From Nitrospirota bacterium (GTDB lineage Bacteria > Nitrospirota > UBA9217), in assembly GCA_963790205.1 (NCBI GenBank), contig CAWBNQ010000002.1, positions 64,001 through 128,000 of the forward strand: 64,000 nt of DNA. Reading direction: 5' to 3'. Positions 1-64,000 of this stretch are shown piece after piece. The notes under the pieces are model-generated. The model was given only the letters and a program-made list of their open reading frames with translations, was not told the DNA's origin and made no database searches. Position 1 is the first letter of the stretch; each line of letters starts with the position of its first letter. Made by a program: the position numbers and the translations under genes.

Positions 1-1031
1 CGAGTCCCAACCCCATGGTCGGCGCCGTCGTTGTAAAGGGCGGGGAAATCATCGGACGGGGGTATCATCGGCGCGCCGGCGAGCCGCATGCCGAAGCGAT
101 CGCGCTCAAGAAGGCGGGCAGGGCCGCAAAAGGGGCCACGCTCTACGTGACGCTGGAGCCTTGCTCCCATACGGACAAACGAACGCCTCCCTGCACACCG
201 CTTGTCATGCAGAGCGGGGTGCAGAGAGTTGTCGTGGCCATGATCGACCCCAATCCCCGCGTTTCCGGCAGAGGCATCAAAGCGCTGAGCTCGGCAGGGA
301 TCGCGGTGGCGACCGGCGTTTTGGATGCTGAAGCAAAAAAAATAAACGAGGCTTTCATCAAACATATCACCAGAGGCGTGCCTTTCGTGACGCTCAAGAT
401 AGCCCAGACCCTGGACGGGAAGATCGCGACGTCATCGGGAGCGTCAAAGTGGATCACGGGAGAGAAGGCGCGCGAAGAAGCGCACCGGCTTCGTGATTCT
501 CATGACGCCATCCTCGCCGGCATCAACACGGTCCTCATGGATAATCCGTCGCTTACCACAAGGATCCCCGGGGGCAGAGACCCGGTCCGCGTGATCGTTG
601 ACGGCAGATTGCGGCTCCCCGTCAACGCGAAGGTTGTGACTCAGAGCTCCCCGGCAAGAACGATGGTCGCAACGCTGAAGGGCGTGCCGAAAAGGAAAAT
701 CAAAAAACTTCAGGACGCCGGCGTGGAAGTGCTCACGATCAAGAGCACGCATGGCCGGGTGGATTTGCGGGACCTCATGAAGGAACTCGGGAAGAGGGAT
801 ATCATGTCCGTGCTTATCGAAGGCGGCGCGGAAATAAACGCATCGGCTTTGAAGGCAGGGCTGGTGGATAAGGTCGTGATGTTTCTCGCCCCCTTGCTCA
901 TGACCGGCACGGATTCGCTCTGCTCGATCGGCGGGTCATCACCGGCCAGGCTCAGCCAGGCGCTCAAACTGCAGGATGTAACGGCAGAGTTTATCGGGAA
1001 GGATTTGATGGTCAAAGGGTATATAAGGTAA
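1..1031 (+). CDS. ribD: Bifunctional riboflavin biosynthesis deaminase/reductase (5' end truncated by the window edge)
   Basis: SPNPMVGAV, HAE and PCSH...PPC zinc deaminase motifs; reductase domain with LDGKIAT, SKWIT, IEGG. Reading frame is open to the window start. Confidence 0.97.
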   Translation, partial: SPNPMVGAVVVKGGEIIGRGYHRRAGEPHAEAIALKKAGRAAKGATLYVTLEPCSHTDKRTPPCTPLVMQSGVQRVVVAMIDPNPRVSGRGIKALSSAGIAVATGVLDAEAKKINEAFIKHITRGVPFVTLKIAQTLDGKIATSSGASKWITGEKAREEAHRLRDSHDAILAGINTVLMDNPSLTTRIPGGRDPVRVIVDGRLRLPVNAKVVTQSSPARTMVATLKGVPKRKIKKLQDAGVEVLTIKSTHGRVDLRDLMKELGKRDIMSVLIEGGAEINASALKAGLVDKVVMFLAPLLMTGTDSLCSIGGSSPARLSQALKLQDVTAEFIGKDLMVKGYIR

Positions 1032-1053
1032 TTTCCCCGCTTTGAATCCCCGA

Positions 1054-1641
1054 TCATTTCCCCATCAGCGTGAATATCCCGGTCCTCATCATCTTCACGG
1101 CAAAGGCCGCCAGGATCAGTGATATGACCTTGGCAAAGGCGCGCGAACCGCTGATTCCGATGATGCTGATGATTCGCTCCGCCTGCGCCAGAATGAGCCA
1201 GGCGAGCAGCAGGTTTACGATGAGGGCAAGGAAGACGGGGAAGTAACCGTGGTTGCCGACCAGGACCAGGGCGGTCGTAATCATGGCAGGCCCGGCAATG
1301 AGCGGCGTACCCATCGGCACCACGCCGAATTCGGCGCTCCGCGGCATTTTCTTCTCGCCGGCCTGGAGAATGTCGTTGATGGCGATGATCAGGAGGATCA
1401 CGCCGCCGGCGATCATGAAGTCCTCGACCAGGATGCCGAGGGCCTTGAATACGGCCCTCCCCAGCAGGACAAAGCCGACGGTCACCAGAAACGCCGTCAG
1501 AATGGACTGGCGGACGACCTTCCGGCGCTCCTGCTTTTTCATCCCCTCGGTCATTCCCACATAGAGCGGCAGGGTACCCGGCGCATCCAGCGCGACCATG
1601 ATGGGGATCAAACTCATTAGAAACGATTGCAGGCTGTCCAT
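1054..1641 (-). CDS. MarC family membrane protein
   Basis: About 6 hydrophobic segments; DAPG, FMIAGG and VPMGTPLIAGP motifs typical of MarC. Confidence 0.9.
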   Translation of the reverse strand: MDSLQSFLMSLIPIMVALDAPGTLPLYVGMTEGMKKQERRKVVRQSILTAFLVTVGFVLLGRAVFKALGILVEDFMIAGGVILLIIAINDILQAGEKKMPRSAEFGVVPMGTPLIAGPAMITTALVLVGNHGYFPVFLALIVNLLLAWLILAQAERIISIIGISGSRAFAKVISLILAAFAVKMMRTGIFTLMGK

Positions 1642-1861
1642 ATGCGTTTCTCCCGAGAAAAGTATAGTCGATATCCACCGGCATGTCCAGCCTTAAGTAT
1701 CTTGCCTTGAGCGGCGGATGAACACAAGGAAGATATCAAAAGATGTGCAGGACACAAATGCAGCCTGATCTTTGCCGACAGCAGCGGCGGATTCTTTGAG
1801 GTTGTTCCGCGAATACCGGAAGTCTGCTCTGATTCCGGCACGTCGGCATCATGCTCTTCTA

Positions 1862-1902
1862 AACGAAAGAGAGGCGTCCCTGCAGGACGCCTCTCTTTCG
1901 TT
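1862..1902. terminator. Strong hairpin, probably the terminator of the porin-cytochrome operon
   Basis: Perfect 18-bp stem AACGAAAGAGAGGCGTCC / GGACGCCTCTCTTTCGTT with a 5-nt loop, 35 nt past the stop codon of the last cytochrome gene. Confidence 0.8.
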
Positions 1903-1937
1903 GTTTATTGATCAGGGACATCAAATATCGATGGTCA

Positions 1938-2570
1938 TCACGGCGGCCAGGAATGACAGGTGCCATTGCAGTGGGGACCGCTCAGACCGTTCCATACGTC
2001 GACGGTCAGCGAGGGCAGCCCGTGGCAATAACCATTCTGACACAGGAGCGTTCCGTTGGCAGCAGCGTAGGCCATACTGGGATCGTCGACAGAGGAGCCG
2101 GTGCCCCACGAAAGGATATGAACACTCGTCGGGCCCTCCATGTGACAATTAATGCAGGCGATATGGGAGCCGCCCCCCAGGTAGTCGGCGCCGTGACATT
2201 TTGCGCAGTTGGTCCCCGAAAGAAAATCAGTCTTGTGATAGGGGGCGGTTGATGTCGCCGAGAGCGGCACCACCCATCCGGGATTCGGATGGTTCAGCCC
2301 CGGGCCGTTATGGCAATCGTAGCAGGAAACCACGGCGATACCGTTGCGGTAGTTCTGGCCGTGGCACTCTTTGCAGACGCTGAAATCCTGCTCGGCAACG
2401 ACCCCGTGTACGATCGGCGACCCCGACATCCAGTTCGCGGCATGTTTTCCCGTGTCGGGATCGATCAATGAATCCGAATTCGGACTGCTGCAGCCGAAGA
2501 GAACTATGCATGCCCCAAGCGAAACGTTCAGGAGGGCCATCTTCTTAGTTATCGGTGACATACTTTGCAC
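1938..2570 (-). CDS. Multiheme cytochrome c lipoprotein (4 CxxCH, 1 CxxxxCH, 1 CxxxCH), ExtD-like
   Basis: Lipobox LFGC; motifs CKECH, CYDCH, CAKCH, CINCH, CQNGYCH, CNGTCH. Confidence 0.88.
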   Translation of the reverse strand: MQSMSPITKKMALLNVSLGACIVLFGCSSPNSDSLIDPDTGKHAANWMSGSPIVHGVVAEQDFSVCKECHGQNYRNGIAVVSCYDCHNGPGLNHPNPGWVVPLSATSTAPYHKTDFLSGTNCAKCHGADYLGGGSHIACINCHMEGPTSVHILSWGTGSSVDDPSMAYAAANGTLLCQNGYCHGLPSLTVDVWNGLSGPHCNGTCHSWPP

Positions 2571-2995
2571 CTCTCATTGTTCTGACGGCCGTGGCAGGGA
2601 AAGCATGAGGCGGGGTTGAGCCTGCCGTCGATCTTGTGCTGGGTGATGTAGTCCCCCCGGTGGGGCATGGCCATCTCAGGGGAATCCTTATACTTGTCGC
2701 TCGGCTTGAGCTCTTCCTTGTTCGCGTGGCAATCGGCGCAGAAGGATTCCTGGTGGCAGAGCAGGCACGTTTGTCTCCTTTGAGAAGCGTAGAACCGGTG
2801 ACGCGTGCCGTAGTCCGCGGTATGACTGAGCGCCGAGCGCCAGTCCGTATGGCAGTTGCTGCAGAGAGGCATTTTCCCCACTTCCACCGGATGCTTTGTC
2901 GCCATGCTCGCCGTCTGAGCGCAGGCGAAGATCGCGAGACTGAACGCGCCTGCGAGCAGGACCAGTGCAAGGAGCTTATGATAGCCGTTGTTCAT
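2549..2995 (-). CDS. Pentaheme cytochrome c lipoprotein, ExtC-like
   Basis: Signal peptide ending IFAC; motifs CSNCH, CLLCH, CADCH, CFPCH, CKVCH. Confidence 0.9.
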   Translation of the reverse strand: MNNGYHKLLALVLLAGAFSLAIFACAQTASMATKHPVEVGKMPLCSNCHTDWRSALSHTADYGTRHRFYASQRRQTCLLCHQESFCADCHANKEELKPSDKYKDSPEMAMPHRGDYITQHKIDGRLNPASCFPCHGRQNNERCKVCHR

Positions 2996-4263
2996 GGTTT
3001 GTTCCCTCCCGCGGCCGGGGGCAGATAGTCGAAATTGTAGACAAGCTTCACGAGCCCCCGCACGTCCTTGGTGAAATAAGGATCCTTCAAATACTCCACA
3101 TCAGCGCCGATCTTGAGCTTCCTCGTCAGAGAATAGCCACCGGCGAACGAAGCTGAGTATGCGTTCTTTACGTCGTTTATCTCGGCATCGTAGGTAACGG
3201 TGAGAAGGTCGACGGCAACATCGGTTTTCTCGAATTTTTTATAGGCATACGCCCGGTACTCATAGTACCGCAACTTGTCCGTCTGGCCGTCCATGCGGTG
3301 GGCCGCGGCGCCGGCGCCCACGCCGGATGAGCCGGCATAGGCAAGCCTGCCGCCGTAATAGTCGGCATCGCCTTCGATAAGGTAACGGTACTTCTTGTAG
3401 TCCGCTGAAAAAACGAGCGCGCCGAAAGCGAGCGAGGCCTCTTCGCCGATGGTGGTGAGCTTGTCATTCGGATCAACGGGCCCCCCCGGTTGGAGCTGGA
3501 AGGCGCTCACGGTGGGTGACGTGAAGAAATCCTTGTACTGTATTTTCGTAAACTCGGTGCGAAGCGTGAGTATGCCGAAAGGACCGAGAATGAGATTGTA
3601 AGCGTGCCGCGCGACCGAGGAGGTGGTCGCATTGTAGAGCGTTGTCCCGATCAGTTCGACCTTGTCCAGGGGCCGGAACCAGAGGTCGAGCCCCTCTTCC
3701 TTTCTGAAGTCCGTTCTGTCGTTTCGCTCCCGAAGGTACGACACTCCGATGCAGTATATGCCGTACGCTCCCTGGCTGATTCGTCCTCCGTATACGGAAT
3801 CGCCGGTCCGCGTGTCGAACGCGGTCTCGACGGGGACGCCTCCGAAGGCCGATATGCCGAACCCGTATTTGAGGTCCATGCCCGCGGACGCGCCGTCCAC
3901 CTGTTCGAATGCGACGCCCTGGTTCACCGCCACCCTGCCGAGATTGAGGAACGCATTGGCAATGTCCGCGCGGTAGCCGAGGTATGCATACTGAAGGTCG
4001 CCCGTCGATTTGGTGCCGAAGCTCTCGTTCTTAAGATCGTGCCGGTACCAGCCGCCGAAATGGAAAGACAGGTTCTTGCTGCCGAGGTCGTCGGCATTGA
4101 AGTTGAGGTACTCGAAGAGCGGCATGAGCCGCGTCGAGTCGAATTCCTGGCGGGACTGGAGATACGTGGCGGATTGCCCCGATACGTCGAGGGCCAGTGC
4201 CTCCGTCGAAAAACAGGGCAGGAGCATCGCAAACACCGGGAGAGTTAGTCGGAAGATTCGCAT
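2992..4263 (-). CDS. Outer-membrane beta-barrel porin of a porin-cytochrome complex, ExtB-like
   Basis: Signal peptide (ALA-LD); Tyr/Gly-rich amphipathic beta strands; C-terminal LVYNF; stop codon overlaps the cytochrome start. Confidence 0.75.
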   Translation of the reverse strand: MRIFRLTLPVFAMLLPCFSTEALALDVSGQSATYLQSRQEFDSTRLMPLFEYLNFNADDLGSKNLSFHFGGWYRHDLKNESFGTKSTGDLQYAYLGYRADIANAFLNLGRVAVNQGVAFEQVDGASAGMDLKYGFGISAFGGVPVETAFDTRTGDSVYGGRISQGAYGIYCIGVSYLRERNDRTDFRKEEGLDLWFRPLDKVELIGTTLYNATTSSVARHAYNLILGPFGILTLRTEFTKIQYKDFFTSPTVSAFQLQPGGPVDPNDKLTTIGEEASLAFGALVFSADYKKYRYLIEGDADYYGGRLAYAGSSGVGAGAAAHRMDGQTDKLRYYEYRAYAYKKFEKTDVAVDLLTVTYDAEINDVKNAYSASFAGGYSLTRKLKIGADVEYLKDPYFTKDVRGLVKLVYNFDYLPPAAGGNKP

Positions 4264-4480
4264 GAAGGTCTCCTTGGCCAGGAATTGGTGAAAAGTCTTG
4301 CTGGATTTAACTACTATGCTTGGAGTGCTGAAAATGAAAAAAGGTACTGTGATTTTTACTGCAGTGAGAACTTACCCCGTTGCTCTTTCGGATCAGGTTT
4401 TTTCGAGTACGCGATGGCCACGAAAAACTGCGTCAGTTATATCATAGCAAGGAGATCTCCTGCGGGCAGGAGAAAACCTG

Positions 4481-5941
4481 CTAGGACTCTATCTGGTCCA
4501 GCACCTTCGTTATCCGGTGGAGCTCCTTCCAGCGCTGGTACCGTTTTTCCGCGCCTGCATTCTGCCTCGGCGTAACAATCTCGACGGGCAGCGCCATCCT
4601 TTTGATGTCCGCCGGGGTCCATGCGCCCTGCGACAGGCCCGCGAGCAGCGCCGCGCCGAGGGCCGAGACTTCCTGTTCAGCGCCTGCCAGCAGTTCCTTG
4701 CCGAGGATGTCGGCTTGTATTTGCGCCAGATAGCTGAGCGAGGAGAGGCCCCCGGAAATCGCAAAAGAAGCGGGCTCGAATCCCGCGGCCCGGATCTCGT
4801 CCGCGATGTCTTTCATGAAGAACGCAATGTTTTCCACGGTTCCGCGGATGATATCTCCGAACGTGCTTGCCGCCGTCAGGCCGTGGAGAGAGGTCGAGAT
4901 CGCGCTCTCCCAGTGCGGCGCGCCGGTGCCGTTCAACCCGATGAACGCCACGACGTCGGTGCTCGCCTCCCAGCAGAGATCGTCAAGTTCGGCGTAATCT
5001 GAAAAGAGGCGTATTTTATTCCTGAGCCACTCGAACGCGTCACCGACTGCGTTCACGCTTCCCTCGAGCAGATAATGCCGTGCCGTCTCGGTAGAATAGT
5101 GCAGGGACGCCATTAACCCCTTCGCAGGCGAGAGCCTTGGCCCCGTGTTCACCATGAGGAACCCGCCGGTGCCGTAGTTGATGCCGCCGTCGCCCTGTGC
5201 CACGACGCCGCGGCCGAGCATCGCGGCCTGCTGGTCGCCGATACAAGCCAGGAGGGGCACCTCGCCTGCCGCGGTTTGAACGACGCCGAAATTCATCGCC
5301 GTCGGACGGAGTTCGGGAAGCCTGATGCCGGAAAGTCCGAAGAGCTCCAGGAGCTTCGGGTCCCAGTCGAGCGAACGGATGTTCATGAGCTGCGTGCGCG
5401 CGGCGTTGGTATGGTCGATCGTTGCGCGGCGGCTTCCGGTAACACGCTGCGTCAGGAAACTGCTGAGCGTGCCGAATACGACCGGGGCTGTTCGCGCTTC
5501 GGGAACAGTGTCCTTGAGCCAGCGGAACTTCGATGCCGAATAGTAGGGGGTGAGCGGGAGGCCCGTGGCCTCGAAAACGGCTGCCGCGTCCGAGGCCCGC
5601 TGCTGCACGAGCTCGAGCCCCCGCGTGTCCCGCCAGCTTAAGACCGGGGACAGCGGCTCGCCGGTGGCTTCGTTCCAGATAAGACAGGAGGAACGCTGAC
5701 AGGACAGCCCCATGCCGCGGGGAGTGAAGCCCGACGCTTGCAGGGACAGGACAGCTTCGTTCAGCGCGTCCTGGACGCTCTTCAGGATCTCAAGAGGGTC
5801 ATGCTCGATGCGGGCCCCGTCCCGGATCGGGGAGAGGAGCGCTTTTTTTGTCCGGAACAGGACCTGTCCCTCCGTGCTCATGACGAGCGCCTTGGTCGAG
5901 CTGCTGCCCTGGTCAATGCCTATAAAGCAATCATCGGACAT
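4481..5941 (-). CDS. FGGY family carbohydrate kinase (glycerol kinase-like)
   Basis: IGIDQGSSSTKA, QRSS, WRD, YSASK, NAART, GDQQAA, YGTG and GAPHW motifs. Confidence 0.92.
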   Translation of the reverse strand: MSDDCFIGIDQGSSSTKALVMSTEGQVLFRTKKALLSPIRDGARIEHDPLEILKSVQDALNEAVLSLQASGFTPRGMGLSCQRSSCLIWNEATGEPLSPVLSWRDTRGLELVQQRASDAAAVFEATGLPLTPYYSASKFRWLKDTVPEARTAPVVFGTLSSFLTQRVTGSRRATIDHTNAARTQLMNIRSLDWDPKLLELFGLSGIRLPELRPTAMNFGVVQTAAGEVPLLACIGDQQAAMLGRGVVAQGDGGINYGTGGFLMVNTGPRLSPAKGLMASLHYSTETARHYLLEGSVNAVGDAFEWLRNKIRLFSDYAELDDLCWEASTDVVAFIGLNGTGAPHWESAISTSLHGLTAASTFGDIIRGTVENIAFFMKDIADEIRAAGFEPASFAISGGLSSLSYLAQIQADILGKELLAGAEQEVSALGAALLAGLSQGAWTPADIKRMALPVEIVTPRQNAGAEKRYQRWKELHRITKVLDQIES

Positions 5942-6253
5942 CGTTTCACCTGTCTGTTCTTCACTCGATCCGTCTGAACGGGCGGGCATGAAAGCCAATG
6001 CTTATAGTGTACACGCTCGCCTGGCTGACGTCAAATACCGGACCGCAGGGGCGGGACAATTGCTGTTCTGTCTGATAGAATATTCCTATCTATCCCGTTT
6101 GACCCCATTGTTATTAGCAATTTGACTCACTTCACGGTACGCGGTATTCTCTGAAAAAAGGGAACGACCAGGGCCGGTCAGGCAAGCGCGTTTGCGCCTG
6201 TGCCCGGCCCGGACCAGAGCAAATACGAAAAAACGAAGCAGGAGGAGATGTTC

Positions 6254-7306
6254 ATGGCAGGAGAAAAAGAATTGCGGGAGGGTTTCAAGCTGACATCGAT
6301 GAGCCACGGCGCCGGCTGAGCCTGCAAGCTGGGGCCAAAGGTTTTGGCCCAAATCCTCGAGTCGCTGCCCGCCATAACCGATCCCCGGGTGCTGACCGGG
6401 ACCGAAGACGATGCCGGGGTCTACAAGCTCACCGACGATATTGCCATGGTGCAGACCGTGGATTTTTTTACTCCCATTGTCGATGATCCGTACGACTTCG
6501 GGGCAATTGCGGCGGCAAACGCTCTGTCCGACATTTACGCTATGGGCGCCAAACCCCTGACTGCCTTGAACCTCGTGGCTTTTCCCAAGGACGGGCCCAT
6601 CGAATTCCTGGGTGAGATCATGCGCGGCGGTGCGGAAAAGGCGCGGGAAGCGGGCGTGAGCATCATCGGCGGGCACTCGATCGACGACAGGGAACCCAAG
6701 TACGGGATGGCCGTGACCGGCATCATCCATCCCGACAAAATCGTGCAGAAGAACGGCGCGCGGGCCGGCAACGCGCTTGTACTGACCAAGCCGCTCGGAA
6801 CCGGCATCATCTCGACCGCGATCAAGATGGGCAGGGCCTCTAACGAAATGATCGCGATCGCGACGGGCGCCATGAAGACCCTGAACAAAGGGGCCTCCGA
6901 TGCCATGGCCGAGGCCGGGGTCAGGGGCGCGACGGACATTACCGGGTTCGGCCTGCTGGGCCACCTGCACGAGATGCTCCATCGAAGTTGCGTGAGCGGA
7001 CGCCTGAAATTGTCGGAGGTCCCCTTTATTCCCGGCGTGCGCGAGCTGGCACAATTCAGCGTTCCCGGCGGCACGAGGGCGAACCTCAGGCACGTGAACG
7101 ATAAGGCGGTCTGGGGCGAGGGGATCACCGAGGACGATAAGCTGATGCTCAGCGACGCGCAGACCTCGGGCGGACTCCTGATCGCCGTTTCTCCGGACAA
7201 ACTCGACGCGCTCCTGGCAGGGCTCAAAGCGCATGGCGTGGAGACCCGGGCAGTGATCGGCGAAGTCATTGCGGGCGAGGCCGGCAAGATCTTCGTCGAA
7301 CGATAG
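6254..7306 (+). CDS. selD: Selenide, water dikinase SelD, selenocysteine-containing
   Basis: RBS GGAGG then ATG at 6254; reads LTSMSHGAG-TGA(6317-6319)-ACKLGP in frame with the 6344 ORF; DDAGVY, VDFFTP, NALSDIYAMG, TDITGFGL and DAQTSGGL motifs. Confidence 0.95.
6332..6350 (+). promoter_or_regulatory. Bacterial SECIS hairpin of selD
   Basis: GGGCCAAA-GGT-TTTGGCCC stem-loop starting 12 nt after the UGA, with G in the apical loop. Confidence 0.8.
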
Positions 7307-7586
7307 GGGTATTCGGAACGACAGGGAACACAAAAAAATACAGGATCATGAACTTGCAAAAAGACGTATCAGGAAACCAGGGATACTTTTCTTTTTCCGC
7401 ACCGCCGCTTACAGGTCCCCGTGCAGGCATGCCACTGAGGTCCATTCCGAATATCGAATCTCTCAATACGAAGTTTGTTTAGGATTTCGTTATTTGGATC
7501 TGCGGTCTGATCGGGATGCAGGGGGGCTGGGGGGAAAATACTGGATCTTGAATCGAGGAGCAAGGCGGCAGCCGTTCCGAATGAGG

Positions 7587-8330
7587 TTACAGGTCCTTCT
7601 TCCTGGCTTTGAGGTTCTTGATCTGGCGGTTGGAGGGATTGTCGGTAAAAAGCAGCGCGCCGTCTGCGCCGTAACCCATGTAGATGGTATATCGCGGGAC
7701 GAACGACCCGTTCCCGTTGTTGTAAATCCTCAATATCCGCTTTACGTAGTTCTGCGTTTCCTTGAAGGGCGGGACCGTGCCCCACCGTTTGACCGCTGTC
7801 TCGCCCGAGTTGTATGCCGCCAGCGCGAGGGACAGGTTGCCCTCGTACCGGTCGATCAAATACCGCAGATATTTGACCCCGCCGTCGATGTTCTCGGCAG
7901 GATTGAACGAATTTTTGATGTTCATGTTCACCGCGGTCTGCGGCATGAGCTGCATCAAACCCTTGGCGCCTTTCCGGGACAGGGCATAGGGGTTAAAGTC
8001 CGACTCCACCTTGACGATGGCGTGCACGAGGGAGGGATCAATGCCGTGGCGATTGCAGGCGCTGTTGATGATGTCGAGGTAGGCAGCGGGGATGTTCATC
8101 GAGGATGACGGGGCGGACGCCGCCGGTGCGGCCTTCGGCAGAGCCGCGGCTTCGCGGTGTCTCTCCGGCTCCGGGCTGACCCGCTTGTGGTTTTTGCCGC
8201 CGACGTTCACATTGGTGAAGTGCAGCACGCCGTTCTCGTCGATGTACTGGTAGATGTCCGCCTTGGCAGGCAGAACGGGAACGCAAACGAACAGAGCAAG
8301 CGCCAGAATAATCGTTATTTCGCGTTTCAT
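7587..8330 (-). CDS. Lytic transglycosylase (SLT domain with N-terminal DUF4124-like domain)
   Basis: Signal peptide; IYQYIDENGVLHFTN; catalytic ES, GAKGLMQLMP, AAYNSG and ETQNYV motifs. Confidence 0.93.
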   Translation of the reverse strand: MKREITIILALALFVCVPVLPAKADIYQYIDENGVLHFTNVNVGGKNHKRVSPEPERHREAAALPKAAPAASAPSSSMNIPAAYLDIINSACNRHGIDPSLVHAIVKVESDFNPYALSRKGAKGLMQLMPQTAVNMNIKNSFNPAENIDGGVKYLRYLIDRYEGNLSLALAAYNSGETAVKRWGTVPPFKETQNYVKRILRIYNNGNGSFVPRYTIYMGYGADGALLFTDNPSNRQIKNLKARKKDL

Positions 8331-8539
8331 TCACGACCTCGCGGGCTTTCCAGCATATCCTCTGAAACCTTAGTATAAGTATATATTAATTAAAAAGACC
8401 TTGTCAACAGAAGATTGATTTTCGACGCGCCTGGGGGAAAAGACCGCCTGACCCACAAAAGAATAAGTATTGACAGGAATAGGCTGTTCTGCTACTCTCT
8501 AGCTTCGTATATCTCTGTGAAATCAAGGGGGAATATTCA

Positions 8540-10009
8540 ATGGTACGTCGCACCGCGCTTATTCTAGCAGTCATTTTATGTTTACCGACAGGTTTCGCAT
8601 TGTCCGCTGTCAAGAAAACAAGCGGCCACCCGAAGAGGGCAGCCGTTGATAGGCGGCCTCCCGTGGTGGACGTCAGCTCCAGCCTGGTTCCGGCGAACGG
8701 AGGCCTGATAAATAACTCTAGGCCGGCGATCTCCGCCGAGTATGTGGATGAGGGCATCGGCGTCAGCACGACGGATACCAAATTGTATGTTGACGAGCAG
8801 GATGTCTCCTCATCCGCGCAGATCACGTCAAGCAAGATTATATATACCCCGGCCAACCCGCTCGCGGACGGCACACACAAGATCAAGCTCAATGTGACGG
8901 ACAAGGCGGGCAACGCATCGACGATCCAGTGGTCCTTCACCATCCGCACCCAGCCTCCGCAGGTAAAGATCACGTCGCACAAGCCGAACCAGTTTGTGAA
9001 CAAATCGCCGGTTGTGGTCAGCGGTACGGTAAACGATCCGCGGGCCCGCATCGTGGTGAACGGCATCAACGCCTCCGTTTCCGGGGGCGCCTTTACCGCC
9101 CGGGTCAACCTTGTTGAAGGCAATAACGTGATCACGGCAACCGCTACCGACGTATTCGGCAACACGGGCACTGACGCGGTCACGATCATTGTGGATACCA
9201 AGCCGCCGATGGTGGACATCACCTCGCCCTCGGCGGGCAGCCTCCTCAACACCAGACTGGTGACGGTCACCGGTCTTACCGACAAGAACACGGGGTCGGT
9301 AGTGGTCAGCACGCGGGGAGGGGAGAGCACGACGGCCGTCTTAAACGCCGGCAGCTTTACCGCCAAGGACGTTAAACTCCAGGAAGGCCCGAACATCATC
9401 ACCGTGCGGGCACTGAGCCAGGCCGGCAACGCGGGCACGGCATTGGTCAGGGTGACGGTGGACTCTGTTGCGCCGAAGCTCGCGATCACGGCGCCCAGGG
9501 ACATGACGGTCACGAACAAAAAGATGATTGCCGTGAGCGGCAGGGTGGACAAGCCGTCGGCCCTCGTAAAGGTCAACAACACGCCGGTACATGTATCAAG
9601 GGGCCTATTCACGCTTTCGAGCCTGAACCTGTCCGAGGGGAACAATACCATCACGGTGACCGCCGTTGACCGCGCCGGAAACGAGGCGAAACAGGCCGTC
9701 GTTACGGTGGTGCTCGATACCACGCCGCCTGCGCCGCCTTCCCTGGCCCCGCTGCCGCCGCTTACGAGGAATTCTCCGGTAACTGTTTCGGGCAGCACTG
9801 AACCAGGCGCAAAGGTGGAGATTTTCGTGAACAGCACGGTACAGGGGTCGCTCAAGGCCGATGAAAAGGGCGCTTTCTCATACAAGATCGGCCTGACCGA
9901 GGGCAACAATGCGATATCGGCAGTGGCCTACGATGCGCCAGGCAACGCCAGCGCCTCGTCAGCGGTCGTGAACGTGTTTTTGGATACGAAGCCGCCGAGG
10001 ATTCTCTAG
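8540..10009 (+). CDS. Secreted protein of tandem bacterial Ig-like domains
   Basis: Signal peptide; about five ~90-aa repeats of the form L.EG.N.ITV.A.D.AGN joined by DTKPP, DSVAP and DTTPP linkers. Confidence 0.85.
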   Translation: MVRRTALILAVILCLPTGFALSAVKKTSGHPKRAAVDRRPPVVDVSSSLVPANGGLINNSRPAISAEYVDEGIGVSTTDTKLYVDEQDVSSSAQITSSKIIYTPANPLADGTHKIKLNVTDKAGNASTIQWSFTIRTQPPQVKITSHKPNQFVNKSPVVVSGTVNDPRARIVVNGINASVSGGAFTARVNLVEGNNVITATATDVFGNTGTDAVTIIVDTKPPMVDITSPSAGSLLNTRLVTVTGLTDKNTGSVVVSTRGGESTTAVLNAGSFTAKDVKLQEGPNIITVRALSQAGNAGTALVRVTVDSVAPKLAITAPRDMTVTNKKMIAVSGRVDKPSALVKVNNTPVHVSRGLFTLSSLNLSEGNNTITVTAVDRAGNEAKQAVVTVVLDTTPPAPPSLAPLPPLTRNSPVTVSGSTEPGAKVEIFVNSTVQGSLKADEKGAFSYKIGLTEGNNAISAVAYDAPGNASASSAVVNVFLDTKPPRIL

Positions 10010-10026
10010 GAACGAGGAAAATTTCC

Positions 10027-10055
10027 TTGACATCGGGGTGGTTGTGCTTTAGTAT
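10027..10055 (+). promoter_or_regulatory. Sigma70 promoter of tRNA-fMet
   Basis: TTGACA-17 nt-TAGTAT just upstream of the tRNA. Confidence 0.75.
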
Positions 10056-10066
10056 GCATTTCTCAT

Positions 10067-10143
<77 letters not shown>

Positions 10144-10152
10144 ACCTACTCC

Positions 10153-10185
10153 AAGGGGCTGCAGACAAACTGCAGCCCCTTTTTC
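10153..10185 (+). terminator. Intrinsic terminator after the tRNA
   Basis: AAGGGGCTGCAG-ACAAA-CTGCAGCCCCTT followed by a T run. Confidence 0.85.
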
Positions 10186-10267
10186 TATTTCTCTGGTTCC
10201 CGGGCGCGTTCCTGGGCAGGGGAGCGGCATGGTTGCCGACATTCCAGGCAGGACGAGGAGCAGGAGC

Positions 10268-10900
10268 ATGGACCTTTTCGAGGCCATTCAAACCAGGAAA
10301 AGCATTCGCCGGTATAAACAGACATCGGTGCCGGATGAAGATATAAGAACAATCCTCGATGCGGGCAGATGGGCGCCCTCCGCAAACAACACCCAGCCGT
10401 GGAGCTTCATCGTCATCAAGGACCGCGAACTACTGAAGGGTATGGCCGCTGCTGTGCGGGAAATGATCGACCGGATGGTGCCCTATGCCGAGAGCGAGAA
10501 GCAGGCCCAGCGGCTCGCGGCATACAAGAACAACTACTACACCTTCTTCGAGCATGCTCCGGTCGCGATCGCCGTTTGCATGGAGGCCTATGACGCGGGC
10601 ATGGACCGCTTGCTTGCGAAGATGGGATATTCGGCGGAGGATATCAAAAGGCTCAGGCCCCTGCCCGGACTCCAGAGCGTCGCTGCGGCGATCCAGAACA
10701 TGCTCCTGGCAATACACTCCCTGGGCTACGGCTCCTGCTGGATGACCGGGCCCCTTGTGGCGCAGGAGGCGTTCGGGAAGCTCCTGGGTTTTGGAAAAGA
10801 AAAGTCCATTGCCGCGCTCCTGCCTGTCGGCGTGCCCGATGAAAATCCTCCGTTGAGGCCGAGGAAGCCGGTAGAGGAGACGATGAGAATCGTAGAGTGA
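10268..10900 (+). CDS. Nitroreductase family protein
   Basis: RKSIRRY, APSANNTQPW and NMLLAIHSLGYGSCW motifs; RBS AGGAG. Confidence 0.93.
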   Translation: MDLFEAIQTRKSIRRYKQTSVPDEDIRTILDAGRWAPSANNTQPWSFIVIKDRELLKGMAAAVREMIDRMVPYAESEKQAQRLAAYKNNYYTFFEHAPVAIAVCMEAYDAGMDRLLAKMGYSAEDIKRLRPLPGLQSVAAAIQNMLLAIHSLGYGSCWMTGPLVAQEAFGKLLGFGKEKSIAALLPVGVPDENPPLRPRKPVEETMRIVE

Positions 10901-10988
10901 AAAAACAAGTAAGAAGCAGGAAGGAAGAATAAAAAAGCAGCCCCTCTTAATTCATACTTCTTACCTTAGCTCTTAGAGAGGTCCAGGG

Positions 10989-11135
10989 ATGATCGTGAAA
11001 AAAGAAACTGACAGGAACGAGGGAAAACAAGAACCAGGGCAAGACAATCTCTGGCTGAATATCGGGAAGACGATTTTTCTCATCGTGGTGCTGGTCGCCG
11101 CGTGGTTTATTCTGGAAAAGTTGATAGGAAAATAG
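10989..11135 (+). CDS. Small single-pass membrane protein (48 aa, not in the ORF track)
   Basis: MIVKKETDRNEGKQEPGQDNLWLNIGKTIFLIVVLVAAWFILEKLIGK; GAGG upstream; one clear TM helix. Confidence 0.6.
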   Translation: MIVKKETDRNEGKQEPGQDNLWLNIGKTIFLIVVLVAAWFILEKLIGK

Positions 11136-11243
11136 TCAAAAACAATCAGAAGCAGGAAGGTAGAAGGAAGAAATAAAGGCTTGCCTTCTTAATTCTAGCT
11201 TCTTAACTTGTGTCTAACCTCTTCCTTGAATCTTAATTCTAAC

Positions 11244-12755
11244 TTGGCAGAGCTTCCCGATATACCGCCCGCGTCCCCGCGCGAGGTCAAGATTGTTTTT
11301 GCCGGCCTGATGCTGGCGCTCATGCTGGCGTCGCTCGACCAGAACATCGTCGGCGTCGCGCTGCCCCGGATCGTGGGCGACCTGGGCGGCCTTAACCATT
11401 TGTCATGGGTCGTCACGTCGTTTATGCTCACCTCAACGGCAACCACGCCGCTCTACGGGAAGCTGAGCGACCTGTACGGTCGGAAGCCGCTCTTTATCGC
11501 GGCCATTCTCATATTCCTCGTCGGCTCCAGCCTCTGCGGGCTGTCCGGCTCCATGACCCAGCTCGTTCTTTTTCGCGGCATCCAGGGGCTCGGCGCGGGC
11601 GGTCTCATGACGCTTGCGATGACGACCGTGGCCGACCTCGTCGCGCCGCGTGAGCGCGGCCGCTATCAGGGCTATTTCGGCGCGGTCTTCGCCTTCTCCA
11701 GCATCGCGGGACCGCTTTTGGGCGGGTTCATTACCGACGCCCTGTCCTGGCGCTGGATCTTCTACATCAATCTGCCGGTCGGCGCTCTCGCCCTTGTTTT
11801 TTTCATTTTCGGATTTCACCGCCCCCATCGCGTCGTTGTTCACCGGATCGACTACGCGGGAGCGCTCCTGCTCGCCGCTGTTACGGTCGCGCTGCTTTTG
11901 GTGCTGACGTGGGGCGGGGTGCAGTACGCCTGGTCGTCGCCGCTCATTACGGGCCTGGCCGCATCGGCCATCGTCCTGTGCGCGCTCCTGGTGCATACGG
12001 AGCGTCGTTCCGCGGAGCCCGTGCTCGCCCCGCACATCCTTCACAACCGGGTCTTCCTGATATCCACGGGCGTCATGTTCCTTACGTTCATGGGCCTGTT
12101 CGGAGCGTCAATCTTCCTGCCGCTCTTTTTTCAGCTGGTTCTCGGGTATGCGCCGGCGCAGGCCGGGCTCATGCTCGCGCCCATGACCGGAGGAGTGGTT
12201 GTTGCGTCATTTATCGGAGGACGCCTCGTGACCCGCACCGGACGGTATAAGATCTTCCCGGTTCTGGGCCTGGCCGCGGCAACGCTTGCCTTTCTCGCGG
12301 TCATGTGGGCGACCGCAGCGAGAGTGAGCATCGGGTTTCTCGAGGCCTCGCTCATCATCTTCGGCATGGGCTTCGGCCTCGTCATGCCGAACCTCATGGT
12401 CGCCATTCAGAACGCCGTTCTTCCCGTGGAGCTGGGCTCCGCAACTGCGGCCACTGCCTACTTCCGTTCGCTCGGCGGCACCTTCGGCGTCGCGGTCTCC
12501 GGCGCTATCATGACGGCGCAACTGCAGGCGCTGCATGCGGAGAAGTGGACGGGAATGGCGAGGGGGGCCCGGTCTCTGCTCGAACAGGGGATCCAGCAGA
12601 TCAAGCAACTGCCCGCGGCGCAGAAAGACATCGTCATCGGAGCATACCGGCATGCGATCGGCACCACGTTCCTGCTCGGCTCGATCGTCATCGCGCTCGC
12701 GTTCGTCCTGGTGCTCTTTCTCCCCGAGCATCCGCTCAGGACCTCGAACAAGTAA
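11244..12755 (+). CDS. DHA2 (EmrB/QacA, 14-TM) MFS efflux transporter; start uncertain
   Basis: LASLDQNIV, GKLSDLYGRK, GPLLGG, WRWIFYINLP and DYAGA motifs. Confidence 0.93.
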   Translation: MAELPDIPPASPREVKIVFAGLMLALMLASLDQNIVGVALPRIVGDLGGLNHLSWVVTSFMLTSTATTPLYGKLSDLYGRKPLFIAAILIFLVGSSLCGLSGSMTQLVLFRGIQGLGAGGLMTLAMTTVADLVAPRERGRYQGYFGAVFAFSSIAGPLLGGFITDALSWRWIFYINLPVGALALVFFIFGFHRPHRVVVHRIDYAGALLLAAVTVALLLVLTWGGVQYAWSSPLITGLAASAIVLCALLVHTERRSAEPVLAPHILHNRVFLISTGVMFLTFMGLFGASIFLPLFFQLVLGYAPAQAGLMLAPMTGGVVVASFIGGRLVTRTGRYKIFPVLGLAAATLAFLAVMWATAARVSIGFLEASLIIFGMGFGLVMPNLMVAIQNAVLPVELGSATAATAYFRSLGGTFGVAVSGAIMTAQLQALHAEKWTGMARGARSLLEQGIQQIKQLPAAQKDIVIGAYRHAIGTTFLLGSIVIALAFVLVLFLPEHPLRTSNK

Positions 12756-12888
12756 GAAGAAAGAAGTAAGAAAAAACAAGTAAGGAGTTAAGAATTAAGT
12801 AAGGATGGAATAAAGGCCGGGGGAAAAGGTACTTTCTCAGTCCCCCTTTTTTTTCATACATACTTCTTAATTCTTACTTGTTTTATCT

Positions 12889-13566
12889 TCACTTCATTTT
12901 ATTGATTGCAGCCTCGATCGCCGTCTTGACAGCGGGCTCGATGTTCGTAAACCTGATGCCGTAGAGATACATATCGGTCCGGGCGGCGACCCGGGCGGCC
13001 CGTGTAATTTCACCGTAGCCGCTGGCGTGTGTGCCGTCGGTGAGAAAGAACGAGAAAAAAATCCCGTCGCCTTTCGCAAGAGGTTCCTCAGACCTGATGA
13101 GCATCCCCTTGGCGCTGATATTTTCCGTAGTGAACGGACGCGGCTTATCCTTGAATTTGCCCTGAATGGCCACGGCCAGCGCGGCGCGGTAGGATCTCCG
13201 GGGCGCAACGTTCAGAAACTGCCGCATCTTGTTTTGAAGCAGAATGTCATCGACGGGCATGGTGAAGACCGCGTTGGCGCGGCACCGCTTGTATTGTTCG
13301 CGGTGGGCAAGCGTGTCCTCGCAGATGATGATGGTGGAAACCCGGCGCAGCTCCTCGCTTTCCCGGATCGTCTCAAAGAATTCTTCGCCCTTCATGTCGG
13401 GCATGTTGAGCTCTGTAACGATGAGGTCGACCCCTTCCTTCCGGTGAATCTTCAGCATCCGAGCGTAGGTGTATGCGGTGTATACCGCAATGTCTGCACG
13501 CTCAAGAAAACCGCCTTTCCCGGCGAAAAGGGCCTTCAGGTTATCAGCCAGCAGTACTTTTTTCAT
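12889..13566 (-). CDS. Receiver-like domain plus PilZ domain protein
   Basis: N-terminal KKVLLAD...DLIV.E..MP receiver fold; PilZ motifs RRSYR and NISAKG; C-terminal YGIRF. Confidence 0.85.
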   Translation of the reverse strand: MKKVLLADNLKALFAGKGGFLERADIAVYTAYTYARMLKIHRKEGVDLIVTELNMPDMKGEEFFETIRESEELRRVSTIIICEDTLAHREQYKRCRANAVFTMPVDDILLQNKMRQFLNVAPRRSYRAALAVAIQGKFKDKPRPFTTENISAKGMLIRSEEPLAKGDGIFFSFFLTDGTHASGYGEITRAARVAARTDMYLYGIRFTNIEPAVKTAIEAAINKMK

Positions 13567-13986
13567 AATCTGCCTCGTTTCCGTCGTTGCAACAGCGTTG
13601 GAGGTCCCCACTCCGCATTTTGAACTCTTACTACTTAATTATTTACAGGATGTTTTAATATCAGCCTATATTATTATATCAGGTCAAGCGGAATAAAGAA
13701 AAAAATAGAAGAGCCGCCTGTACCGTGCGGCCTGTATCCTGAATCTGGAATCCTGCGTCCCGCAGTACCATTCCGCACTCGCCACGCCGCACTCTAATCG
13801 TTTCCCCGTCTGGTTTCACCCATTCCGCATTTGGTGAAAATCCCCCGTCTCTTTTTATTGCCATTTACCATCGGCTTGTAGTACTGTCTTCCATGTATAT
13901 ATATTATTATATAGAACCGTATATAATATAATCATCTTTTTTACTTCTTACTTTTTCCTTCTAATTTTGTGATGCGGAGGACCGGC

Positions 13987-14724
13987 ATGTACAAAATATA
14001 CCTCTCCACCATGCTTCTTTTCATGCCGTCCACAATGTCAGCGAACGCGGAGGAGCGGTTCCAATCCGACGTGATCGGGACACCGGCGGGCGACTTGAAG
14101 ATCATGTTCATCGGCCACGCATCGCTCATCTTCTTCTTTAACAACAAAACATTCTATGCCGATCCGTACAGCAAGCTCGCGGATTATTCATTGCTCCCGA
14201 AAGCCGATGCTATCGTCATCACCCATGAGCACCGGGACCACCTTGATCTTGCCGCGATCAAGAAGGTCCGGACGGAAAAGACAGGGGTTGTGCTGACCGA
14301 GGCCGGCGCAAGGCAGCTCTTGGGCGGCATTGTCATGAAGAACGGAGACGTGCAGATCGTCGAAGGCGTCACGATCGAGGCCGTGCCGGCCTACAATATC
14401 GTCCACAAACGCGACACCGGGGAGTCTTTTCATCCCAAGGGCGCGGGGAACGGGTACATCATGACCTTCGGCGACAAGCGGGTGTATGTGGCAGGGGACA
14501 CGGAGAACATCCCCGAGATGGCGGGGCTCAAGAACATAGACATCGCGTTCCTGCCGATGAACCTGCCGTACACCATGACCCCGGAAATGACCGCCGCCGC
14601 CGCGAAGATGGTCCAGCCGAAGATCCTTTACCCTTACCATTACGGGTCCACCGATACGTCCCTGCTCACGGCGCTGCTAAAGGACCAGAAGGGGATCGAG
14701 GTGCGTATTCGGAAGATGGAATAG
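13987..14724 (+). CDS. MBL-fold metallo-hydrolase
   Basis: GHAS, DPY, THEHRDH, AGDTE and YPYHY motifs; RBS GGAGGA. Confidence 0.92.
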   Translation: MYKIYLSTMLLFMPSTMSANAEERFQSDVIGTPAGDLKIMFIGHASLIFFFNNKTFYADPYSKLADYSLLPKADAIVITHEHRDHLDLAAIKKVRTEKTGVVLTEAGARQLLGGIVMKNGDVQIVEGVTIEAVPAYNIVHKRDTGESFHPKGAGNGYIMTFGDKRVYVAGDTENIPEMAGLKNIDIAFLPMNLPYTMTPEMTAAAAKMVQPKILYPYHYGSTDTSLLTALLKDQKGIEVRIRKME

Positions 14725-14904
14725 TGCGGCGAAGTAAGAAGGAAAAAGGCAAACCGGTCACAATTTGTGACCGGTTCAAAGAAGAATTCGACAATTTGGA
14801 GTGCTATTTTGAAACATCAAGTCGGGGCGGGAAGCGGCGAATGTCGAGAGAAAAGCCTGACTCTATGGAGCGCTTGACCTTTCCTTGATAATTGCGGAGA
14901 ATAC

Positions 14905-15149
14905 ATGAACTCTCTCGTACTAATCGAAGTAATTGAGAAAAAGATATTATTGATCGGCGGTCAGAAGGCCATGCTGGACAGCGACCTTGCAGCTCTTTAC
15001 GGCGTGACTACCAAACGGCTGAACGAACAGGTCCGCCATAATTTGAAGCGATTTCCATAGATTTCATGTACCAGCTGTCTCAAGAGGAAATTGAATCTTT
15101 GAAGTCGCATTTTGCGATTTCAAGTTTGTGGGGCGGCAGACGGAGCCTG
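14905..15149 (+). pseudogene. ORF6N-domain DNA-binding protein remnant (frameshifted and truncated)
   Basis: MNSLVLIEVIEKKILLIGGQKAMLDSDLAALYGVTTKRLNEQVRHNLKRFP, one base missing near 15058, then DFMYQLSQEEIESLKSHFAISSLWGGRR; no following PYAFTEQG. Confidence 0.8.
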
Positions 15150-15307
15150 AAGCCGGAGTGAAAGGGGCATTGGAAGGGGCATAACTCAATTTTTGAGTCT
15201 GGTTAGAAATGTGGTACCCGGGCGTTTAAGTCAGGAGATTTGATGAAATCGATCATATCGACAGCGCAAATAACTATCAGGAAGAACGACTTGACCTTAC
15301 AGGTCTG

Positions 15308-16879
15308 CTAAAGGTTCCCGGATTTTACTTCAGTGCTCCGCGTGGTCTTTGTTCTCACCACAACGGTCTCGGCCACCATATCGCCTAACCGCTGCCACTT
15401 GAGCGTCCCCGCCATGCAGACCGCGCCTACCAGATAATAGAAGAACGCATCAACGATCCGAAGCAGATTCCGGAGAAATCCGGCAGCGACGCTGCAGGGC
15501 GTGAAGTCCTGCTTCAGGACCCGTATGCCGCAGATCCTCTTTCCCAGGGTCGCGCCGTACAGGCCTTCGAGCAGGGACTGGTAGAGGAAGCCGCCGACAA
15601 AATAAAAAACGAACGTGGCGAGGACCATGAGCACAACAGGGAGGGGGTTCCGGGGAAAACCTTCCACGACCACGAACAGAGCGACCACGACCGAGGGCGG
15701 GATGATGAGGAACAAATTATCGAGGAGGTACGCGATGAACCTCCTGAACAGGCTGGCAAACTCATACTGCGTCTCGCCCGCTGTCCAGTGACGGTCCTTG
15801 AAATGACGGAAGAGCGCCGAGAGGCCGAAGATGGAAAGGAATAACGCGAGGTTCATGCCGAGCACGATCGCGGACATGCTTCCCAGCATGCGGGCCGGGC
15901 TGAACGCGGAGTCGAGACGGACGGGGTTTGCGAGTGTCCCCTTCTCTATGGTGTAGAGCGTCCGTGAAAGGCCCTGCTGCACGAGGAGCATGGGTTTTCC
16001 CTTCTGCATGAAGACGTCCCAGTCATGAAACCCGTTCAAGACCGGAAGACGCGTTGGTCCGGTCCATTCGTTGTTCTCGAACACATACAGGCTGAGCATG
16101 CGGTTGTTGCCGGAGCCTTCTCGGTGGAAGAAATAGAGCCGGTCTCCGCCGGCAATGACCTGAAAGCCGCCGGAGAGCGGCGACATTGCCGCGGGCAGCC
16201 AGGACGAGCCGTTCCAGATGGTCCAGGATATGGCGTTGTCCCCGGGCCAGAACAGGCAGAGCCGTCCCTGGTACCAGGCGAGCTGCGTGCAATGGCACGA
16301 ACTCTCCTTCCAGTCGCGGAGGAACTGCTCCGGTAGGGGAAGGGACGTGACGGTCGTGTCCGTGATGCGGTTCAGGCGCGCCGTGTCGCCAAAGCCGCTC
16401 ACGACGTATAGGCCGTCGGGCGTTATGAGCCCGGTGGGCTCATGACCGATGCCGTCCGTTTTTACCACGGTCCATCCGGTCCCGTCAAAGGAGCGGTACA
16501 TGCCGTCGCTGAAAAGGACAATGCGGTTGTTCGAGCCGCTGACGGAGTCATGGGGCGGTATCTCCTGGGGTGTCGACAGTTTCGTCCCTTCCAGGACGGC
16601 GAGGAAGTGCTTTTCCCGGGGCTCCTGCTTCTCTTTGAATGAAAGTTTGCTCAGGTCGGCCGTCCGGGTAAGAAGATAGGTCCGGTTGCCGTCGGAGAGG
16701 GCCGCCGTGGTGAAGGATTGCGCCGGCATCATGCCGAAGAACAGGCCGGGCTTCAGGAGCATGACGAGGAAGAACAGAACATAAAAGGCGCCGAACGCTC
16801 CCACGCCAAGCACGCCTACGCCGATGGCAAGCTGCTGATTGGTCTTCTTCCGTTTTTCGAGGTCAACAGCTTCGCTCAT
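15308..16879 (-). CDS. RDD family membrane protein with a large extracytoplasmic domain
   Basis: C-terminal ASLFRRFIAYLLD, GATLGKRICGIRV and QRLGDMVAETVVV; N-terminal TM; RBS GGAGG before MSEAV. Confidence 0.85.
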   Translation of the reverse strand: MSEAVDLEKRKKTNQQLAIGVGVLGVGAFGAFYVLFFLVMLLKPGLFFGMMPAQSFTTAALSDGNRTYLLTRTADLSKLSFKEKQEPREKHFLAVLEGTKLSTPQEIPPHDSVSGSNNRIVLFSDGMYRSFDGTGWTVVKTDGIGHEPTGLITPDGLYVVSGFGDTARLNRITDTTVTSLPLPEQFLRDWKESSCHCTQLAWYQGRLCLFWPGDNAISWTIWNGSSWLPAAMSPLSGGFQVIAGGDRLYFFHREGSGNNRMLSLYVFENNEWTGPTRLPVLNGFHDWDVFMQKGKPMLLVQQGLSRTLYTIEKGTLANPVRLDSAFSPARMLGSMSAIVLGMNLALFLSIFGLSALFRHFKDRHWTAGETQYEFASLFRRFIAYLLDNLFLIIPPSVVVALFVVVEGFPRNPLPVVLMVLATFVFYFVGGFLYQSLLEGLYGATLGKRICGIRVLKQDFTPCSVAAGFLRNLLRIVDAFFYYLVGAVCMAGTLKWQRLGDMVAETVVVRTKTTRSTEVKSGNL

Positions 16880-17243
16880 GACCGTTCCTCCGGGGCAATG
16901 CGTTCCGTGCATTGTTTTGTTAGAGTATATAGACAGGCCGTTCTTTGTCAAGAAATTTGAGGCCGGGAACATCCGGGGGCCTGAAAAAAAGTCTGCCAAA
17001 GGGGAGGCCGTTCTCCTGTTGAAGCTGTTCTTCAAGGGCCGCGGTAATTAAATCTCGGAATGTGGATTCGTAAAAGCGGGAGCAGGGGACCCGGGGGGGC
17101 GGGTCAGTCTCTATCCGTACCAGCTGAGAACCTCTTAGACATAATGGTTGACAGTTGAAAATCAAGTGACCTGCCCCTTGCAACGTGGGTTATACTTGGG
17201 AACCCGGTTCCCAAATACAGAGCCACAACCAAGGAGGCAGGTC

Positions 17244-18353
17244 ATGAAACATTCTATCATTTTTGTCGGACTCGATGTACATAAAGATTCTATTGATATC
17301 GCCCTGGCCGATGACGGCAGAAACGGAGAGATCAGATTCTACGGCACCATCGGTGGCGATCTGACGTCGCTCGACAAGGCGATCCGTAAATTCCGCCGTT
17401 CTGGTACTGAGCTTCGCTTCGTCTATGAAGCAGGCCCCTGTGGCTATGAGATCTATCGACATCTGACCGCTCAAGGGTTCCGCTGCGATGTTATCGCGCC
17501 TTCGATGACACCGAAGAAGAGCGGCGATCGTATCAAAACCGACCGACGGGATGCATTGTCCCTGGCCCGACTCTACCGGGCGGGCGAATTGACGCCAGTT
17601 TACGTTCCCCGCGAGGATGACGAAGCCATGCGTGATCTCGTTCGTGGCCGGGGGGACGCCGTAAACGCAACACGGAAGGCCCGGCAACGCTTGAGCGCTT
17701 TCATTCTCCGCCATGGCTTCCGATATTCGGGCAGAAATGCCTGGAGCGTAGTCCATCTGCGGTGGCTTGCGGATATCAAGATGCCGCATCCGGCCCAGCA
17801 AATCACGCTTCAGGAGTACATCAACAGCATCGAAGAGAGTTCTGAGCGTGTTGACCGCTTGACCGATCAGATATTGAACCTGATTCCGGCATGGCGCATG
17901 GCACCGGTCGTGGCTGCTCTCCAATCTCTTCGGGGCGTGGCACCCATCGTTGCAACAACTATGGTGGTCGAGATCGGAGACCTCCGACGATTCGATAATC
18001 CCCGGCAGCTCATGGCCTATCTGGGATTGGTACCCTCAGAAAACTCCAGCGGCCAGACCACCAAGCGGGGCGGCATCACGAAAACGGGCAATAGCCATGC
18101 TCGGCGAGCCTTGATCGAAGCAGCACAGACATATAGTTTCCCTGCCAAGGTCAGCAGGGTGCTCCTCAAGCGTCAAGAAGGCTTGCCACGCGAGATTAAG
18201 GAGATCTCCTGGAAAGCCCAAGTGCGGCTCTGTGGACGATTCCGCAAACTCATGGCCAAGGGAAAAAGCAGAAACGGGACCATAACCGCGATCGCGCGAG
18301 AACTTTCCGGGTTTATGTGGGCCATTGCCAAGGAAGTACCCATGCCTGCATAA
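17244..18353 (+). CDS. IS110 family transposase/recombinase (DEDD domain plus Tnp domain)
   Basis: FVGLDVHK, YEAG and KTDRRDA (D-E-D-D); LGLVPSENSSG serine motif; GGITKTGN; RBS AAGGAGG. Confidence 0.97.
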   Translation: MKHSIIFVGLDVHKDSIDIALADDGRNGEIRFYGTIGGDLTSLDKAIRKFRRSGTELRFVYEAGPCGYEIYRHLTAQGFRCDVIAPSMTPKKSGDRIKTDRRDALSLARLYRAGELTPVYVPREDDEAMRDLVRGRGDAVNATRKARQRLSAFILRHGFRYSGRNAWSVVHLRWLADIKMPHPAQQITLQEYINSIEESSERVDRLTDQILNLIPAWRMAPVVAALQSLRGVAPIVATTMVVEIGDLRRFDNPRQLMAYLGLVPSENSSGQTTKRGGITKTGNSHARRALIEAAQTYSFPAKVSRVLLKRQEGLPREIKEISWKAQVRLCGRFRKLMAKGKSRNGTITAIARELSGFMWAIAKEVPMPA

Positions 18354-18419
18354 GACCAGAAACACTTTCAAAGAACGTGACAGCTATTAAGGAGAACTGA
18401 CAAGATCAGATACAACTAT

Positions 18420-18610
18420 CTAGAGCATCACCAGAGACGCGACCACGATCAGGAGAACTCTCGTTGACCCTATGGAATAAGGCCTAGCCGAACTTCCGCT
18501 CTTAGAGCGAGACAGCTCCGCGATGCAGACAAGTCATGCGGTCAAATCCGCGAATATCAGAGTGATCAATCGTCGCCGATAGGTCCCGTCTCTGGTTATG
18601 CCCTAGAGCA
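18420..18610 (+). ncRNA. Putative bridge/seek RNA in the IS110 right non-coding end (boundaries approximate)
   Basis: Closing stem (CTAGAGCAT..CCAGAGACG / CGTCTCTGG..ATGCCCTAG); internal loop with TGACCCTA and CTCTTAG matching the empty target; ATATCAGA matching the donor junction. Confidence 0.75.
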
Positions 18611-18929
18611 ATAACTAACATCATCCTTTTACACAAAGGGGCGGGGAAACTGTTTTCTCCTTGACAACTGTCAACCATATCAGGGTCAGGGCGTTCATTT
18701 TGACATTTTCCCTTTCCCCCGGCTCGCGGAGTCCCTGAGAGGGGACAGGCTGCGTTTCTGACAGCACGGCTATTGCGCCGTCTTTTGGATAGCAGGGTTT
18801 TTGCGAACGCGGCATGCATCGCCACGGCTGTGTTTGTGCTATTGTATAAGTATGCACCCAAGCAACACGAATATCTCAGGGTCATGGTGCTGCTGTTGCC
18901 CCCCCGCTTTAAACGGGATGAATTTACCT

Positions 18930-19343
18930 ATGATCGTTGCAAGATACAGGGTCCGTCGTATCAGAATGGCTATCGGCATTCTGCTGGCAATTGCCGCTGC
19001 AGGCTGCGCCGCGGGCATCACCCGTGCGGAGCTCCTGGAGCAGATGCAGGCGGGAAATCCGCCTCTGATCGTTGACGTCCGGTCCCAGGGCGAGTATGAT
19101 CGGGACCATGTGCCGGGGGCGGTGCACATTCCCTTTTATGCGATCGGCTCCGGTTTGAATGCATTGGGATTTTCGAAACGGGCGCCTGTCGTGCTCTATT
19201 GCGAACACGGCCCGCGGGCGAGTATCGCCGGATTCGCGCTGTTCCTGTCGGGGTACGACAAGGTGTATTCCCTTGAGGGCCACATGAAGGGCTGGAGAAA
19301 TAACGGATTCCCCCTTGAAATAATTTCATCACCGCGAAAGTGA
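18930..19343 (+). CDS. Rhodanese-like domain lipoprotein
   Basis: Lipobox AAGC; IVDVRS..EY, HVPGA, YCEHGPRA active loop, LEGHMKGW. Confidence 0.88.
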   Translation: MIVARYRVRRIRMAIGILLAIAAAGCAAGITRAELLEQMQAGNPPLIVDVRSQGEYDRDHVPGAVHIPFYAIGSGLNALGFSKRAPVVLYCEHGPRASIAGFALFLSGYDKVYSLEGHMKGWRNNGFPLEIISSPRK

Positions 19344-19782
19344 ATGCATGTACAGTGCAACGGCGGCGGTCCGGTTCCCCGAAAATTTCGGGGACATTGA
19401 TACCCAGCGGACTGACCGGGGGCGTTGCTGTTGAAATTGTGTGAAGAGAAAAAATCGGGAGGAAAATATGTTTTTTCCTCCTCAGGAAAGCAAGCTCCGC
19501 GGGCTTTTCCGCATACACCCTGTTAGGGCGCTGACCTGGCTGCTGCTCCGTGCTTCCCGCCAACCTTGGCGATCATCACCAAAGCAACGTTACCCTCCAC
19601 AGAACAATTAATACCCCATGGCACTCACCATACAGACTCGATAAATTGAGCAGTTGTGTTGTATGGTAACTTGCAGGATCTTTTTGTGCGGTTCTTAACC
19701 GGGGTTGCCGCTGCAGGAGATGCTACTATCCAAAAAAAGCCCGGGAGACAAATCCTGGGCCTCTTTTCAAGACCGATCCGGG

Positions 19783-19977
19783 TTAATTCAGGATGCAGGT
19801 AGCCGCGACTATTGCGTGGGCTTCTTGCTTGCTCATATCGTCCGTCTGATAATAGATATAGTCATCAACCATATCGCAAAGCTCTTTGCGGGGAATATCC
19901 GGCATCAATTCGCGGACTTCCTCTTGAAATAACTTCGCAGCGTCGGAAGCTGTTTCTTTCTTCTCTATCCTGTTCAT
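19783..19977 (-). CDS. Small acidic hypothetical protein (64 aa)
   Basis: RBS GGGAGG before MNRIEKK; no recognised motif. Confidence 0.55.
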   Translation of the reverse strand: MNRIEKKETASDAAKLFQEEVRELMPDIPRKELCDMVDDYIYYQTDDMSKQEAHAIVAATCILN

Positions 19978-20339
19978 AATGCCTCCCTTCTGGCCCGGAG
20001 ACCGGGTGTCTGCGAGACCCCTTGCGGGCTCTCTGAGGGAAAGAGGTCTATTCCTGTCTTCATTATACCACAATATCACACTTCCCGTTATCTTCTTCCG
20101 GGACGTAACAGGGAAGCGAACCTCAAGCACGGCGCAGATGAAAAAACAGCATTAAGAAAGATTTTCTGATTACCTCTGATATGCTTAAAAAAGCATCGGC
20201 GTCGCAGCCTGGATAACGCCGGGGCGGTTTCCTGAGAAGGAGGTATTATTGTGCTCGCAGGCGGCATCGTGCTGCCGGGTTATGGGAAGCAAGAAAGGCT
20301 AAAGGGAGGCAAACAACGATGTGTGAAAGAGGCAACAAA

Positions 20340-21000
20340 ATGAAAAAGTTGTTTTTCGGAACATTGCTTTTGGCGTTGGTAATTGCAGCTCCTATTCCAA
20401 CGATGGCAGGGGTAGATGTAAACATCAGTATTGGCCTGCCGCCGCCCATCGTATTTCCCACACCACCGGAGTTGATAGTGCTGCCTGAGACGTACGTCTT
20501 GACGCAGACGTGGACATTTTCTTCTACAATGGTTGGTGGTGGCGTCCGTGGGAAGGACGCTGGTATCGCTCGCGGTACTACGACTCAGGTTGGGCCTATT
20601 ATTCTATTATTATAGAAGCGTTCCGTATTTTTATACACGGATACCCTCAGGCTGGAGGAATGACTACAGGGAGCATCGTTGGAAAGGGCATCAGTGGAAC
20701 TATCAACGAATACCTCACCAACAAGTTCAAAGGAACTGGAGAGACTGGGAAAAGAGCAGGCATTGGGAGAAGCAACGAACGTGGGGTGTCCAGGGTCTGC
20801 AACCCAGAACACGATCACAACAACCGTCTCGAGAGGCGCAACCACGACAGTCCCGACCGCAATTAAGAGAGGTCAAACCGGAGCGGTCACGACAGCGCCG
20901 GGAGGCAGGTCCACTATTCCGGGACGGCCAACCACGGCACCCACGGAAACAAAAAGGCGAGCATGAAAGAGGGGAAGGAGAAAAACAGGATAGAAGATAA
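20340..21000 (+). pseudogene. Secreted Trp/Tyr/Arg-rich protein (YXWGXW-like), split by two frameshifts
   Basis: Signal peptide plus GVDVNISIGLPPP (first frame), DIFFYNGWWWRPWEGRWYRS (second frame), YRSVPYFY..WRNDYREHRW (third frame); shifts near 20495 and 20605. Confidence 0.7.
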
Positions 21001-21113
21001 GAAGGAGTGGGGAAAAATAAGAGTGCAGAGTTCGAAGGGGGAAGCAAAAGGGCGGCTCTTTAAAAAAAGGCAGAACGGATGAACCGTCCTGCCCGGTTTG
21101 AGGAGTTGTCGAA

Positions 21114-22802
21114 CTACGCGGTCACTTCGGTTGCCTCAACGCATTCCGCTTTGGTCTTGGACCAGCAGGGGCCGAGAATTTCCTCAAGGTCGGCCTCCGG
21201 CGTTGATGCGATCGGCTTGATGCTGAAATTCTTCACGAGCACATCGAGCACATTCGGCGTGATGAACGCCGGGAGCGACGGTCCGAGACGGATGTCCTTG
21301 ATCCCGAGATGGAGCAGCGAGAGCAGGATGGCAACGGCCTTCTGCTCGTACCAGGAGAGGACCAGCGAGAGAGGCAGATCGTTCACGCCCACATTGAACG
21401 CCTTGGACAAGGCAACGGCGATCTGGACCGCCGAATAAGCATCGTTGCACTGGCCGATGTCGAGCAGCCTCGGGATGCCGCCGATGTCTCCCAGCTCCTT
21501 GTCAAAGAACCGGAACTTGCCGCAGGCAAGGGTCAGCACCACCGTGTCCTTGGGCGCCTTTTCCACGAACTCGGTATAGTAGTTTCTGCCGGGTTTTGCG
21601 CCGTCGCAGCCGCCCACGAGAAAGAAGTGACGGATCTTTCCCGCCTTGACCGCAGCGATCACCTTATCGGCCACGCCGAGCACCGTATTTCGCCCAAAGC
21701 CCGCAAAGACTTCCTTCCCCGGCATATCTTCGGCGAATCCCGGAAGGGCAAGCGCCCTGTCGATTGCCGGCGTGAAGTCGCTGCCAACGATGTGCTTCAC
21801 ATCGGGCCAGCCCACGAGCCCGCAGGTGAAGATGTTCGCCTTATACGACTCGTGCGGTTTCTGGATGCAGTTCGTGGTCATCACGATTGCGCCCGGGAAA
21901 TGCGCGAATTCCTTGTGCTGGTTCTGCCAGGCCGTGCCGTAATGTCCGTAGAAGTGCGCGTACTTCTTGAGGTTCGGATAACCGTGGGCAGGCAGCATTT
22001 CCCCATGGGTGTAGACGTTGATTCCCTTGCCCTCGGTCTGCTTCAGGATTGTTTCGAGGTCCTTCAGATCGTGCCCGGACACCAGGAGCGCTTTGCCCTT
22101 TTTCGCGCCCAGCGGGACCTTGGTCGGGATGGGGTGGCCGTAGGCGCCGGTGTTGCCCGCGTCAAGGAGTTCCATGGTTTTGAGGTTGACCTCCCCGCAC
22201 TTCAGGACAAGACCGATCCAGTCTTCGAGGCCGCGCTCCGTCCCGGTCATGGAAGCCAGGGCTTCGCTCATGAACGCATACACGGAATCATCGGTTTTCC
22301 CGAGGATCTGCGCGTGATCTGCATACGCGGCAACGCCTTTCAGTCCGAAGAGCAGAATATCCTGGAGCGATTGAACGTCGGGGTTGACCACCACGTCGGG
22401 GACGTGCTCACGGACCGCTCTTCCCTGCTTGACGAGACCCTCGATCGTGGACTCCGGTCTAAAAGAAGCGCTCGCGTGGGCAAAATCCGTTTTGCCGTCC
22501 GACTGGCGTATTTTTGCGCCGAGCTGGTCGCGAAGTTCCACGCTCTTTTTGATCAGCTTTTCGAACCGCTTGGGATCGAAATCGACATTGGTGAGCGTTG
22601 AAAAAAGCGCCTTCGTCAAAAAAACGTTCACGTCCTGGTCCTTGACGCCGACCTTTCTTCCCTCCACGGCATAGAGCGACAGCCCCTTTAAGCTGTAGAT
22701 CAAAAGGTCCTGCAAAGCAGCAACCTCCGGGTCCTTGCCGCATACGCCGATCCTGGTGCAGCCCTTTCCATTGGCTGCCTGCTCGCATTGATAACAAAAC
22801 AT
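21114..22802 (-). CDS. hcp: Hydroxylamine reductase (hybrid cluster protein)
   Basis: MFCYQCEQ..GC...GVCGK, STLTNVDFD, SGHDL, THGEMLP, NCI, GGCDG, LACGK, GQCND and SWYEQKA motifs. Confidence 0.97.
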   Translation of the reverse strand: MFCYQCEQAANGKGCTRIGVCGKDPEVAALQDLLIYSLKGLSLYAVEGRKVGVKDQDVNVFLTKALFSTLTNVDFDPKRFEKLIKKSVELRDQLGAKIRQSDGKTDFAHASASFRPESTIEGLVKQGRAVREHVPDVVVNPDVQSLQDILLFGLKGVAAYADHAQILGKTDDSVYAFMSEALASMTGTERGLEDWIGLVLKCGEVNLKTMELLDAGNTGAYGHPIPTKVPLGAKKGKALLVSGHDLKDLETILKQTEGKGINVYTHGEMLPAHGYPNLKKYAHFYGHYGTAWQNQHKEFAHFPGAIVMTTNCIQKPHESYKANIFTCGLVGWPDVKHIVGSDFTPAIDRALALPGFAEDMPGKEVFAGFGRNTVLGVADKVIAAVKAGKIRHFFLVGGCDGAKPGRNYYTEFVEKAPKDTVVLTLACGKFRFFDKELGDIGGIPRLLDIGQCNDAYSAVQIAVALSKAFNVGVNDLPLSLVLSWYEQKAVAILLSLLHLGIKDIRLGPSLPAFITPNVLDVLVKNFSIKPIASTPEADLEEILGPCWSKTKAECVEATEVTA

Positions 22803-22858
22803 GGTGTATCCTCCTTGTAAGATAAAGAAATGTGGGTCGTCATCATTAACGTGCGCCG

Positions 22859-22901
22859 ATTATACCTGACTCAAGGCAGAGCGCATATGATGGGGATCAT
22901 A
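22859..22901 (-). promoter_or_regulatory. hcp promoter: -10 TATAAT plus an Fnr/HcpR-like palindrome
   Basis: ATTATA at 22859-22864 (TATAAT on the - strand); TATGAT-GGGG-ATCATA at 22886-22901, centred at about -41.5. Confidence 0.7.
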
Positions 22902-22959
22902 AGAGCATCGCAGGGTATTTTATTTTGACATTTCTTCTTTTCTCTGCTAACGTCCCTGC

Positions 22960-23094
22960 ATGCCACCCCCCTCCGCATAAAGTACGCCGGTATTGTCAAT
23001 CACATTACCTCTTTGCGTGCTATCATCTTCTTATTGAGACCCCGGACGGCAACCTTGTCCTCGTTATGAGGCAGCTGAACGATGTCTACGCAAT
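22960..23094 (+). pseudogene. Remnant of a REP-associated tyrosine (Y1/RAYT-like) transposase
   Basis: PLRIKYAGIVNHITS joined by an internal deletion to YHLLIETPDGNL...MRQLNDVY; both resemble RAYT blocks. Confidence 0.7.
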
Positions 23095-23166
23095 AGTAAA
23101 GACCTTAATGGTCTTCTTAAGGTTCTTGAAGCAGTGTATCGTTGAGACAACCTCCCCGTTCGAGGA

Positions 23167-24669
23167 GTGTACGTCGTGGAAGACTTGCCGCTTGATCAGG
23201 AACTGCACCACGAGATCTTCGGTTCCATCCTGGACAGGACCGAAATGACGCCCTTTCTGCTCCTGCCCGCACGGGACTATGCCGCTGCCCTCAAACAGGC
23301 GGCCAGGATGATGGCCAACCGCGGCTTCGACACGCTTGAAGGCGACGGGCTGGGAGAGAGCGAGCGCGAGCGCGCAGGGCACTACATCCGGCGCGCATAC
23401 GTCACTATTTTCGGCGGACTCTTCCCGTTTGTGACGAAGCAGCTGGAAGGGCTTGTTGCCCTGCGGTCTTCGAACGCAGGCCTCTACCAGAACTGCCTGC
23501 GCGCTCTCGCCGAGGCGCAAGCGGTGCTGCAGGACCCGGCCTTCCAACGCATCGTGGACGAGGACCCCCGCCACCTCTTTCTGCTTGCCTCCTCCCGGAA
23601 ATACCCCCGTGTCTTTTCCGGGTATCAGGGGAAATCGCTTGACGTGCCCTCAACCTGGCAGCAGGCCGCCTGCTGCCTCCTCAAGATGGTGCATCTGATA
23701 AAATCCGTGGAAGAGGACAGCCAGGACATCAACGACTACGTCCAACTGGGCTTTTTTCTGGAACAGCAGGGCCAGCGCCTCGATGAGCTCTTCCAGTACG
23801 ACTGGGAGCACCCGGCGCACATCCCGGACAATGAGCCCGCTCAGCGGGCTTTTGTAAAGATCTCCGCGTTCTTTCGCCGGCTGCGGGAGTCGCTGGTCTT
23901 TGACCGATCAAAAGGATGTCTCGTCTTCAACAGCGGGGACGGCGTGGACGTCGACATCGCCGAGATCAAGGCGCGGCTCAAGAGTCCGGAAAGTATGGTC
24001 ACCAAGCTGGGCAAGAATGTGGAAGGGGAAGCCTACGACATCAGGGACATCCTCGCGATCACGTTCATCCTCACGAACATCGATGACACGCTGAAGCTGT
24101 TCCATGCCCTCCAGAAGCGGGGAGTGATCCTCCAGGAGAACACGGCTTCGCACTCCATCACCCAGACGCTCTTTGGCGGGCCGGAGGACATGAAAGAGGC
24201 GATACGCAGGCTGATGATCAGCCTCTCCCGAAGCGGGGGAGGCAATGCCATGCCCCGGGAAGAGCAGCTGCTCGCGCACGCGAGGACCTTCTATGAGGCG
24301 CTGGGGATGAACACGGACAAAAACGTCCATTCCTCCCGGGGACACAGGAAGTTCCAGTGCAAGATCGCCTTTTCCCTGCCGATCCATCGCGCCTTGGAAA
24401 CGAACGAGATCATGATCCCCGGCACGCCGCTTTACGAGAGCAGGGACAAGGTCAGCAAGAAGACGGAGCAGCACACGCTGGGGGTTGAGCTGCGCATCTC
24501 CGACGTGGAGAGTTGGCGGACCTCCGAGCGCACCGGTGATTCACACCATGATGCATACAAATTCCGCCAGCTGGTCTTTGTGATGAACCGGGTCTTCAAA
24601 AACGTATTCCACTTTCCGGAAGAGGGCTTTCCTCAGCTCCGAAAGGATCAGACCGCCCTCTTCCCGTAA
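23167..24669 (+). CDS. Hypothetical protein with a divergent RelA/SpoT-like nucleotidyltransferase domain; start uncertain
   Basis: ARLKSPESMVTK, DIRDILAITFI, VELRI and HHDAYK resemble RSH synthetase motifs in order. Confidence 0.65.
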   Translation: MYVVEDLPLDQELHHEIFGSILDRTEMTPFLLLPARDYAAALKQAARMMANRGFDTLEGDGLGESERERAGHYIRRAYVTIFGGLFPFVTKQLEGLVALRSSNAGLYQNCLRALAEAQAVLQDPAFQRIVDEDPRHLFLLASSRKYPRVFSGYQGKSLDVPSTWQQAACCLLKMVHLIKSVEEDSQDINDYVQLGFFLEQQGQRLDELFQYDWEHPAHIPDNEPAQRAFVKISAFFRRLRESLVFDRSKGCLVFNSGDGVDVDIAEIKARLKSPESMVTKLGKNVEGEAYDIRDILAITFILTNIDDTLKLFHALQKRGVILQENTASHSITQTLFGGPEDMKEAIRRLMISLSRSGGGNAMPREEQLLAHARTFYEALGMNTDKNVHSSRGHRKFQCKIAFSLPIHRALETNEIMIPGTPLYESRDKVSKKTEQHTLGVELRISDVESWRTSERTGDSHHDAYKFRQLVFVMNRVFKNVFHFPEEGFPQLRKDQTALFP

Positions 24670-24864
24670 GATCGGGGGAGACCGGGAGGGTCTTTTCCGT
24701 TGTCGTTTCCTCTTATAAAGGCATTCGCGGCATTGTACTGCTGGTCCAGGGATATGTAAGGAATGGTTATACGCAGAAGTACGAAAACTGCCAGCGTGGC
24801 GGAAAGCACGGAAATGGATTACACCGCGAAAGACGGAAGTACGCGCTTTCAGAAGGAAGGAACC

Positions 24865-25089
24865 ATGAGAACCCGATTTTTGAAAAGAGCCGATTTGATC
24901 GTCGTGATGCTCCTGCTGACAGCTTGTTCTGGTTGCACTGCCCGGACCGCCTATGAGAGCCTTCACTATAATCGGGAATTGGATTGCCAGAAAATGCTCG
25001 GGACTGCTGACAGGGAAGAGTGCTTAAAAAGGTCCGGAATGAGTTATGATGAATATCAACATCGGTTAAACAAGGACCGGAACAAGTGA
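24865..25089 (+). CDS. Small lipoprotein
   Basis: RBS AAGGA; lipobox-like LTAC/SGC; C...C pair and MSYDEYQ. Confidence 0.7.
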   Translation: MRTRFLKRADLIVVMLLLTACSGCTARTAYESLHYNRELDCQKMLGTADREECLKRSGMSYDEYQHRLNKDRNK

Positions 25090-25406
25090 CGATGGCCGGG
25101 CAGTGACCTTATCAGAAATGAAGATCCGAGAGAGAGAAGCAAAAAGCATCCTGGCAAAGGCACAGATTTATGATTATGCCCTGCCGTTTCCCTGCCCGGA
25201 GCAAGAGCGGCATGCCCCGGCCGCAGATGCGCTATACTTGAAGCATTCCCGCGTCACGGGGGCCTTACCGCTCGACCCGGCTGTCTCGGTCGTCGAGCCG
25301 AACTCGGGGGAGGATAGCCCCGAGACCTCGAAGGTCCATTCCTTCAAGGAGCACGATCCGGAGAACCTCAGGGCCCCCGCGTCGTGATAGATTACAAGAG
25401 GCGACC

Positions 25407-27185
25407 ATGCACGACGACAAGACAGACGGCAACCGCTGGGTCGAACTGGCAAGCCGGGCCATGCCGTTTCGAAAGTGGTGGCCTGAAGTAACGAAACGAA
25501 ATTTCCGGTCGGACCTGGTCGCAGGCCTGACCGGCGCGATCATTGTTTTGCCGCAGGGCGTCGCGTTCGCCATGATCGCCGGCCTGCCGCCAGAATACGG
25601 GCTCTATACCGCGATCGTTCCGGCGATCATCGCTGCCCTGTTCGGATCGTCGCACCACCTCGTTTCCGGTCCTACGACCGCGATCTCCATCGTGCTGTTT
25701 ACGACGATCAGTCCTCTTACGCCGCCTGGCACCTTTGCGTATGTCGAGATGGTCCTGGCGCTCACGTTTATGGCCGGCCTGTTTCAGTTCGCCCTCGGCA
25801 TGGCCAGGCTCGGGGCATTGGTCAACTTTGTTTCCCATTCCGTGGTCGTGGGGTTCACCGCAGGCGCTGCCGTGCTGATCGGCACGAGCCAGATGAACAA
25901 CCTGCTCGGCATAGCGGGCTCGAAACGCCACGCATTCATTCACGTGTGGACGGATCTGCTGCACAATATCACCAGCACCAACCTCATCGTGGTCGTCATC
26001 GCCCTGGTCACGTTGATCGTCGCCCTCGTGATCAGGACCTATGCGCCGAAACTCCCCGGTCTGCTGATCGCCATGATCGCGGGGGGAGTCCTCTCCCTGG
26101 CAATGCACGGCAAGGAGCACGGGGTACGGCTTGTCGGAGCCCTGCCCGCGCATCTGCCGCCGCTCTCGGTTCCCGATCTGTCCACCGCGAATATCCGTGA
26201 CCTTGCGCCGGCTGCGCTCGCGGTCGCGATGCTGGGGCTTGCCGAGGCAGTGTCCATTGCCCGGGCGGTAGCCACGCGATCGCTCCAGCGCATCGACAGC
26301 AACCAGGAGTTCATCGGCCAGGGCCTGGCCAACATGATCGGCAGCTTCTTTTCGAGTTATGCGTCTTCAGGCTCGTTCACGCGCACGGGCGTGAATTACG
26401 ATGCAGGCGCCCGGACGCCTCTCGCCGCCGTGGTCGCGGCAGTCGCGCTCGCGCTCATCCTGCTCTTGATCGCGCCGCTCACCGCATATCTTCCGATCCC
26501 GGCCATGGCGGGTATCCTGCTTTTGGTCGCCTGGAACCTTGTCGATTTTCATCATATCAGGACCATTATCAGAACCAGCCGCCAGGAAGCAGCGGTGTTG
26601 GCGATCACGTTTCTTGCGACCCTGCTGGTGGAGCTGGAGTTCGCAATTTACGTCGGAGTGATGCTCTCGTTGCTGCTGTACCTGAACAGGACGTCGCATC
26701 CCGGATTCGTGACCCTGGTTGCCGATCATGAAGGATTGCATCAGCGGTTCATAAATGTCGAAAAAAAGGACCTTCCCGAGTGCCCGCAGCTCAAGATCCT
26801 GCGTGTGGACGGGTCTCTTTTCTTCGGTGCGGTGAACCATTTTGCGGAAGAGTTGAGCGCGATCACGCGCCACAGCCCCGAACAGGCCCATATTCTGATC
26901 GTCGGCGGAGGGATCAACTTCATCGATGTCGCGGGCGCGGAGACCCTGGCAAACGAGGCGCACCGGCTGCACCGAGAGGGCAGGAAGCTGTATTTGTGCT
27001 CCTTGAAAGGCGACGTTGTGGAGACGCTGCATCGCGGCGGTTACACTGAGCGCATCGGTGAGGAAAATATCCTGGGATCGAAAACAGCGGCGATCCGGAA
27101 ACTGGTCCCGCGGCTCGATCCGGAACGCTGCAGAGTCTGCATACTCAGGGTCTTCGATGAGTGCTCGCTGATGCCGGGCGCGTGA
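25407..27185 (+). CDS. SulP family anion transporter with STAS domain
   Basis: DLVAGLT, PQGVAFA, GLYTA, SGPT, NQEFIGQG, GSFTRT and LFFGA motifs; C-terminal CxxC..C. Confidence 0.95.
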   Translation: MHDDKTDGNRWVELASRAMPFRKWWPEVTKRNFRSDLVAGLTGAIIVLPQGVAFAMIAGLPPEYGLYTAIVPAIIAALFGSSHHLVSGPTTAISIVLFTTISPLTPPGTFAYVEMVLALTFMAGLFQFALGMARLGALVNFVSHSVVVGFTAGAAVLIGTSQMNNLLGIAGSKRHAFIHVWTDLLHNITSTNLIVVVIALVTLIVALVIRTYAPKLPGLLIAMIAGGVLSLAMHGKEHGVRLVGALPAHLPPLSVPDLSTANIRDLAPAALAVAMLGLAEAVSIARAVATRSLQRIDSNQEFIGQGLANMIGSFFSSYASSGSFTRTGVNYDAGARTPLAAVVAAVALALILLLIAPLTAYLPIPAMAGILLLVAWNLVDFHHIRTIIRTSRQEAAVLAITFLATLLVELEFAIYVGVMLSLLLYLNRTSHPGFVTLVADHEGLHQRFINVEKKDLPECPQLKILRVDGSLFFGAVNHFAEELSAITRHSPEQAHILIVGGGINFIDVAGAETLANEAHRLHREGRKLYLCSLKGDVVETLHRGGYTERIGEENILGSKTAAIRKLVPRLDPERCRVCILRVFDECSLMPGA

Positions 27186-27624
27186 ACCGTCCTTTGTTCA
27201 GGCTTCTGAGCCCTTCCCGTCTAAAAGCTGCCGCGAGTTTGAATGCTTTTTTCTCGCCATATTTGTTTACCGAGAAAGATTTCACACTATGTCTGTATTT
27301 CCGGGGATAGTATGTGCCGACGTAGAATTTATTCCGGGAACCGTCCTTGTAAGTCTTTATCACATAATGAACGCCAACAATGCCTGTCCGGCTCTTTATG
27401 GACGGATTTTTGTGATGCCCTTTCGGTTTTCGGCCGATGGGAAGCCCCTTTCGGGCGCGGTCGCGCAGGCAGGCGTCCCTGAATTTTATTGCCGCCTTAA
27501 GCGATTTCGCTTTTGAACCATGGGCAATATCGCTGAATGCTTTTTGTATTTCGGCGAACCGGAGTCTTACCCACCAGCCGTGGCTAGACCGGTAATGCAA
27601 TCGCGTTATATATTTGATCTTCAT
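27145..27624 (-). CDS. Basic protein with two AP2-like DNA-binding modules
   Basis: HGWWVR..KAFSD..HG...SLKAAIKFRD and TGIVGV...KSFSVNKYGEKKAFKLAAAFR; very Lys/Arg-rich; more AT-rich than its neighbours. Confidence 0.7.
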   Translation of the reverse strand: MKIKYITRLHYRSSHGWWVRLRFAEIQKAFSDIAHGSKAKSLKAAIKFRDACLRDRARKGLPIGRKPKGHHKNPSIKSRTGIVGVHYVIKTYKDGSRNKFYVGTYYPRKYRHSVKSFSVNKYGEKKAFKLAAAFRREGLRSLNKGRFTRPASASTHRRP

Positions 27625-27727
27625 CCGGATCTCCGGCGGGTTGAGATAGAGCGGCGCTTGATGATTTTCTGGGTCAGGTCCCGCCCCGCGTTTCGTTCAG
27701 AGAGCGCTTCGCCCGGTTTTTCAGGGC

Positions 27728-28804
27728 TCAACCCCGGGGCCTGGCCCGTTCGTACTGGATCGGCCAGGGGATCTCCGCTCTCAGCGCCCGCGCAGCCATC
27801 AAGGGCCAGTAAGGATCTCGCAGCAGCTCCCGCGCCAGGATGACCGCGTCGGCAAGGCCCGTGGCAACGATCTGCTCCGCCTGCGCCGGCTCGGTGATGA
27901 ACCCCACCGTTGCCGTTGCCATGTCCGTCTTTTGGCGGATCGCCGTGGCAAAAGGCGTCTGGTAGCCCGGCCCCGCGGGGATGGCGGTCTCAGGCAGCAC
28001 AACCAAGCCCCCGCTCGAACAGTCGATGAGGTCGATGCCGATGTCCTTCAACCGAAGACAGAGCTCCACGGACTGGTCCAGGCCCCAGCCTCCCTCCGCC
28101 CAGTCGGTCGCCGAAATGCGCACGAAGACCGGCCATTTCGCGGGCCAGATTTCCCGGACCGTCCGGGCCACGGCAAGAGGAAAGCGCATTCGGTTCTCGA
28201 GGCTCCCGCCGTATTCGTCGGTCCTCTTGTTCGCGAGGGGCGACAGGAACTCGTGCAACAGATAGCCGTGGGCCATGTGGATCTCCGCCACTTCGAAGCC
28301 CGCCATGAGCGCCCGTGCGGCCCCGCCGCGGAACTGCTTGAGGATACGTTCCCGGTCTTCGGCCGTGGCTTCGCGCGGCACGGGATGGGCCGGAGAAAAC
28401 GGCGCGGCGCTCGGCGCGATCGGCGTCCATCCCCGCTTGTCCGGCCCCAGGGGCCCGCCCCCGCGCCAGGGGAGATCGGTAGAAGCCTTGCGGCCCGCGT
28501 GGGCCAGCTGAATGCCCGCGACGGCTCCCTGCCCGCGGATGAACCGAGTGATCCGTTCAAAGGCCTCCGCATGGCCGTCGCTCCAGATGCCGCTGTCGTC
28601 GGGGCTGATCCTGCCTTCGGGACTGACGGCAGTAGCCTCGACCATGACCAGGCCCGCACCGCCCACGGCCCTGCTTCCCAGGTGCACCAGGTGCCAGTCC
28701 GTAGGCATGCCGTCCTGGCTCGAATACTGGCACATGGGTGAAACGAAAATACGGTTTCGGAAGGTCAGGTCGCGCAATTTCAAGGGGGAGAACAAACGAC
28801 TCAT
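27728..28804 (-). CDS. NADH:flavin oxidoreductase (Old Yellow Enzyme, NamA/YqjM-like)
   Basis: NRIFVSPMCQYS, QLAHAGRK, HMAHGYLLHEFLSP, RTDEYGGS and GPGYQ motifs. Confidence 0.95.
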   Translation of the reverse strand: MSRLFSPLKLRDLTFRNRIFVSPMCQYSSQDGMPTDWHLVHLGSRAVGGAGLVMVEATAVSPEGRISPDDSGIWSDGHAEAFERITRFIRGQGAVAGIQLAHAGRKASTDLPWRGGGPLGPDKRGWTPIAPSAAPFSPAHPVPREATAEDRERILKQFRGGAARALMAGFEVAEIHMAHGYLLHEFLSPLANKRTDEYGGSLENRMRFPLAVARTVREIWPAKWPVFVRISATDWAEGGWGLDQSVELCLRLKDIGIDLIDCSSGGLVVLPETAIPAGPGYQTPFATAIRQKTDMATATVGFITEPAQAEQIVATGLADAVILARELLRDPYWPLMAARALRAEIPWPIQYERARPRG

Positions 28805-28881
28805 GGATGACTTCCTCCTTTAATATAGATAGACGGATCAGTTTTCGCAGCTTTTAGTCCCTCGTTCTTAGTTTTCAGTTC

Positions 28882-30159
28882 TCAGTTCGGCAACCGCTTT
28901 TTAAAAGTGAGCATGAGCAGCCCGGCAAGGACCAGGGAACAGGCCAGATAGAGCCACGCGCCGGTGAACGAGCCCGTTCTCTCCTTGATGAAGCCGGTGA
29001 TGGAGGGGCCGACAAACCCTCCCACGTTGCCGAAGGAGTTGATCAGGCCGATCGCGCCCGCGGCGGCCGTTCCCGAGAGGAACGTCGTGGGATAGGACCA
29101 CCAGACGCCGAAGGGAGCGTAGACGCCCACCGCGGCGAGGATCACGAAAAAGAAGGCGGCCCAGGGGTCCTTCATCACCACGCCTGCGCCCAGGCCGATC
29201 GCGCCGATGAACAGTCCAACGGCCCCGTGCCACCGTATCTCGTTCCGTTTCGACGAAGAATGGCCGATGGCGAGCATGGCGATAAGAGAGGCCGTCATGG
29301 GGACAGCCGTGAGCAAGCCGATGGCCAGGTTGGACCAGCCTGAGAGGGCCTTGAGGACCTGCGGCATCCAGTAGTTGAAACCCCAGAAACCGCTGATCCA
29401 GAGAAAATAGGCGGCGCAGAGTTTGAGCACTTCGGGCTCCCGGAAGGCTTCCAGGACGGTGTAACGCTGTACCGCTGTTTTCGCGCTCACCTCTTTTTGA
29501 TACTGATCGTCCAGGAAATCCTTCTCTTCTTCGGTGAGCCAGGCAGCATCCGCCGGCCGGTCCGCCATCCACCATACAATGACGAAGGCGAACAGGAGCG
29601 CCGGGGCCGCCTCAAGGAGGAAAAGGCCCCGCCACCCCCGAAGCCCGAAAAGCGGCACGCCGAGCATCCAGCCCGCCAGGGGCGCGCCCACGATGCCGGA
29701 AACCTGGAGCGAGGTCAGGAGGAGGGCGATCGCCCGGGCCCGGTCCTTCGCGCCGAACCAGCGCGGTATGCAGGTAGCGTAGATGACGGGATAGAGGCTC
29801 GCCTCGGCCGCGCCCAGAAGAAAGCGCAGCACGTAGAAGTGCCACGTCGTGGTCATGAAGGCCATGAGACCGGAGACGAGGCCCCACGTGAGCATGATCC
29901 GCGCGAGCCAGATTTTTGCGCTGTATCGTTCCGCGATCAACGCCCCGGGAATCTCGAACAGAATATAGCCGGCGAAAAAAATGCCCGCCCCCAGGCCGAA
30001 CATCCGGGCTGAAAGTCCGAGATCGTCGTTCATGGTCAGCGCCGCGTACCCGATATTCACCCGGTCGAGATAGGCGATGACGGAGGTGAAGAACAACGGC
30101 AGCACGATGTTCAGATAGGCCTTGCGTTTCGCGCTGCGCGCAACAGCGTATGGGTCCAT
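28882..30159 (-). CDS. MFS transporter, anion:cation symporter type (TtuB/HpaX-like)
   Basis: AYLDRVNIG, GAGIFFAGY, RFLLGAAEA and INSFGNVGGFVGP motifs. Confidence 0.92.
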   Translation of the reverse strand: MDPYAVARSAKRKAYLNIVLPLFFTSVIAYLDRVNIGYAALTMNDDLGLSARMFGLGAGIFFAGYILFEIPGALIAERYSAKIWLARIMLTWGLVSGLMAFMTTTWHFYVLRFLLGAAEASLYPVIYATCIPRWFGAKDRARAIALLLTSLQVSGIVGAPLAGWMLGVPLFGLRGWRGLFLLEAAPALLFAFVIVWWMADRPADAAWLTEEEKDFLDDQYQKEVSAKTAVQRYTVLEAFREPEVLKLCAAYFLWISGFWGFNYWMPQVLKALSGWSNLAIGLLTAVPMTASLIAMLAIGHSSSKRNEIRWHGAVGLFIGAIGLGAGVVMKDPWAAFFFVILAAVGVYAPFGVWWSYPTTFLSGTAAAGAIGLINSFGNVGGFVGPSITGFIKERTGSFTGAWLYLACSLVLAGLLMLTFKKRLPN

Positions 30160-30562
30160 CGCCCTGTCTCCTGGATAGAAATCGAAGTCGGTCCGTGCGA
30201 CCATCCTGAGCGTATCACAATGAAGGCGCGATGTCCAGAGTGGGTACGAGAAAGCGGGTGCAAGCAGCCGAGCTGCTCGATTCATCACCTGACGCTGAGG
30301 ACCGGCACCATGTCTATGTATAATCAATTATGGAAATCAGGCGAAAGAGTCAATCTGACGAAAGGATGATGGCAGACACAAGCAAGTGGCATCAACTCTG
30401 AGTTCTTAGGCCGTAGTTTTTAGCTCAATTCAAACAATCTTTCTCGCCGAGCTGTTACGTTATTTATGGTCTTTCCAACCGCCTCTGTTATAATCTAACG
30501 TAGGAACGATTGTTAAACTATGGGTCATGACCAACACTATAAGCATAAGCGCGAGGCGACGC

Positions 30563-31519
30563 ATGAAGATACGTAAACTGGGAAATTCCGATCTATCCAT
30601 CACTCCCGTCGGGTACGGGGCCTGGGCCATCGGCGGCGCGGGATGGGAATACGGCTGGGGAGTGCAGAAGGACGAGGATTCCATCTCCGCGATTATGAAG
30701 GCGCTTGAACTGGGGGTGAACTGGATCGATACGGCCGCTGTCTACGGTCTCGGCCATTCCGAGGCGGTCGTGGCTCGGGCGATCGCGGACTGGCCGGGGC
30801 ACCGACCATACGTTTTTACCAAATGCGGGCTTCGCTGGGACGCGGAGGGGAAGGTCCGCCGCGTGCTCACCGCGGACTCGATACGCCGTGAATGCGAAGA
30901 AAGCCTGCACAGACTCAAGGTCGATGCCATCGACCTCTATCAGGTCCACTGGCCGCCGGAGAATGACGGCGTCGAGCTTGAAGAAGGGTGGGCCGCCATG
31001 GCCACCCTCCAGCGGGAAGGAAAGGCGCGCTGGATCGGCGTGTCGAACTTCAACGCGGCGCAGATTGAGCGCGCCCGGGTCATCGCGCCCGTTACCTCGC
31101 TCCAGCCTCCTTACTCGCTTATCCGGCGCGATATCGAATCCGGGGTCCTTCCTTTTTGCCGGCAGGCGGGGATCGGCGTGATCGCGTACGCGCCGATGGC
31201 GTTGGGACTGCTCACCGGCGCCATGACGCGGGAGCGCGCGGCTCGTCTTCCGGCTGACGATTGGCGTAGCCGCAGCCCCGAGTTCAACGAGCCCAACCTT
31301 TCCCGGAACCTCGCCCTGGTCGAGCGGCTCCGGGTGGTGGGCAAACGCCACGGCCGCTCAGCCGGAGAAGTCGCAGTCGCCTGGACGCTCAGGCACCCGG
31401 CGGTGACCGGCGCCATCGTCGGCGCGCGGAACGCGGCCCAGGCGGAAGGCGTGATGGGAGCAGGAGAATTCACGCTGAGCGCGGAGGACATCGCCGAGAT
31501 CGAGGGGCGGGCCGAATAA
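30563..31519 (+). CDS. Aldo/keto reductase
   Basis: DTAAVYG, TKCG, DLYQVHWP, IGVSN and QPPYS motifs. Confidence 0.95.
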   Translation: MKIRKLGNSDLSITPVGYGAWAIGGAGWEYGWGVQKDEDSISAIMKALELGVNWIDTAAVYGLGHSEAVVARAIADWPGHRPYVFTKCGLRWDAEGKVRRVLTADSIRRECEESLHRLKVDAIDLYQVHWPPENDGVELEEGWAAMATLQREGKARWIGVSNFNAAQIERARVIAPVTSLQPPYSLIRRDIESGVLPFCRQAGIGVIAYAPMALGLLTGAMTRERAARLPADDWRSRSPEFNEPNLSRNLALVERLRVVGKRHGRSAGEVAVAWTLRHPAVTGAIVGARNAAQAEGVMGAGEFTLSAEDIAEIEGRAE

Positions 31520-31586
31520 AGCTGAGGCGTTCGGTCGTAATCCCTCAGAGACGCCTTCTGAGCGGGAAGCCGGGAAGGATATCTTA

Positions 31587-31775
31587 ATGCTGGAAGCGAA
31601 AGATTTTGTTATAGGTTGCCTGTCGATACTATTATGCGCAGTTTTAGTCCCCCTCTTTTTTCTGGTCTTCAAGTTGACCCTTTTTCTTGCTGTCTTCCTT
31701 GCAATCATTACCGGCATTATCTTAGGGATAACTGTTTTAGGGAGAATAGTGAGACTCTTTTTCACGGGGAAATGA
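31587..31775 (+). CDS. Small two-TM membrane protein
   Basis: 62-aa strongly hydrophobic ORF with RBS AAGGA. Confidence 0.6.
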   Translation: MLEAKDFVIGCLSILLCAVLVPLFFLVFKLTLFLAVFLAIITGIILGITVLGRIVRLFFTGK

Positions 31776-32061
31776 TCACGGGACTTTAAACATCCCGGGA
31801 GCAGTCCATACTGTTTGGCTTTCCCCATGACCTTCCCGGTTGTTGTCATACAGGCTCTGGAACTATCGTGGTTGATATCAGTTCAGCGTTCGGAGTTCGA
31901 AGTCAAAGCATTCGTACAGCCAGATCGAGCAATTCTGAGCAATGCTGCAGAAAGACCGGGGAATGCGTACGTGAGGCGATGCAGGTGTTGTATAATAGAA
32001 GCAGCAGCGGTGTATCTTCTGTGCGGCACATCTGAGCTGCCGCGCTCCGGCGAGGTGCGAT

Positions 32062-32202
32062 ATGACGACCTTTCTGATCATCGTGGCCATTGTTGCGGCA
32101 ATCTACATCTATGCAGCTATCGCCTACTACTACGGGTTCAAGAACTGGTACCCCCTGTGCGGCTGCAAAGGGGCAAAATGCGATCCTAAGAGACCCTTGT
32201 AG
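32062..32202 (+). CDS. Small TM plus Cys-rich protein (46 aa, not in the ORF track)
   Basis: MTTFLIIVAIVAAIYIYAAIAYYYGFKNWYPLCGCKGAKCDPKRPL; RBS GAGGTG; TATAAT at 31991. Confidence 0.65.
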   Translation: MTTFLIIVAIVAAIYIYAAIAYYYGFKNWYPLCGCKGAKCDPKRPL

Positions 32203-32575
32203 ACTGGACGGCGCGAGGGTCGCCCGTGAAAAAATATGCCGGGTCGATGAAAGATTCAGCTTCATGTTTCAATCAGAAGAGCTGTTCCAGAAGAGCTGTT
32301 CCCGCCCGAATTCAGCAACCCGGGATCCGCAATTGAATTCCGGAGCGGGCACTAGCGAGCGAATGCGATAGTGTTCCAACCTTAAGAATCGAGCTCCTCC
32401 ATCCGGAAGGAGCTTCAATAATTCCGCGGTCGGCAGTCGCCGCGCTGCACTGGCCGTTCCGCACTCTGAACTGGACTTGATCCCCCGTTCTATGCTATTC
32501 TCCAGCCGGTATCGCCCATTACACACGCGAAGCGAGCTTTAGCGGGAAACGATTCGGGCCGCCGGAACAGGACCA

Positions 32576-33307
32576 ATGGAACGACTGTCAAAAAATGATG
32601 TATTGGCCCTGGCCAGGACGAGCGGCGATGTATCTCTTTCCGACCTTTCCGGTTTGAACCTCCGAGGGGTGGAGCTGCTCGGCATGCGTTTCGACGGGTC
32701 GAATCTCAAAGGCGCGGACCTGTCGAGCTCCAACCTGAGCGGGTCGAGCTTCAGGAATGCCGATCTCTCAGGCTGCAACCTGGGCAACTCCAATTTTACC
32801 GGTTGCTTGTTCACACAAGCGTGTCTCGACAAGGCAGACCTTACTCATGCCAGCTTTGTCGGCGCCGATTTTACGGGGGCCACCCTCCTGGAAGCAAATT
32901 TCACAAACGCGAATATCTCCGGCGCCGTCTTCGAGAAGGCCGATCTCACGCGGGCCAATATCCAGATGACAGACGGGGCGATGATCCGGTGCAGCGGGGC
33001 GGCCATGGTGAAGATCAACGCACGGAGCGCAAGCCTGATCGGCGCGGTCCTCTCCGGGTGCGATCTGCGCGGCGCGAACCTCCACGGCACGGACCTCAGC
33101 AACGCGAACCTTTCCTCCGCTGACCTGCGGGAAGCGGACATCCTCGATGCGACGCTGACGGCGGCCGACCTCACGAATGCCGACATCCGCCAGGCCCGTT
33201 TGAAGCGGACCGACCTTACGCGTGCAAAATCCGACGGCCTGAAGCACGATGAAGAGCTGCGGGAACTCCTGGCCCGCTTTACCCGACAGAAATCGAAAGC
33301 GTCGTAG
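32576..33307 (+). CDS. Pentapeptide repeat protein
   Basis: Continuous A(D/N)LxX repeats over most of the length. Confidence 0.93.
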   Translation: MERLSKNDVLALARTSGDVSLSDLSGLNLRGVELLGMRFDGSNLKGADLSSSNLSGSSFRNADLSGCNLGNSNFTGCLFTQACLDKADLTHASFVGADFTGATLLEANFTNANISGAVFEKADLTRANIQMTDGAMIRCSGAAMVKINARSASLIGAVLSGCDLRGANLHGTDLSNANLSSADLREADILDATLTAADLTNADIRQARLKRTDLTRAKSDGLKHDEELRELLARFTRQKSKAS

Positions 33308-33353
33308 AATATCAAGTTCCGCATTCCGCATTCCGAATTTGAAAGGACCGTTC

Positions 33354-34355
33354 GTGCCATCCCTTACTGAAAGCAGAAGACAAACACAACTCCAGGTCCG
33401 AGATCTCAGTATCTCTCCGCCCCTGCTTCTGGCGCCGATGGCAGGCCTTACCCACACCGCTCTCCGGCAGATCATCTCCGGCTTCGGCGGGGCCGGTCTT
33501 TTATCAACGGAAATGCTCGGGGCGAAAAGACTGCCCGTGGAAAATCCCGGGATCTCTCCGTATCTGATCAGGACGGCTTCGGAAAAACCGCTTTCCTACC
33601 AGCTCCTGGTCGCGGACGCCGGCGAGCTCGCGCGGGCCATCGACGCGCTTCACGCGTTCAAGGCCGATGCTGTTGATCTGAACATGGGCTGCCCGGCCCC
33701 GGCCGTGCGCCGGCTTGGTGCGGGAGCCAGCCTGATGGAGCAGCCGGAGGATGTCCGCCACATCGTGGCCGAGGCACGGAAGCGCACCGTCCTGCCCCTG
33801 AGCGCAAAGATCAGGCTCGGCAGCGAACCCGACGAGCGGAAATTAAATGCCTTCTGCGCCATGCTCGAGGACGAGGGCATTGATATGCTTTCCATCCATG
33901 CCCGGTTCACAAAAGAGTCCTTTGCCCGAAGGCCGCGATGGGAGTGTATCGCAGGAGTAAAGGAGCGGCTCGGAATTCCCGTCATCGCCAACGGCGGGAT
34001 CTTTTCCGTCCAGGATGCGGAAGAGTGTCTGCGCGTCTCAGGCGCGGACGGACTGATGCTCGGACGCGGGGCGGCGATAAAGCCGTGGCTCTTTGCGGAA
34101 ATTGCCCGGGACGTGTACGGCTGCGCCACGACGGTACCGGCAGTGTCCCTGCCGGCGGTGTACGCTGACTTTGTCGACCATCTTTCCGGACTGTTTCGGC
34201 CGGAATATCGGCTGGGCAGGCTCAAGGAGTTCACCCATTATTTCGCCCGGAATTACAAGTTCGGACACTACCTGGCATCCCGGGTCCAGTCCAGCAGCAG
34301 TCTGGATGAAGCGCGGGAACGGGCTGCTCTTTTTTTTGAAAACGGCATGGAATGA
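33354..34355 (+). CDS. tRNA-dihydrouridine synthase family protein
   Basis: LAPMAGLT, DLNMGCP, KIRLG, IHAR, IANG and MLGRG motifs; GTG start after GAAAGGA. Confidence 0.92.
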   Translation: MPSLTESRRQTQLQVRDLSISPPLLLAPMAGLTHTALRQIISGFGGAGLLSTEMLGAKRLPVENPGISPYLIRTASEKPLSYQLLVADAGELARAIDALHAFKADAVDLNMGCPAPAVRRLGAGASLMEQPEDVRHIVAEARKRTVLPLSAKIRLGSEPDERKLNAFCAMLEDEGIDMLSIHARFTKESFARRPRWECIAGVKERLGIPVIANGGIFSVQDAEECLRVSGADGLMLGRGAAIKPWLFAEIARDVYGCATTVPAVSLPAVYADFVDHLSGLFRPEYRLGRLKEFTHYFARNYKFGHYLASRVQSSSSLDEARERAALFFENGME

Positions 34356-34436
34356 AACATCCTAGGTCTCTCCTGTTGAATGGTATACTCAAACTTTCTA
34401 GGAGAAAGAAAATTACAGGAAGAGCTTGAAAGCGCT

Positions 34437-35378
34437 ATGACATCGGCATCAACATGGCTCCCCTCCGCGAGTACGCGCCTGAACGAAGGCTGCGAATACC
34501 GCGAACGGCTCGGCTTTGGTGCCGAGGCCCGGATGTTGCTGGCTTATCTCAGTCAACGCTATGGTCACTCCTCCGAGGCAGAGTGGGCGGCGCGCATTGA
34601 GTCCGGTCACGTGCTCATCGACGACCAGCCGGCGCATTCCGAAAGCGTATTACGAAAGGGATGCGAGCTTGTTTGGCAGCGCCCGCCATGGATCGAACCC
34701 GATGCGCCCAGGTCATTTACGGTCCTTTACGAAGATGAGGATGTGCTCGCAGTGGCCAAGCCGGCCGGGTTGCCGACGCTTCCGGGCGCTAATTTCCTGA
34801 ACGCAACGCTCTTGTATCTGGTACGCGCCTATGCGCCTGACGCCGCCCCGCTCCATCGTTTGGGGCGGTGGACATCGGGCCTGGTGCTGTGTGCCCGAAA
34901 CCATAAGGCCCGGACAGAATTGATGCGGCAGTGGTCAGCGAAAGAAGTCGGCAAACGCTACCGCGCGCTTGCCAGCGGGCTTCCTGATCTCGATGAGATG
35001 ACGATCTCCACGCCCATCGGCCCAGTGCCGCACGCCTTGCTCGGTTCGCTTCATGCCGCCTCTCCGAAAGGCAAGCCCTCCTTGTCCCAGGTGATCGTCC
35101 TCGAACGCCGCGCAGATTCCTTCCTTTGTGACGTGCGTATTGCGACAGGCCGGCCTCACCAGATCCGGATCCACCTGGCAGCGGCAGGACACCCTCTGGT
35201 TGGCGATCCGCTTTATGGCGCGAGCGGTCTCTTCGCGCCGGACACGCGTGCTTTGCCGGGCGATCCAGGCTACCTTCTTCATTCCGCAGAACTGAGCTTT
35301 CGCCATCCCACCACCGGGCGCGAGGTCGTCATCGAGTGCGAGCCCCCATCGCTGTTGCGTCTTTCAACAGAAGCGTGA
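34437..35378 (+). CDS. RluA family pseudouridine synthase; start uncertain
   Basis: KPAG, HRLGRWTSG, TGRPHQIR, GDPLY and LHS motifs. The usual catalytic HRLD reads HRLG here. Confidence 0.85.
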   Translation: MTSASTWLPSASTRLNEGCEYRERLGFGAEARMLLAYLSQRYGHSSEAEWAARIESGHVLIDDQPAHSESVLRKGCELVWQRPPWIEPDAPRSFTVLYEDEDVLAVAKPAGLPTLPGANFLNATLLYLVRAYAPDAAPLHRLGRWTSGLVLCARNHKARTELMRQWSAKEVGKRYRALASGLPDLDEMTISTPIGPVPHALLGSLHAASPKGKPSLSQVIVLERRADSFLCDVRIATGRPHQIRIHLAAAGHPLVGDPLYGASGLFAPDTRALPGDPGYLLHSAELSFRHPTTGREVVIECEPPSLLRLSTEA

Positions 35379-35770
35379 ATGGTGCGACCCTCCTTTGGCG
35401 ATAGTACTCTTCCCAACAGGACTCCTCATCCATCATTAGGAAAAAACCGTAAGAGTTCATCGCATTCCTTGAAGGATAGACCGCAGCACGTTATTTCTCA
35501 AGAAAGAGACATCTCTTCCAAAAAAAACCTTTCCCTGTTTTTTCCTCAGACGCACCCCTGGGTGCTATACTTGTATCAACTCGATCATTTGTGGCTCCAA
35601 GCCGGTCCCAACACGTGTAAACGAACCGGATCTGAACATCCGGAGTTGTTTGTCGGGAACAAAGATTGCTCTCCTGTATTTTACCGTAAAAAAAATGCCG
35701 TCATACGTGAGGTTCTGACGCTTCCTGCGGCAGCGGGGCTATGCTGCCCCGAGGAAAACCGAGGGGAACT

Positions 35771-38700
35771 TTGCTGAATAACCTGCCCAAAAAACAGAAT
35801 ACATTATCGCAGGGAATACCGCCGCAGCCGGCTTGCGTGGGCGTGAACATCGGCGCCATAACGGTGAAGGTGGTGGCCCTGCGAGAGGACGATGTCTTCT
35901 CCAGGATGAGGACCCATCAGGGCCGTCCCCTGGAGACGCTTGAGGAGATGCTCGCCGAAAAGGAGCTTAGCGGCGCCGAATATTTCGGGGTGTCCGGCCG
36001 CCGGGGCCACATCACCGAGGTTGCCGCCATAGAGCGGGCTTTGGCTGAGCTGGGGTGCGATTTTGATGCTGTCGCTTCGCTGGGCGGCGAGTCCTTCCTG
36101 GTTTACCTCCTGGCAAACAACAGGATCACGAATGTGCTTTCGCACAATAAATGCGCTGCCGGAAGCGGCGAGTTCTTTGTGCAGCAGATCACACGGATGA
36201 GGCTCACTATTGAGGAAGCAATAGAGCGCTCGTTCATGGGGAAGGTCGTGCCCCTGGCAAGCCGGTGCTCGGTCCACTGCAAATCGGACATCACCCACAA
36301 GCTCAACCGGAATGAGGCGAGCCCCCAAGACATCCTGCACACGCTGCATGACAGCATGGCCGACAAGGTGGTCTCGCTGCTCGAAAAGGGACAGCAACAG
36401 CTCAAACGGATTCTCGTCATCGGGGGCGTATCCCAAAACGCCGCCCTCTTGTCTGCTTTGCGAAAGAAGCTACCCTCCACGGAAATCGTCGTTGTTCCCG
36501 AGAGCCTTTGCTTCGAGGCCCGGGGGTGCGCGTTGCTCACCCGGGATGATCCTCGTTACCGTTCTCCGAAGATCTCGCTCCAGCCGGTCCTGGAGAGCTT
36601 TCCGCCGCTTCATTGCCAGGCGGGCAGGGTGCAGGTCATATCGCCGATGCCGCTACAGGCCCCTCCGGATGGTTCGCTGGTCCTTGGTCTTGATGCGGGA
36701 TCGACGACGACCAAGGCTATTCTGCTCGATCCTTCCACAAGGGGTGTGGTCGCATCGCACTATACCCGTACGCGAAGCGATCCCGTGGCAGCGACGCGCG
36801 AGTGCCTCAGGGCCGTCGCGCAAGAGGCCGGCAACCTTAGGGTCGGACTGGCTGGGACCACCGGCTCGGCCCGCGAACTGGTTGGTGCCTACCTGGGCAC
36901 CTCCCACGTATACAATGAGATCTCGGCTCATGCGACAGGGGCGACCCATTTCGACCCTGACGTGGACACCATCTTCGAGATCGGCGGCCAGGACTCCAAG
37001 TACATCCGTCTCAGGAACGGCGTGCCTGTTGATTACGCGATGAACAACGCTTGCTCAGCCGGCACCGGCTCTTTTCTGGAAGAGAGCGCCCAGGGCGACC
37101 TCGGCATCACAGTGTCGGAGATCGCCGGGGCCGCGCTCTCCGCAGCGTCTCCAGTGCAGTTAAAGGCAACCTGCGCAGCGTTCATCAATTCCGACATCCG
37201 CATCGCATTCCAGCAGGGCCAGTCGCGCGAGAACATCGTTGCCGGGCTGGTTTACGCGATTGCCGCAAACTATCTCACCAAGGTCAAAGGGCCGCGCGTC
37301 GTGGGCAAGAAGGTGTTCCTGCAGGGCGGCGTTGCCTTGAACCGCGCCGTGGGCCACGCCTTTGCCCAGAGCGTGGACCGCACGGTCGTGGTCCCCCCGA
37401 GCCCCGAACTGATGGGAGCACTGGGCGTCGCGCTTCTGGCCCTTACGCGGTCCCGCGGCGAGTTTGATCTGGCTACGGACCTGCTTTCCCTGGCCAAGGC
37501 GGAGATGGCGTCCCCGGGGCGCTTCATTTGCAAGGCATGCCGGATGCACTGCAGCATCGACCGCTTCGAGGTGGCCGGCCGGCGCTTCCCCTTTGGCGGG
37601 CGCTGCAGCCTGTACGAAAATATATGGAAGAGAAACGCCCGCGTTGTTGCTGCGCCTGACCTGGTCGGACAACGGGCCGAAATGATTTTTGGAACTACCG
37701 ACGATCAGGTCGAAGGGCTGGCGATGGATCGCGGTCAGCCGGCCATAGGAATTCCGAGAGCGCTCTTAACGCACTCGCTCTACCCTCTCTATTCGACCTT
37801 CTTCTTAAGCCTGGGACTGGATGTGGTCCTGTCCGGCCTCGACCCCCGCGGCGAACTCAAGTCCTATTCCGGCTTTTGCTTTCCCGCGCAGACAGCGCAC
37901 GGGGCAATTCTGGATCTTGTCAAACGAGGCGTGAACCTGGTCTTTATGCCCCATGTGAAACGTATGCCCCGGCCCGGCCAGTGCCGTGATTCCTTCCTCT
38001 GCCCGATCACCCAGGCCAGCCCCTTTTTCCTTGGCGCGGCATTTTCAGACGTCCGCTTTCTTTCCCCCGTCCTGGATTTCAGCCGCGGCTACGAATGCGG
38101 TCCGAACCTGGAGGAGATAGTTGCTCGCGAGTTCGGGATCGGACGCGAACGGGTCCACCGGGCCTGGGAAGCGGCAAGGGGAGCTCAGATGGGTGTCGAA
38201 CGCGCCATGCGAGAGCTTGGACAGCATGCCCTCGCCCGTGCGCTGTTCGAAGGAAAGCCGACGATCGTGCTTGCCGGCCGCAGCTACAACGCTTATGCAG
38301 CCGAGGCTTCTCAATCAATCGGCAGGAAACTCTCGAGCATGGGCGTGGCGACTATCCCGGCTGATTGCCTGGAGCCGATAGAAGAGGGGCCCCTTGCATG
38401 GCACTTCTCCAACCAGGTCCTGAACGCCATGGCCCTGGCCAAAAAACATCCCACCCTGTTTCTGGTCTGCATCAGCAATTTTAGCTGCACCGTGGACGCC
38501 TTTACCCACGCCAGGGTCGCGTCCGAGATGGGTTCCAAGCCGTACCTGATTCTCGAAATCGACGCGCACACTGCCGACGCAGGGATCCAGACCCGCCTTG
38601 AAGCGTTCCTGGACATCGTTCATAACTATCATGCTGCGCCCGCCATACAAAGTGAAAAGTTCTCTTTGTGCCGGGTCGGCGAAGGCAATACGGTCATCCG

Positions 38701-40003
38701 TTCGCAGGGCGAGGCCGTGTCAATGCACGATCAGCGGGTAAAGTTTTATTTTCCCAATTTTTCCGAAGTCCATACGCAGGCGATGGCCATGGCATTCCGC
38801 TGGATGGGCCTGCATACCGGCGAGACCGCTCCGCTCGGCAGGGGCCAGCTCGAACGGGGCCTCCAGTTCACGTCGGGACGCGAGTGCCTTCCCCTGCCGC
38901 TCTGCATCGGACAACTGCTCACGATCAACGAAGAGCGCGGGCAGGGCGAGATCGCGGGATTTTACATGCTGGAAGGCGGCGCGCCCTGCGTGTTGGACGC
39001 CTACCTGGACTACCTCAGGCGTTTTATCGTTGAGCAGCAATTGCCGGACCTTTTTCTGTTCGTCCCGACCGAAGAGAACGGCCAAAGCGCGCCCGACAAA
39101 GTAACCCTCGCAAAGAACACAGCGCTCACGCTCCTGGTGGCGGACCTCCTTGTGGAAATAGAGCACGTTCTCCGGGTCGTCGGCGTTCGAGGCAGCGTGG
39201 ACCAACTCAGGCAGGAGTGGCAGCGGTTTGTCGCAGCAGCGGACTCGGAGGCCCGGTTCAAAGCCGGGCTGGCCGAGTTCGTCGGGCGGATCGCAGCGCT
39301 TCCGCGCACGCGGGAACCGCAGGCCTGCCCGCGGGTCGTAGTCATCGGTGACTTTTTCACCCGGTTCAGCCCGTTCTTCATGGACGGGGTCCAGGACCTC
39401 TATTCCGGGCAAGGTATCATCCTGAAGCCCGTGGACATGACCGATCTCCTGCTCTACCACACCTATTACGGGGTAGCTGAAACTGCCCGCGCATGGGGCA
39501 TGAAACCGGGCGGCCAGGCTTTGGCCAAAGCCTGTTCGAGGATTTTCCAGAGAGACGGAAAGCAGTATCTGCAGCACTTGCTTGCCTATAAGGTGGAGAG
39601 GTGGATTGAGGAAGGCCATCGGAGGCTGTTTGCGAAGACCGGCCTGCTCGTGGCCGGCCCAAATGACGCGGCTTCCCTGTTCGAGAAGGCGTCTGATCAT
39701 GTGCCACCGGGGATCTACGGCGAGATTGTCCCGACCGTAGGCCGGGGACTGGAGGCCGAGGCTGAGGGCTATGACGGGATCATCATCATCGGACCATTCA
39801 ACTGCCTCCCGTTCCGCATCTCGGAGGCGATCCTGAAACCGCTCAGCATCCGGCACGGGATGCCTATTCTTACTTATGAGAGCGACGGATACGCGGTCTC
39901 GCCGTCGGTCATCCGGCAGGTGGAAGTCCACATCCAGCAGGTCCTTGAGCACGCAGCCAGGCGACCATCCGAAGCGACATTGGGCGGGAGCGAAAATGTA
40001 TGA
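35771..40003 (+). CDS. Large CoA-substrate activase fusion (two BadF/BadG/BcrA/BcrD ATPase domains, DUF2229-like and dehydratase-like domains)
   Basis: KCAAGSG, RCSVHCKSD, LDAGSTTTK, EIGGQDSK, ACSAGTG, IGIPRAL, CFP, EIDAH..AG..TRLEAF, ECLP and GPFNC motifs. Confidence 0.9.
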   Translation: MLNNLPKKQNTLSQGIPPQPACVGVNIGAITVKVVALREDDVFSRMRTHQGRPLETLEEMLAEKELSGAEYFGVSGRRGHITEVAAIERALAELGCDFDAVASLGGESFLVYLLANNRITNVLSHNKCAAGSGEFFVQQITRMRLTIEEAIERSFMGKVVPLASRCSVHCKSDITHKLNRNEASPQDILHTLHDSMADKVVSLLEKGQQQLKRILVIGGVSQNAALLSALRKKLPSTEIVVVPESLCFEARGCALLTRDDPRYRSPKISLQPVLESFPPLHCQAGRVQVISPMPLQAPPDGSLVLGLDAGSTTTKAILLDPSTRGVVASHYTRTRSDPVAATRECLRAVAQEAGNLRVGLAGTTGSARELVGAYLGTSHVYNEISAHATGATHFDPDVDTIFEIGGQDSKYIRLRNGVPVDYAMNNACSAGTGSFLEESAQGDLGITVSEIAGAALSAASPVQLKATCAAFINSDIRIAFQQGQSRENIVAGLVYAIAANYLTKVKGPRVVGKKVFLQGGVALNRAVGHAFAQSVDRTVVVPPSPELMGALGVALLALTRSRGEFDLATDLLSLAKAEMASPGRFICKACRMHCSIDRFEVAGRRFPFGGRCSLYENIWKRNARVVAAPDLVGQRAEMIFGTTDDQVEGLAMDRGQPAIGIPRALLTHSLYPLYSTFFLSLGLDVVLSGLDPRGELKSYSGFCFPAQTAHGAILDLVKRGVNLVFMPHVKRMPRPGQCRDSFLCPITQASPFFLGAAFSDVRFLSPVLDFSRGYECGPNLEEIVAREFGIGRERVHRAWEAARGAQMGVERAMRELGQHALARALFEGKPTIVLAGRSYNAYAAEASQSIGRKLSSMGVATIPADCLEPIEEGPLAWHFSNQVLNAMALAKKHPTLFLVCISNFSCTVDAFTHARVASEMGSKPYLILEIDAHTADAGIQTRLEAFLDIVHNYHAAPAIQSEKFSLCRVGEGNTVIRSQGEAVSMHDQRVKFYFPNFSEVHTQAMAMAFRWMGLHTGETAPLGRGQLERGLQFTSGRECLPLPLCIGQLLTINEERGQGEIAGFYMLEGGAPCVLDAYLDYLRRFIVEQQLPDLFLFVPTEENGQSAPDKVTLAKNTALTLLVADLLVEIEHVLRVVGVRGSVDQLRQEWQRFVAAADSEARFKAGLAEFVGRIAALPRTREPQACPRVVVIGDFFTRFSPFFMDGVQDLYSGQGIILKPVDMTDLLLYHTYYGVAETARAWGMKPGGQALAKACSRIFQRDGKQYLQHLLAYKVERWIEEGHRRLFAKTGLLVAGPNDAASLFEKASDHVPPGIYGEIVPTVGRGLEAEAEGYDGIIIIGPFNCLPFRISEAILKPLSIRHGMPILTYESDGYAVSPSVIRQVEVHIQQVLEHAARRPSEATLGGSENV

Positions 40004-40150
40004 AGACAAACGCGATCTTGGAATTTCTCGACAAGATGCCGAAATCGATCATGACGCTCCTCAGCGCGCCGCTGGCGCTCGTCATTGGTTATCTCGACCG
40101 GATCACCGGCGCTTAGAGTTCCCTGTCCTTTTTCTATGTCTTGCTGTCTG
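40000..40150 (+). pseudogene. Remnant of a membrane-sensor N-terminus (signalling protein), interrupted by TAG
   Basis: MKTNAILEFLDKMPK...LVIGYLDRITGA*SSLSFFYVLL; the ATG overlaps the activase stop; TAG at 40114-40116. Confidence 0.5.
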
Positions 40151-40246
40151 ATTCCGTGCCTTTATTTTTGAGCAGGTCGTCAAGCGAACCGGTATTCTCA
40201 TCCGCTTTTTCTGTCTTCCGTAAAACCGTGGCAGAACATCGGCCCG

Positions 40247-41500
40247 TCACACCCGCTCGTCCGCTATCGCAGCGGCCCGCGCCCCTTCCGAGATTTCCGT
40301 TCCTTTCGCGATCACGACAATGCCCGAAGGCGTTACATGGTAGCGTTTCTGGTCATTCTCCAGGTCGTACCCGATCTCGGTTCCCGGCGGGATGACCACG
40401 TCCTTGTCGATGATGGCTCGGCGGATGCGGCAATGCCTGCCGATGTCCACATTTTCCATGAGAATTGAATCGCGCACCTCAGTGTAGCTGTTCACGCGCA
40501 CGTTCGGCGAGAGCACGGAGTTCTGCACCCTGCCGCCGCTTACGATGCATCCGTGCGCTACGATGGAGTCCAGCGCGATACCGAGCCTGCCGCCCTTCTT
40601 CTCCTGGGCGAAGACGAACTTGGCCGGCGGGTTCTGGGCCTGGTACGTGCGGATGGGCCAGGCCTTGTCATAGAGGTTCAGCAAGGGATCCACGCTCACG
40701 AGGTCCATGTTGGCTTCCCAGTAGGCGTCGATGGTCCCTACGTCGCGCCAGTACTTGGCCTCCTTCTTGTTCTCGTCCTTGAAATTGTAGGCGCAGACGC
40801 GGGCATTCTTCATCATTTGAGGAATGATGTTCTTCCCGAAGTCATGGGCCGTATCCTGGAGCGCGTCGGACTTCAAGTGCTCGATCACGGTCCTGGTATT
40901 GAACAGGTAGATGCCCATGGATGCGAAGGCAAGGTCGGGCCTGCCGGGAATGTGCTTCGGCTCCCTCGGTTTCTCCTCGAACCCGATTATCTTGCCGTCA
41001 TCCTCCACTTCGATCACGCCGAATTCATTTGCGATCTTGCGCGGGACCTCGATGGCCGCCACGGTCGCGTCCGCCTTCTGCTCTTTGTGGAACCGGAACA
41101 TCTCGGCATAGTCCATTTTATAAATGTGGTCGCCGGCGAGCACGAGCACGTGGTCAGGCGCGTCTTTTTCGATCATATAGATGTTCTGGTAGATGGCGTC
41201 CGCCGTTCCCTGGTACCATTTGTCCCCGACGCGCTGCTGGGGCGGCACGGAGATGATGTATTCGTTCAATTCTCCGGAGAAGAAGTTCCACGCGAGCCTG
41301 AGGTGCTTGTCGAGAGAGAGCGATTTGTACTGGGGCAGCACGGCGATCTTGCGGATGCCGGAGTTGATGCAGTTTGAAAGCGTAAAGTCGATGATCCGGT
41401 AGATGCCGCCGAAAGGGACCGCGGGTTTTGCCCGGTGGATGGTGAGGGGATGGAGCCGTTCGCCCTTGCCGCCGGCAAGGATCATCGCCAGTATTCCCAT
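40247..41500 (-). CDS. glgC: Glucose-1-phosphate adenylyltransferase
   Basis: LAGGKGERL, RAKPAVPFGG, WYQGTADA, GDHIYKMDY, EKP, DFGK and YWRDVGT motifs. Confidence 0.97.
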   Translation of the reverse strand: MGILAMILAGGKGERLHPLTIHRAKPAVPFGGIYRIIDFTLSNCINSGIRKIAVLPQYKSLSLDKHLRLAWNFFSGELNEYIISVPPQQRVGDKWYQGTADAIYQNIYMIEKDAPDHVLVLAGDHIYKMDYAEMFRFHKEQKADATVAAIEVPRKIANEFGVIEVEDDGKIIGFEEKPREPKHIPGRPDLAFASMGIYLFNTRTVIEHLKSDALQDTAHDFGKNIIPQMMKNARVCAYNFKDENKKEAKYWRDVGTIDAYWEANMDLVSVDPLLNLYDKAWPIRTYQAQNPPAKFVFAQEKKGGRLGIALDSIVAHGCIVSGGRVQNSVLSPNVRVNSYTEVRDSILMENVDIGRHCRIRRAIIDKDVVIPPGTEIGYDLENDQKRYHVTPSGIVVIAKGTEISEGARAAAIADERV

Positions 41501-42100
41501 GAACGAATGTCTCCTTCAGTTACTCAAGAATCAAATTCTGCGCAAAAGGAAAAGAAAAAAAGCAACCTCTTTGACACGGATGCACACGGATTAACTTTAT
41601 GAAGCATCATGATTTTTCGCAGGTTTTAATCATTGGCAGTGTCAACGTTTTTGGTTTTGTTTTTCTTGTCCCGGTTTGTGGGTCAGGATGTACGTGATAT
41701 TTCAGATAATAGCAGGAGGACGGGGGCGTGTCAAACGGGAATGCTGCGGCAATCTCCCGGGCTTTTAGCGACTACCATGGTCAGTAAGTCGGCCTTGGCG
41801 CAAGTTGTCCGGGATGCCTTGTGTCAGATATGACGATCAGCCATGAAAGATAGAGAATAATAATTTTCATATGAAATTTTTTAATAGTATTTTTTCTTGA
41901 TTTTTTGATGTGCGGTTGTTAATATGAATTCCCTTTTTAACAACAGGATATTTATTGATGCGCTTCACAGGTTACAATAAGTAACGAAGTAGATGTTTCT
42001 TTGGTAACACTACGGCAGCACCTTAATGGCAGTCCTTATCTTACCGGTTTCATTGCCATTTTTCGTCAGTGTCAGTCATTATGTGCAGGAGGTTTCCAAC

Positions 42101-42589
42101 GTGCTCCAGAACGAAGAAATAAAGAACATCAATGCAGTCCTCGATAATGCTGAGGGCCAGCGCGGGGTCCTGATTGCCGTGCTCCAGCGGGTGCAGGAAA
42201 AGGTGGGCTACCTTCCCGAGGATGCCATGAAGATGATCGCCGAGCGGTTCTCGCTTTCACTGACCAACGTCTACGGCGTGGCTTCATTCTACAAACATTT
42301 CCATTTCAAGCCCCGGGGCAAGAATGTGGTCAAGGTCTGCATGGGCACTGCATGCCACGTGCGGGGCGGCAAGGCCGTTCTTACCGAGATGGAAAAACAG
42401 CTCGGGATCAAAGAGGGCGAGACCACGAAGGACCTCTCGGTCACGCTCGAGACCGTGGGCTGCGTCGGGTGCTGCGCCCTGGCCCCTGTTGCCACGGTGA
42501 ACGACCAGGACCTGTACGGAGAACTCACGCCGAAGATGGTGGATGATATCATTGCAGTGGTGAGGAGTGAACATGGAACTCACGTTTAA
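42101..42589 (+). CDS. NuoE/HydC-like thioredoxin-fold [2Fe-2S] subunit
   Basis: GVASFY, CMGTAC and CVGCC motifs; GTG start after AGGAGG. Confidence 0.92.
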   Translation: MLQNEEIKNINAVLDNAEGQRGVLIAVLQRVQEKVGYLPEDAMKMIAERFSLSLTNVYGVASFYKHFHFKPRGKNVVKVCMGTACHVRGGKAVLTEMEKQLGIKEGETTKDLSVTLETVGCVGCCALAPVATVNDQDLYGELTPKMVDDIIAVVRSEHGTHV

Positions 42590-44471
42590 ACGGCTGAACA
42601 GCGCGGCCGAACTCGATGCACTCCGCGCCACGCTCAAGAAAGAGCGCAAGGAAAAAGATACTCACCGTGTCCGTGTCTGCTGCGGCACCGCGTGCCAGGC
42701 CTCGGGCTCGAACAAGCTGGTGAAGAAATTCGAGGAAGAGGCGGCGGCGAAGGGAGTAGACCTGGAGATCGTCAAGACGGGCTGCCAGGGCTTCTGCCAG
42801 CGCGGCCCGGTCATGATCCAGGAGCCCCAGGAGACCTTTTACCAAAAGGTAAAAATGTCCGACATCCCCGAACTGTTCTCCGGCTCGGTGCTGAACGGCG
42901 TTCCCTACCGCAAGCAGCTCTATCGCGAATTTGCGCTCTCCGAGCCGAACACGGCCATGCAGGACATCCCGTTCTATAAAAAGCAAAAGCGCGTGGCCCT
43001 GCACCGGAACGGGTTTGTCGATCCCTGCAATATCTACGACGCCATCCGCGAGGAAGGCTACGCGGGCCTGGCCAAGGTCCTCTCCGAAATTAAGCCCGAC
43101 GAGGTCATCGACATCGTCAAGAAGTCCGGTCTTCGCGGCCGCGGTGGCGCAGGCTTCCCGGCAGGCCTCAAGTGGGAGCATACCAAAAAGTCGGGAGCGA
43201 AAATCAAGGCAGTCGTGTGCAACGGCGACGAAGGAGACCCGGGCGCGTTCATGGACCGCGCGCTCATGGAGGGCGATCCCCATTCCGTGATCGAAGGCAT
43301 GATCATCAATGCCTATGCCATCGGCGCGCAGCACGGCTACATCTACGTGCGGCACGAGTATCCGCTTGCCGTGAAAAATCTGGGCGTTGCCATCAAGCAG
43401 GCCGAGGCGCTGGGGCTCCTCGGGAAGAACATCCTGGGCTCCGGTCTCGACTTCGACATGGAGATCAAGGAAGGCGCGGGCGCATTCGTGTGCGGTGAGT
43501 CCACAGCGCTCGTGGCCTCGATCGAGGGCCAGCGCGGCATGCCGCGGCCCCGTCCTCCGCGGCTCTCTGAGGCGGCAGGCGGTCTCTGGAACATGCCCAC
43601 AAATTTGAATAACGTCGAGACCTTCGCCAATGTCCCAACGATCATCACCAAGGGGCTCGATTACTACACCAAGATAGGGACCGAGAAATCGAAGGGCACG
43701 AAAGTGTTCGCCCTGACCGGCAAGATCAAGAACACGGGCCTCATCGAAGTTCCCATGGGCATTACCCTCCGGGAGATCATCTTTGACATCGGCGGAGGCA
43801 TGCTGAACCCGGACCGGAAGTTCAAGGCGGTCCAGACCGGCGGCCCCTCGGGCGGCTGCATTCCCGAACAATTCCTCGACATGCCCGCGGACTTCGACAC
43901 CCTGGCCAGCGTGGGCTCGATCATGGGCTCGGGCGGCATGGTGGTCCTGGACGAGGACGACTGCATGGTGGACGTGGCCAAGTTCTTTCTCTCCTTTACC
44001 AAGAGCGAGTCCTGCGGCAAGTGCCCGCCCTGCCGGGTCGGCACGTGGCAGATGTACGAGATCCTCGAAAAAATCACCTCGGGCAAAGGAGAAGAGGGCG
44101 ACATCGAGTTGCTCGAGAAGATGGGCAAGCTGGTCGTGGCCGGTTCACTCTGCGGTCTGGGGAACAGCGCTCCCAACCCGGTCCTTTCCACCATTAAATA
44201 TTTCCGCGAGGAATACGAAGAGCACGTCCGGGACAAGTACTGCCGGGCCAAACGCTGCCAGGGGCTGGGCGCCTTCCGCATCCGACCCGAGCACTGCATT
44301 CTCTGCGGCCTGTGCAAGCAGGCATGCGCATTCGACGCGGTTGTCGAGCTCCGGGATAAGTTCTTTATCGACCAGGATTACTGCACCAAATGCAAGGCCT
44401 GCTATTCGGTCTGTCCTACCCAGGCCGTCGTGATCGAAAAAGGAGGGGCCCATGTCGCAGCAGGAAAGTAA
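42573..44471 (+). CDS. NuoF/HydB-like FMN/NAD(P)H-binding subunit with N-terminal [2Fe-2S] and C-terminal 2x[4Fe-4S]
   Basis: CCGTAC..CQGFC, LRGRGGAGFP, DEGDPGAF, GAGAFVCGE, NNVET, SCGKCPPCR and two ferredoxin motifs. Confidence 0.94.
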   Translation: MELTFKRLNSAAELDALRATLKKERKEKDTHRVRVCCGTACQASGSNKLVKKFEEEAAAKGVDLEIVKTGCQGFCQRGPVMIQEPQETFYQKVKMSDIPELFSGSVLNGVPYRKQLYREFALSEPNTAMQDIPFYKKQKRVALHRNGFVDPCNIYDAIREEGYAGLAKVLSEIKPDEVIDIVKKSGLRGRGGAGFPAGLKWEHTKKSGAKIKAVVCNGDEGDPGAFMDRALMEGDPHSVIEGMIINAYAIGAQHGYIYVRHEYPLAVKNLGVAIKQAEALGLLGKNILGSGLDFDMEIKEGAGAFVCGESTALVASIEGQRGMPRPRPPRLSEAAGGLWNMPTNLNNVETFANVPTIITKGLDYYTKIGTEKSKGTKVFALTGKIKNTGLIEVPMGITLREIIFDIGGGMLNPDRKFKAVQTGGPSGGCIPEQFLDMPADFDTLASVGSIMGSGGMVVLDEDDCMVDVAKFFLSFTKSESCGKCPPCRVGTWQMYEILEKITSGKGEEGDIELLEKMGKLVVAGSLCGLGNSAPNPVLSTIKYFREEYEEHVRDKYCRAKRCQGLGAFRIRPEHCILCGLCKQACAFDAVVELRDKFFIDQDYCTKCKACYSVCPTQAVVIEKGGAHVAAGK

Positions 44472-45117
44472 ATGCCCGGTCAACCAGACGAGGGTCCGGC
44501 TCCACGAGTTCTACTATTCCACCGACCCTAAGACCATGATGTGCTCAAAGTGCCATCCCTGCAAGCTCGGCATCTTCGACGCCATCAAGATCTTTGAGGC
44601 GATCCAGGCAGGGAAGGGCCGGGACAAAGACATCGTTCAGCTCAAACGGATTGCCGAGGACGTGAAGGACGGCGGCATGTGTAAAAAGGGCAAGGACCAT
44701 GCCGACATTCTTACCGCATTCCTTGCGGCCAATGCCGCGGACCTCGAACGCCATATTAAAGGGGTCTGCACCCACCGTGAATGTAAACAACTCGTCCGCT
44801 ACGAGATCGACCCGAAGCTTTGCACTATGTGCGACAAGTGTGCTGCGGTCTGTCCGTCCTTCGCTGTCGAGGGCCAGAAAATAGTTCCGGGCAAAACGGG
44901 GTTCACGCCCTACCGCATCCGGCAGCGGCGCTGTACTCATTGCGGGGAATGTATCAAGGTCTGTCCGGAGAAGGCTGTTATCATCGTAGAGCAGGACCGC
45001 GAAGCTCCGACTAAAGAGCCGGTGCGCACCCTCGTCTGCACCTGCGATGTGAGCAACAAGACGACCGGCCATGTTCCGGCCTGCTCGATTCATGACATGG
45101 CGGGAGCGGCGAAATAG
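44452..45117 (+). CDS. Stand-alone NuoF C-terminal-like Fe-S protein (4Fe-4S helical domain plus ferredoxin)
   Basis: CSKCHPC...MC, H..GVC....C, CTMCDKC...C and CTHCGEC...C motifs. Confidence 0.85.
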   Translation: MSQQESKCPVNQTRVRLHEFYYSTDPKTMMCSKCHPCKLGIFDAIKIFEAIQAGKGRDKDIVQLKRIAEDVKDGGMCKKGKDHADILTAFLAANAADLERHIKGVCTHRECKQLVRYEIDPKLCTMCDKCAAVCPSFAVEGQKIVPGKTGFTPYRIRQRRCTHCGECIKVCPEKAVIIVEQDREAPTKEPVRTLVCTCDVSNKTTGHVPACSIHDMAGAAK

Positions 45118-45206
45118 ATAAAAGATCGTGCAGCTTCAAACGCATGATGCTCGACTAACTGAACGACGTTCGAAATTTGCTTGATTAAGTTTTTTTGGAG
45201 GCTTTT

Positions 45207-47342
45207 ATGACGACCAAGATGGTGAATATGGAAATTAACGGAAAGGCCGTGTCGGTCCCGGAGGGGATGACCCTTGTTGACGCGGCCGCGACCGTGGGGG
45301 TACACATCCCGAACCTGTGCCATATCAAGGAGCTCAGGGGCGTGGGCGCCTGCCGCATGTGCATGGTGGAGATCGAGGGCATGAAGGCGCCGATGACAGC
45401 CTGCACCACCCGGACCAAGGAAGGCATGAAGGTCCAGACCAGCACCCCGAAGGTTGAGGAGATCAGAAAATTCGTGACCGACCTGGTGCTCTCCTTCCAT
45501 CCGCTCGACTGCATGACCTGCCCCAAGGCCGGCGCCTGCGACCTCCAGCGGTATGCGGCGGACCTCGGCATCCGCGAATCATCCTTTGGACGGAAAAGTT
45601 TCAATTATGAATTAAACGACAAGAGCCCTTTCATCACCATCGACAACAACTACTGCATCCTCTGTGGACGGTGCGTGCGGGTCTGCAAGGAACAGGGCAC
45701 GAACGTGCTCGATTTCATGGGCCGCGGCATCACGACCAAGGTCTCGACGGCGCTCGACAAGCCGCTCCATGAATCCGGCTGCACGTTCTGCGGCTCCTGC
45801 GTAGAGGCTTGCCCGGTGAACACGATCATGGAGCGGGACCGCTGGCAGCACGGCCGGGAGTGGGACCTCGAAAAGCATGAGTCAGTCTGCACTGCCTGCG
45901 GCTCGGGCTGCAGCGTCGTGGTGAGCAAGAAAGACGGCCGTATCGTCAAGGTGAACACAAAGGAAGAAAACGGTTATATCTGCGCCATCGGCCGTTTCGG
46001 GTTCGATTCCCTGAATGCCGGGAACCGCATCACCACGCCGATGAAAAAACAGGGTGGCAAGCTCGTACCCGCTACCTGGGAAGAAGCCTCGAAGCTTGCG
46101 GCCGACGCGCTCAAGAAGGCGGGGGCCAATGCCGGGTTCATCGCCTCGGGCTCGCTCACGAACGAAGAGGCCATGGCAGTCCAGTCGCTTGCCCGCGACG
46201 TCGTTGGAAGCGCGAATATCGACACTCCCGCGTCAGCCTATGCAGGCGGCGCCATTGCCGCGCTTCGCGCGGTCTACGGCGATGCCGGTCTCGCTATTGC
46301 ATCCCAGGCGGACCTCAAATCGGCTGATTGTGTCGTGGTGATCGGGGCGGACCCGACCCAGAAAGGCCAGTCGCTCCAGGAAATCGACGTCATGATCCGT
46401 AGACGCGCCCAGGCAGGGGCCAAGATCATTGTGGTCAATCCCGACAAGATCGGGCTCACGACCCATGCGAATGCCGTTCATCTGGAGCTCAAGCCCGGGA
46501 CCGATGCGGCGCTTCTTGCCGGCGTGATGTCGGCGGCCTTCGCTGAAGGTCTTACCGCGGGCCAGAAGGGGCTCGACGGATTAAAGAAATCGCTCATAAG
46601 CGCTGAGGAAGCGGCAAAGATCTCGGGCGTGGCCGCGGAGAAGATCGCGGAAGCAGCCAAGGCCTTTGCAGCGTCAAAGCAGCCGGTGGTCATTTTCGGC
46701 ACGGGAATATCCGCAAATGAAGATGCGTCGCTCCAGGCCCTGAACCTGGCGCTTCTGAAAAACGCCGGCGTCATGCCGCTCATGCTCGAGGCGAACGCGC
46801 TCGGCGTGACGCAGATGGGCTGTCTGTCCGACAAGAAAGGCAAGGGCTACAGCGAAATGAAGTCGGGCATGAAAGCGCTCTATATAGCCGGCAGCGTTCC
46901 GGATTTGGACTTCAAGGCTGACTTCCTCATCGTTCAGGCGAGCCATGCGAACGCTCTAACGGAGAAGGCCGACCTCGTGCTCCCGATGGCCGCTTTGTAT
47001 GAAAGGCACGGCGCGATCGTCAATACCTACGGCGCGCATAAGGCATTCGCCCGGGCGCAGCAGCCTGCGGGCGAGATCAAAGACGGCACGGAAATTACCG
47101 CTGAAATTTCAGCGGCGGTCAGCAAGACCAAGGCGTTCAAGGCCAAGGACATCGCTTCGCTGGTTAAGAAAGTTAAAATCGGCAAGCTCGGCGCGGGAGC
47201 ATTCAACCCGGTGAAAGCCGCGGCTGCGAAACCCTACGGCATCTCGGGCGCGGCGCTGCTTCTGGCCATGAACCGGGGCCTGCTCTCCGGATCGGCGGTG
47301 ATCAAGGTCATCGAGGTTCGTGAAACAGTGACCTCGCGATAG
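45207..47342 (+). CDS. NuoG/SfrA-like Fe-S subunit with a shortened, probably non-catalytic molybdopterin-family fold
   Basis: [2Fe-2S] C..GACRMC..C, HPLDCMTC, 2x[4Fe-4S] and CTACGSGC..C motifs; no recognisable Mo-ligand segment; C-terminal domain missing. Confidence 0.85.
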   Translation: MTTKMVNMEINGKAVSVPEGMTLVDAAATVGVHIPNLCHIKELRGVGACRMCMVEIEGMKAPMTACTTRTKEGMKVQTSTPKVEEIRKFVTDLVLSFHPLDCMTCPKAGACDLQRYAADLGIRESSFGRKSFNYELNDKSPFITIDNNYCILCGRCVRVCKEQGTNVLDFMGRGITTKVSTALDKPLHESGCTFCGSCVEACPVNTIMERDRWQHGREWDLEKHESVCTACGSGCSVVVSKKDGRIVKVNTKEENGYICAIGRFGFDSLNAGNRITTPMKKQGGKLVPATWEEASKLAADALKKAGANAGFIASGSLTNEEAMAVQSLARDVVGSANIDTPASAYAGGAIAALRAVYGDAGLAIASQADLKSADCVVVIGADPTQKGQSLQEIDVMIRRRAQAGAKIIVVNPDKIGLTTHANAVHLELKPGTDAALLAGVMSAAFAEGLTAGQKGLDGLKKSLISAEEAAKISGVAAEKIAEAAKAFAASKQPVVIFGTGISANEDASLQALNLALLKNAGVMPLMLEANALGVTQMGCLSDKKGKGYSEMKSGMKALYIAGSVPDLDFKADFLIVQASHANALTEKADLVLPMAALYERHGAIVNTYGAHKAFARAQQPAGEIKDGTEITAEISAAVSKTKAFKAKDIASLVKKVKIGKLGAGAFNPVKAAAAKPYGISGAALLLAMNRGLLSGSAVIKVIEVRETVTSR

Positions 47343-47524
47343 GAAACAAGAAGCAGTTTTAGCGGCGCTTCCATTCCGGGGCAGCCGGAACCCTTGGTTC
47401 CGGCCCCGGTTTTCGTACGATAAACCCAAAAACTTCTTGTAGTTTTTTTCGTGCACTTTCTGTATAATGCACGCTGCCAAGAAGGGGGAGCCTCTGCGCT
47501 CCGCGCGAAAGGAGTCTGTCACTT

Positions 47525-49511
47525 ATGAGAGAAGACCTTAAATCCGTTGATCCGGCCGCACAGGCATTGCTGAAAGCAGCCGGTGAGAAAAAAATATCCA
47601 CGGCCTTCGAACGTGCCGAGAAATTGAAGCCTTGTCCGATAGGACACCAGGGGGCCTGTTGCAAGATGTGCCACATGGGCCCCTGCCGTCTGGTAGGCAA
47701 GGAAGAAGAGGCCGAGGGCGTCTGCGGCGCAACGCTGCCGGTGGTGACAGCGCGGAACTTCGCGCGCATGGTGGCCGCCGGGACCGCGGCGCATTCAGAC
47801 CATGCCCGAGACCTTGCCAATACCCTGCTCGCTGTGGCGCGCGGCGAGGCGAAGGACTTCCAGATCAAGGATGTTCGCAAGCTGAACCGCGTGGCCGGAT
47901 ACCTCGGCATCAATATCGAGGGCAAGCCCGTGAACAAGGTGGCGGAAGAGGTCGCGCTCAAGTTCATCGAGCAGTTCGGACAGCAGAAGGGCGAGCTCGT
48001 GTATCTCTCCCGCGCGCCGAAAAAGCGGCAGGAGATCTGGCGCAAGCTCGGCATTGCGCCACGGGGGATCGACCGCGAAGTGGTGGAAATGCTGCATCGA
48101 ACGCCACATGGGCGTGGACCAGGAGCCGAACAACATCATGCTTGGCGCCATGCGCGCGTCGCTGGCCGACGGCTGGGGCGGCTCCATGATCGGCACGGAC
48201 ATCTCGGACATCCTGTTCGGCACTCCCGCGCCGGTAAAGACGAAAGCCGGCCTCGATATCTTCAAGGACGATTACGTGAACCTCGTGGTCCACGGCCATG
48301 AACCCTCATTTGCCGAGATGCTCGTCGTGGCGGTGGACGACCCTGAAATCACGGCATATGCCAAGACCAAGGGGGCCAAGGGAGTGAATCTCGTGGGCAT
48401 GTGCTGCACGGCCAACGAAATCCTCGTCCGGCACGGCATCCCCACGGCAGGAGGCTTCCTGCAGCAGGAGCTCGGCCTTATGACCGGCATGGTCGAGGCC
48501 ATGGTGGTGGACGTGCAGTGCATCATGCCGGCCATCTCACAGCTGTCGAAGAAGTTCCATACCAAGATCGTCACCACGACGCCCAAGGGGAAAATGACGG
48601 ACGCCGTTCACGTTGAATACGACGAGCACCGCGGCCTGGAGATCGCCAAGAACGTGGTCAGAATGGCGATCGACAATTTCCCGAACCGGAAAAAAGAGGA
48701 CGTAACGCACGCAAACGTGAAACCGGCCGATGTGATAGCAGGGTTCTCCGACGAGTACATCGAGTATATGCAGGGAGGGCGGTACCGGGGTTCATACCGG
48801 CCCCTGAACGACGCCATCATCGCCGGCCGCATCCGCGGGGTGGTGGGGCTTGCGGGCTGCAACAACCCGCGCATCAGCCAGGACAGCCTTCACAACTTCC
48901 TCACCCGGGAGTTCATCAAGAACGACATTCTTGTCGTCCAGACCGGCTGCTCGGCTCATGCCTCGGCCAAGGCCGGTTATATGACGCCTGAGAATGCCCT
49001 GGAGAACGCCGGTCCGGGCCTCCGCGAAGTGTGCGAAGCCATCGGCATTCCGCCGGTGCTTCACCTGGGCTCTTGTGTCGATAACTCGCGGATCCTGACC
49101 ATCGCGGCCCATATCGCCGAGGAAGGCGGGCTCGGCGACGATATTGGCGGGCTTCCGGCGGTGGGCATCGCTCCCGAATGGATGAGCGAGAAAGCCATCG
49201 CCATCGGAACGTACTTCGCGGCCTCGGGCGTGCCGATCATCTTCGGGGCCGGTTCTCCGGTCAGCGCCAGCAAGACGCTCAAGGACATCATGGAGAACAA
49301 ATGGTGGGACATGGTGACCGCGGGCTTCTATTTCGAGGAAGATCCCGGGAAGATCGTCGAGCTGACCCTGAAGCTCATCGACACGGCGCGGGAAAAACTG
49401 AAGATCCGCAAGTACGAATCAGGCAGGTTCGGAACCGAGCGCGTACTCATGGATATGGCCGCACGGCGGGCGGGTACGTTCGCTACGCCGCATGGAGCGG
49501 ATGTGTCGTAA
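47525..49511 (+). CDS. cooS: Ni-containing carbon monoxide dehydrogenase catalytic subunit, with a +1 frameshift near 48104
   Basis: CPIG...CCKMCHMGPC, AAHSDH, HRT/HMG across the shift (CGA ACG C CAC ATG), HGHEP, MCCTANE, DVQC, GCNN, TGC, GSCVDNSR and SEKA motifs. Confidence 0.93.
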
Positions 49512-49535
49512 TCCCGGTATAAGTTGATTTTAGCG

Positions 49536-49566
49536 AAGGAGAGGTCCTCGGGGCCTCTCCTTTTTT
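49536..49566 (+). terminator. Intrinsic terminator after cooS
   Basis: AAGGAGAGGTCC-TCG-GGGCCTCTCCTT plus a T run. Confidence 0.8.
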
Positions 49567-49684
49567 GTTCCCGGCGCAGGGAAGTTCCTGATCAAGCATT
49601 CATCGACGAAAGCGATGGTGTATAATTCAGGGGAAGGGATGGTTTCCCTGCAAAAGCCTGAGGAGGAATTGGAGGGGCAAGCGC

Positions 49685-50299
49685 ATGTATAAGGGAGAAT
49701 GGGTGAACAGCATCAGCCATTTGATCGGCGCAAGCCTCGCGCTTGCCGGGCTGGCGGTCCTCGTGGTGCTTGCAAGCCTGAAGGGCGATCCCTGGAAGAT
49801 CGTCAGCTTCAGCATTTACGGCGTAACGCTGGTCGCGCTGTACCTTTTTTCCACGCTCTACCACAGTGTCCGGGGAGCCTCGAAGAAGGTATTCCAGAAA
49901 ATCGATCACAGCGCAATCTATCTGCTCATCGCCGGCTCCTACACCCCTTTTGCCCTCGTGACCCTGCGCGGCGCCTGGGGATGGTCCCTTTTCGGGGTCA
50001 TCTGGGGGCTCGCGCTCTTCGGCATTATTCAGGACACCCTCGCCCCGGGGAGACGGATACTCTCCGTCGTAATCTATCTCCTCATGGGCTGGCTTGCGCT
50101 TGTCGCTCTACGCCCGCTCGCACATGCGCTCCCCGGCGCGGGCATGGCCTGGCTGGTCGCCGGGGGAGTTTTCTACACCACCGGGGTCCTCTTTTACGCC
50201 CTGGACAAGAAAATGTCCTTTGGCCACGAGATCTTTCATCTCTTCGTGCTGGCCGGCAGCGTTTGTCATTACCTCACGATCCTGCTATACGTGGCCTGA
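49685..50299 (+). CDS. Hemolysin III (PAQR) family membrane protein
   Basis: E..NSISH, STLYH, DHSAIYLLIAGSYTP and HEIFH motifs. Confidence 0.94.
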   Translation: MYKGEWVNSISHLIGASLALAGLAVLVVLASLKGDPWKIVSFSIYGVTLVALYLFSTLYHSVRGASKKVFQKIDHSAIYLLIAGSYTPFALVTLRGAWGWSLFGVIWGLALFGIIQDTLAPGRRILSVVIYLLMGWLALVALRPLAHALPGAGMAWLVAGGVFYTTGVLFYALDKKMSFGHEIFHLFVLAGSVCHYLTILLYVA

Positions 50300-50450
50300 C
50301 GCGGCGCCCCCTCCCCGGCCAAGCCCTCTTCTCTTCAGTCGAAAAAAACCGCTTAAACAAAAAAAATATCTTGACATTTGATACTTTTTCAGTATTCTAG
50401 TAACTATACTTACTATAACTATTAGCACTAGCCTATCCAGTGAGGGAGCA

Positions 50451-50651
50451 ATGGTTACCCGCAAAAATCCGAGAAAGTATAAAACAAAAGAGATTTGCGA
50501 CCGTTTCGACATATCGCGGGCGACGCTTTTTCGGTGGGAGAGCGAAGGGGTGCTCGTGGGGGTCGGACGCGACTGGCGCGGCTGGCGGATTTATGATGAG
50601 CACAATGTCATGGCAATCGAGAGGATCATTAAAAATAAGAACGCCCTTTAA
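50451..50651 (+). CDS. Small MerR-like HTH DNA-binding protein
   Basis: KEICDRFDISRATLFRWESEG...RDWRGWRIY; RBS GAGGGAG; promoter-like TTGACA at 50371. Confidence 0.85.
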   Translation: MVTRKNPRKYKTKEICDRFDISRATLFRWESEGVLVGVGRDWRGWRIYDEHNVMAIERIIKNKNAL

Positions 50652-50781
50652 CTTGCAATTCCCCGTAGCTTGCTACGGGGTCACCTTATAGAGGGAAGAG
50701 TTTGAGAAACCGCAGGTTGCTCAAAAGATAATCGTCTTCCTTTTTATAGATACCCCGCAGCTTGCTGCGGGGAGGTTCATT
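50651..50781. mobile_element. Non-autonomous palindrome-bounded element (IS200/IS605-type PATE/MITE-like)
   Basis: Two near-identical GC hairpins CCCCGTAGCTTGCTACGGGG (50661-50680) and CCCCGCAGCTTGCTGCGGGG (50753-50772) flanking a third long stem; no ORF. Confidence 0.6.
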
Positions 50782-50806
50782 GGCGCGATATTCTGCCGGA
50801 GTAAAA

Positions 50807-51859
50807 ATGCTTTTTTCAAAAAAATCAGATCCGATTGCCCTTGATATCGGGTCCACGTTCATCAAATTGGTGCAACTGAAGGGGGCGAAGGGACATTACC
50901 AACTCGTCAAATTCGGCATGATCCCCCTGCCTCCCGAAGTCATCGTTGAGGGCGCGGTCATGGACGCCGGGCGCGTTGTCGATGCCATCAAGGAACTCCT
51001 GGCGGCCCAGCAGGTCAAGACCAGGGAAGTGGTGATCTCGGTCTCCGGCAGCTCGGTCATCATCAAACGCATATCCGTCGCCGATATGTCCGAGGAAGAG
51101 CTTGCCGAGTCCATCAAATGGGAGGCGGAACAGTACATCCCCTTTTCCATTGACGACGTGAACGTCGATTTTCAAAAACTCGGCCCGGGCGCGCAGGAGG
51201 GACAGGCGGACGTGCTCCTTGTGGCGGTCAAAAAAGACAAGATCAACGACTACATCAATCTCGTGAAAGAGGCGGGGCTTGAACCGGTCGTCCTGGATGT
51301 GGACGCCTTTGCCCTTGCGAACATGTACGAGCACAACTATGATCTGGAAGCCGGCATTATCGCGCTCCTCAATATCGGCGCGTCGGTGATGAACATTAAT
51401 ATCCTCAAGGACGGCATGTCGATCTTTACGCGCGATATCACGGTGGGCGGCAACCGCTATACCGAGGCGCTGCAGCGGGAGTTCGGCCTTACCTATGAGG
51501 ACGCCGAAAAGGTGAAGCGGGGTGAGGCCGTCGAGGGCCAGGACAGGGAGCAGATCGCGGGCGTGATGTCCGCCGTTACGGAAGACATCGTGGGCGAAAC
51601 ACAGCGGTCGTTCGATTTTTTCCGGTCCACAACCGGGAGCGACCAAGTCACGCGCGTGCTGGTCTCGGGCGGCTGCGCCAGAATAGCGAATTTTACCCCC
51701 GTCCTCTCCCAGCGCATTGAAATCCCCGTGGAGATCACGAACCCCTTCAAAAATATCAAGATAGACCCGAAGCGCTTTGATCCGGCGTTTTTGCAGGAAG
51801 TCGGGCCCCAGTCCGCGGTTGCGGTAGGGCTTGCGATCAGGAGGCCGGGGGACCGATGA
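50807..51859 (+). CDS. pilM: Type IV pilus assembly protein PilM
   Basis: LDIGS..IK, WEAEQYIPF, NIGAS, VSGGCA and AVGLA.R motifs. Confidence 0.95.
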   Translation: MLFSKKSDPIALDIGSTFIKLVQLKGAKGHYQLVKFGMIPLPPEVIVEGAVMDAGRVVDAIKELLAAQQVKTREVVISVSGSSVIIKRISVADMSEEELAESIKWEAEQYIPFSIDDVNVDFQKLGPGAQEGQADVLLVAVKKDKINDYINLVKEAGLEPVVLDVDAFALANMYEHNYDLEAGIIALLNIGASVMNINILKDGMSIFTRDITVGGNRYTEALQREFGLTYEDAEKVKRGEAVEGQDREQIAGVMSAVTEDIVGETQRSFDFFRSTTGSDQVTRVLVSGGCARIANFTPVLSQRIEIPVEITNPFKNIKIDPKRFDPAFLQEVGPQSAVAVGLAIRRPGDR

Positions 51860-52405
51860 TCAAGATAAATCTCCTGCCCACCAAGAAAAAGCCGCCCAGG
51901 AAGGTCACTGAGCTTCAGCAGCAGTTGATCCTCGGCGGGCTCATCCTGGCCCTGGCGGGGGGCGGGATGTGGGCATACTGGAACAGCCTGAGCTCCAAGA
52001 TAGACGACCTTCAGGGGACGAAGGCGGCGGCGAACCGCGAGGGTCCGGGAGCAGGACAGCATGCTCAAGGAAGTCAAATCGGTCGAAGGCGAACGCAAAC
52101 AGGTCAACGACAAGATCGCCATTATTGAACAACTGAAAAAAAACCAGGGTCTTCTCGTGCATCTCCTCGATGAGATCAGTAAAGCGCTGCCGCAGGGAGT
52201 GAACCTTACGTCGCTCTCCGAAAACAGCGGACAGATCGCCCTGGAGGGTATGGCGTTCACGAATAACGACATAGTTCATTTTGTCGATAACCTCAAGGCC
52301 TCCCCGTATTGCACCGACGTGTTTTTGCAGGAAACAGCGCAGAGTGCGGTGGAGGGGGTTGATGTTTATAAATACAAACTGCAGTTTACCTTTAAGGGAA
52401 TATAA
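51856..52405 (+). CDS. pilN: Type IV pilus assembly protein PilN, with a +1 frameshift near 52034
   Basis: MIKINLLP, TM helix, coiled coil; continues in the 52061-52405 frame (LLDEISKALP, LEGMA). Confidence 0.88.
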
Positions 52406-53031
52406 TGGCGTCTTTTGCCGCTAACATTGCATCAAAGATACAGAAGATCCCGACCAAGACGAGGTTATACGGATTTGGCGCCCTTGTCCTCGTTATCGGG
52501 GTATTGTTCATCTATTTTGTTCACATCCCCATGACCACCCAGATCAAGCAGCTCGAGAAGGATATTTCCAGCCTCCAGACGACCATTCAAACGAATGATG
52601 AAAAGATAAAAAAGCTCGCGGAGCTGCGGGCCGAGGTAAAGACGCTTGAAGAGCGGCTGCGCCTGCTTACCGAACAGCTCCCGCCGGGCTCCGAAGTTTC
52701 CGGTCTCCTGGGGCAAATCCAGAACCTCGTGAGCCAGTCGGGGCTTACCCTTAAGCTCTGGCGGCCGGACAAACGAAAGGCGCATCCGAGCGGCTTGTAC
52801 GAGGAGATACCGATTGTCATGGAACTCACCGGCGGGTACCATGACGTAGCGCTCTTTTTTGACCGGGTGAGCAAACTGACCCGCATCGTGAATATGCGGA
52901 ACCTCAAGATGACCGGGGCGACCATGAACAAGGCCGGGGGCATGGACATCAAGATCAACTGTACGGCCATGACCTTCGCGGCGGTGGAGAAAAAACCTGA
53001 TGCAACACCAGTGGCAAAAAAGACAAACTAG
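52405..53031 (+). CDS. pilO: Type IV pilus assembly protein PilO
   Basis: TM plus coiled coil; QLP...EVSGLL, YEEIP and GGYHD..FFD.V..LTRIV motifs. Confidence 0.92.
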   Translation: MASFAANIASKIQKIPTKTRLYGFGALVLVIGVLFIYFVHIPMTTQIKQLEKDISSLQTTIQTNDEKIKKLAELRAEVKTLEERLRLLTEQLPPGSEVSGLLGQIQNLVSQSGLTLKLWRPDKRKAHPSGLYEEIPIVMELTGGYHDVALFFDRVSKLTRIVNMRNLKMTGATMNKAGGMDIKINCTAMTFAAVEKKPDATPVAKKTN

Positions 53032-53569
53032 ACCGCGGTTCTTCTTTACGCTGGCGCTTCCGGTGCTGGTGGCAATGCTCGCGGGTTGTTCTAATTCGCC
53101 GAAGGCGCCGGCGCCCGCAGCGGCCCCCGGCGCCTCAGCCTCAACGCAAAGACAGCCCATCGCCTCCGCGCCTACCGGTACGGCCCTTCTCAAGACCGGG
53201 GAAAAGCCGGTCGAGGAATTTTCCTACCGACCCGTCAGCAGGCGGGACCCCTTTGCCCCTATTGTCATGAAGCAGGAGAAGAAGGCGAGTATGGGCGACC
53301 GGCCCCCCTTGGAACGATACAATATCAGCGAATTCAAGCTGAGCGGCATCGTATGGGGCGGTTTCGGGTACAATGCCATGCTCGAAGGCCCTGATGGAAA
53401 AGGGTATTTTATCCGTGTCGGCACTATTCTCGGCCCGAACCGGGGTGTCGTCAAAAAAATCACCCAGAATATGATCGTCATCGAGGAAAAATTCAAGAAC
53501 ATGATGGGCGAAACCGAACGCAAGGAAATTACCGTCCAACTCCGGAAAAAAGAGGAGGAGAAACCATGA
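53000..53569 (+). CDS. pilP: Type IV pilus lipoprotein PilP
   Basis: Lipobox LAGC; RDPF, PLERY, KL.GIVW and G.N.G motifs. Confidence 0.92.
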   Translation: MQHQWQKRQTRPRFFFTLALPVLVAMLAGCSNSPKAPAPAAAPGASASTQRQPIASAPTGTALLKTGEKPVEEFSYRPVSRRDPFAPIVMKQEKKASMGDRPPLERYNISEFKLSGIVWGGFGYNAMLEGPDGKGYFIRVGTILGPNRGVVKKITQNMIVIEEKFKNMMGETERKEITVQLRKKEEEKP

Positions 53570-55899
53570 AACACTTTCAACCACGCGCCATACTCAGGTT
53601 GATGGTCCTGATCTTTCTTACCGCGGGGGTGTTCCATGGTTGCGCCGCCACGTCGCCGACAACCGGCAAAGAGCCCGGCGCACTGGTCCCCATCAGCAAC
53701 ATCGAGCCCCGCGAGACGGACGGCAAGACCGAGATCGTAGTCGAAGGCGCCGGGCCTCTCCAGCAATACACTTCTTTCCAGCTAACCGAACCGCTCCGGC
53801 TGGTTGTCGACATCACGGATGCCGACATCAGAAAATTCCAGGAGAAGATACCGGTGGGCAAGGGAGCCATTCTCGATATCACGCCGAGCCAAGTGGACAA
53901 CATCGCCCGGCTGGAGATCGGCCTCAGCCAGGAGGCGGACACCAAACTCTACCAGGAGAACGGCAAGCTCGTGATAGAGATCGCCAAACCCTCGGAAGAA
54001 GCGAAGCAGGCGGCACCCGAGTCGCTCAAATCCGCTGGTACGCCCACGACGCCGCCGGCTGGAGGAGCGGAGCAGGCCGGAGTTAAAAAACCAGTCAAGA
54101 GGCCCGCGTCAGTGGTCACCGCCGTGCAGGCGACCGCAGGCACGGGCGGGGCCAAAGTGGTCATCACTGCCAACGGGACCATGACGCCCAATACCTTCAT
54201 GCTTGAGGGCAAAAAACTGGTCATTGATATCCCCGGGACCCGAAGCAGGGTTAAACCGAAAGTCATTCCGGTAAGGAAAGGCGGCCTCGACAAGGTGCGC
54301 GTTGGGCAGTTTACGGCCCAGACAGTCCGTGTTGTGCTGGATCTTACCAAGCCCATGACCTACACGGCCACGCCTGAGGGCAATAAAGTTATCATTGCCA
54401 TGAGCGAAGCAGCGCCGGCCAAGGCCGAAGAAACAGCCCCTCAGGAAAAAACAGCGGCGTCAGAAGCGGAAAAAGCGCAGGCCGTAGTGCAGGAAAAGCC
54501 CGCGCCCCCGGCGCACGGGGCCCCGGCTGTTCCTCCGGCCCCGGCCGCTCCGGCACCGGCAAAAATCGAGAGGGCGGGCGCGGCGAAACAGACTCCGGGA
54601 CCGCTGGAGGCAAGCGCGCTCATCGGCGGGGGCAAGTATTCCGGGCGAAGAATATCGCTGGACCTTCAAGACGCCGATTTGGTCAACGTATTGCGGCTTT
54701 TTGCCGATGTGGCTGACCTGAACATCATCATCGCCCCCGACGTAAAAGGCAGGGTGACCGTGCGCATGGTCAATATTCCCTGGGACCAGGCCATGGACAT
54801 CATCCTCAAAATGAACGGACTCGGGTTCATCCTCGAAGACAACGTCCTCAGGGTCGCGTCGGTGGCGGCCCTTACGAAAGAGGCTGAGGATGAATCCAGG
54901 GCCAAGGACGCGAAAAAGAAGGCGGAAGACCTTGTCACGCGTATGGTCTCGATAAACTACGCCACGGCGAGCGCCATTAACGGCACGCTCAAAAAGTCCC
55001 TGTCTTCCCGGGGAGAGACCGTGGTCGATGAAAGGACCAATACCATCATCATTACCGACATAGCGAAGAATGTGAACGATATCCTGGCCCTTATCAAGGT
55101 GCTGGACAAGGCGATCCCGCAGGTCATGATCGAGGCGCGGATCGTGCAAGCGTCAACCACCTTCAGCCGCGACATCGGCGTGCAGTGGGGCGGAACGTAC
55201 ATAGCGGACGCGGCGCACGGGAACCCGCCCGGCTTTAACTTCCCGAACACCATAACGACCACCGGCGGGCCCACCCAGGGGACGACGCAATTCGGCGCAG
55301 GCAACTACCTGGTGAACCTGCCCGCGGCCGTGGGCGCGGGTTCCGGCGGGTCCATCGGGTTCAACTTCGGCTCGCTGTCCAAGGCCCTGAACCTCGATCT
55401 CGCGCTTTCAGCCATGGAGTCCACGGGCGAAGGCAAGGTGATCTCCACGCCGCGGATAAGCGCGCTCGACAACAAGGAGGCCAAGATCGAGCAGGGGTCG
55501 TCGATCCCCTATACCACGACTTCATCATCGGGCACGCAGGTTCAGTTTATCGACGCCAAGCTTTCCCTGACCGTGACGCCGCACGTCACGCCGGACAACA
55601 AGATATTCATGAAGATCCAGGCGACCAAGAATGCGCCGGATACGTCCCTCCTGGGAGCGGGCGGACAGCCTTCGATCAGCACAAGCTCGGCAACCACGGA
55701 AATCCTGCTTACCGACGGAGAGACAGCCGTCATCGGCGGCATCCTCATCATCGACCGTGGTTATACGATTCAGAAGGTGCCCTTTTTCGGCGACCTGCCG
55801 CTCATCGGTTGGCTGTTCAGGGAAAAGACTCTGAAAAACAACAAGACGGAGCTGCTTATCTTTATAACGCCGCGGCTTGTGAGGCAGGATACAATTTGA
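53566..55899 (+). CDS. pilQ: Type IV pilus secretin PilQ (two AMIN domains)
   Basis: RLVVD and VRVVLDL AMIN motifs; Y.GRRISLD, QVMIEARIV, VTPHVT, KVPFFGDLP and ELLIFITP. Confidence 0.96.
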   Translation: MKHFQPRAILRLMVLIFLTAGVFHGCAATSPTTGKEPGALVPISNIEPRETDGKTEIVVEGAGPLQQYTSFQLTEPLRLVVDITDADIRKFQEKIPVGKGAILDITPSQVDNIARLEIGLSQEADTKLYQENGKLVIEIAKPSEEAKQAAPESLKSAGTPTTPPAGGAEQAGVKKPVKRPASVVTAVQATAGTGGAKVVITANGTMTPNTFMLEGKKLVIDIPGTRSRVKPKVIPVRKGGLDKVRVGQFTAQTVRVVLDLTKPMTYTATPEGNKVIIAMSEAAPAKAEETAPQEKTAASEAEKAQAVVQEKPAPPAHGAPAVPPAPAAPAPAKIERAGAAKQTPGPLEASALIGGGKYSGRRISLDLQDADLVNVLRLFADVADLNIIIAPDVKGRVTVRMVNIPWDQAMDIILKMNGLGFILEDNVLRVASVAALTKEAEDESRAKDAKKKAEDLVTRMVSINYATASAINGTLKKSLSSRGETVVDERTNTIIITDIAKNVNDILALIKVLDKAIPQVMIEARIVQASTTFSRDIGVQWGGTYIADAAHGNPPGFNFPNTITTTGGPTQGTTQFGAGNYLVNLPAAVGAGSGGSIGFNFGSLSKALNLDLALSAMESTGEGKVISTPRISALDNKEAKIEQGSSIPYTTTSSSGTQVQFIDAKLSLTVTPHVTPDNKIFMKIQATKNAPDTSLLGAGGQPSISTSSATTEILLTDGETAVIGGILIIDRGYTIQKVPFFGDLPLIGWLFREKTLKNNKTELLIFITPRLVRQDTI

Positions 55900-56101
55900 G
55901 CAAGCGGGAAGCGATCTGACTTGAATGCCAGCCGGGGCCGGGAAGACTGAAGGAGTATGAAAGCGCGGCATCAGTAAAAATGACGCATCACTGGGAAACA
56001 GATTCCATGATTATGGATAAGCGCGACAATGCGACGGCATCAGAAGCCGCCGTAGCGAAAGCGCAATAATGGAAAAACAACAGGTTATCCGGTGCCGGAC
56101 C

Positions 56102-56118
56102 TTGGCGCGGCATTTGCA
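56102..56118 (+). promoter_or_regulatory. Sigma54 (-24/-12) promoter
   Basis: TTGGCGCGGCATTTGCA: GG-N10-GC, one mismatch to YTGGCACGRNNNTTGCW. Confidence 0.65.
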
Positions 56119-56169
56119 GATTATTGAATGGCATAATAAAGTTCTGAGCCAAAAGGAGGTCGTTGATTG

Positions 56170-57018
56170 ATGGGCACGATCGTTAAAATAAAGAAGCTTT
56201 CACGAATGTCTGTGCTGCTTCTTGTCGCATTCTCCGTCATAGTGCTCTCGGGGTGTGGAAAATCAGGCACGCCACCGCCCGGCGCGACGCTCACCATAGC
56301 GACACAAGGTCCGTTAATTAGCGATACGACAATCACATCCGGTATTACAACTCAAAAGTATCGCGTAATGGTCGTTGACACGGCCGGTATTCCGCTTCAA
56401 GGAGTAAAGGTGGATATTCAAGCTACGTTTACGACTGGCGATAATATTGCGTTCAATGGTCTACCTGGGGCCATCAACACCTCACCTCAAATGCTTATTA
56501 CCAGCGTTGAGACAGGCGATCTTGGGTTCTTTGATTTCCCTATCAGCGCACCCACGTTTTCGTTTGGTACGCTCGCCACCCCACTTGCAACAGGCGCCAG
56601 TGCGTTAGCGAGCGGCGGTACCCTTACTGTTGGTATGTTTCAATATCAGATCACGGCTACTGATGCTGCCACACCACCAGGTGAAACTTTGCCATCCAGT
56701 ATCGTCTCTGCACCCACTACAACATCAAACAGCAGCGTTACAATAACCTGGCAAGCAGTATCAAGGGCATCGGGTTATAATATTTACGGCGATGAAGGGA
56801 CCGGCACAATAGGAAAACTGACAGTGACGCCGCTTACTGCTTCGTCGGTTTGTAATGCGCTCACACTGGTTTGTACATTTACCGACAAAGGTTTAGTGAC
56901 AACCCCCGGGGCCGCTCCACCTTTGGTAGGTAACAGCGGGCAAGGCGCCAATCCCGTCAAAGGCTCGATGACGGCGACTACAGGGGCACTTTCAGCTTCA
57001 ATGGATATAGCACAGTAG
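56170..57018 (+). CDS. Thr/Ser/Gly-rich lipoprotein with Ig/FN3-like beta domains
   Basis: RBS AGGAGG; lipobox LSGC; YQITATD..GET and ITW.AV..ASGYNIY (FN3-like); lower GC than the pil genes. Confidence 0.75.
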   Translation: MGTIVKIKKLSRMSVLLLVAFSVIVLSGCGKSGTPPPGATLTIATQGPLISDTTITSGITTQKYRVMVVDTAGIPLQGVKVDIQATFTTGDNIAFNGLPGAINTSPQMLITSVETGDLGFFDFPISAPTFSFGTLATPLATGASALASGGTLTVGMFQYQITATDAATPPGETLPSSIVSAPTTTSNSSVTITWQAVSRASGYNIYGDEGTGTIGKLTVTPLTASSVCNALTLVCTFTDKGLVTTPGAAPPLVGNSGQGANPVKGSMTATTGALSASMDIAQ

Positions 57019-57055
57019 ACAGACCAGCTTTGCGAAGCAGCAGCACGCCATCGAA

Positions 57056-57082
57056 TGCGCCCTCAGGGGCGCTTTCTTTTTT
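57056..57082 (+). terminator. Probable intrinsic terminator
   Basis: GCGCCC-TCAG-GGGCGC stem followed by TTTCTTTTTT. Confidence 0.65.
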
Positions 57083-57165
57083 AGGACGGGATGAAGCTCG
57101 ATTTTTTTATGTGGTGTGCTATATCCTTCCATAAGGTCTTTCAATACGACTTATACTGACGCGAC

Positions 57166-57831
57166 ATGTCTCAACCTCTAAAAAAAACAATTCACCACGC
57201 CCTTGAGACAAATGATCTCGATGCCGTGGTGTCGCTTGCGAAAGAAAATCGAAGGGTCCTGAGCCTGCTGGTGCGCATTGCCTACGACAAGGACACGCTC
57301 GTCGGGTGGCGGGCGATCAAGGCAATCGGATTTTCTGCAAAAGCGCTCGTCAAGACCGATTATGACTTCCTTCGAGAGACGGTACGAAGGCTTCTCTGGT
57401 CTCTTACCGACGAATCAGGCGGCATCGGGTGGGCCGCGCCCGAGCTTCTGGGGGAGATCGTGAGCGCGGACCCTCACAGATTCAGCGATATTGTCCCGCT
57501 TATTGCCGGGGTTTATGATATAGAGGAAGAGGTGTTCAGGCCCGGGGTCCTCTATGCGCTGGGCAGGATTGCTCAGGCTGATCCCGCATTGATGATCCCC
57601 TATAAAGACCTCATCAAACGCGTGCTTTCCGACGATGGTCCATTGTCGCGTGTCTACGCGCTTGATTTATTGAAGACGCTCAAAAGCCGGATGAGTGGAA
57701 AAGAACTGGACATTTTCAGGAAAATGGCAACGAACCTGTTGTCAGATCATTCTGAGGCGTGGGTCTACACCAATGACGGATTCGTAAATATGGAAGTACG
57801 GGAAGCCGCACGAGCAGCTATTGAAGATTAA
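57166..57831 (+). CDS. HEAT-like helical repeat protein (DVU0298-like)
   Basis: RRLLWSLTDESGGIGWAAPELLGEI signature; helical repeats. Confidence 0.8.
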   Translation: MSQPLKKTIHHALETNDLDAVVSLAKENRRVLSLLVRIAYDKDTLVGWRAIKAIGFSAKALVKTDYDFLRETVRRLLWSLTDESGGIGWAAPELLGEIVSADPHRFSDIVPLIAGVYDIEEEVFRPGVLYALGRIAQADPALMIPYKDLIKRVLSDDGPLSRVYALDLLKTLKSRMSGKELDIFRKMATNLLSDHSEAWVYTNDGFVNMEVREAARAAIED

Positions 57832-57965
57832 TATTATATGTGTGGGGTGACAACATAATATATTGACTATTCCGCGAGTAATTGTGGGATAGTGATATGG
57901 TTTTTTATGGCCAATAAATAGTGCGCTTGAATCTGTGATGCAAGCGTTTTATTTTTATCCATAAA

Positions 57966-57995
57966 CTTGACAAAGATAGACTCATATTTTATAAT
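57966..57995 (+). promoter_or_regulatory. Consensus sigma70 promoter overlapped by a HAIR (HspR) operator
   Basis: TTGACA(57967)-17 nt-TATAAT(57990); CTTGACA-N7-ACTCATA compared with HAIR CTTGAGT-N7-ACTCAAG. Confidence 0.8.
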
Positions 57996-58024
57996 GTAAA
58001 AATTGAAATGTTTTGAGAGGTATT

Positions 58025-59167
58025 ATGGCTACTGATACGAAAAGAGATTATTACGAGGTTCTCGGGGTCAAAAAGGACGCTTCCCAGGCGGACATCAAGA
58101 AAGCTTTCAGAAAGCTTGCGAGGAAGTATCATCCCGATGTAAACCCGGGAAACAAGACCGCTGAGCAGAATTTCAAGGAAATGAGCGAAGCCTACGAGGT
58201 CCTCTCCGACGCCGGGAAAAGGCAGCAGTACGATCAGTTCGGCCACGCGGCCTTTGGCGGAGGGTACGGCCCCGGTCCGGAAGCGGGGCCGGGGTTCGGA
58301 GGGCAGCGGCCCGGCGCTGAACACTTCCGCAGCGGCAATTTCGAGGGGTTCGGGGACATCTTCGGCGACCTCTTCGGCGAGAGGGCCAGGCCCCGCGGCC
58401 CGCACAAGGGAGAGGACACGACCTACGCCGTTGAAGTTGACCTCGAAGACGCCATATACGGCAGGACCATGCAGGTCGATCTGCGGCGCGAAGCGACCTG
58501 CGCAACGTGCGGCGGCTCGGGCGCCCAGCCGGGCACGTCCCGTCGGACCTGTCCCACGTGCATGGGCTCGGGCAGCGTGTCCCAGGGCAGGGGGTTCATG
58601 CAGATCGCCCAGCCCTGTCCTACGTGCGGCGGCGAAGGGACGATCAACCCGAACCCGTGCAGGACCTGCGGCGGGAGGGGCGTTGTTCCCAGGTCGGAGC
58701 GCATCAATGTGAAGATCCCGCCGGGCGTGGACAACGGCTCAAAGATACGGGTCGCGGGCATGGGCGGCCCGGGTGAACAGGGAGGCCCTCCAGGAGACGT
58801 CTATATCATAACGAAGGTGAGGCCCCATCCGTACTTCGAACGCAAGGGCGACAACCTGTACTCGGAAGCAAAAATCACGGTGAGAGAGGCGGCGCTGGGA
58901 GATAAGATCGAGATCCCGACGGTGGACGGCATGGTCTCGCTGACCGTCCCGCCGGGCGTTCAGACCGGGCAGCAGCTCAAACTGAAGGGCAAGGGCGTGC
59001 CGCATCTGGGCGGAGGAGGAGTGGGCGACCACTATGTGACGCTTAAAGTGGTCACTCCAACGGGGCTTGGCGACCGCGAAAAGGAGCTGCTGCGGGAACT
59101 CGACAGGCTCCATCCCTCTGACCCCAGGCGGGACATGGTATTCAGGGGGTTTAGGAAGAGAACTTGA
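58025..59167 (+). CDS. dnaJ: Chaperone DnaJ
   Basis: J domain with HPD, G/F-rich region, four CxxCxGxG repeats, C-terminal domain. Confidence 0.97.
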
Positions 59168-59256
59168 AGTGCGAAGTTCGAAGTGTGAAGTGCGAAGAAA
59201 ATTCGTAAAACCTGCATTAGTATCTCATTCGGTTTTCGCACTTGCCACTCCGCACT
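59164..59256. repeat. Tandem heptamer repeat (NNGAAGT x5) with an inverted partner
   Basis: TTGAAGT GCGAAGT TCGAAGT GTGAAGT GCGAAGA, followed by the complementary TTCGCACTT..CTCCGCACT. Confidence 0.7.
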
Positions 59257-59272
59257 GAACATGGGGTGAAAG

Positions 59273-59647
59273 ATGGCCGCACGTGAACACAGGCTGTTTA
59301 TGATCAGCGTGGTCTCGGAAATGCTCGGGATCCACCCGCAAACGCTGAGACTGTACGAGCGCGAAGGATTCATCAAGCCCAGGCGAAGCGGGGGAAACAC
59401 CCGTCTCTATTCCGAGGAGGACGTGGAGAAGCTCGAGCTGGTCCTGAGGCTCACACGTGAACTCGGCGTCAACCTGGCCGGGGTGGAAGTGATCCTCTCC
59501 ATGCGGGAGAAGATGGAGCAAATGCAGCGGGAGATGGAAGAGACGATCGGGCAGCTTCGCAAGGAGCTTGCCCGTGAGATCCGCCGGCGGGAGGAGATGA
59601 GAAGCGCCCTGGTGCCGGTGAGAAGGATCATGGTGCGGAGAGAGTGA
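59273..59647 (+). CDS. hspR: MerR-family heat-shock repressor HspR
   Basis: ISVVSEMLGIHPQTLRLYEREG and LTRELGVNLAGV; lies between dnaJ and clpB. Confidence 0.9.
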   Translation: MAAREHRLFMISVVSEMLGIHPQTLRLYEREGFIKPRRSGGNTRLYSEEDVEKLELVLRLTRELGVNLAGVEVILSMREKMEQMQREMEETIGQLRKELAREIRRREEMRSALVPVRRIMVRRE

Positions 59648-59769
59648 AGGCGGAAGATGAGAAAGTGGGAAGTTGGGACGGTAGGGAAAAGGAGCAGGCG
59701 AAAGACGGGCTGATTCTCATCATCCCAACTTCGTAGCTTCGCAACTTCATATTTGCAGCGGAGGTTCAT

Positions 59770-62367
59770 ATGGCACGGTTTGATAAATTTACTCTTAAGG
59801 CGCAGGAGGCGGTGCAGGCTGCGCAGGAGGCGGCGGGCAAGCTTCATCACCAGCACATCGAAGCGGAACACCTCCTGCTCGCGCTCCTGGAACAGACGGA
59901 CGGCGTTGTCCTGCCGCTGCTTAAGAAACTCGGCGCAGACCCCGGGAGGATCAAGGACGACCTCGAAGAGGCCTTGGGGAGGCTGCCGAAGGTCGAGGGG
60001 CTGGTGCAGACCTATCTTTCGCCGCGCCTCGGCAAGCTGTTCGAACGCGCGGAACAGGAGGCTGACCGGCTCAAGGACGAGTACACCAGCACCGAACACC
60101 TGCTGATCGCCGCCGCCGACGGAGACGGAGCGGCCCGTGAAATCCTCGCGCGCCACGGTGTTACGAAAGAAAAGATATTCACGGTCCTCGTCGACATCCG
60201 GGGCAGCCAGCGCGTGACGGACCAGAACCCGGAAGGCAAGTATCAGGCCTTGACGCGCTACGGCCGGGACCTGACCGACCTGGCGCGACGCGGCAAGCTC
60301 GATCCCGTTATCGGCAGGGACGAGGAGATCCGGCGCGTGGTCCAGGTGCTGTCGAGGCGGACGAAGAACAACCCGGTTCTTATCGGAGAGCCGGGCGTGG
60401 GCAAGACCGCCATTGCCGAGGGACTGGCTCAGCGGATCGTCTCCGGCGACGTGCCCGAAGGCCTGAAGAACAAGCGCGTGGTGGCCCTGGATATGGGGGC
60501 GCTCATCGCCGGCGCCAAGTACCGCGGCGAGTTCGAGGACCGGCTCAAGGCCGTGCTCAAGGAAGTGACCGAGGCGAGCGGCGACGTGGTCCTCTTCATC
60601 GACGAGCTCCATACCGTGGTCGGCGCGGGCGCCGCGGAGGGCGCCATGGACGCATCGAACATGCTCAAGCCGGCCCTGGCCCGAGGCGAACTCCGGTGCG
60701 TTGGGGCGACCACGCTGAACGAGTACCGGAAATACATCGAGAAGGACCCCGCCCTGGAGCGGCGCTTCCAGCCCGTGCTGGTGCGTGAGCCGTCGGTGGA
60801 GGATACCGTATCGATCTTGCGCGGCCTGAAGGAGCGCTACGAGATCCACCACGGCGTCAAGATCAAGGACTCGGCGCTTGTGAGCGCTGCGCTCCTCTCC
60901 CACCGCTACATCGCCGATCGGTTCCTGCCGGACAAGGCCATCGATTTGATCGATGAAGCGGCCTCGCGGCTCCGCATGGAAATCGACAGTATGCCCGTCG
61001 AGCTTGATGAAGTGGAACGCAGGATCAGGCAGCTCGAGATCGAGCGTGAGGCCGTGAAAAAAGAGCAGGATGCCGCGTCGCGCGAGCGGCTCGTGAAAAT
61101 CGATAAGGAGATCGCCGGGCTCGCCGAAAAGCGCAGAGGTCTCAGGGTGCAGTGGCAATCCGAGAAAGAGGGCATCCAGAAGATCAGGACCATTAAAGAG
61201 CGGATCGAACAGGCCAAGATCGAGGCCGAGAAGGCGGAGCGTGAAGGCAACCTCGGACGCGCGGCCGAGCTGCGTTACGGCAAGCTCCTTGAACTCCAGA
61301 AACAGCTCGACCGGGAGTCGGGAAAACTGAGCGCAGTGCAATCCCAGACAAAAATACTCAAGGAAGAGGTTGATGAGGAGGACGTGGCCGAAATCGTTTC
61401 CAAGTGGACCGGCATCCCGGTGAGCAAAATGCTGGAAGGCGAGATGCAGAAGCTTTTGCACATGGAAGACCGGCTTCGCCTGCGCGTGGTCGGCCAGGAT
61501 GAGGCCATTACCGTGGTGTCCGACGCCGTGCGCAGGGCGCGGGCCGGCATCCAGGACCCGGACCGGCCCATCGGGAGCTTTATCTTCATGGGGCCCACGG
61601 GCGTGGGCAAGACCGAGCTCGCGCGGGCCCTTGCCGAGTTCCTGTTCGATGACGAGCAGGCCATGGTCCGCATCGATATGTCCGAATACCAGGAGCGCCA
61701 CACCGTCTCGCGCCTGATCGGCGCGCCTCCGGGGTATGTCGGCTACGAGGAAGGAGGGCAGCTCACCGAAGCGGTCCGGCGGAGACCCTACGCGGTGGTC
61801 CTCTTCGACGAGATAGAAAAGGCGCACCCCGAGGTGTTCAACGTGCTGCTCCAGCTCCTTGACGACGGCCGGCTGACCGACGGCCAGGGCCGCACCGTTG
61901 ATTTCAAAAACACGGTTGTCATCATGACCTCGAACATCGGGAGCCAGTACATCCAGGATCTCCGGAACGATGAAGAGGAGATGCGGCGGCGCGTGACCGA
62001 AGCCATGCGCCAGCACTTCAGGCCTGAATTCCTGAACCGCGTCGACGATATGGTGATCTTCCATTCGCTTGACGCCGAGGTGCTCAAACAGATCGTCACG
62101 ATCCAGGTCGGTCTCGTGCAGAAGCGCCTTGCGGACAAGAAGATCGAGATCGAGCTCACTGACGGCGCCAAAGAACTTATGGCAGAGGAAGGTTTCGACC
62201 CGGTTTACGGCGCCCGGCCCCTCAAACGGGCGATCCAGCGGGACGTGCTGAACCCCCTTGCGTCCAAGATCCTCTCGGGAGAGATCAAGGAAGGATCCCG
62301 GGTGGTGGTGGACCGGGACAACCGGCGGCTGATCTTCAGGGCGGCGCAGGCGGTGGGCGCCCGGTAA
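59770..62367 (+). CDS. clpB: ATP-dependent chaperone ClpB
   Basis: Two AAA+ modules ([16 protein letters not shown]) and a long middle coiled coil (AAELRYG). Confidence 0.98.
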
Positions 62368-62518
62368 CAACGGGCACCTTGTCCTCCTTAAGCGGACCGT
62401 TATAAAAATGACGATTTATAACGTCGCTATTTGCGGCGGATTATTTTGTGGTTGCAAATAGGATTGTATGGTATAGTAGCGACTTAGGACAGACCCATCC
62501 ATAAAACAAACAGGTTGG

Positions 62519-63673
62519 ATGATGCCTAAACAAAAAACCGCTAAAGGAAAAGGGGCCGCAAAGTCAGGTTCGGAGCGGGACTTTAAGACTCTTTTCTATC
62601 GAAAACTTACCGAGACCCACCTGTTCTACGAGGTCGGCCGGATTGTCGCTTCCGAGCTTGAGCCTTCGGACCTTATCCAAAAAATCGTGATCTCCCTGGG
62701 AAAGGCGATCAATTTTGACGATGCATCGGTCTATCTGGTCAAGAAAGACTTGACCGGCATGGACCCGTTGTACTACCATCAATCGTCGCTCCCTGAGAAG
62801 GGGACCGGCACGATCTATTTCGAAAACGGAGCGCCCGGCGAGATCGCCGCGAGCGGAGAACCGCTCTTTATCGACGATACCAGGCTCTACGAAAGCTTCA
62901 TCCACCAGCCGGACGAGGTAAAAAAGCCCGGCAGCTACATCGGCGTCCCGCTCAAGAACGAGAACCGGATCGTCGGCGTCATGGGGTTCAGCCACGGCCG
63001 GATCTCTGCCTTCCGGGTGGAGGATTTCGATCTGCTCCGGACGCTTTCTCACCTTGTTTCCGCGGGTCTTGAAAAGGCGGAGCTCTTTAAAAAAACGCTC
63101 GAGCTCTCGCGCGTTGACGAGTTGACGGGGATGCTCAACTATCGCGTGCTGCTCGAGAAGCTTGAAGAGGAAATCCGCAGGCAGGTGCGCACCGGCAGGG
63201 AATTTTGCTTTGTCATGATCGATATCGACGACTTCAAGCGCATCAACGACCGCTACGGCCATCTCGAGGGGAGCAGATTGATAGCGCAGATGGGCCCGCT
63301 GCTGAAAGCGGCGTGCCGGACGGGCAGCACGGACACCTGCTTTCGCTACGGCGGGGAGGAATTCTCGGTTTTACTCGCGGAGACCGATCTGCAGGAGGCG
63401 CTCGTAGTCGCCGAGCGCGTGCGGAAGGCGGTGGAAGAGTATCCGTTCTCCGTGAAGGTCGCACATCCCTCTGAAAGGGTGACGGTGAGCCTCGGCGTCT
63501 CTTTGGTGGTCCATGACGCCGGCAAGGCCATCCCCGAAATAATAAATGAGGCGGACATCGCCCTCTATCATGCCAAGGCCTCCGGCAAAAACAAAGTCGT
63601 CTGCTTCAACGAAGCCTGCACCATGCCCGTCGCCCCATCCGAACGGGGACCAGGCGGTCCGCCCCACCCTTAA
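62519..63673 (+). CDS. GAF-GGDEF diguanylate cyclase
   Basis: GAF domain; DELTG, DIDDFK.IND.YGH, RYGGEEF and AD.ALY.AK..GKN motifs. Confidence 0.94.
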   Translation: MMPKQKTAKGKGAAKSGSERDFKTLFYRKLTETHLFYEVGRIVASELEPSDLIQKIVISLGKAINFDDASVYLVKKDLTGMDPLYYHQSSLPEKGTGTIYFENGAPGEIAASGEPLFIDDTRLYESFIHQPDEVKKPGSYIGVPLKNENRIVGVMGFSHGRISAFRVEDFDLLRTLSHLVSAGLEKAELFKKTLELSRVDELTGMLNYRVLLEKLEEEIRRQVRTGREFCFVMIDIDDFKRINDRYGHLEGSRLIAQMGPLLKAACRTGSTDTCFRYGGEEFSVLLAETDLQEALVVAERVRKAVEEYPFSVKVAHPSERVTVSLGVSLVVHDAGKAIPEIINEADIALYHAKASGKNKVVCFNEACTMPVAPSERGPGGPPHP

Positions 63674-63843
63674 AAACAGCCCAGCTGGCACGCCGAGATC
63701 TTGATCTTCAGTTCGTTGCACAGCCCGCCGAGTTCCTGAAGCGTCACGTTCAATTCTTTAGCCAGGGCATGCGCCTGTTCGCACGTAAGCCGGTTGCCGG
63801 CCGATGAGGCCAGCAGCGCTTCAACTATCTTCTCCCGAGTCAT
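63670..63843 (-). CDS. Small protein ending in CQLGCF (57 aa)
   Basis: RBS GGAGG; LTCEQA...KIKISACQLGCF pattern. Confidence 0.8.
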   Translation of the reverse strand: MTREKIVEALLASSAGNRLTCEQAHALAKELNVTLQELGGLCNELKIKISACQLGCF

Positions 63844-63926
63844 GTCTTCCTCCACGAGTACCTTATCTATAATACACGATGCACGACGGATTATGCAACA
63901 TCGGGACAAGTACCTGCTTTCCGATG

Positions 63927-63955
63927 TTGACTTGTCAAGAGCTCTCGGATAAAAT
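63927..63955 (+). promoter_or_regulatory. Sigma70-like promoter for a transcript running off the window end
   Basis: TTGACT-17 nt-TAAAAT. Confidence 0.5.
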
Positions 63956-64000
63956 GAACTATTCCAATAAATAAAAGCAGAGAGGCATCCCTGAACAGCA

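Follow-up and report, generated by a model that had tools for sequence, protein, structure and literature searches.

The element and its recombinase

The window, the whole 64,000-nucleotide stretch of a Nitrospirota genome (here G000) that was analysed, contains an insertion sequence of 1,545 bp (counting the AG at its left end as its own), flanked on one side by a divergent gene for an RDD-domain protein and on the other by a rhodanese gene (Table 1). A single recombinase gene is preceded by ~105 nt and followed by ~330 nt of non-coding DNA, and the element carries a perfect 14-bp subterminal inverted repeat, with tips that extend 7 nt outside the left repeat and 3 nt outside the right one. 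The junctions read CTCTT-AG at 17132-17138, then ACATA, and ATC, then AG-GGTCAGG at 18682-18690; the coordinates given for junctions, repeats and guide arms in the original prediction, which was made from these letters alone, all proved correct. G000 possesses one further copy, 100% identical, at G000:C5:25036-26580 (the C5 copy), and the same end geometry recurs in 64 of the 83 related loci described below. These data confirm a real, apparently intact IS110-family mobile element with an IS1111 layout. When relatives were compared, the right flank was found to be conserved inside the rhodanese gene only, without conservation at the insertion site, and a search of G000 for mini-elements of this family, or for its RNA standing alone, found none.

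Table 1 Features of the insertion sequence and its flanks, in window coordinates.
Feature	Position	Strand	Basis
Left target half CTCTT	17132..17136	+	Equals 3' arm 18499-18503; in empty allele too
Insertion sequence	17137..18681	+	Identical second copy, end geometry, core polarity
Donor-derived core AG (opposite strand CT)	17137..17138	+	AG kept in 14/14 sites with GG/AA right core
-10-like hexamer CATAAT of predicted circle-junction promoter	17140..17145	+	18-nt spacer to TTGACA across predicted junction
Left subterminal inverted repeat, 14 bp	17144..17157	+	Sequence
IS110-family recombinase, 369 aa	17244..18353	+	PF01548, PF02371; NF033542
Predicted bridge/seek RNA core	18419..18607	+	Long closing stem enclosing target and donor loops; fold, paired changes
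5' target guide TGACCCTA	18465..18472	+	Complement of T-core-right flank; 142.7/175 over 35 guide types
3' target guide CTCTTAG	18499..18505	+	Same as left flank plus core; 72.4/140 for L5-L2
Putative target-loop handshake bases	18506..18507	+	First base = first base after left core, 35/35
Proposed 5' donor guide AAGTC	18531..18535	+	Pairs with left-end G-ACAT, one A-A mismatch
3' donor guide ATATCAG	18554..18560	+	Same as right tip plus core
Putative donor-loop handshake bases	18561..18562	+	First base vs first right-flank base
-35 hexamer TTGACA of predicted junction promoter	18661..18666	+	Sequence, spacing
Right subterminal inverted repeat	18665..18678	+	Sequence
Target core AG, right target half GGTCA and degenerate copy of dispersed terminal repeat	18682..18707	+	Present in empty allele; repeat pattern composed after seeing this flank

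The recombinase scores 264.7 bits against NF033542, the NCBIfam model for IS110 RNA-guided transposases (cut-off 140), and its catalytic motifs (D11, E62, D100, D103 and S269) align to those of IS621 and ISCro4; this full DEDD/Ser set in an open frame supports the intact enzyme that had been proposed. Its closest named counterparts are an annotated ISSfr2-family transposase (58% identity), ISEc45 (49%) and ISSso6 (47%), while the alignment row for ISCARN28 has the same motifs and, by eye, about two-thirds identity across its C-terminal part. Identity falls to 22.6% for ISEc66, from the cluster of ISEc11, and to 27.9% over 38% of the length for ISPpu24, from the cluster of ISKpn4. The element can be assigned to the IS1111 type by its layout, with a protein that is 23-28% identical to core IS1111 members and lies above their length range.

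A second IS110-family element, whose protein is 27% identical, was noted at G000:C3:528314-529186 and in 7 more places on C1, C3 and C11, as six full and two partial copies. It has a long downstream region and occupies one repeat-like site, with ATCC[AG]CAGA on the left and TTAC.CA on the right. Elsewhere in the window, a 562-aa ORF on the minus strand (21114-22802) resembles by eye the hybrid-cluster protein (hydroxylamine reductase).

A predicted RNA downstream of the gene

The region 18415-18612 is predicted to fold with an energy of -74.1 kcal/mol (z -5.4), a stability that none of 200 shuffles equalled, and the outer and inner stems first proposed are present in this fold; across the ensemble the two target arms are largely free of pairing (0.86 and 0.97). 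Across 16 relatives, changes on both sides were seen for 18 of 43 RNA pairs (0/500 shuffles as high), a result that we treat as supportive only, since the structure came from that same alignment and its rows are kin. Rfam returned no match to the RNA region at E up to 1.

The target loop covaries with the flanks of insertion sites

To the best 80 of 464 loci we added three loci from another search, giving 83, and used a rule blind to the flanks to find the ends of 64; the other 19 were dropped. Removal of six loci without a flank and three duplicates left 55 sites with 35 guide types. Across these, the 5' arm matches bases 1-5 of the right flank at 142.7 of 175 positions, compared with a mean of 52.3 and a maximum of 80.5 in 10,000 shuffles, and the 3' arm matches bases 5-2 of the left flank at 72.4 of 140, for which the shuffles gave a mean of 41.9 and a maximum of 61.25. 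Match rates of the 3' arm rise towards the core (0.22, 0.36, 0.63 and 0.85 from L5 to L2), and therefore only two or three bases (L2-L4) carry signal, L5 matching less often than in shuffles (0.22 vs 0.30); the 7/7 match of this arm at the window site is better than usual. In a scan that compared every RNA column with 16 target positions, predicted pairs took all seven leading places. The complete agreement of the handshake base at 18506 includes both elements that lack an A there. By a naive estimate, the chance of finding both target arms in order within 330 nt is ~5e-5.

The pattern holds among near relatives. In 12 non-overlapping pairs, chosen on the tree to limit kinship (two are not strict sisters, and positions within a pair are not independent), the guide bases that differ agreed with the element's own target in 37 cases and with the other's in 8, with 10 tied. 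The nearest relatives, from Nitrospirota, are 87-94% identical to the element, and two of them share flanks with copies in genomes of the same family. Some relatives fit poorly: L076 (0/5 on the right), L019 (0/5 on the left), L058 and L085 (both 2/5 on the right), as well as L044.

The covariation between loop and flanks on which the original prediction had staked its reading is thus strong, and such covariation of a target loop is a mark of a bridge or seek RNA; within the RNA, the top-strand match stands 5' of the bottom-strand match, as the rule for IS1111 elements has it. Other copies were expected to sit at similar sites, and here the outcome was mixed: the right flank of the C5 copy agrees with the 5' arm at 5/5 bases, but its left flank agrees with the 3' arm at only 2/5. 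Taken together, the covariation and the related site occupied by the second copy support RNA guidance with a readable target loop.

Further variants were seen among the relatives. In seven loci from several tree branches (L017, L038, L047, L060, L062, L063 and L071), the 5' arm is tuned to a REP-like repeat with a GG core. Two other sets (L045, L053, L079 and L091; L035, L061, L064-L066 and L088) sit at AA-core sites resembling integron attC ends and at sites resembling the ends of another IS. About 170 nt of extra sequence separates gene and RNA in L027-L031, L048-L051, L054 and L055, among which L049-L051 are three copies with identical flanks, and in L085 the donor-loop half of the right end is tandemly repeated.

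A proposed donor loop and a predicted junction promoter

The string ATATCAGA stands at 18554-18561, and its first seven bases equal the right tip plus core (7/7), in keeping with the donor match first reported. At both 18557 and 18558 the base agrees with the right tip in 36/37 donor types, and it occurs in two states that largely follow clades. The second donor guide, missing from the original prediction, is probably 18531-18535. Here 18531, which gave the best match of the donor scan (34/37), pairs with T, G, C and A in different elements, 18533 matches in 36/37 donor types and 18534 in 31/37, while 18532 is mismatched in all 25 ends that have A there (the third base of ACA-type ends). This 5' arm is short, with 4/5 bases pairing, and covariation of the donor arms is confounded by clade kinship, near-equal clade-driven competitors appearing in the same scan. 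In 15 of 24 other elements the putative handshake base at 18561 is the same as the first base of the target (a count reached in 6 of 10,000 shuffles), but this holds for 0/11 Nitrospirota-type rows, the window element included. By analogy with known bridge RNAs, two handshake pairs would form before the exchange and two after it.

If the ends joined as a circle, a TTGACA-18-CATAAT promoter would be expected to form. No circle junction was present among the joints listed for the contigs of four metagenome runs, where assembly into contigs loses rare forms, and a promoter scan within the window gave hits at chance level only.

The element brings its own core

At 14 of the 55 sites the right junction has GG or AA in place of AG, and at all 14 the left junction is AG. 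L019 has the reverse pattern, and L037, a dropped locus next to a contig edge, is GG on both sides. Among the empty repeats of five genomes that carry GG-type copies, CTGG occurs 203 times and CTAG 7 times. These two observations show that the left AG arrives with the element and that crossover takes place 3' of CT on the opposite strand. Since the element brings its own AG, no target is duplicated, and core polarity across the 55 sites gives no sign of a target duplication. The AG shared by both junctions and the bottom-strand CT core that had been proposed therefore stand, with the amendment that the left AG is derived from the element. The counts, 14 against 1, led us to reject a random assignment of non-AG cores to the left or the right side. 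IS1111-type seek-RNA elements make no target duplication according to PMC11187229, and the one-strand insertion model of 10.1101/2025.10.25.684509 agrees with this polarity.

An empty allele with one additional base

Two metagenome runs from peat, X1 and X2 (from one study and counted as one observation), each yielded a contig in which 17137 is joined directly to 18682, and at least 255 letters lie on either side of the joint. This empty allele shows that the element is mobile and that its ends were called with an error of no more than one base. At the joint 1,544 bases are skipped rather than 1,545, leaving one A more than predicted, so that the sole empty allele found formally contradicts the empty target originally reconstructed. 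The strain carrying it is 99.5% identical to the window, with 7 base differences over 1.66 kb of flank and a difference in the length of one G run, in which the window has one G fewer than X1 and X2. The additional A may stem from divergence between strains, from slippage during insertion, from a scar left by excision or from an assembly error at the right junction.

X1 also contains pieces identical to the element, together with other left flanks ending in T-AG or TT-AG. The three alternative left flanks from the metagenome runs were not found in G000 and therefore provide no further empty and filled pair. Pattern scans of metagenome contigs for the empty allele of this site and for the C5 flank returned nothing.

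Probable landing sites at the tips of tyrosine-transposase elements

Both copies have a right flank similar to the tip of a repeat dispersed in G000, and inverted pairs of this repeat bracket genes of ~290 aa with PF01797 and NF047646. Of 14 repeat ends, 12 start with TA-GGGTCA, to which the 8-nt 5' arm is exactly complementary (a backwards control gave one match). The repeat fits the TIRtron consensus GGGGWSAS given in PMC3733652 and 10.1101/279083, except at the first base. Near-identical elements have 26 distinct right flanks, of which 18 start with GG[TC][CA]. The RTCT that the repeat has at positions 7-10, beyond the reach of the guide, is found in 8 of these 18 and in 0/8 of the others, compared with 20 of 116 motif-matched sites in G000 (enrichment p 0.007); in this comparison ten of the 18 flanks come from one genome in which the guide is unassembled, several copies lack an assembled guide, the RTCT of L013 is possibly due to chance and the background is from G000 only. 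The ten GG[TC][CA] flanks without RTCT include that of the window itself, which is a degenerate repeat copy recognised by a pattern composed after seeing it. Simple enrichment of the target in REP sequences failed as an explanation, with Markov expectations close to the counts for most words, and the link to terminal repeats is drawn because of the sequence contexts of the sites, not from word enrichment. In searches of the open literature, we found no paper that links IS110 elements to these repeats.

Several related sequences were observed in G000. A TIR-flanked Y1 tyrosine-transposase element of ~940 bp is present at C14:99130-100070, C5:353197-354139, C1:380438-381378 and other places; its copies are 97% identical, which suggests recent movement as a unit, and several of its ends are interrupted by another IS. 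Within window positions 22925-23248, an ORF without an NCBIfam match, lies a 69-nt fragment (G000:C2:87021-87089) that is 78% identical to the tyrosine-transposase gene. At G000:C1 ~218655-218674 (minus strand), ten right-tip bases stand directly before a repeat end with no element body; 19 nt at this site are identical to the right junction in the window, possibly as a remnant or a half-match event.

A proposed mechanism and its alternatives

The window element is very probably an IS1111-type bridge/seek-RNA element. By analogy with IS621, ISEc11 and their relatives, its ends would join into a circle, building the TTGACA-18-CATAAT promoter; the downstream RNA would bind the recombinase; the second loop would read the joined ends via 18531-35 and 18554-60; and the serine would cut and exchange one strand. 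At the target, sequence comparison shows that the 5' arm reads five bases to the right of the core and the 3' arm two to three to the left; crossover falls immediately 5' of the core along the gene strand and 3' of CT on the other. The working target is approximately (T)T-AG-GGTCA, a sequence shared with the tip of the TIR-flanked tyrosine-transposase repeats, and the repeat tips would offer a supply of mostly intergenic landing sites.

The matches might instead be due to chance, or be copies of the flanks acquired after insertion, with targeting left to the protein. The arms are indeed short, but covariation that goes far beyond shuffles and extends to near relatives, and the motif common to the various sites of copies that share one RNA, make this scarcely credible. 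A seek-RNA reading, in which the target loop is the sole true guide, the protein recognises the ends mainly through the 14-bp repeats and any resemblance to a donor guide is slight or due to descent, fares better, and we consider it unlikely. The clade-driven columns that rival the donor covariation and the imperfect pairing of the 5' donor arm argue for it, as do the RNAs of 70-100 nt that suffice for IS1111 movement according to PMC11187229; it is opposed by the way 18531 tracks all four bases, by a 3' donor arm that is fully matched here and changes along with the right tip, and by a donor handshake that follows the target in other elements more often than shuffles would allow.

The relationship of the guide to the repeats can also be understood in another way. 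Repeat tips could be no more than abundant, harmless copies of a short motif, to which the guide is not adapted, and we give this reading a little under an even chance: more than half of the related insertions lie away from repeat tips, sister elements have quite different guides and the background was taken from G000 only, whereas the enrichment over motif-matched sites, the exact match of the 5' arm and the fit of other branches to REP-like or attC-like repeats, with a 5' arm that tracks even non-AG cores, argue against it. As for the additional A, insertion by slipped pairing into a target that exceeds the guide by one base, with loss of a base, or an assembled junction lacking an A, is plausible, though we rate it below even. 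Both runs skip the same 1,544 bases, with ~8 differences over 1.66 kb one of them is unlikely to be an indel that falls precisely at the crossover, the window is also one base short in the G run relative to X1 and X2, and off-target sites with insertions in the target are known from PMC11208160; half-match insertion, described in 10.64898/2026.08.31.748434, would fit the C5 copy also. Yet the empty allele comes from a different strain and a single study, the TA that precedes GGGTCA in most repeat ends fits the shorter version as ancestral, and the tandem unit around the C5 site implies that insertion there was precise.

A broader proposal, that Nitrospirota bridge recombinases combine a guide tuned to tyrosine-transposase terminal repeats, a balanced handshake unlike that of IS621 and insertion into a target one base longer, is offered as speculation that we think will probably fail as a whole. 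If true, one mobile element parasitises the ends of another, and the window locus is a natural record of a longer-target insertion.

Judged by its sequence, the element offers a compact bridge recombinase that has the look of an active one and belongs to a clade under 30% identical to those that have been tested; in it all four predicted guide arms have been located and natural retargeting can be followed among elements 87-94% identical. Natural non-AG insertions indicate the position of crossover, in agreement with recent one-strand insertion models, and the one-base discrepancy and the half-matched C5 copy bear on the off-target behaviour of bridge editors.

Comparison with known systems

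In a copy of the ISSfr2 family, ends and loop are the same as in the window element, and the arms match that copy's own flanks. In the clade of ISSfr2, ISEc45, ISSso6 and ISCARN28, guide and target differ from those of the window element, which has a Nitrospirota-type host and is under 60% identical to the named members. The bridge RNA of ISCARN28 is one of six drawn in PMC11208160, and these drawings may show the same guide layout.

As described in PMC11187229, ISEc11, ISKpn4, ISPst6 and ISPa11 share with the window element subterminal repeats, a downstream RNA, a top-strand match that precedes the bottom-strand match, a junction promoter (in the window element a predicted one), the absence of target duplication and repeat-like targets; the same text gives IS1111 transposases 330-350 aa, compared with 369 aa here. 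Subterminal inverted repeats of 7-17 bp are a trait of the IS1111 group, and those of the window element measure 14 bp.

IS621 and ISCro4, to judge from PMC11208160 and PMC11208158 and from PDB 8WT6 and 9T56, resemble the window element in the DEDD and serine sites, in two loops with left and right guides (predicted ones in the window element), in a CT core, in handshake positions (defined in PMC11208158 and putative in the window element) and in a cut 3' of CT. The IS621 handshake has one pair before and three after exchange in PMC13626964, whereas the window element would have two and two in the same register. The top-strand cut of IS621 agrees with the crossover placement inferred for the window element. 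In IS621 and ISCro4 the RNA lies upstream; in the window element the predicted RNA lies downstream, the repeats are long and the target is read opposite to the gene.

IS4321 and IS5075 reportedly target the terminal repeats of Tn21-family transposons. Like the window element, they are of IS1111 type and land in the ends of another mobile element. They differ in that the partner here is a TIR-flanked Y1 tyrosine-transposase element (a TIRtron, in the terms of PMC3733652) and that targeting is partial. The arrangement seen at the window locus is already published for IS1111-type elements, and it leaves the known mechanism unchanged.
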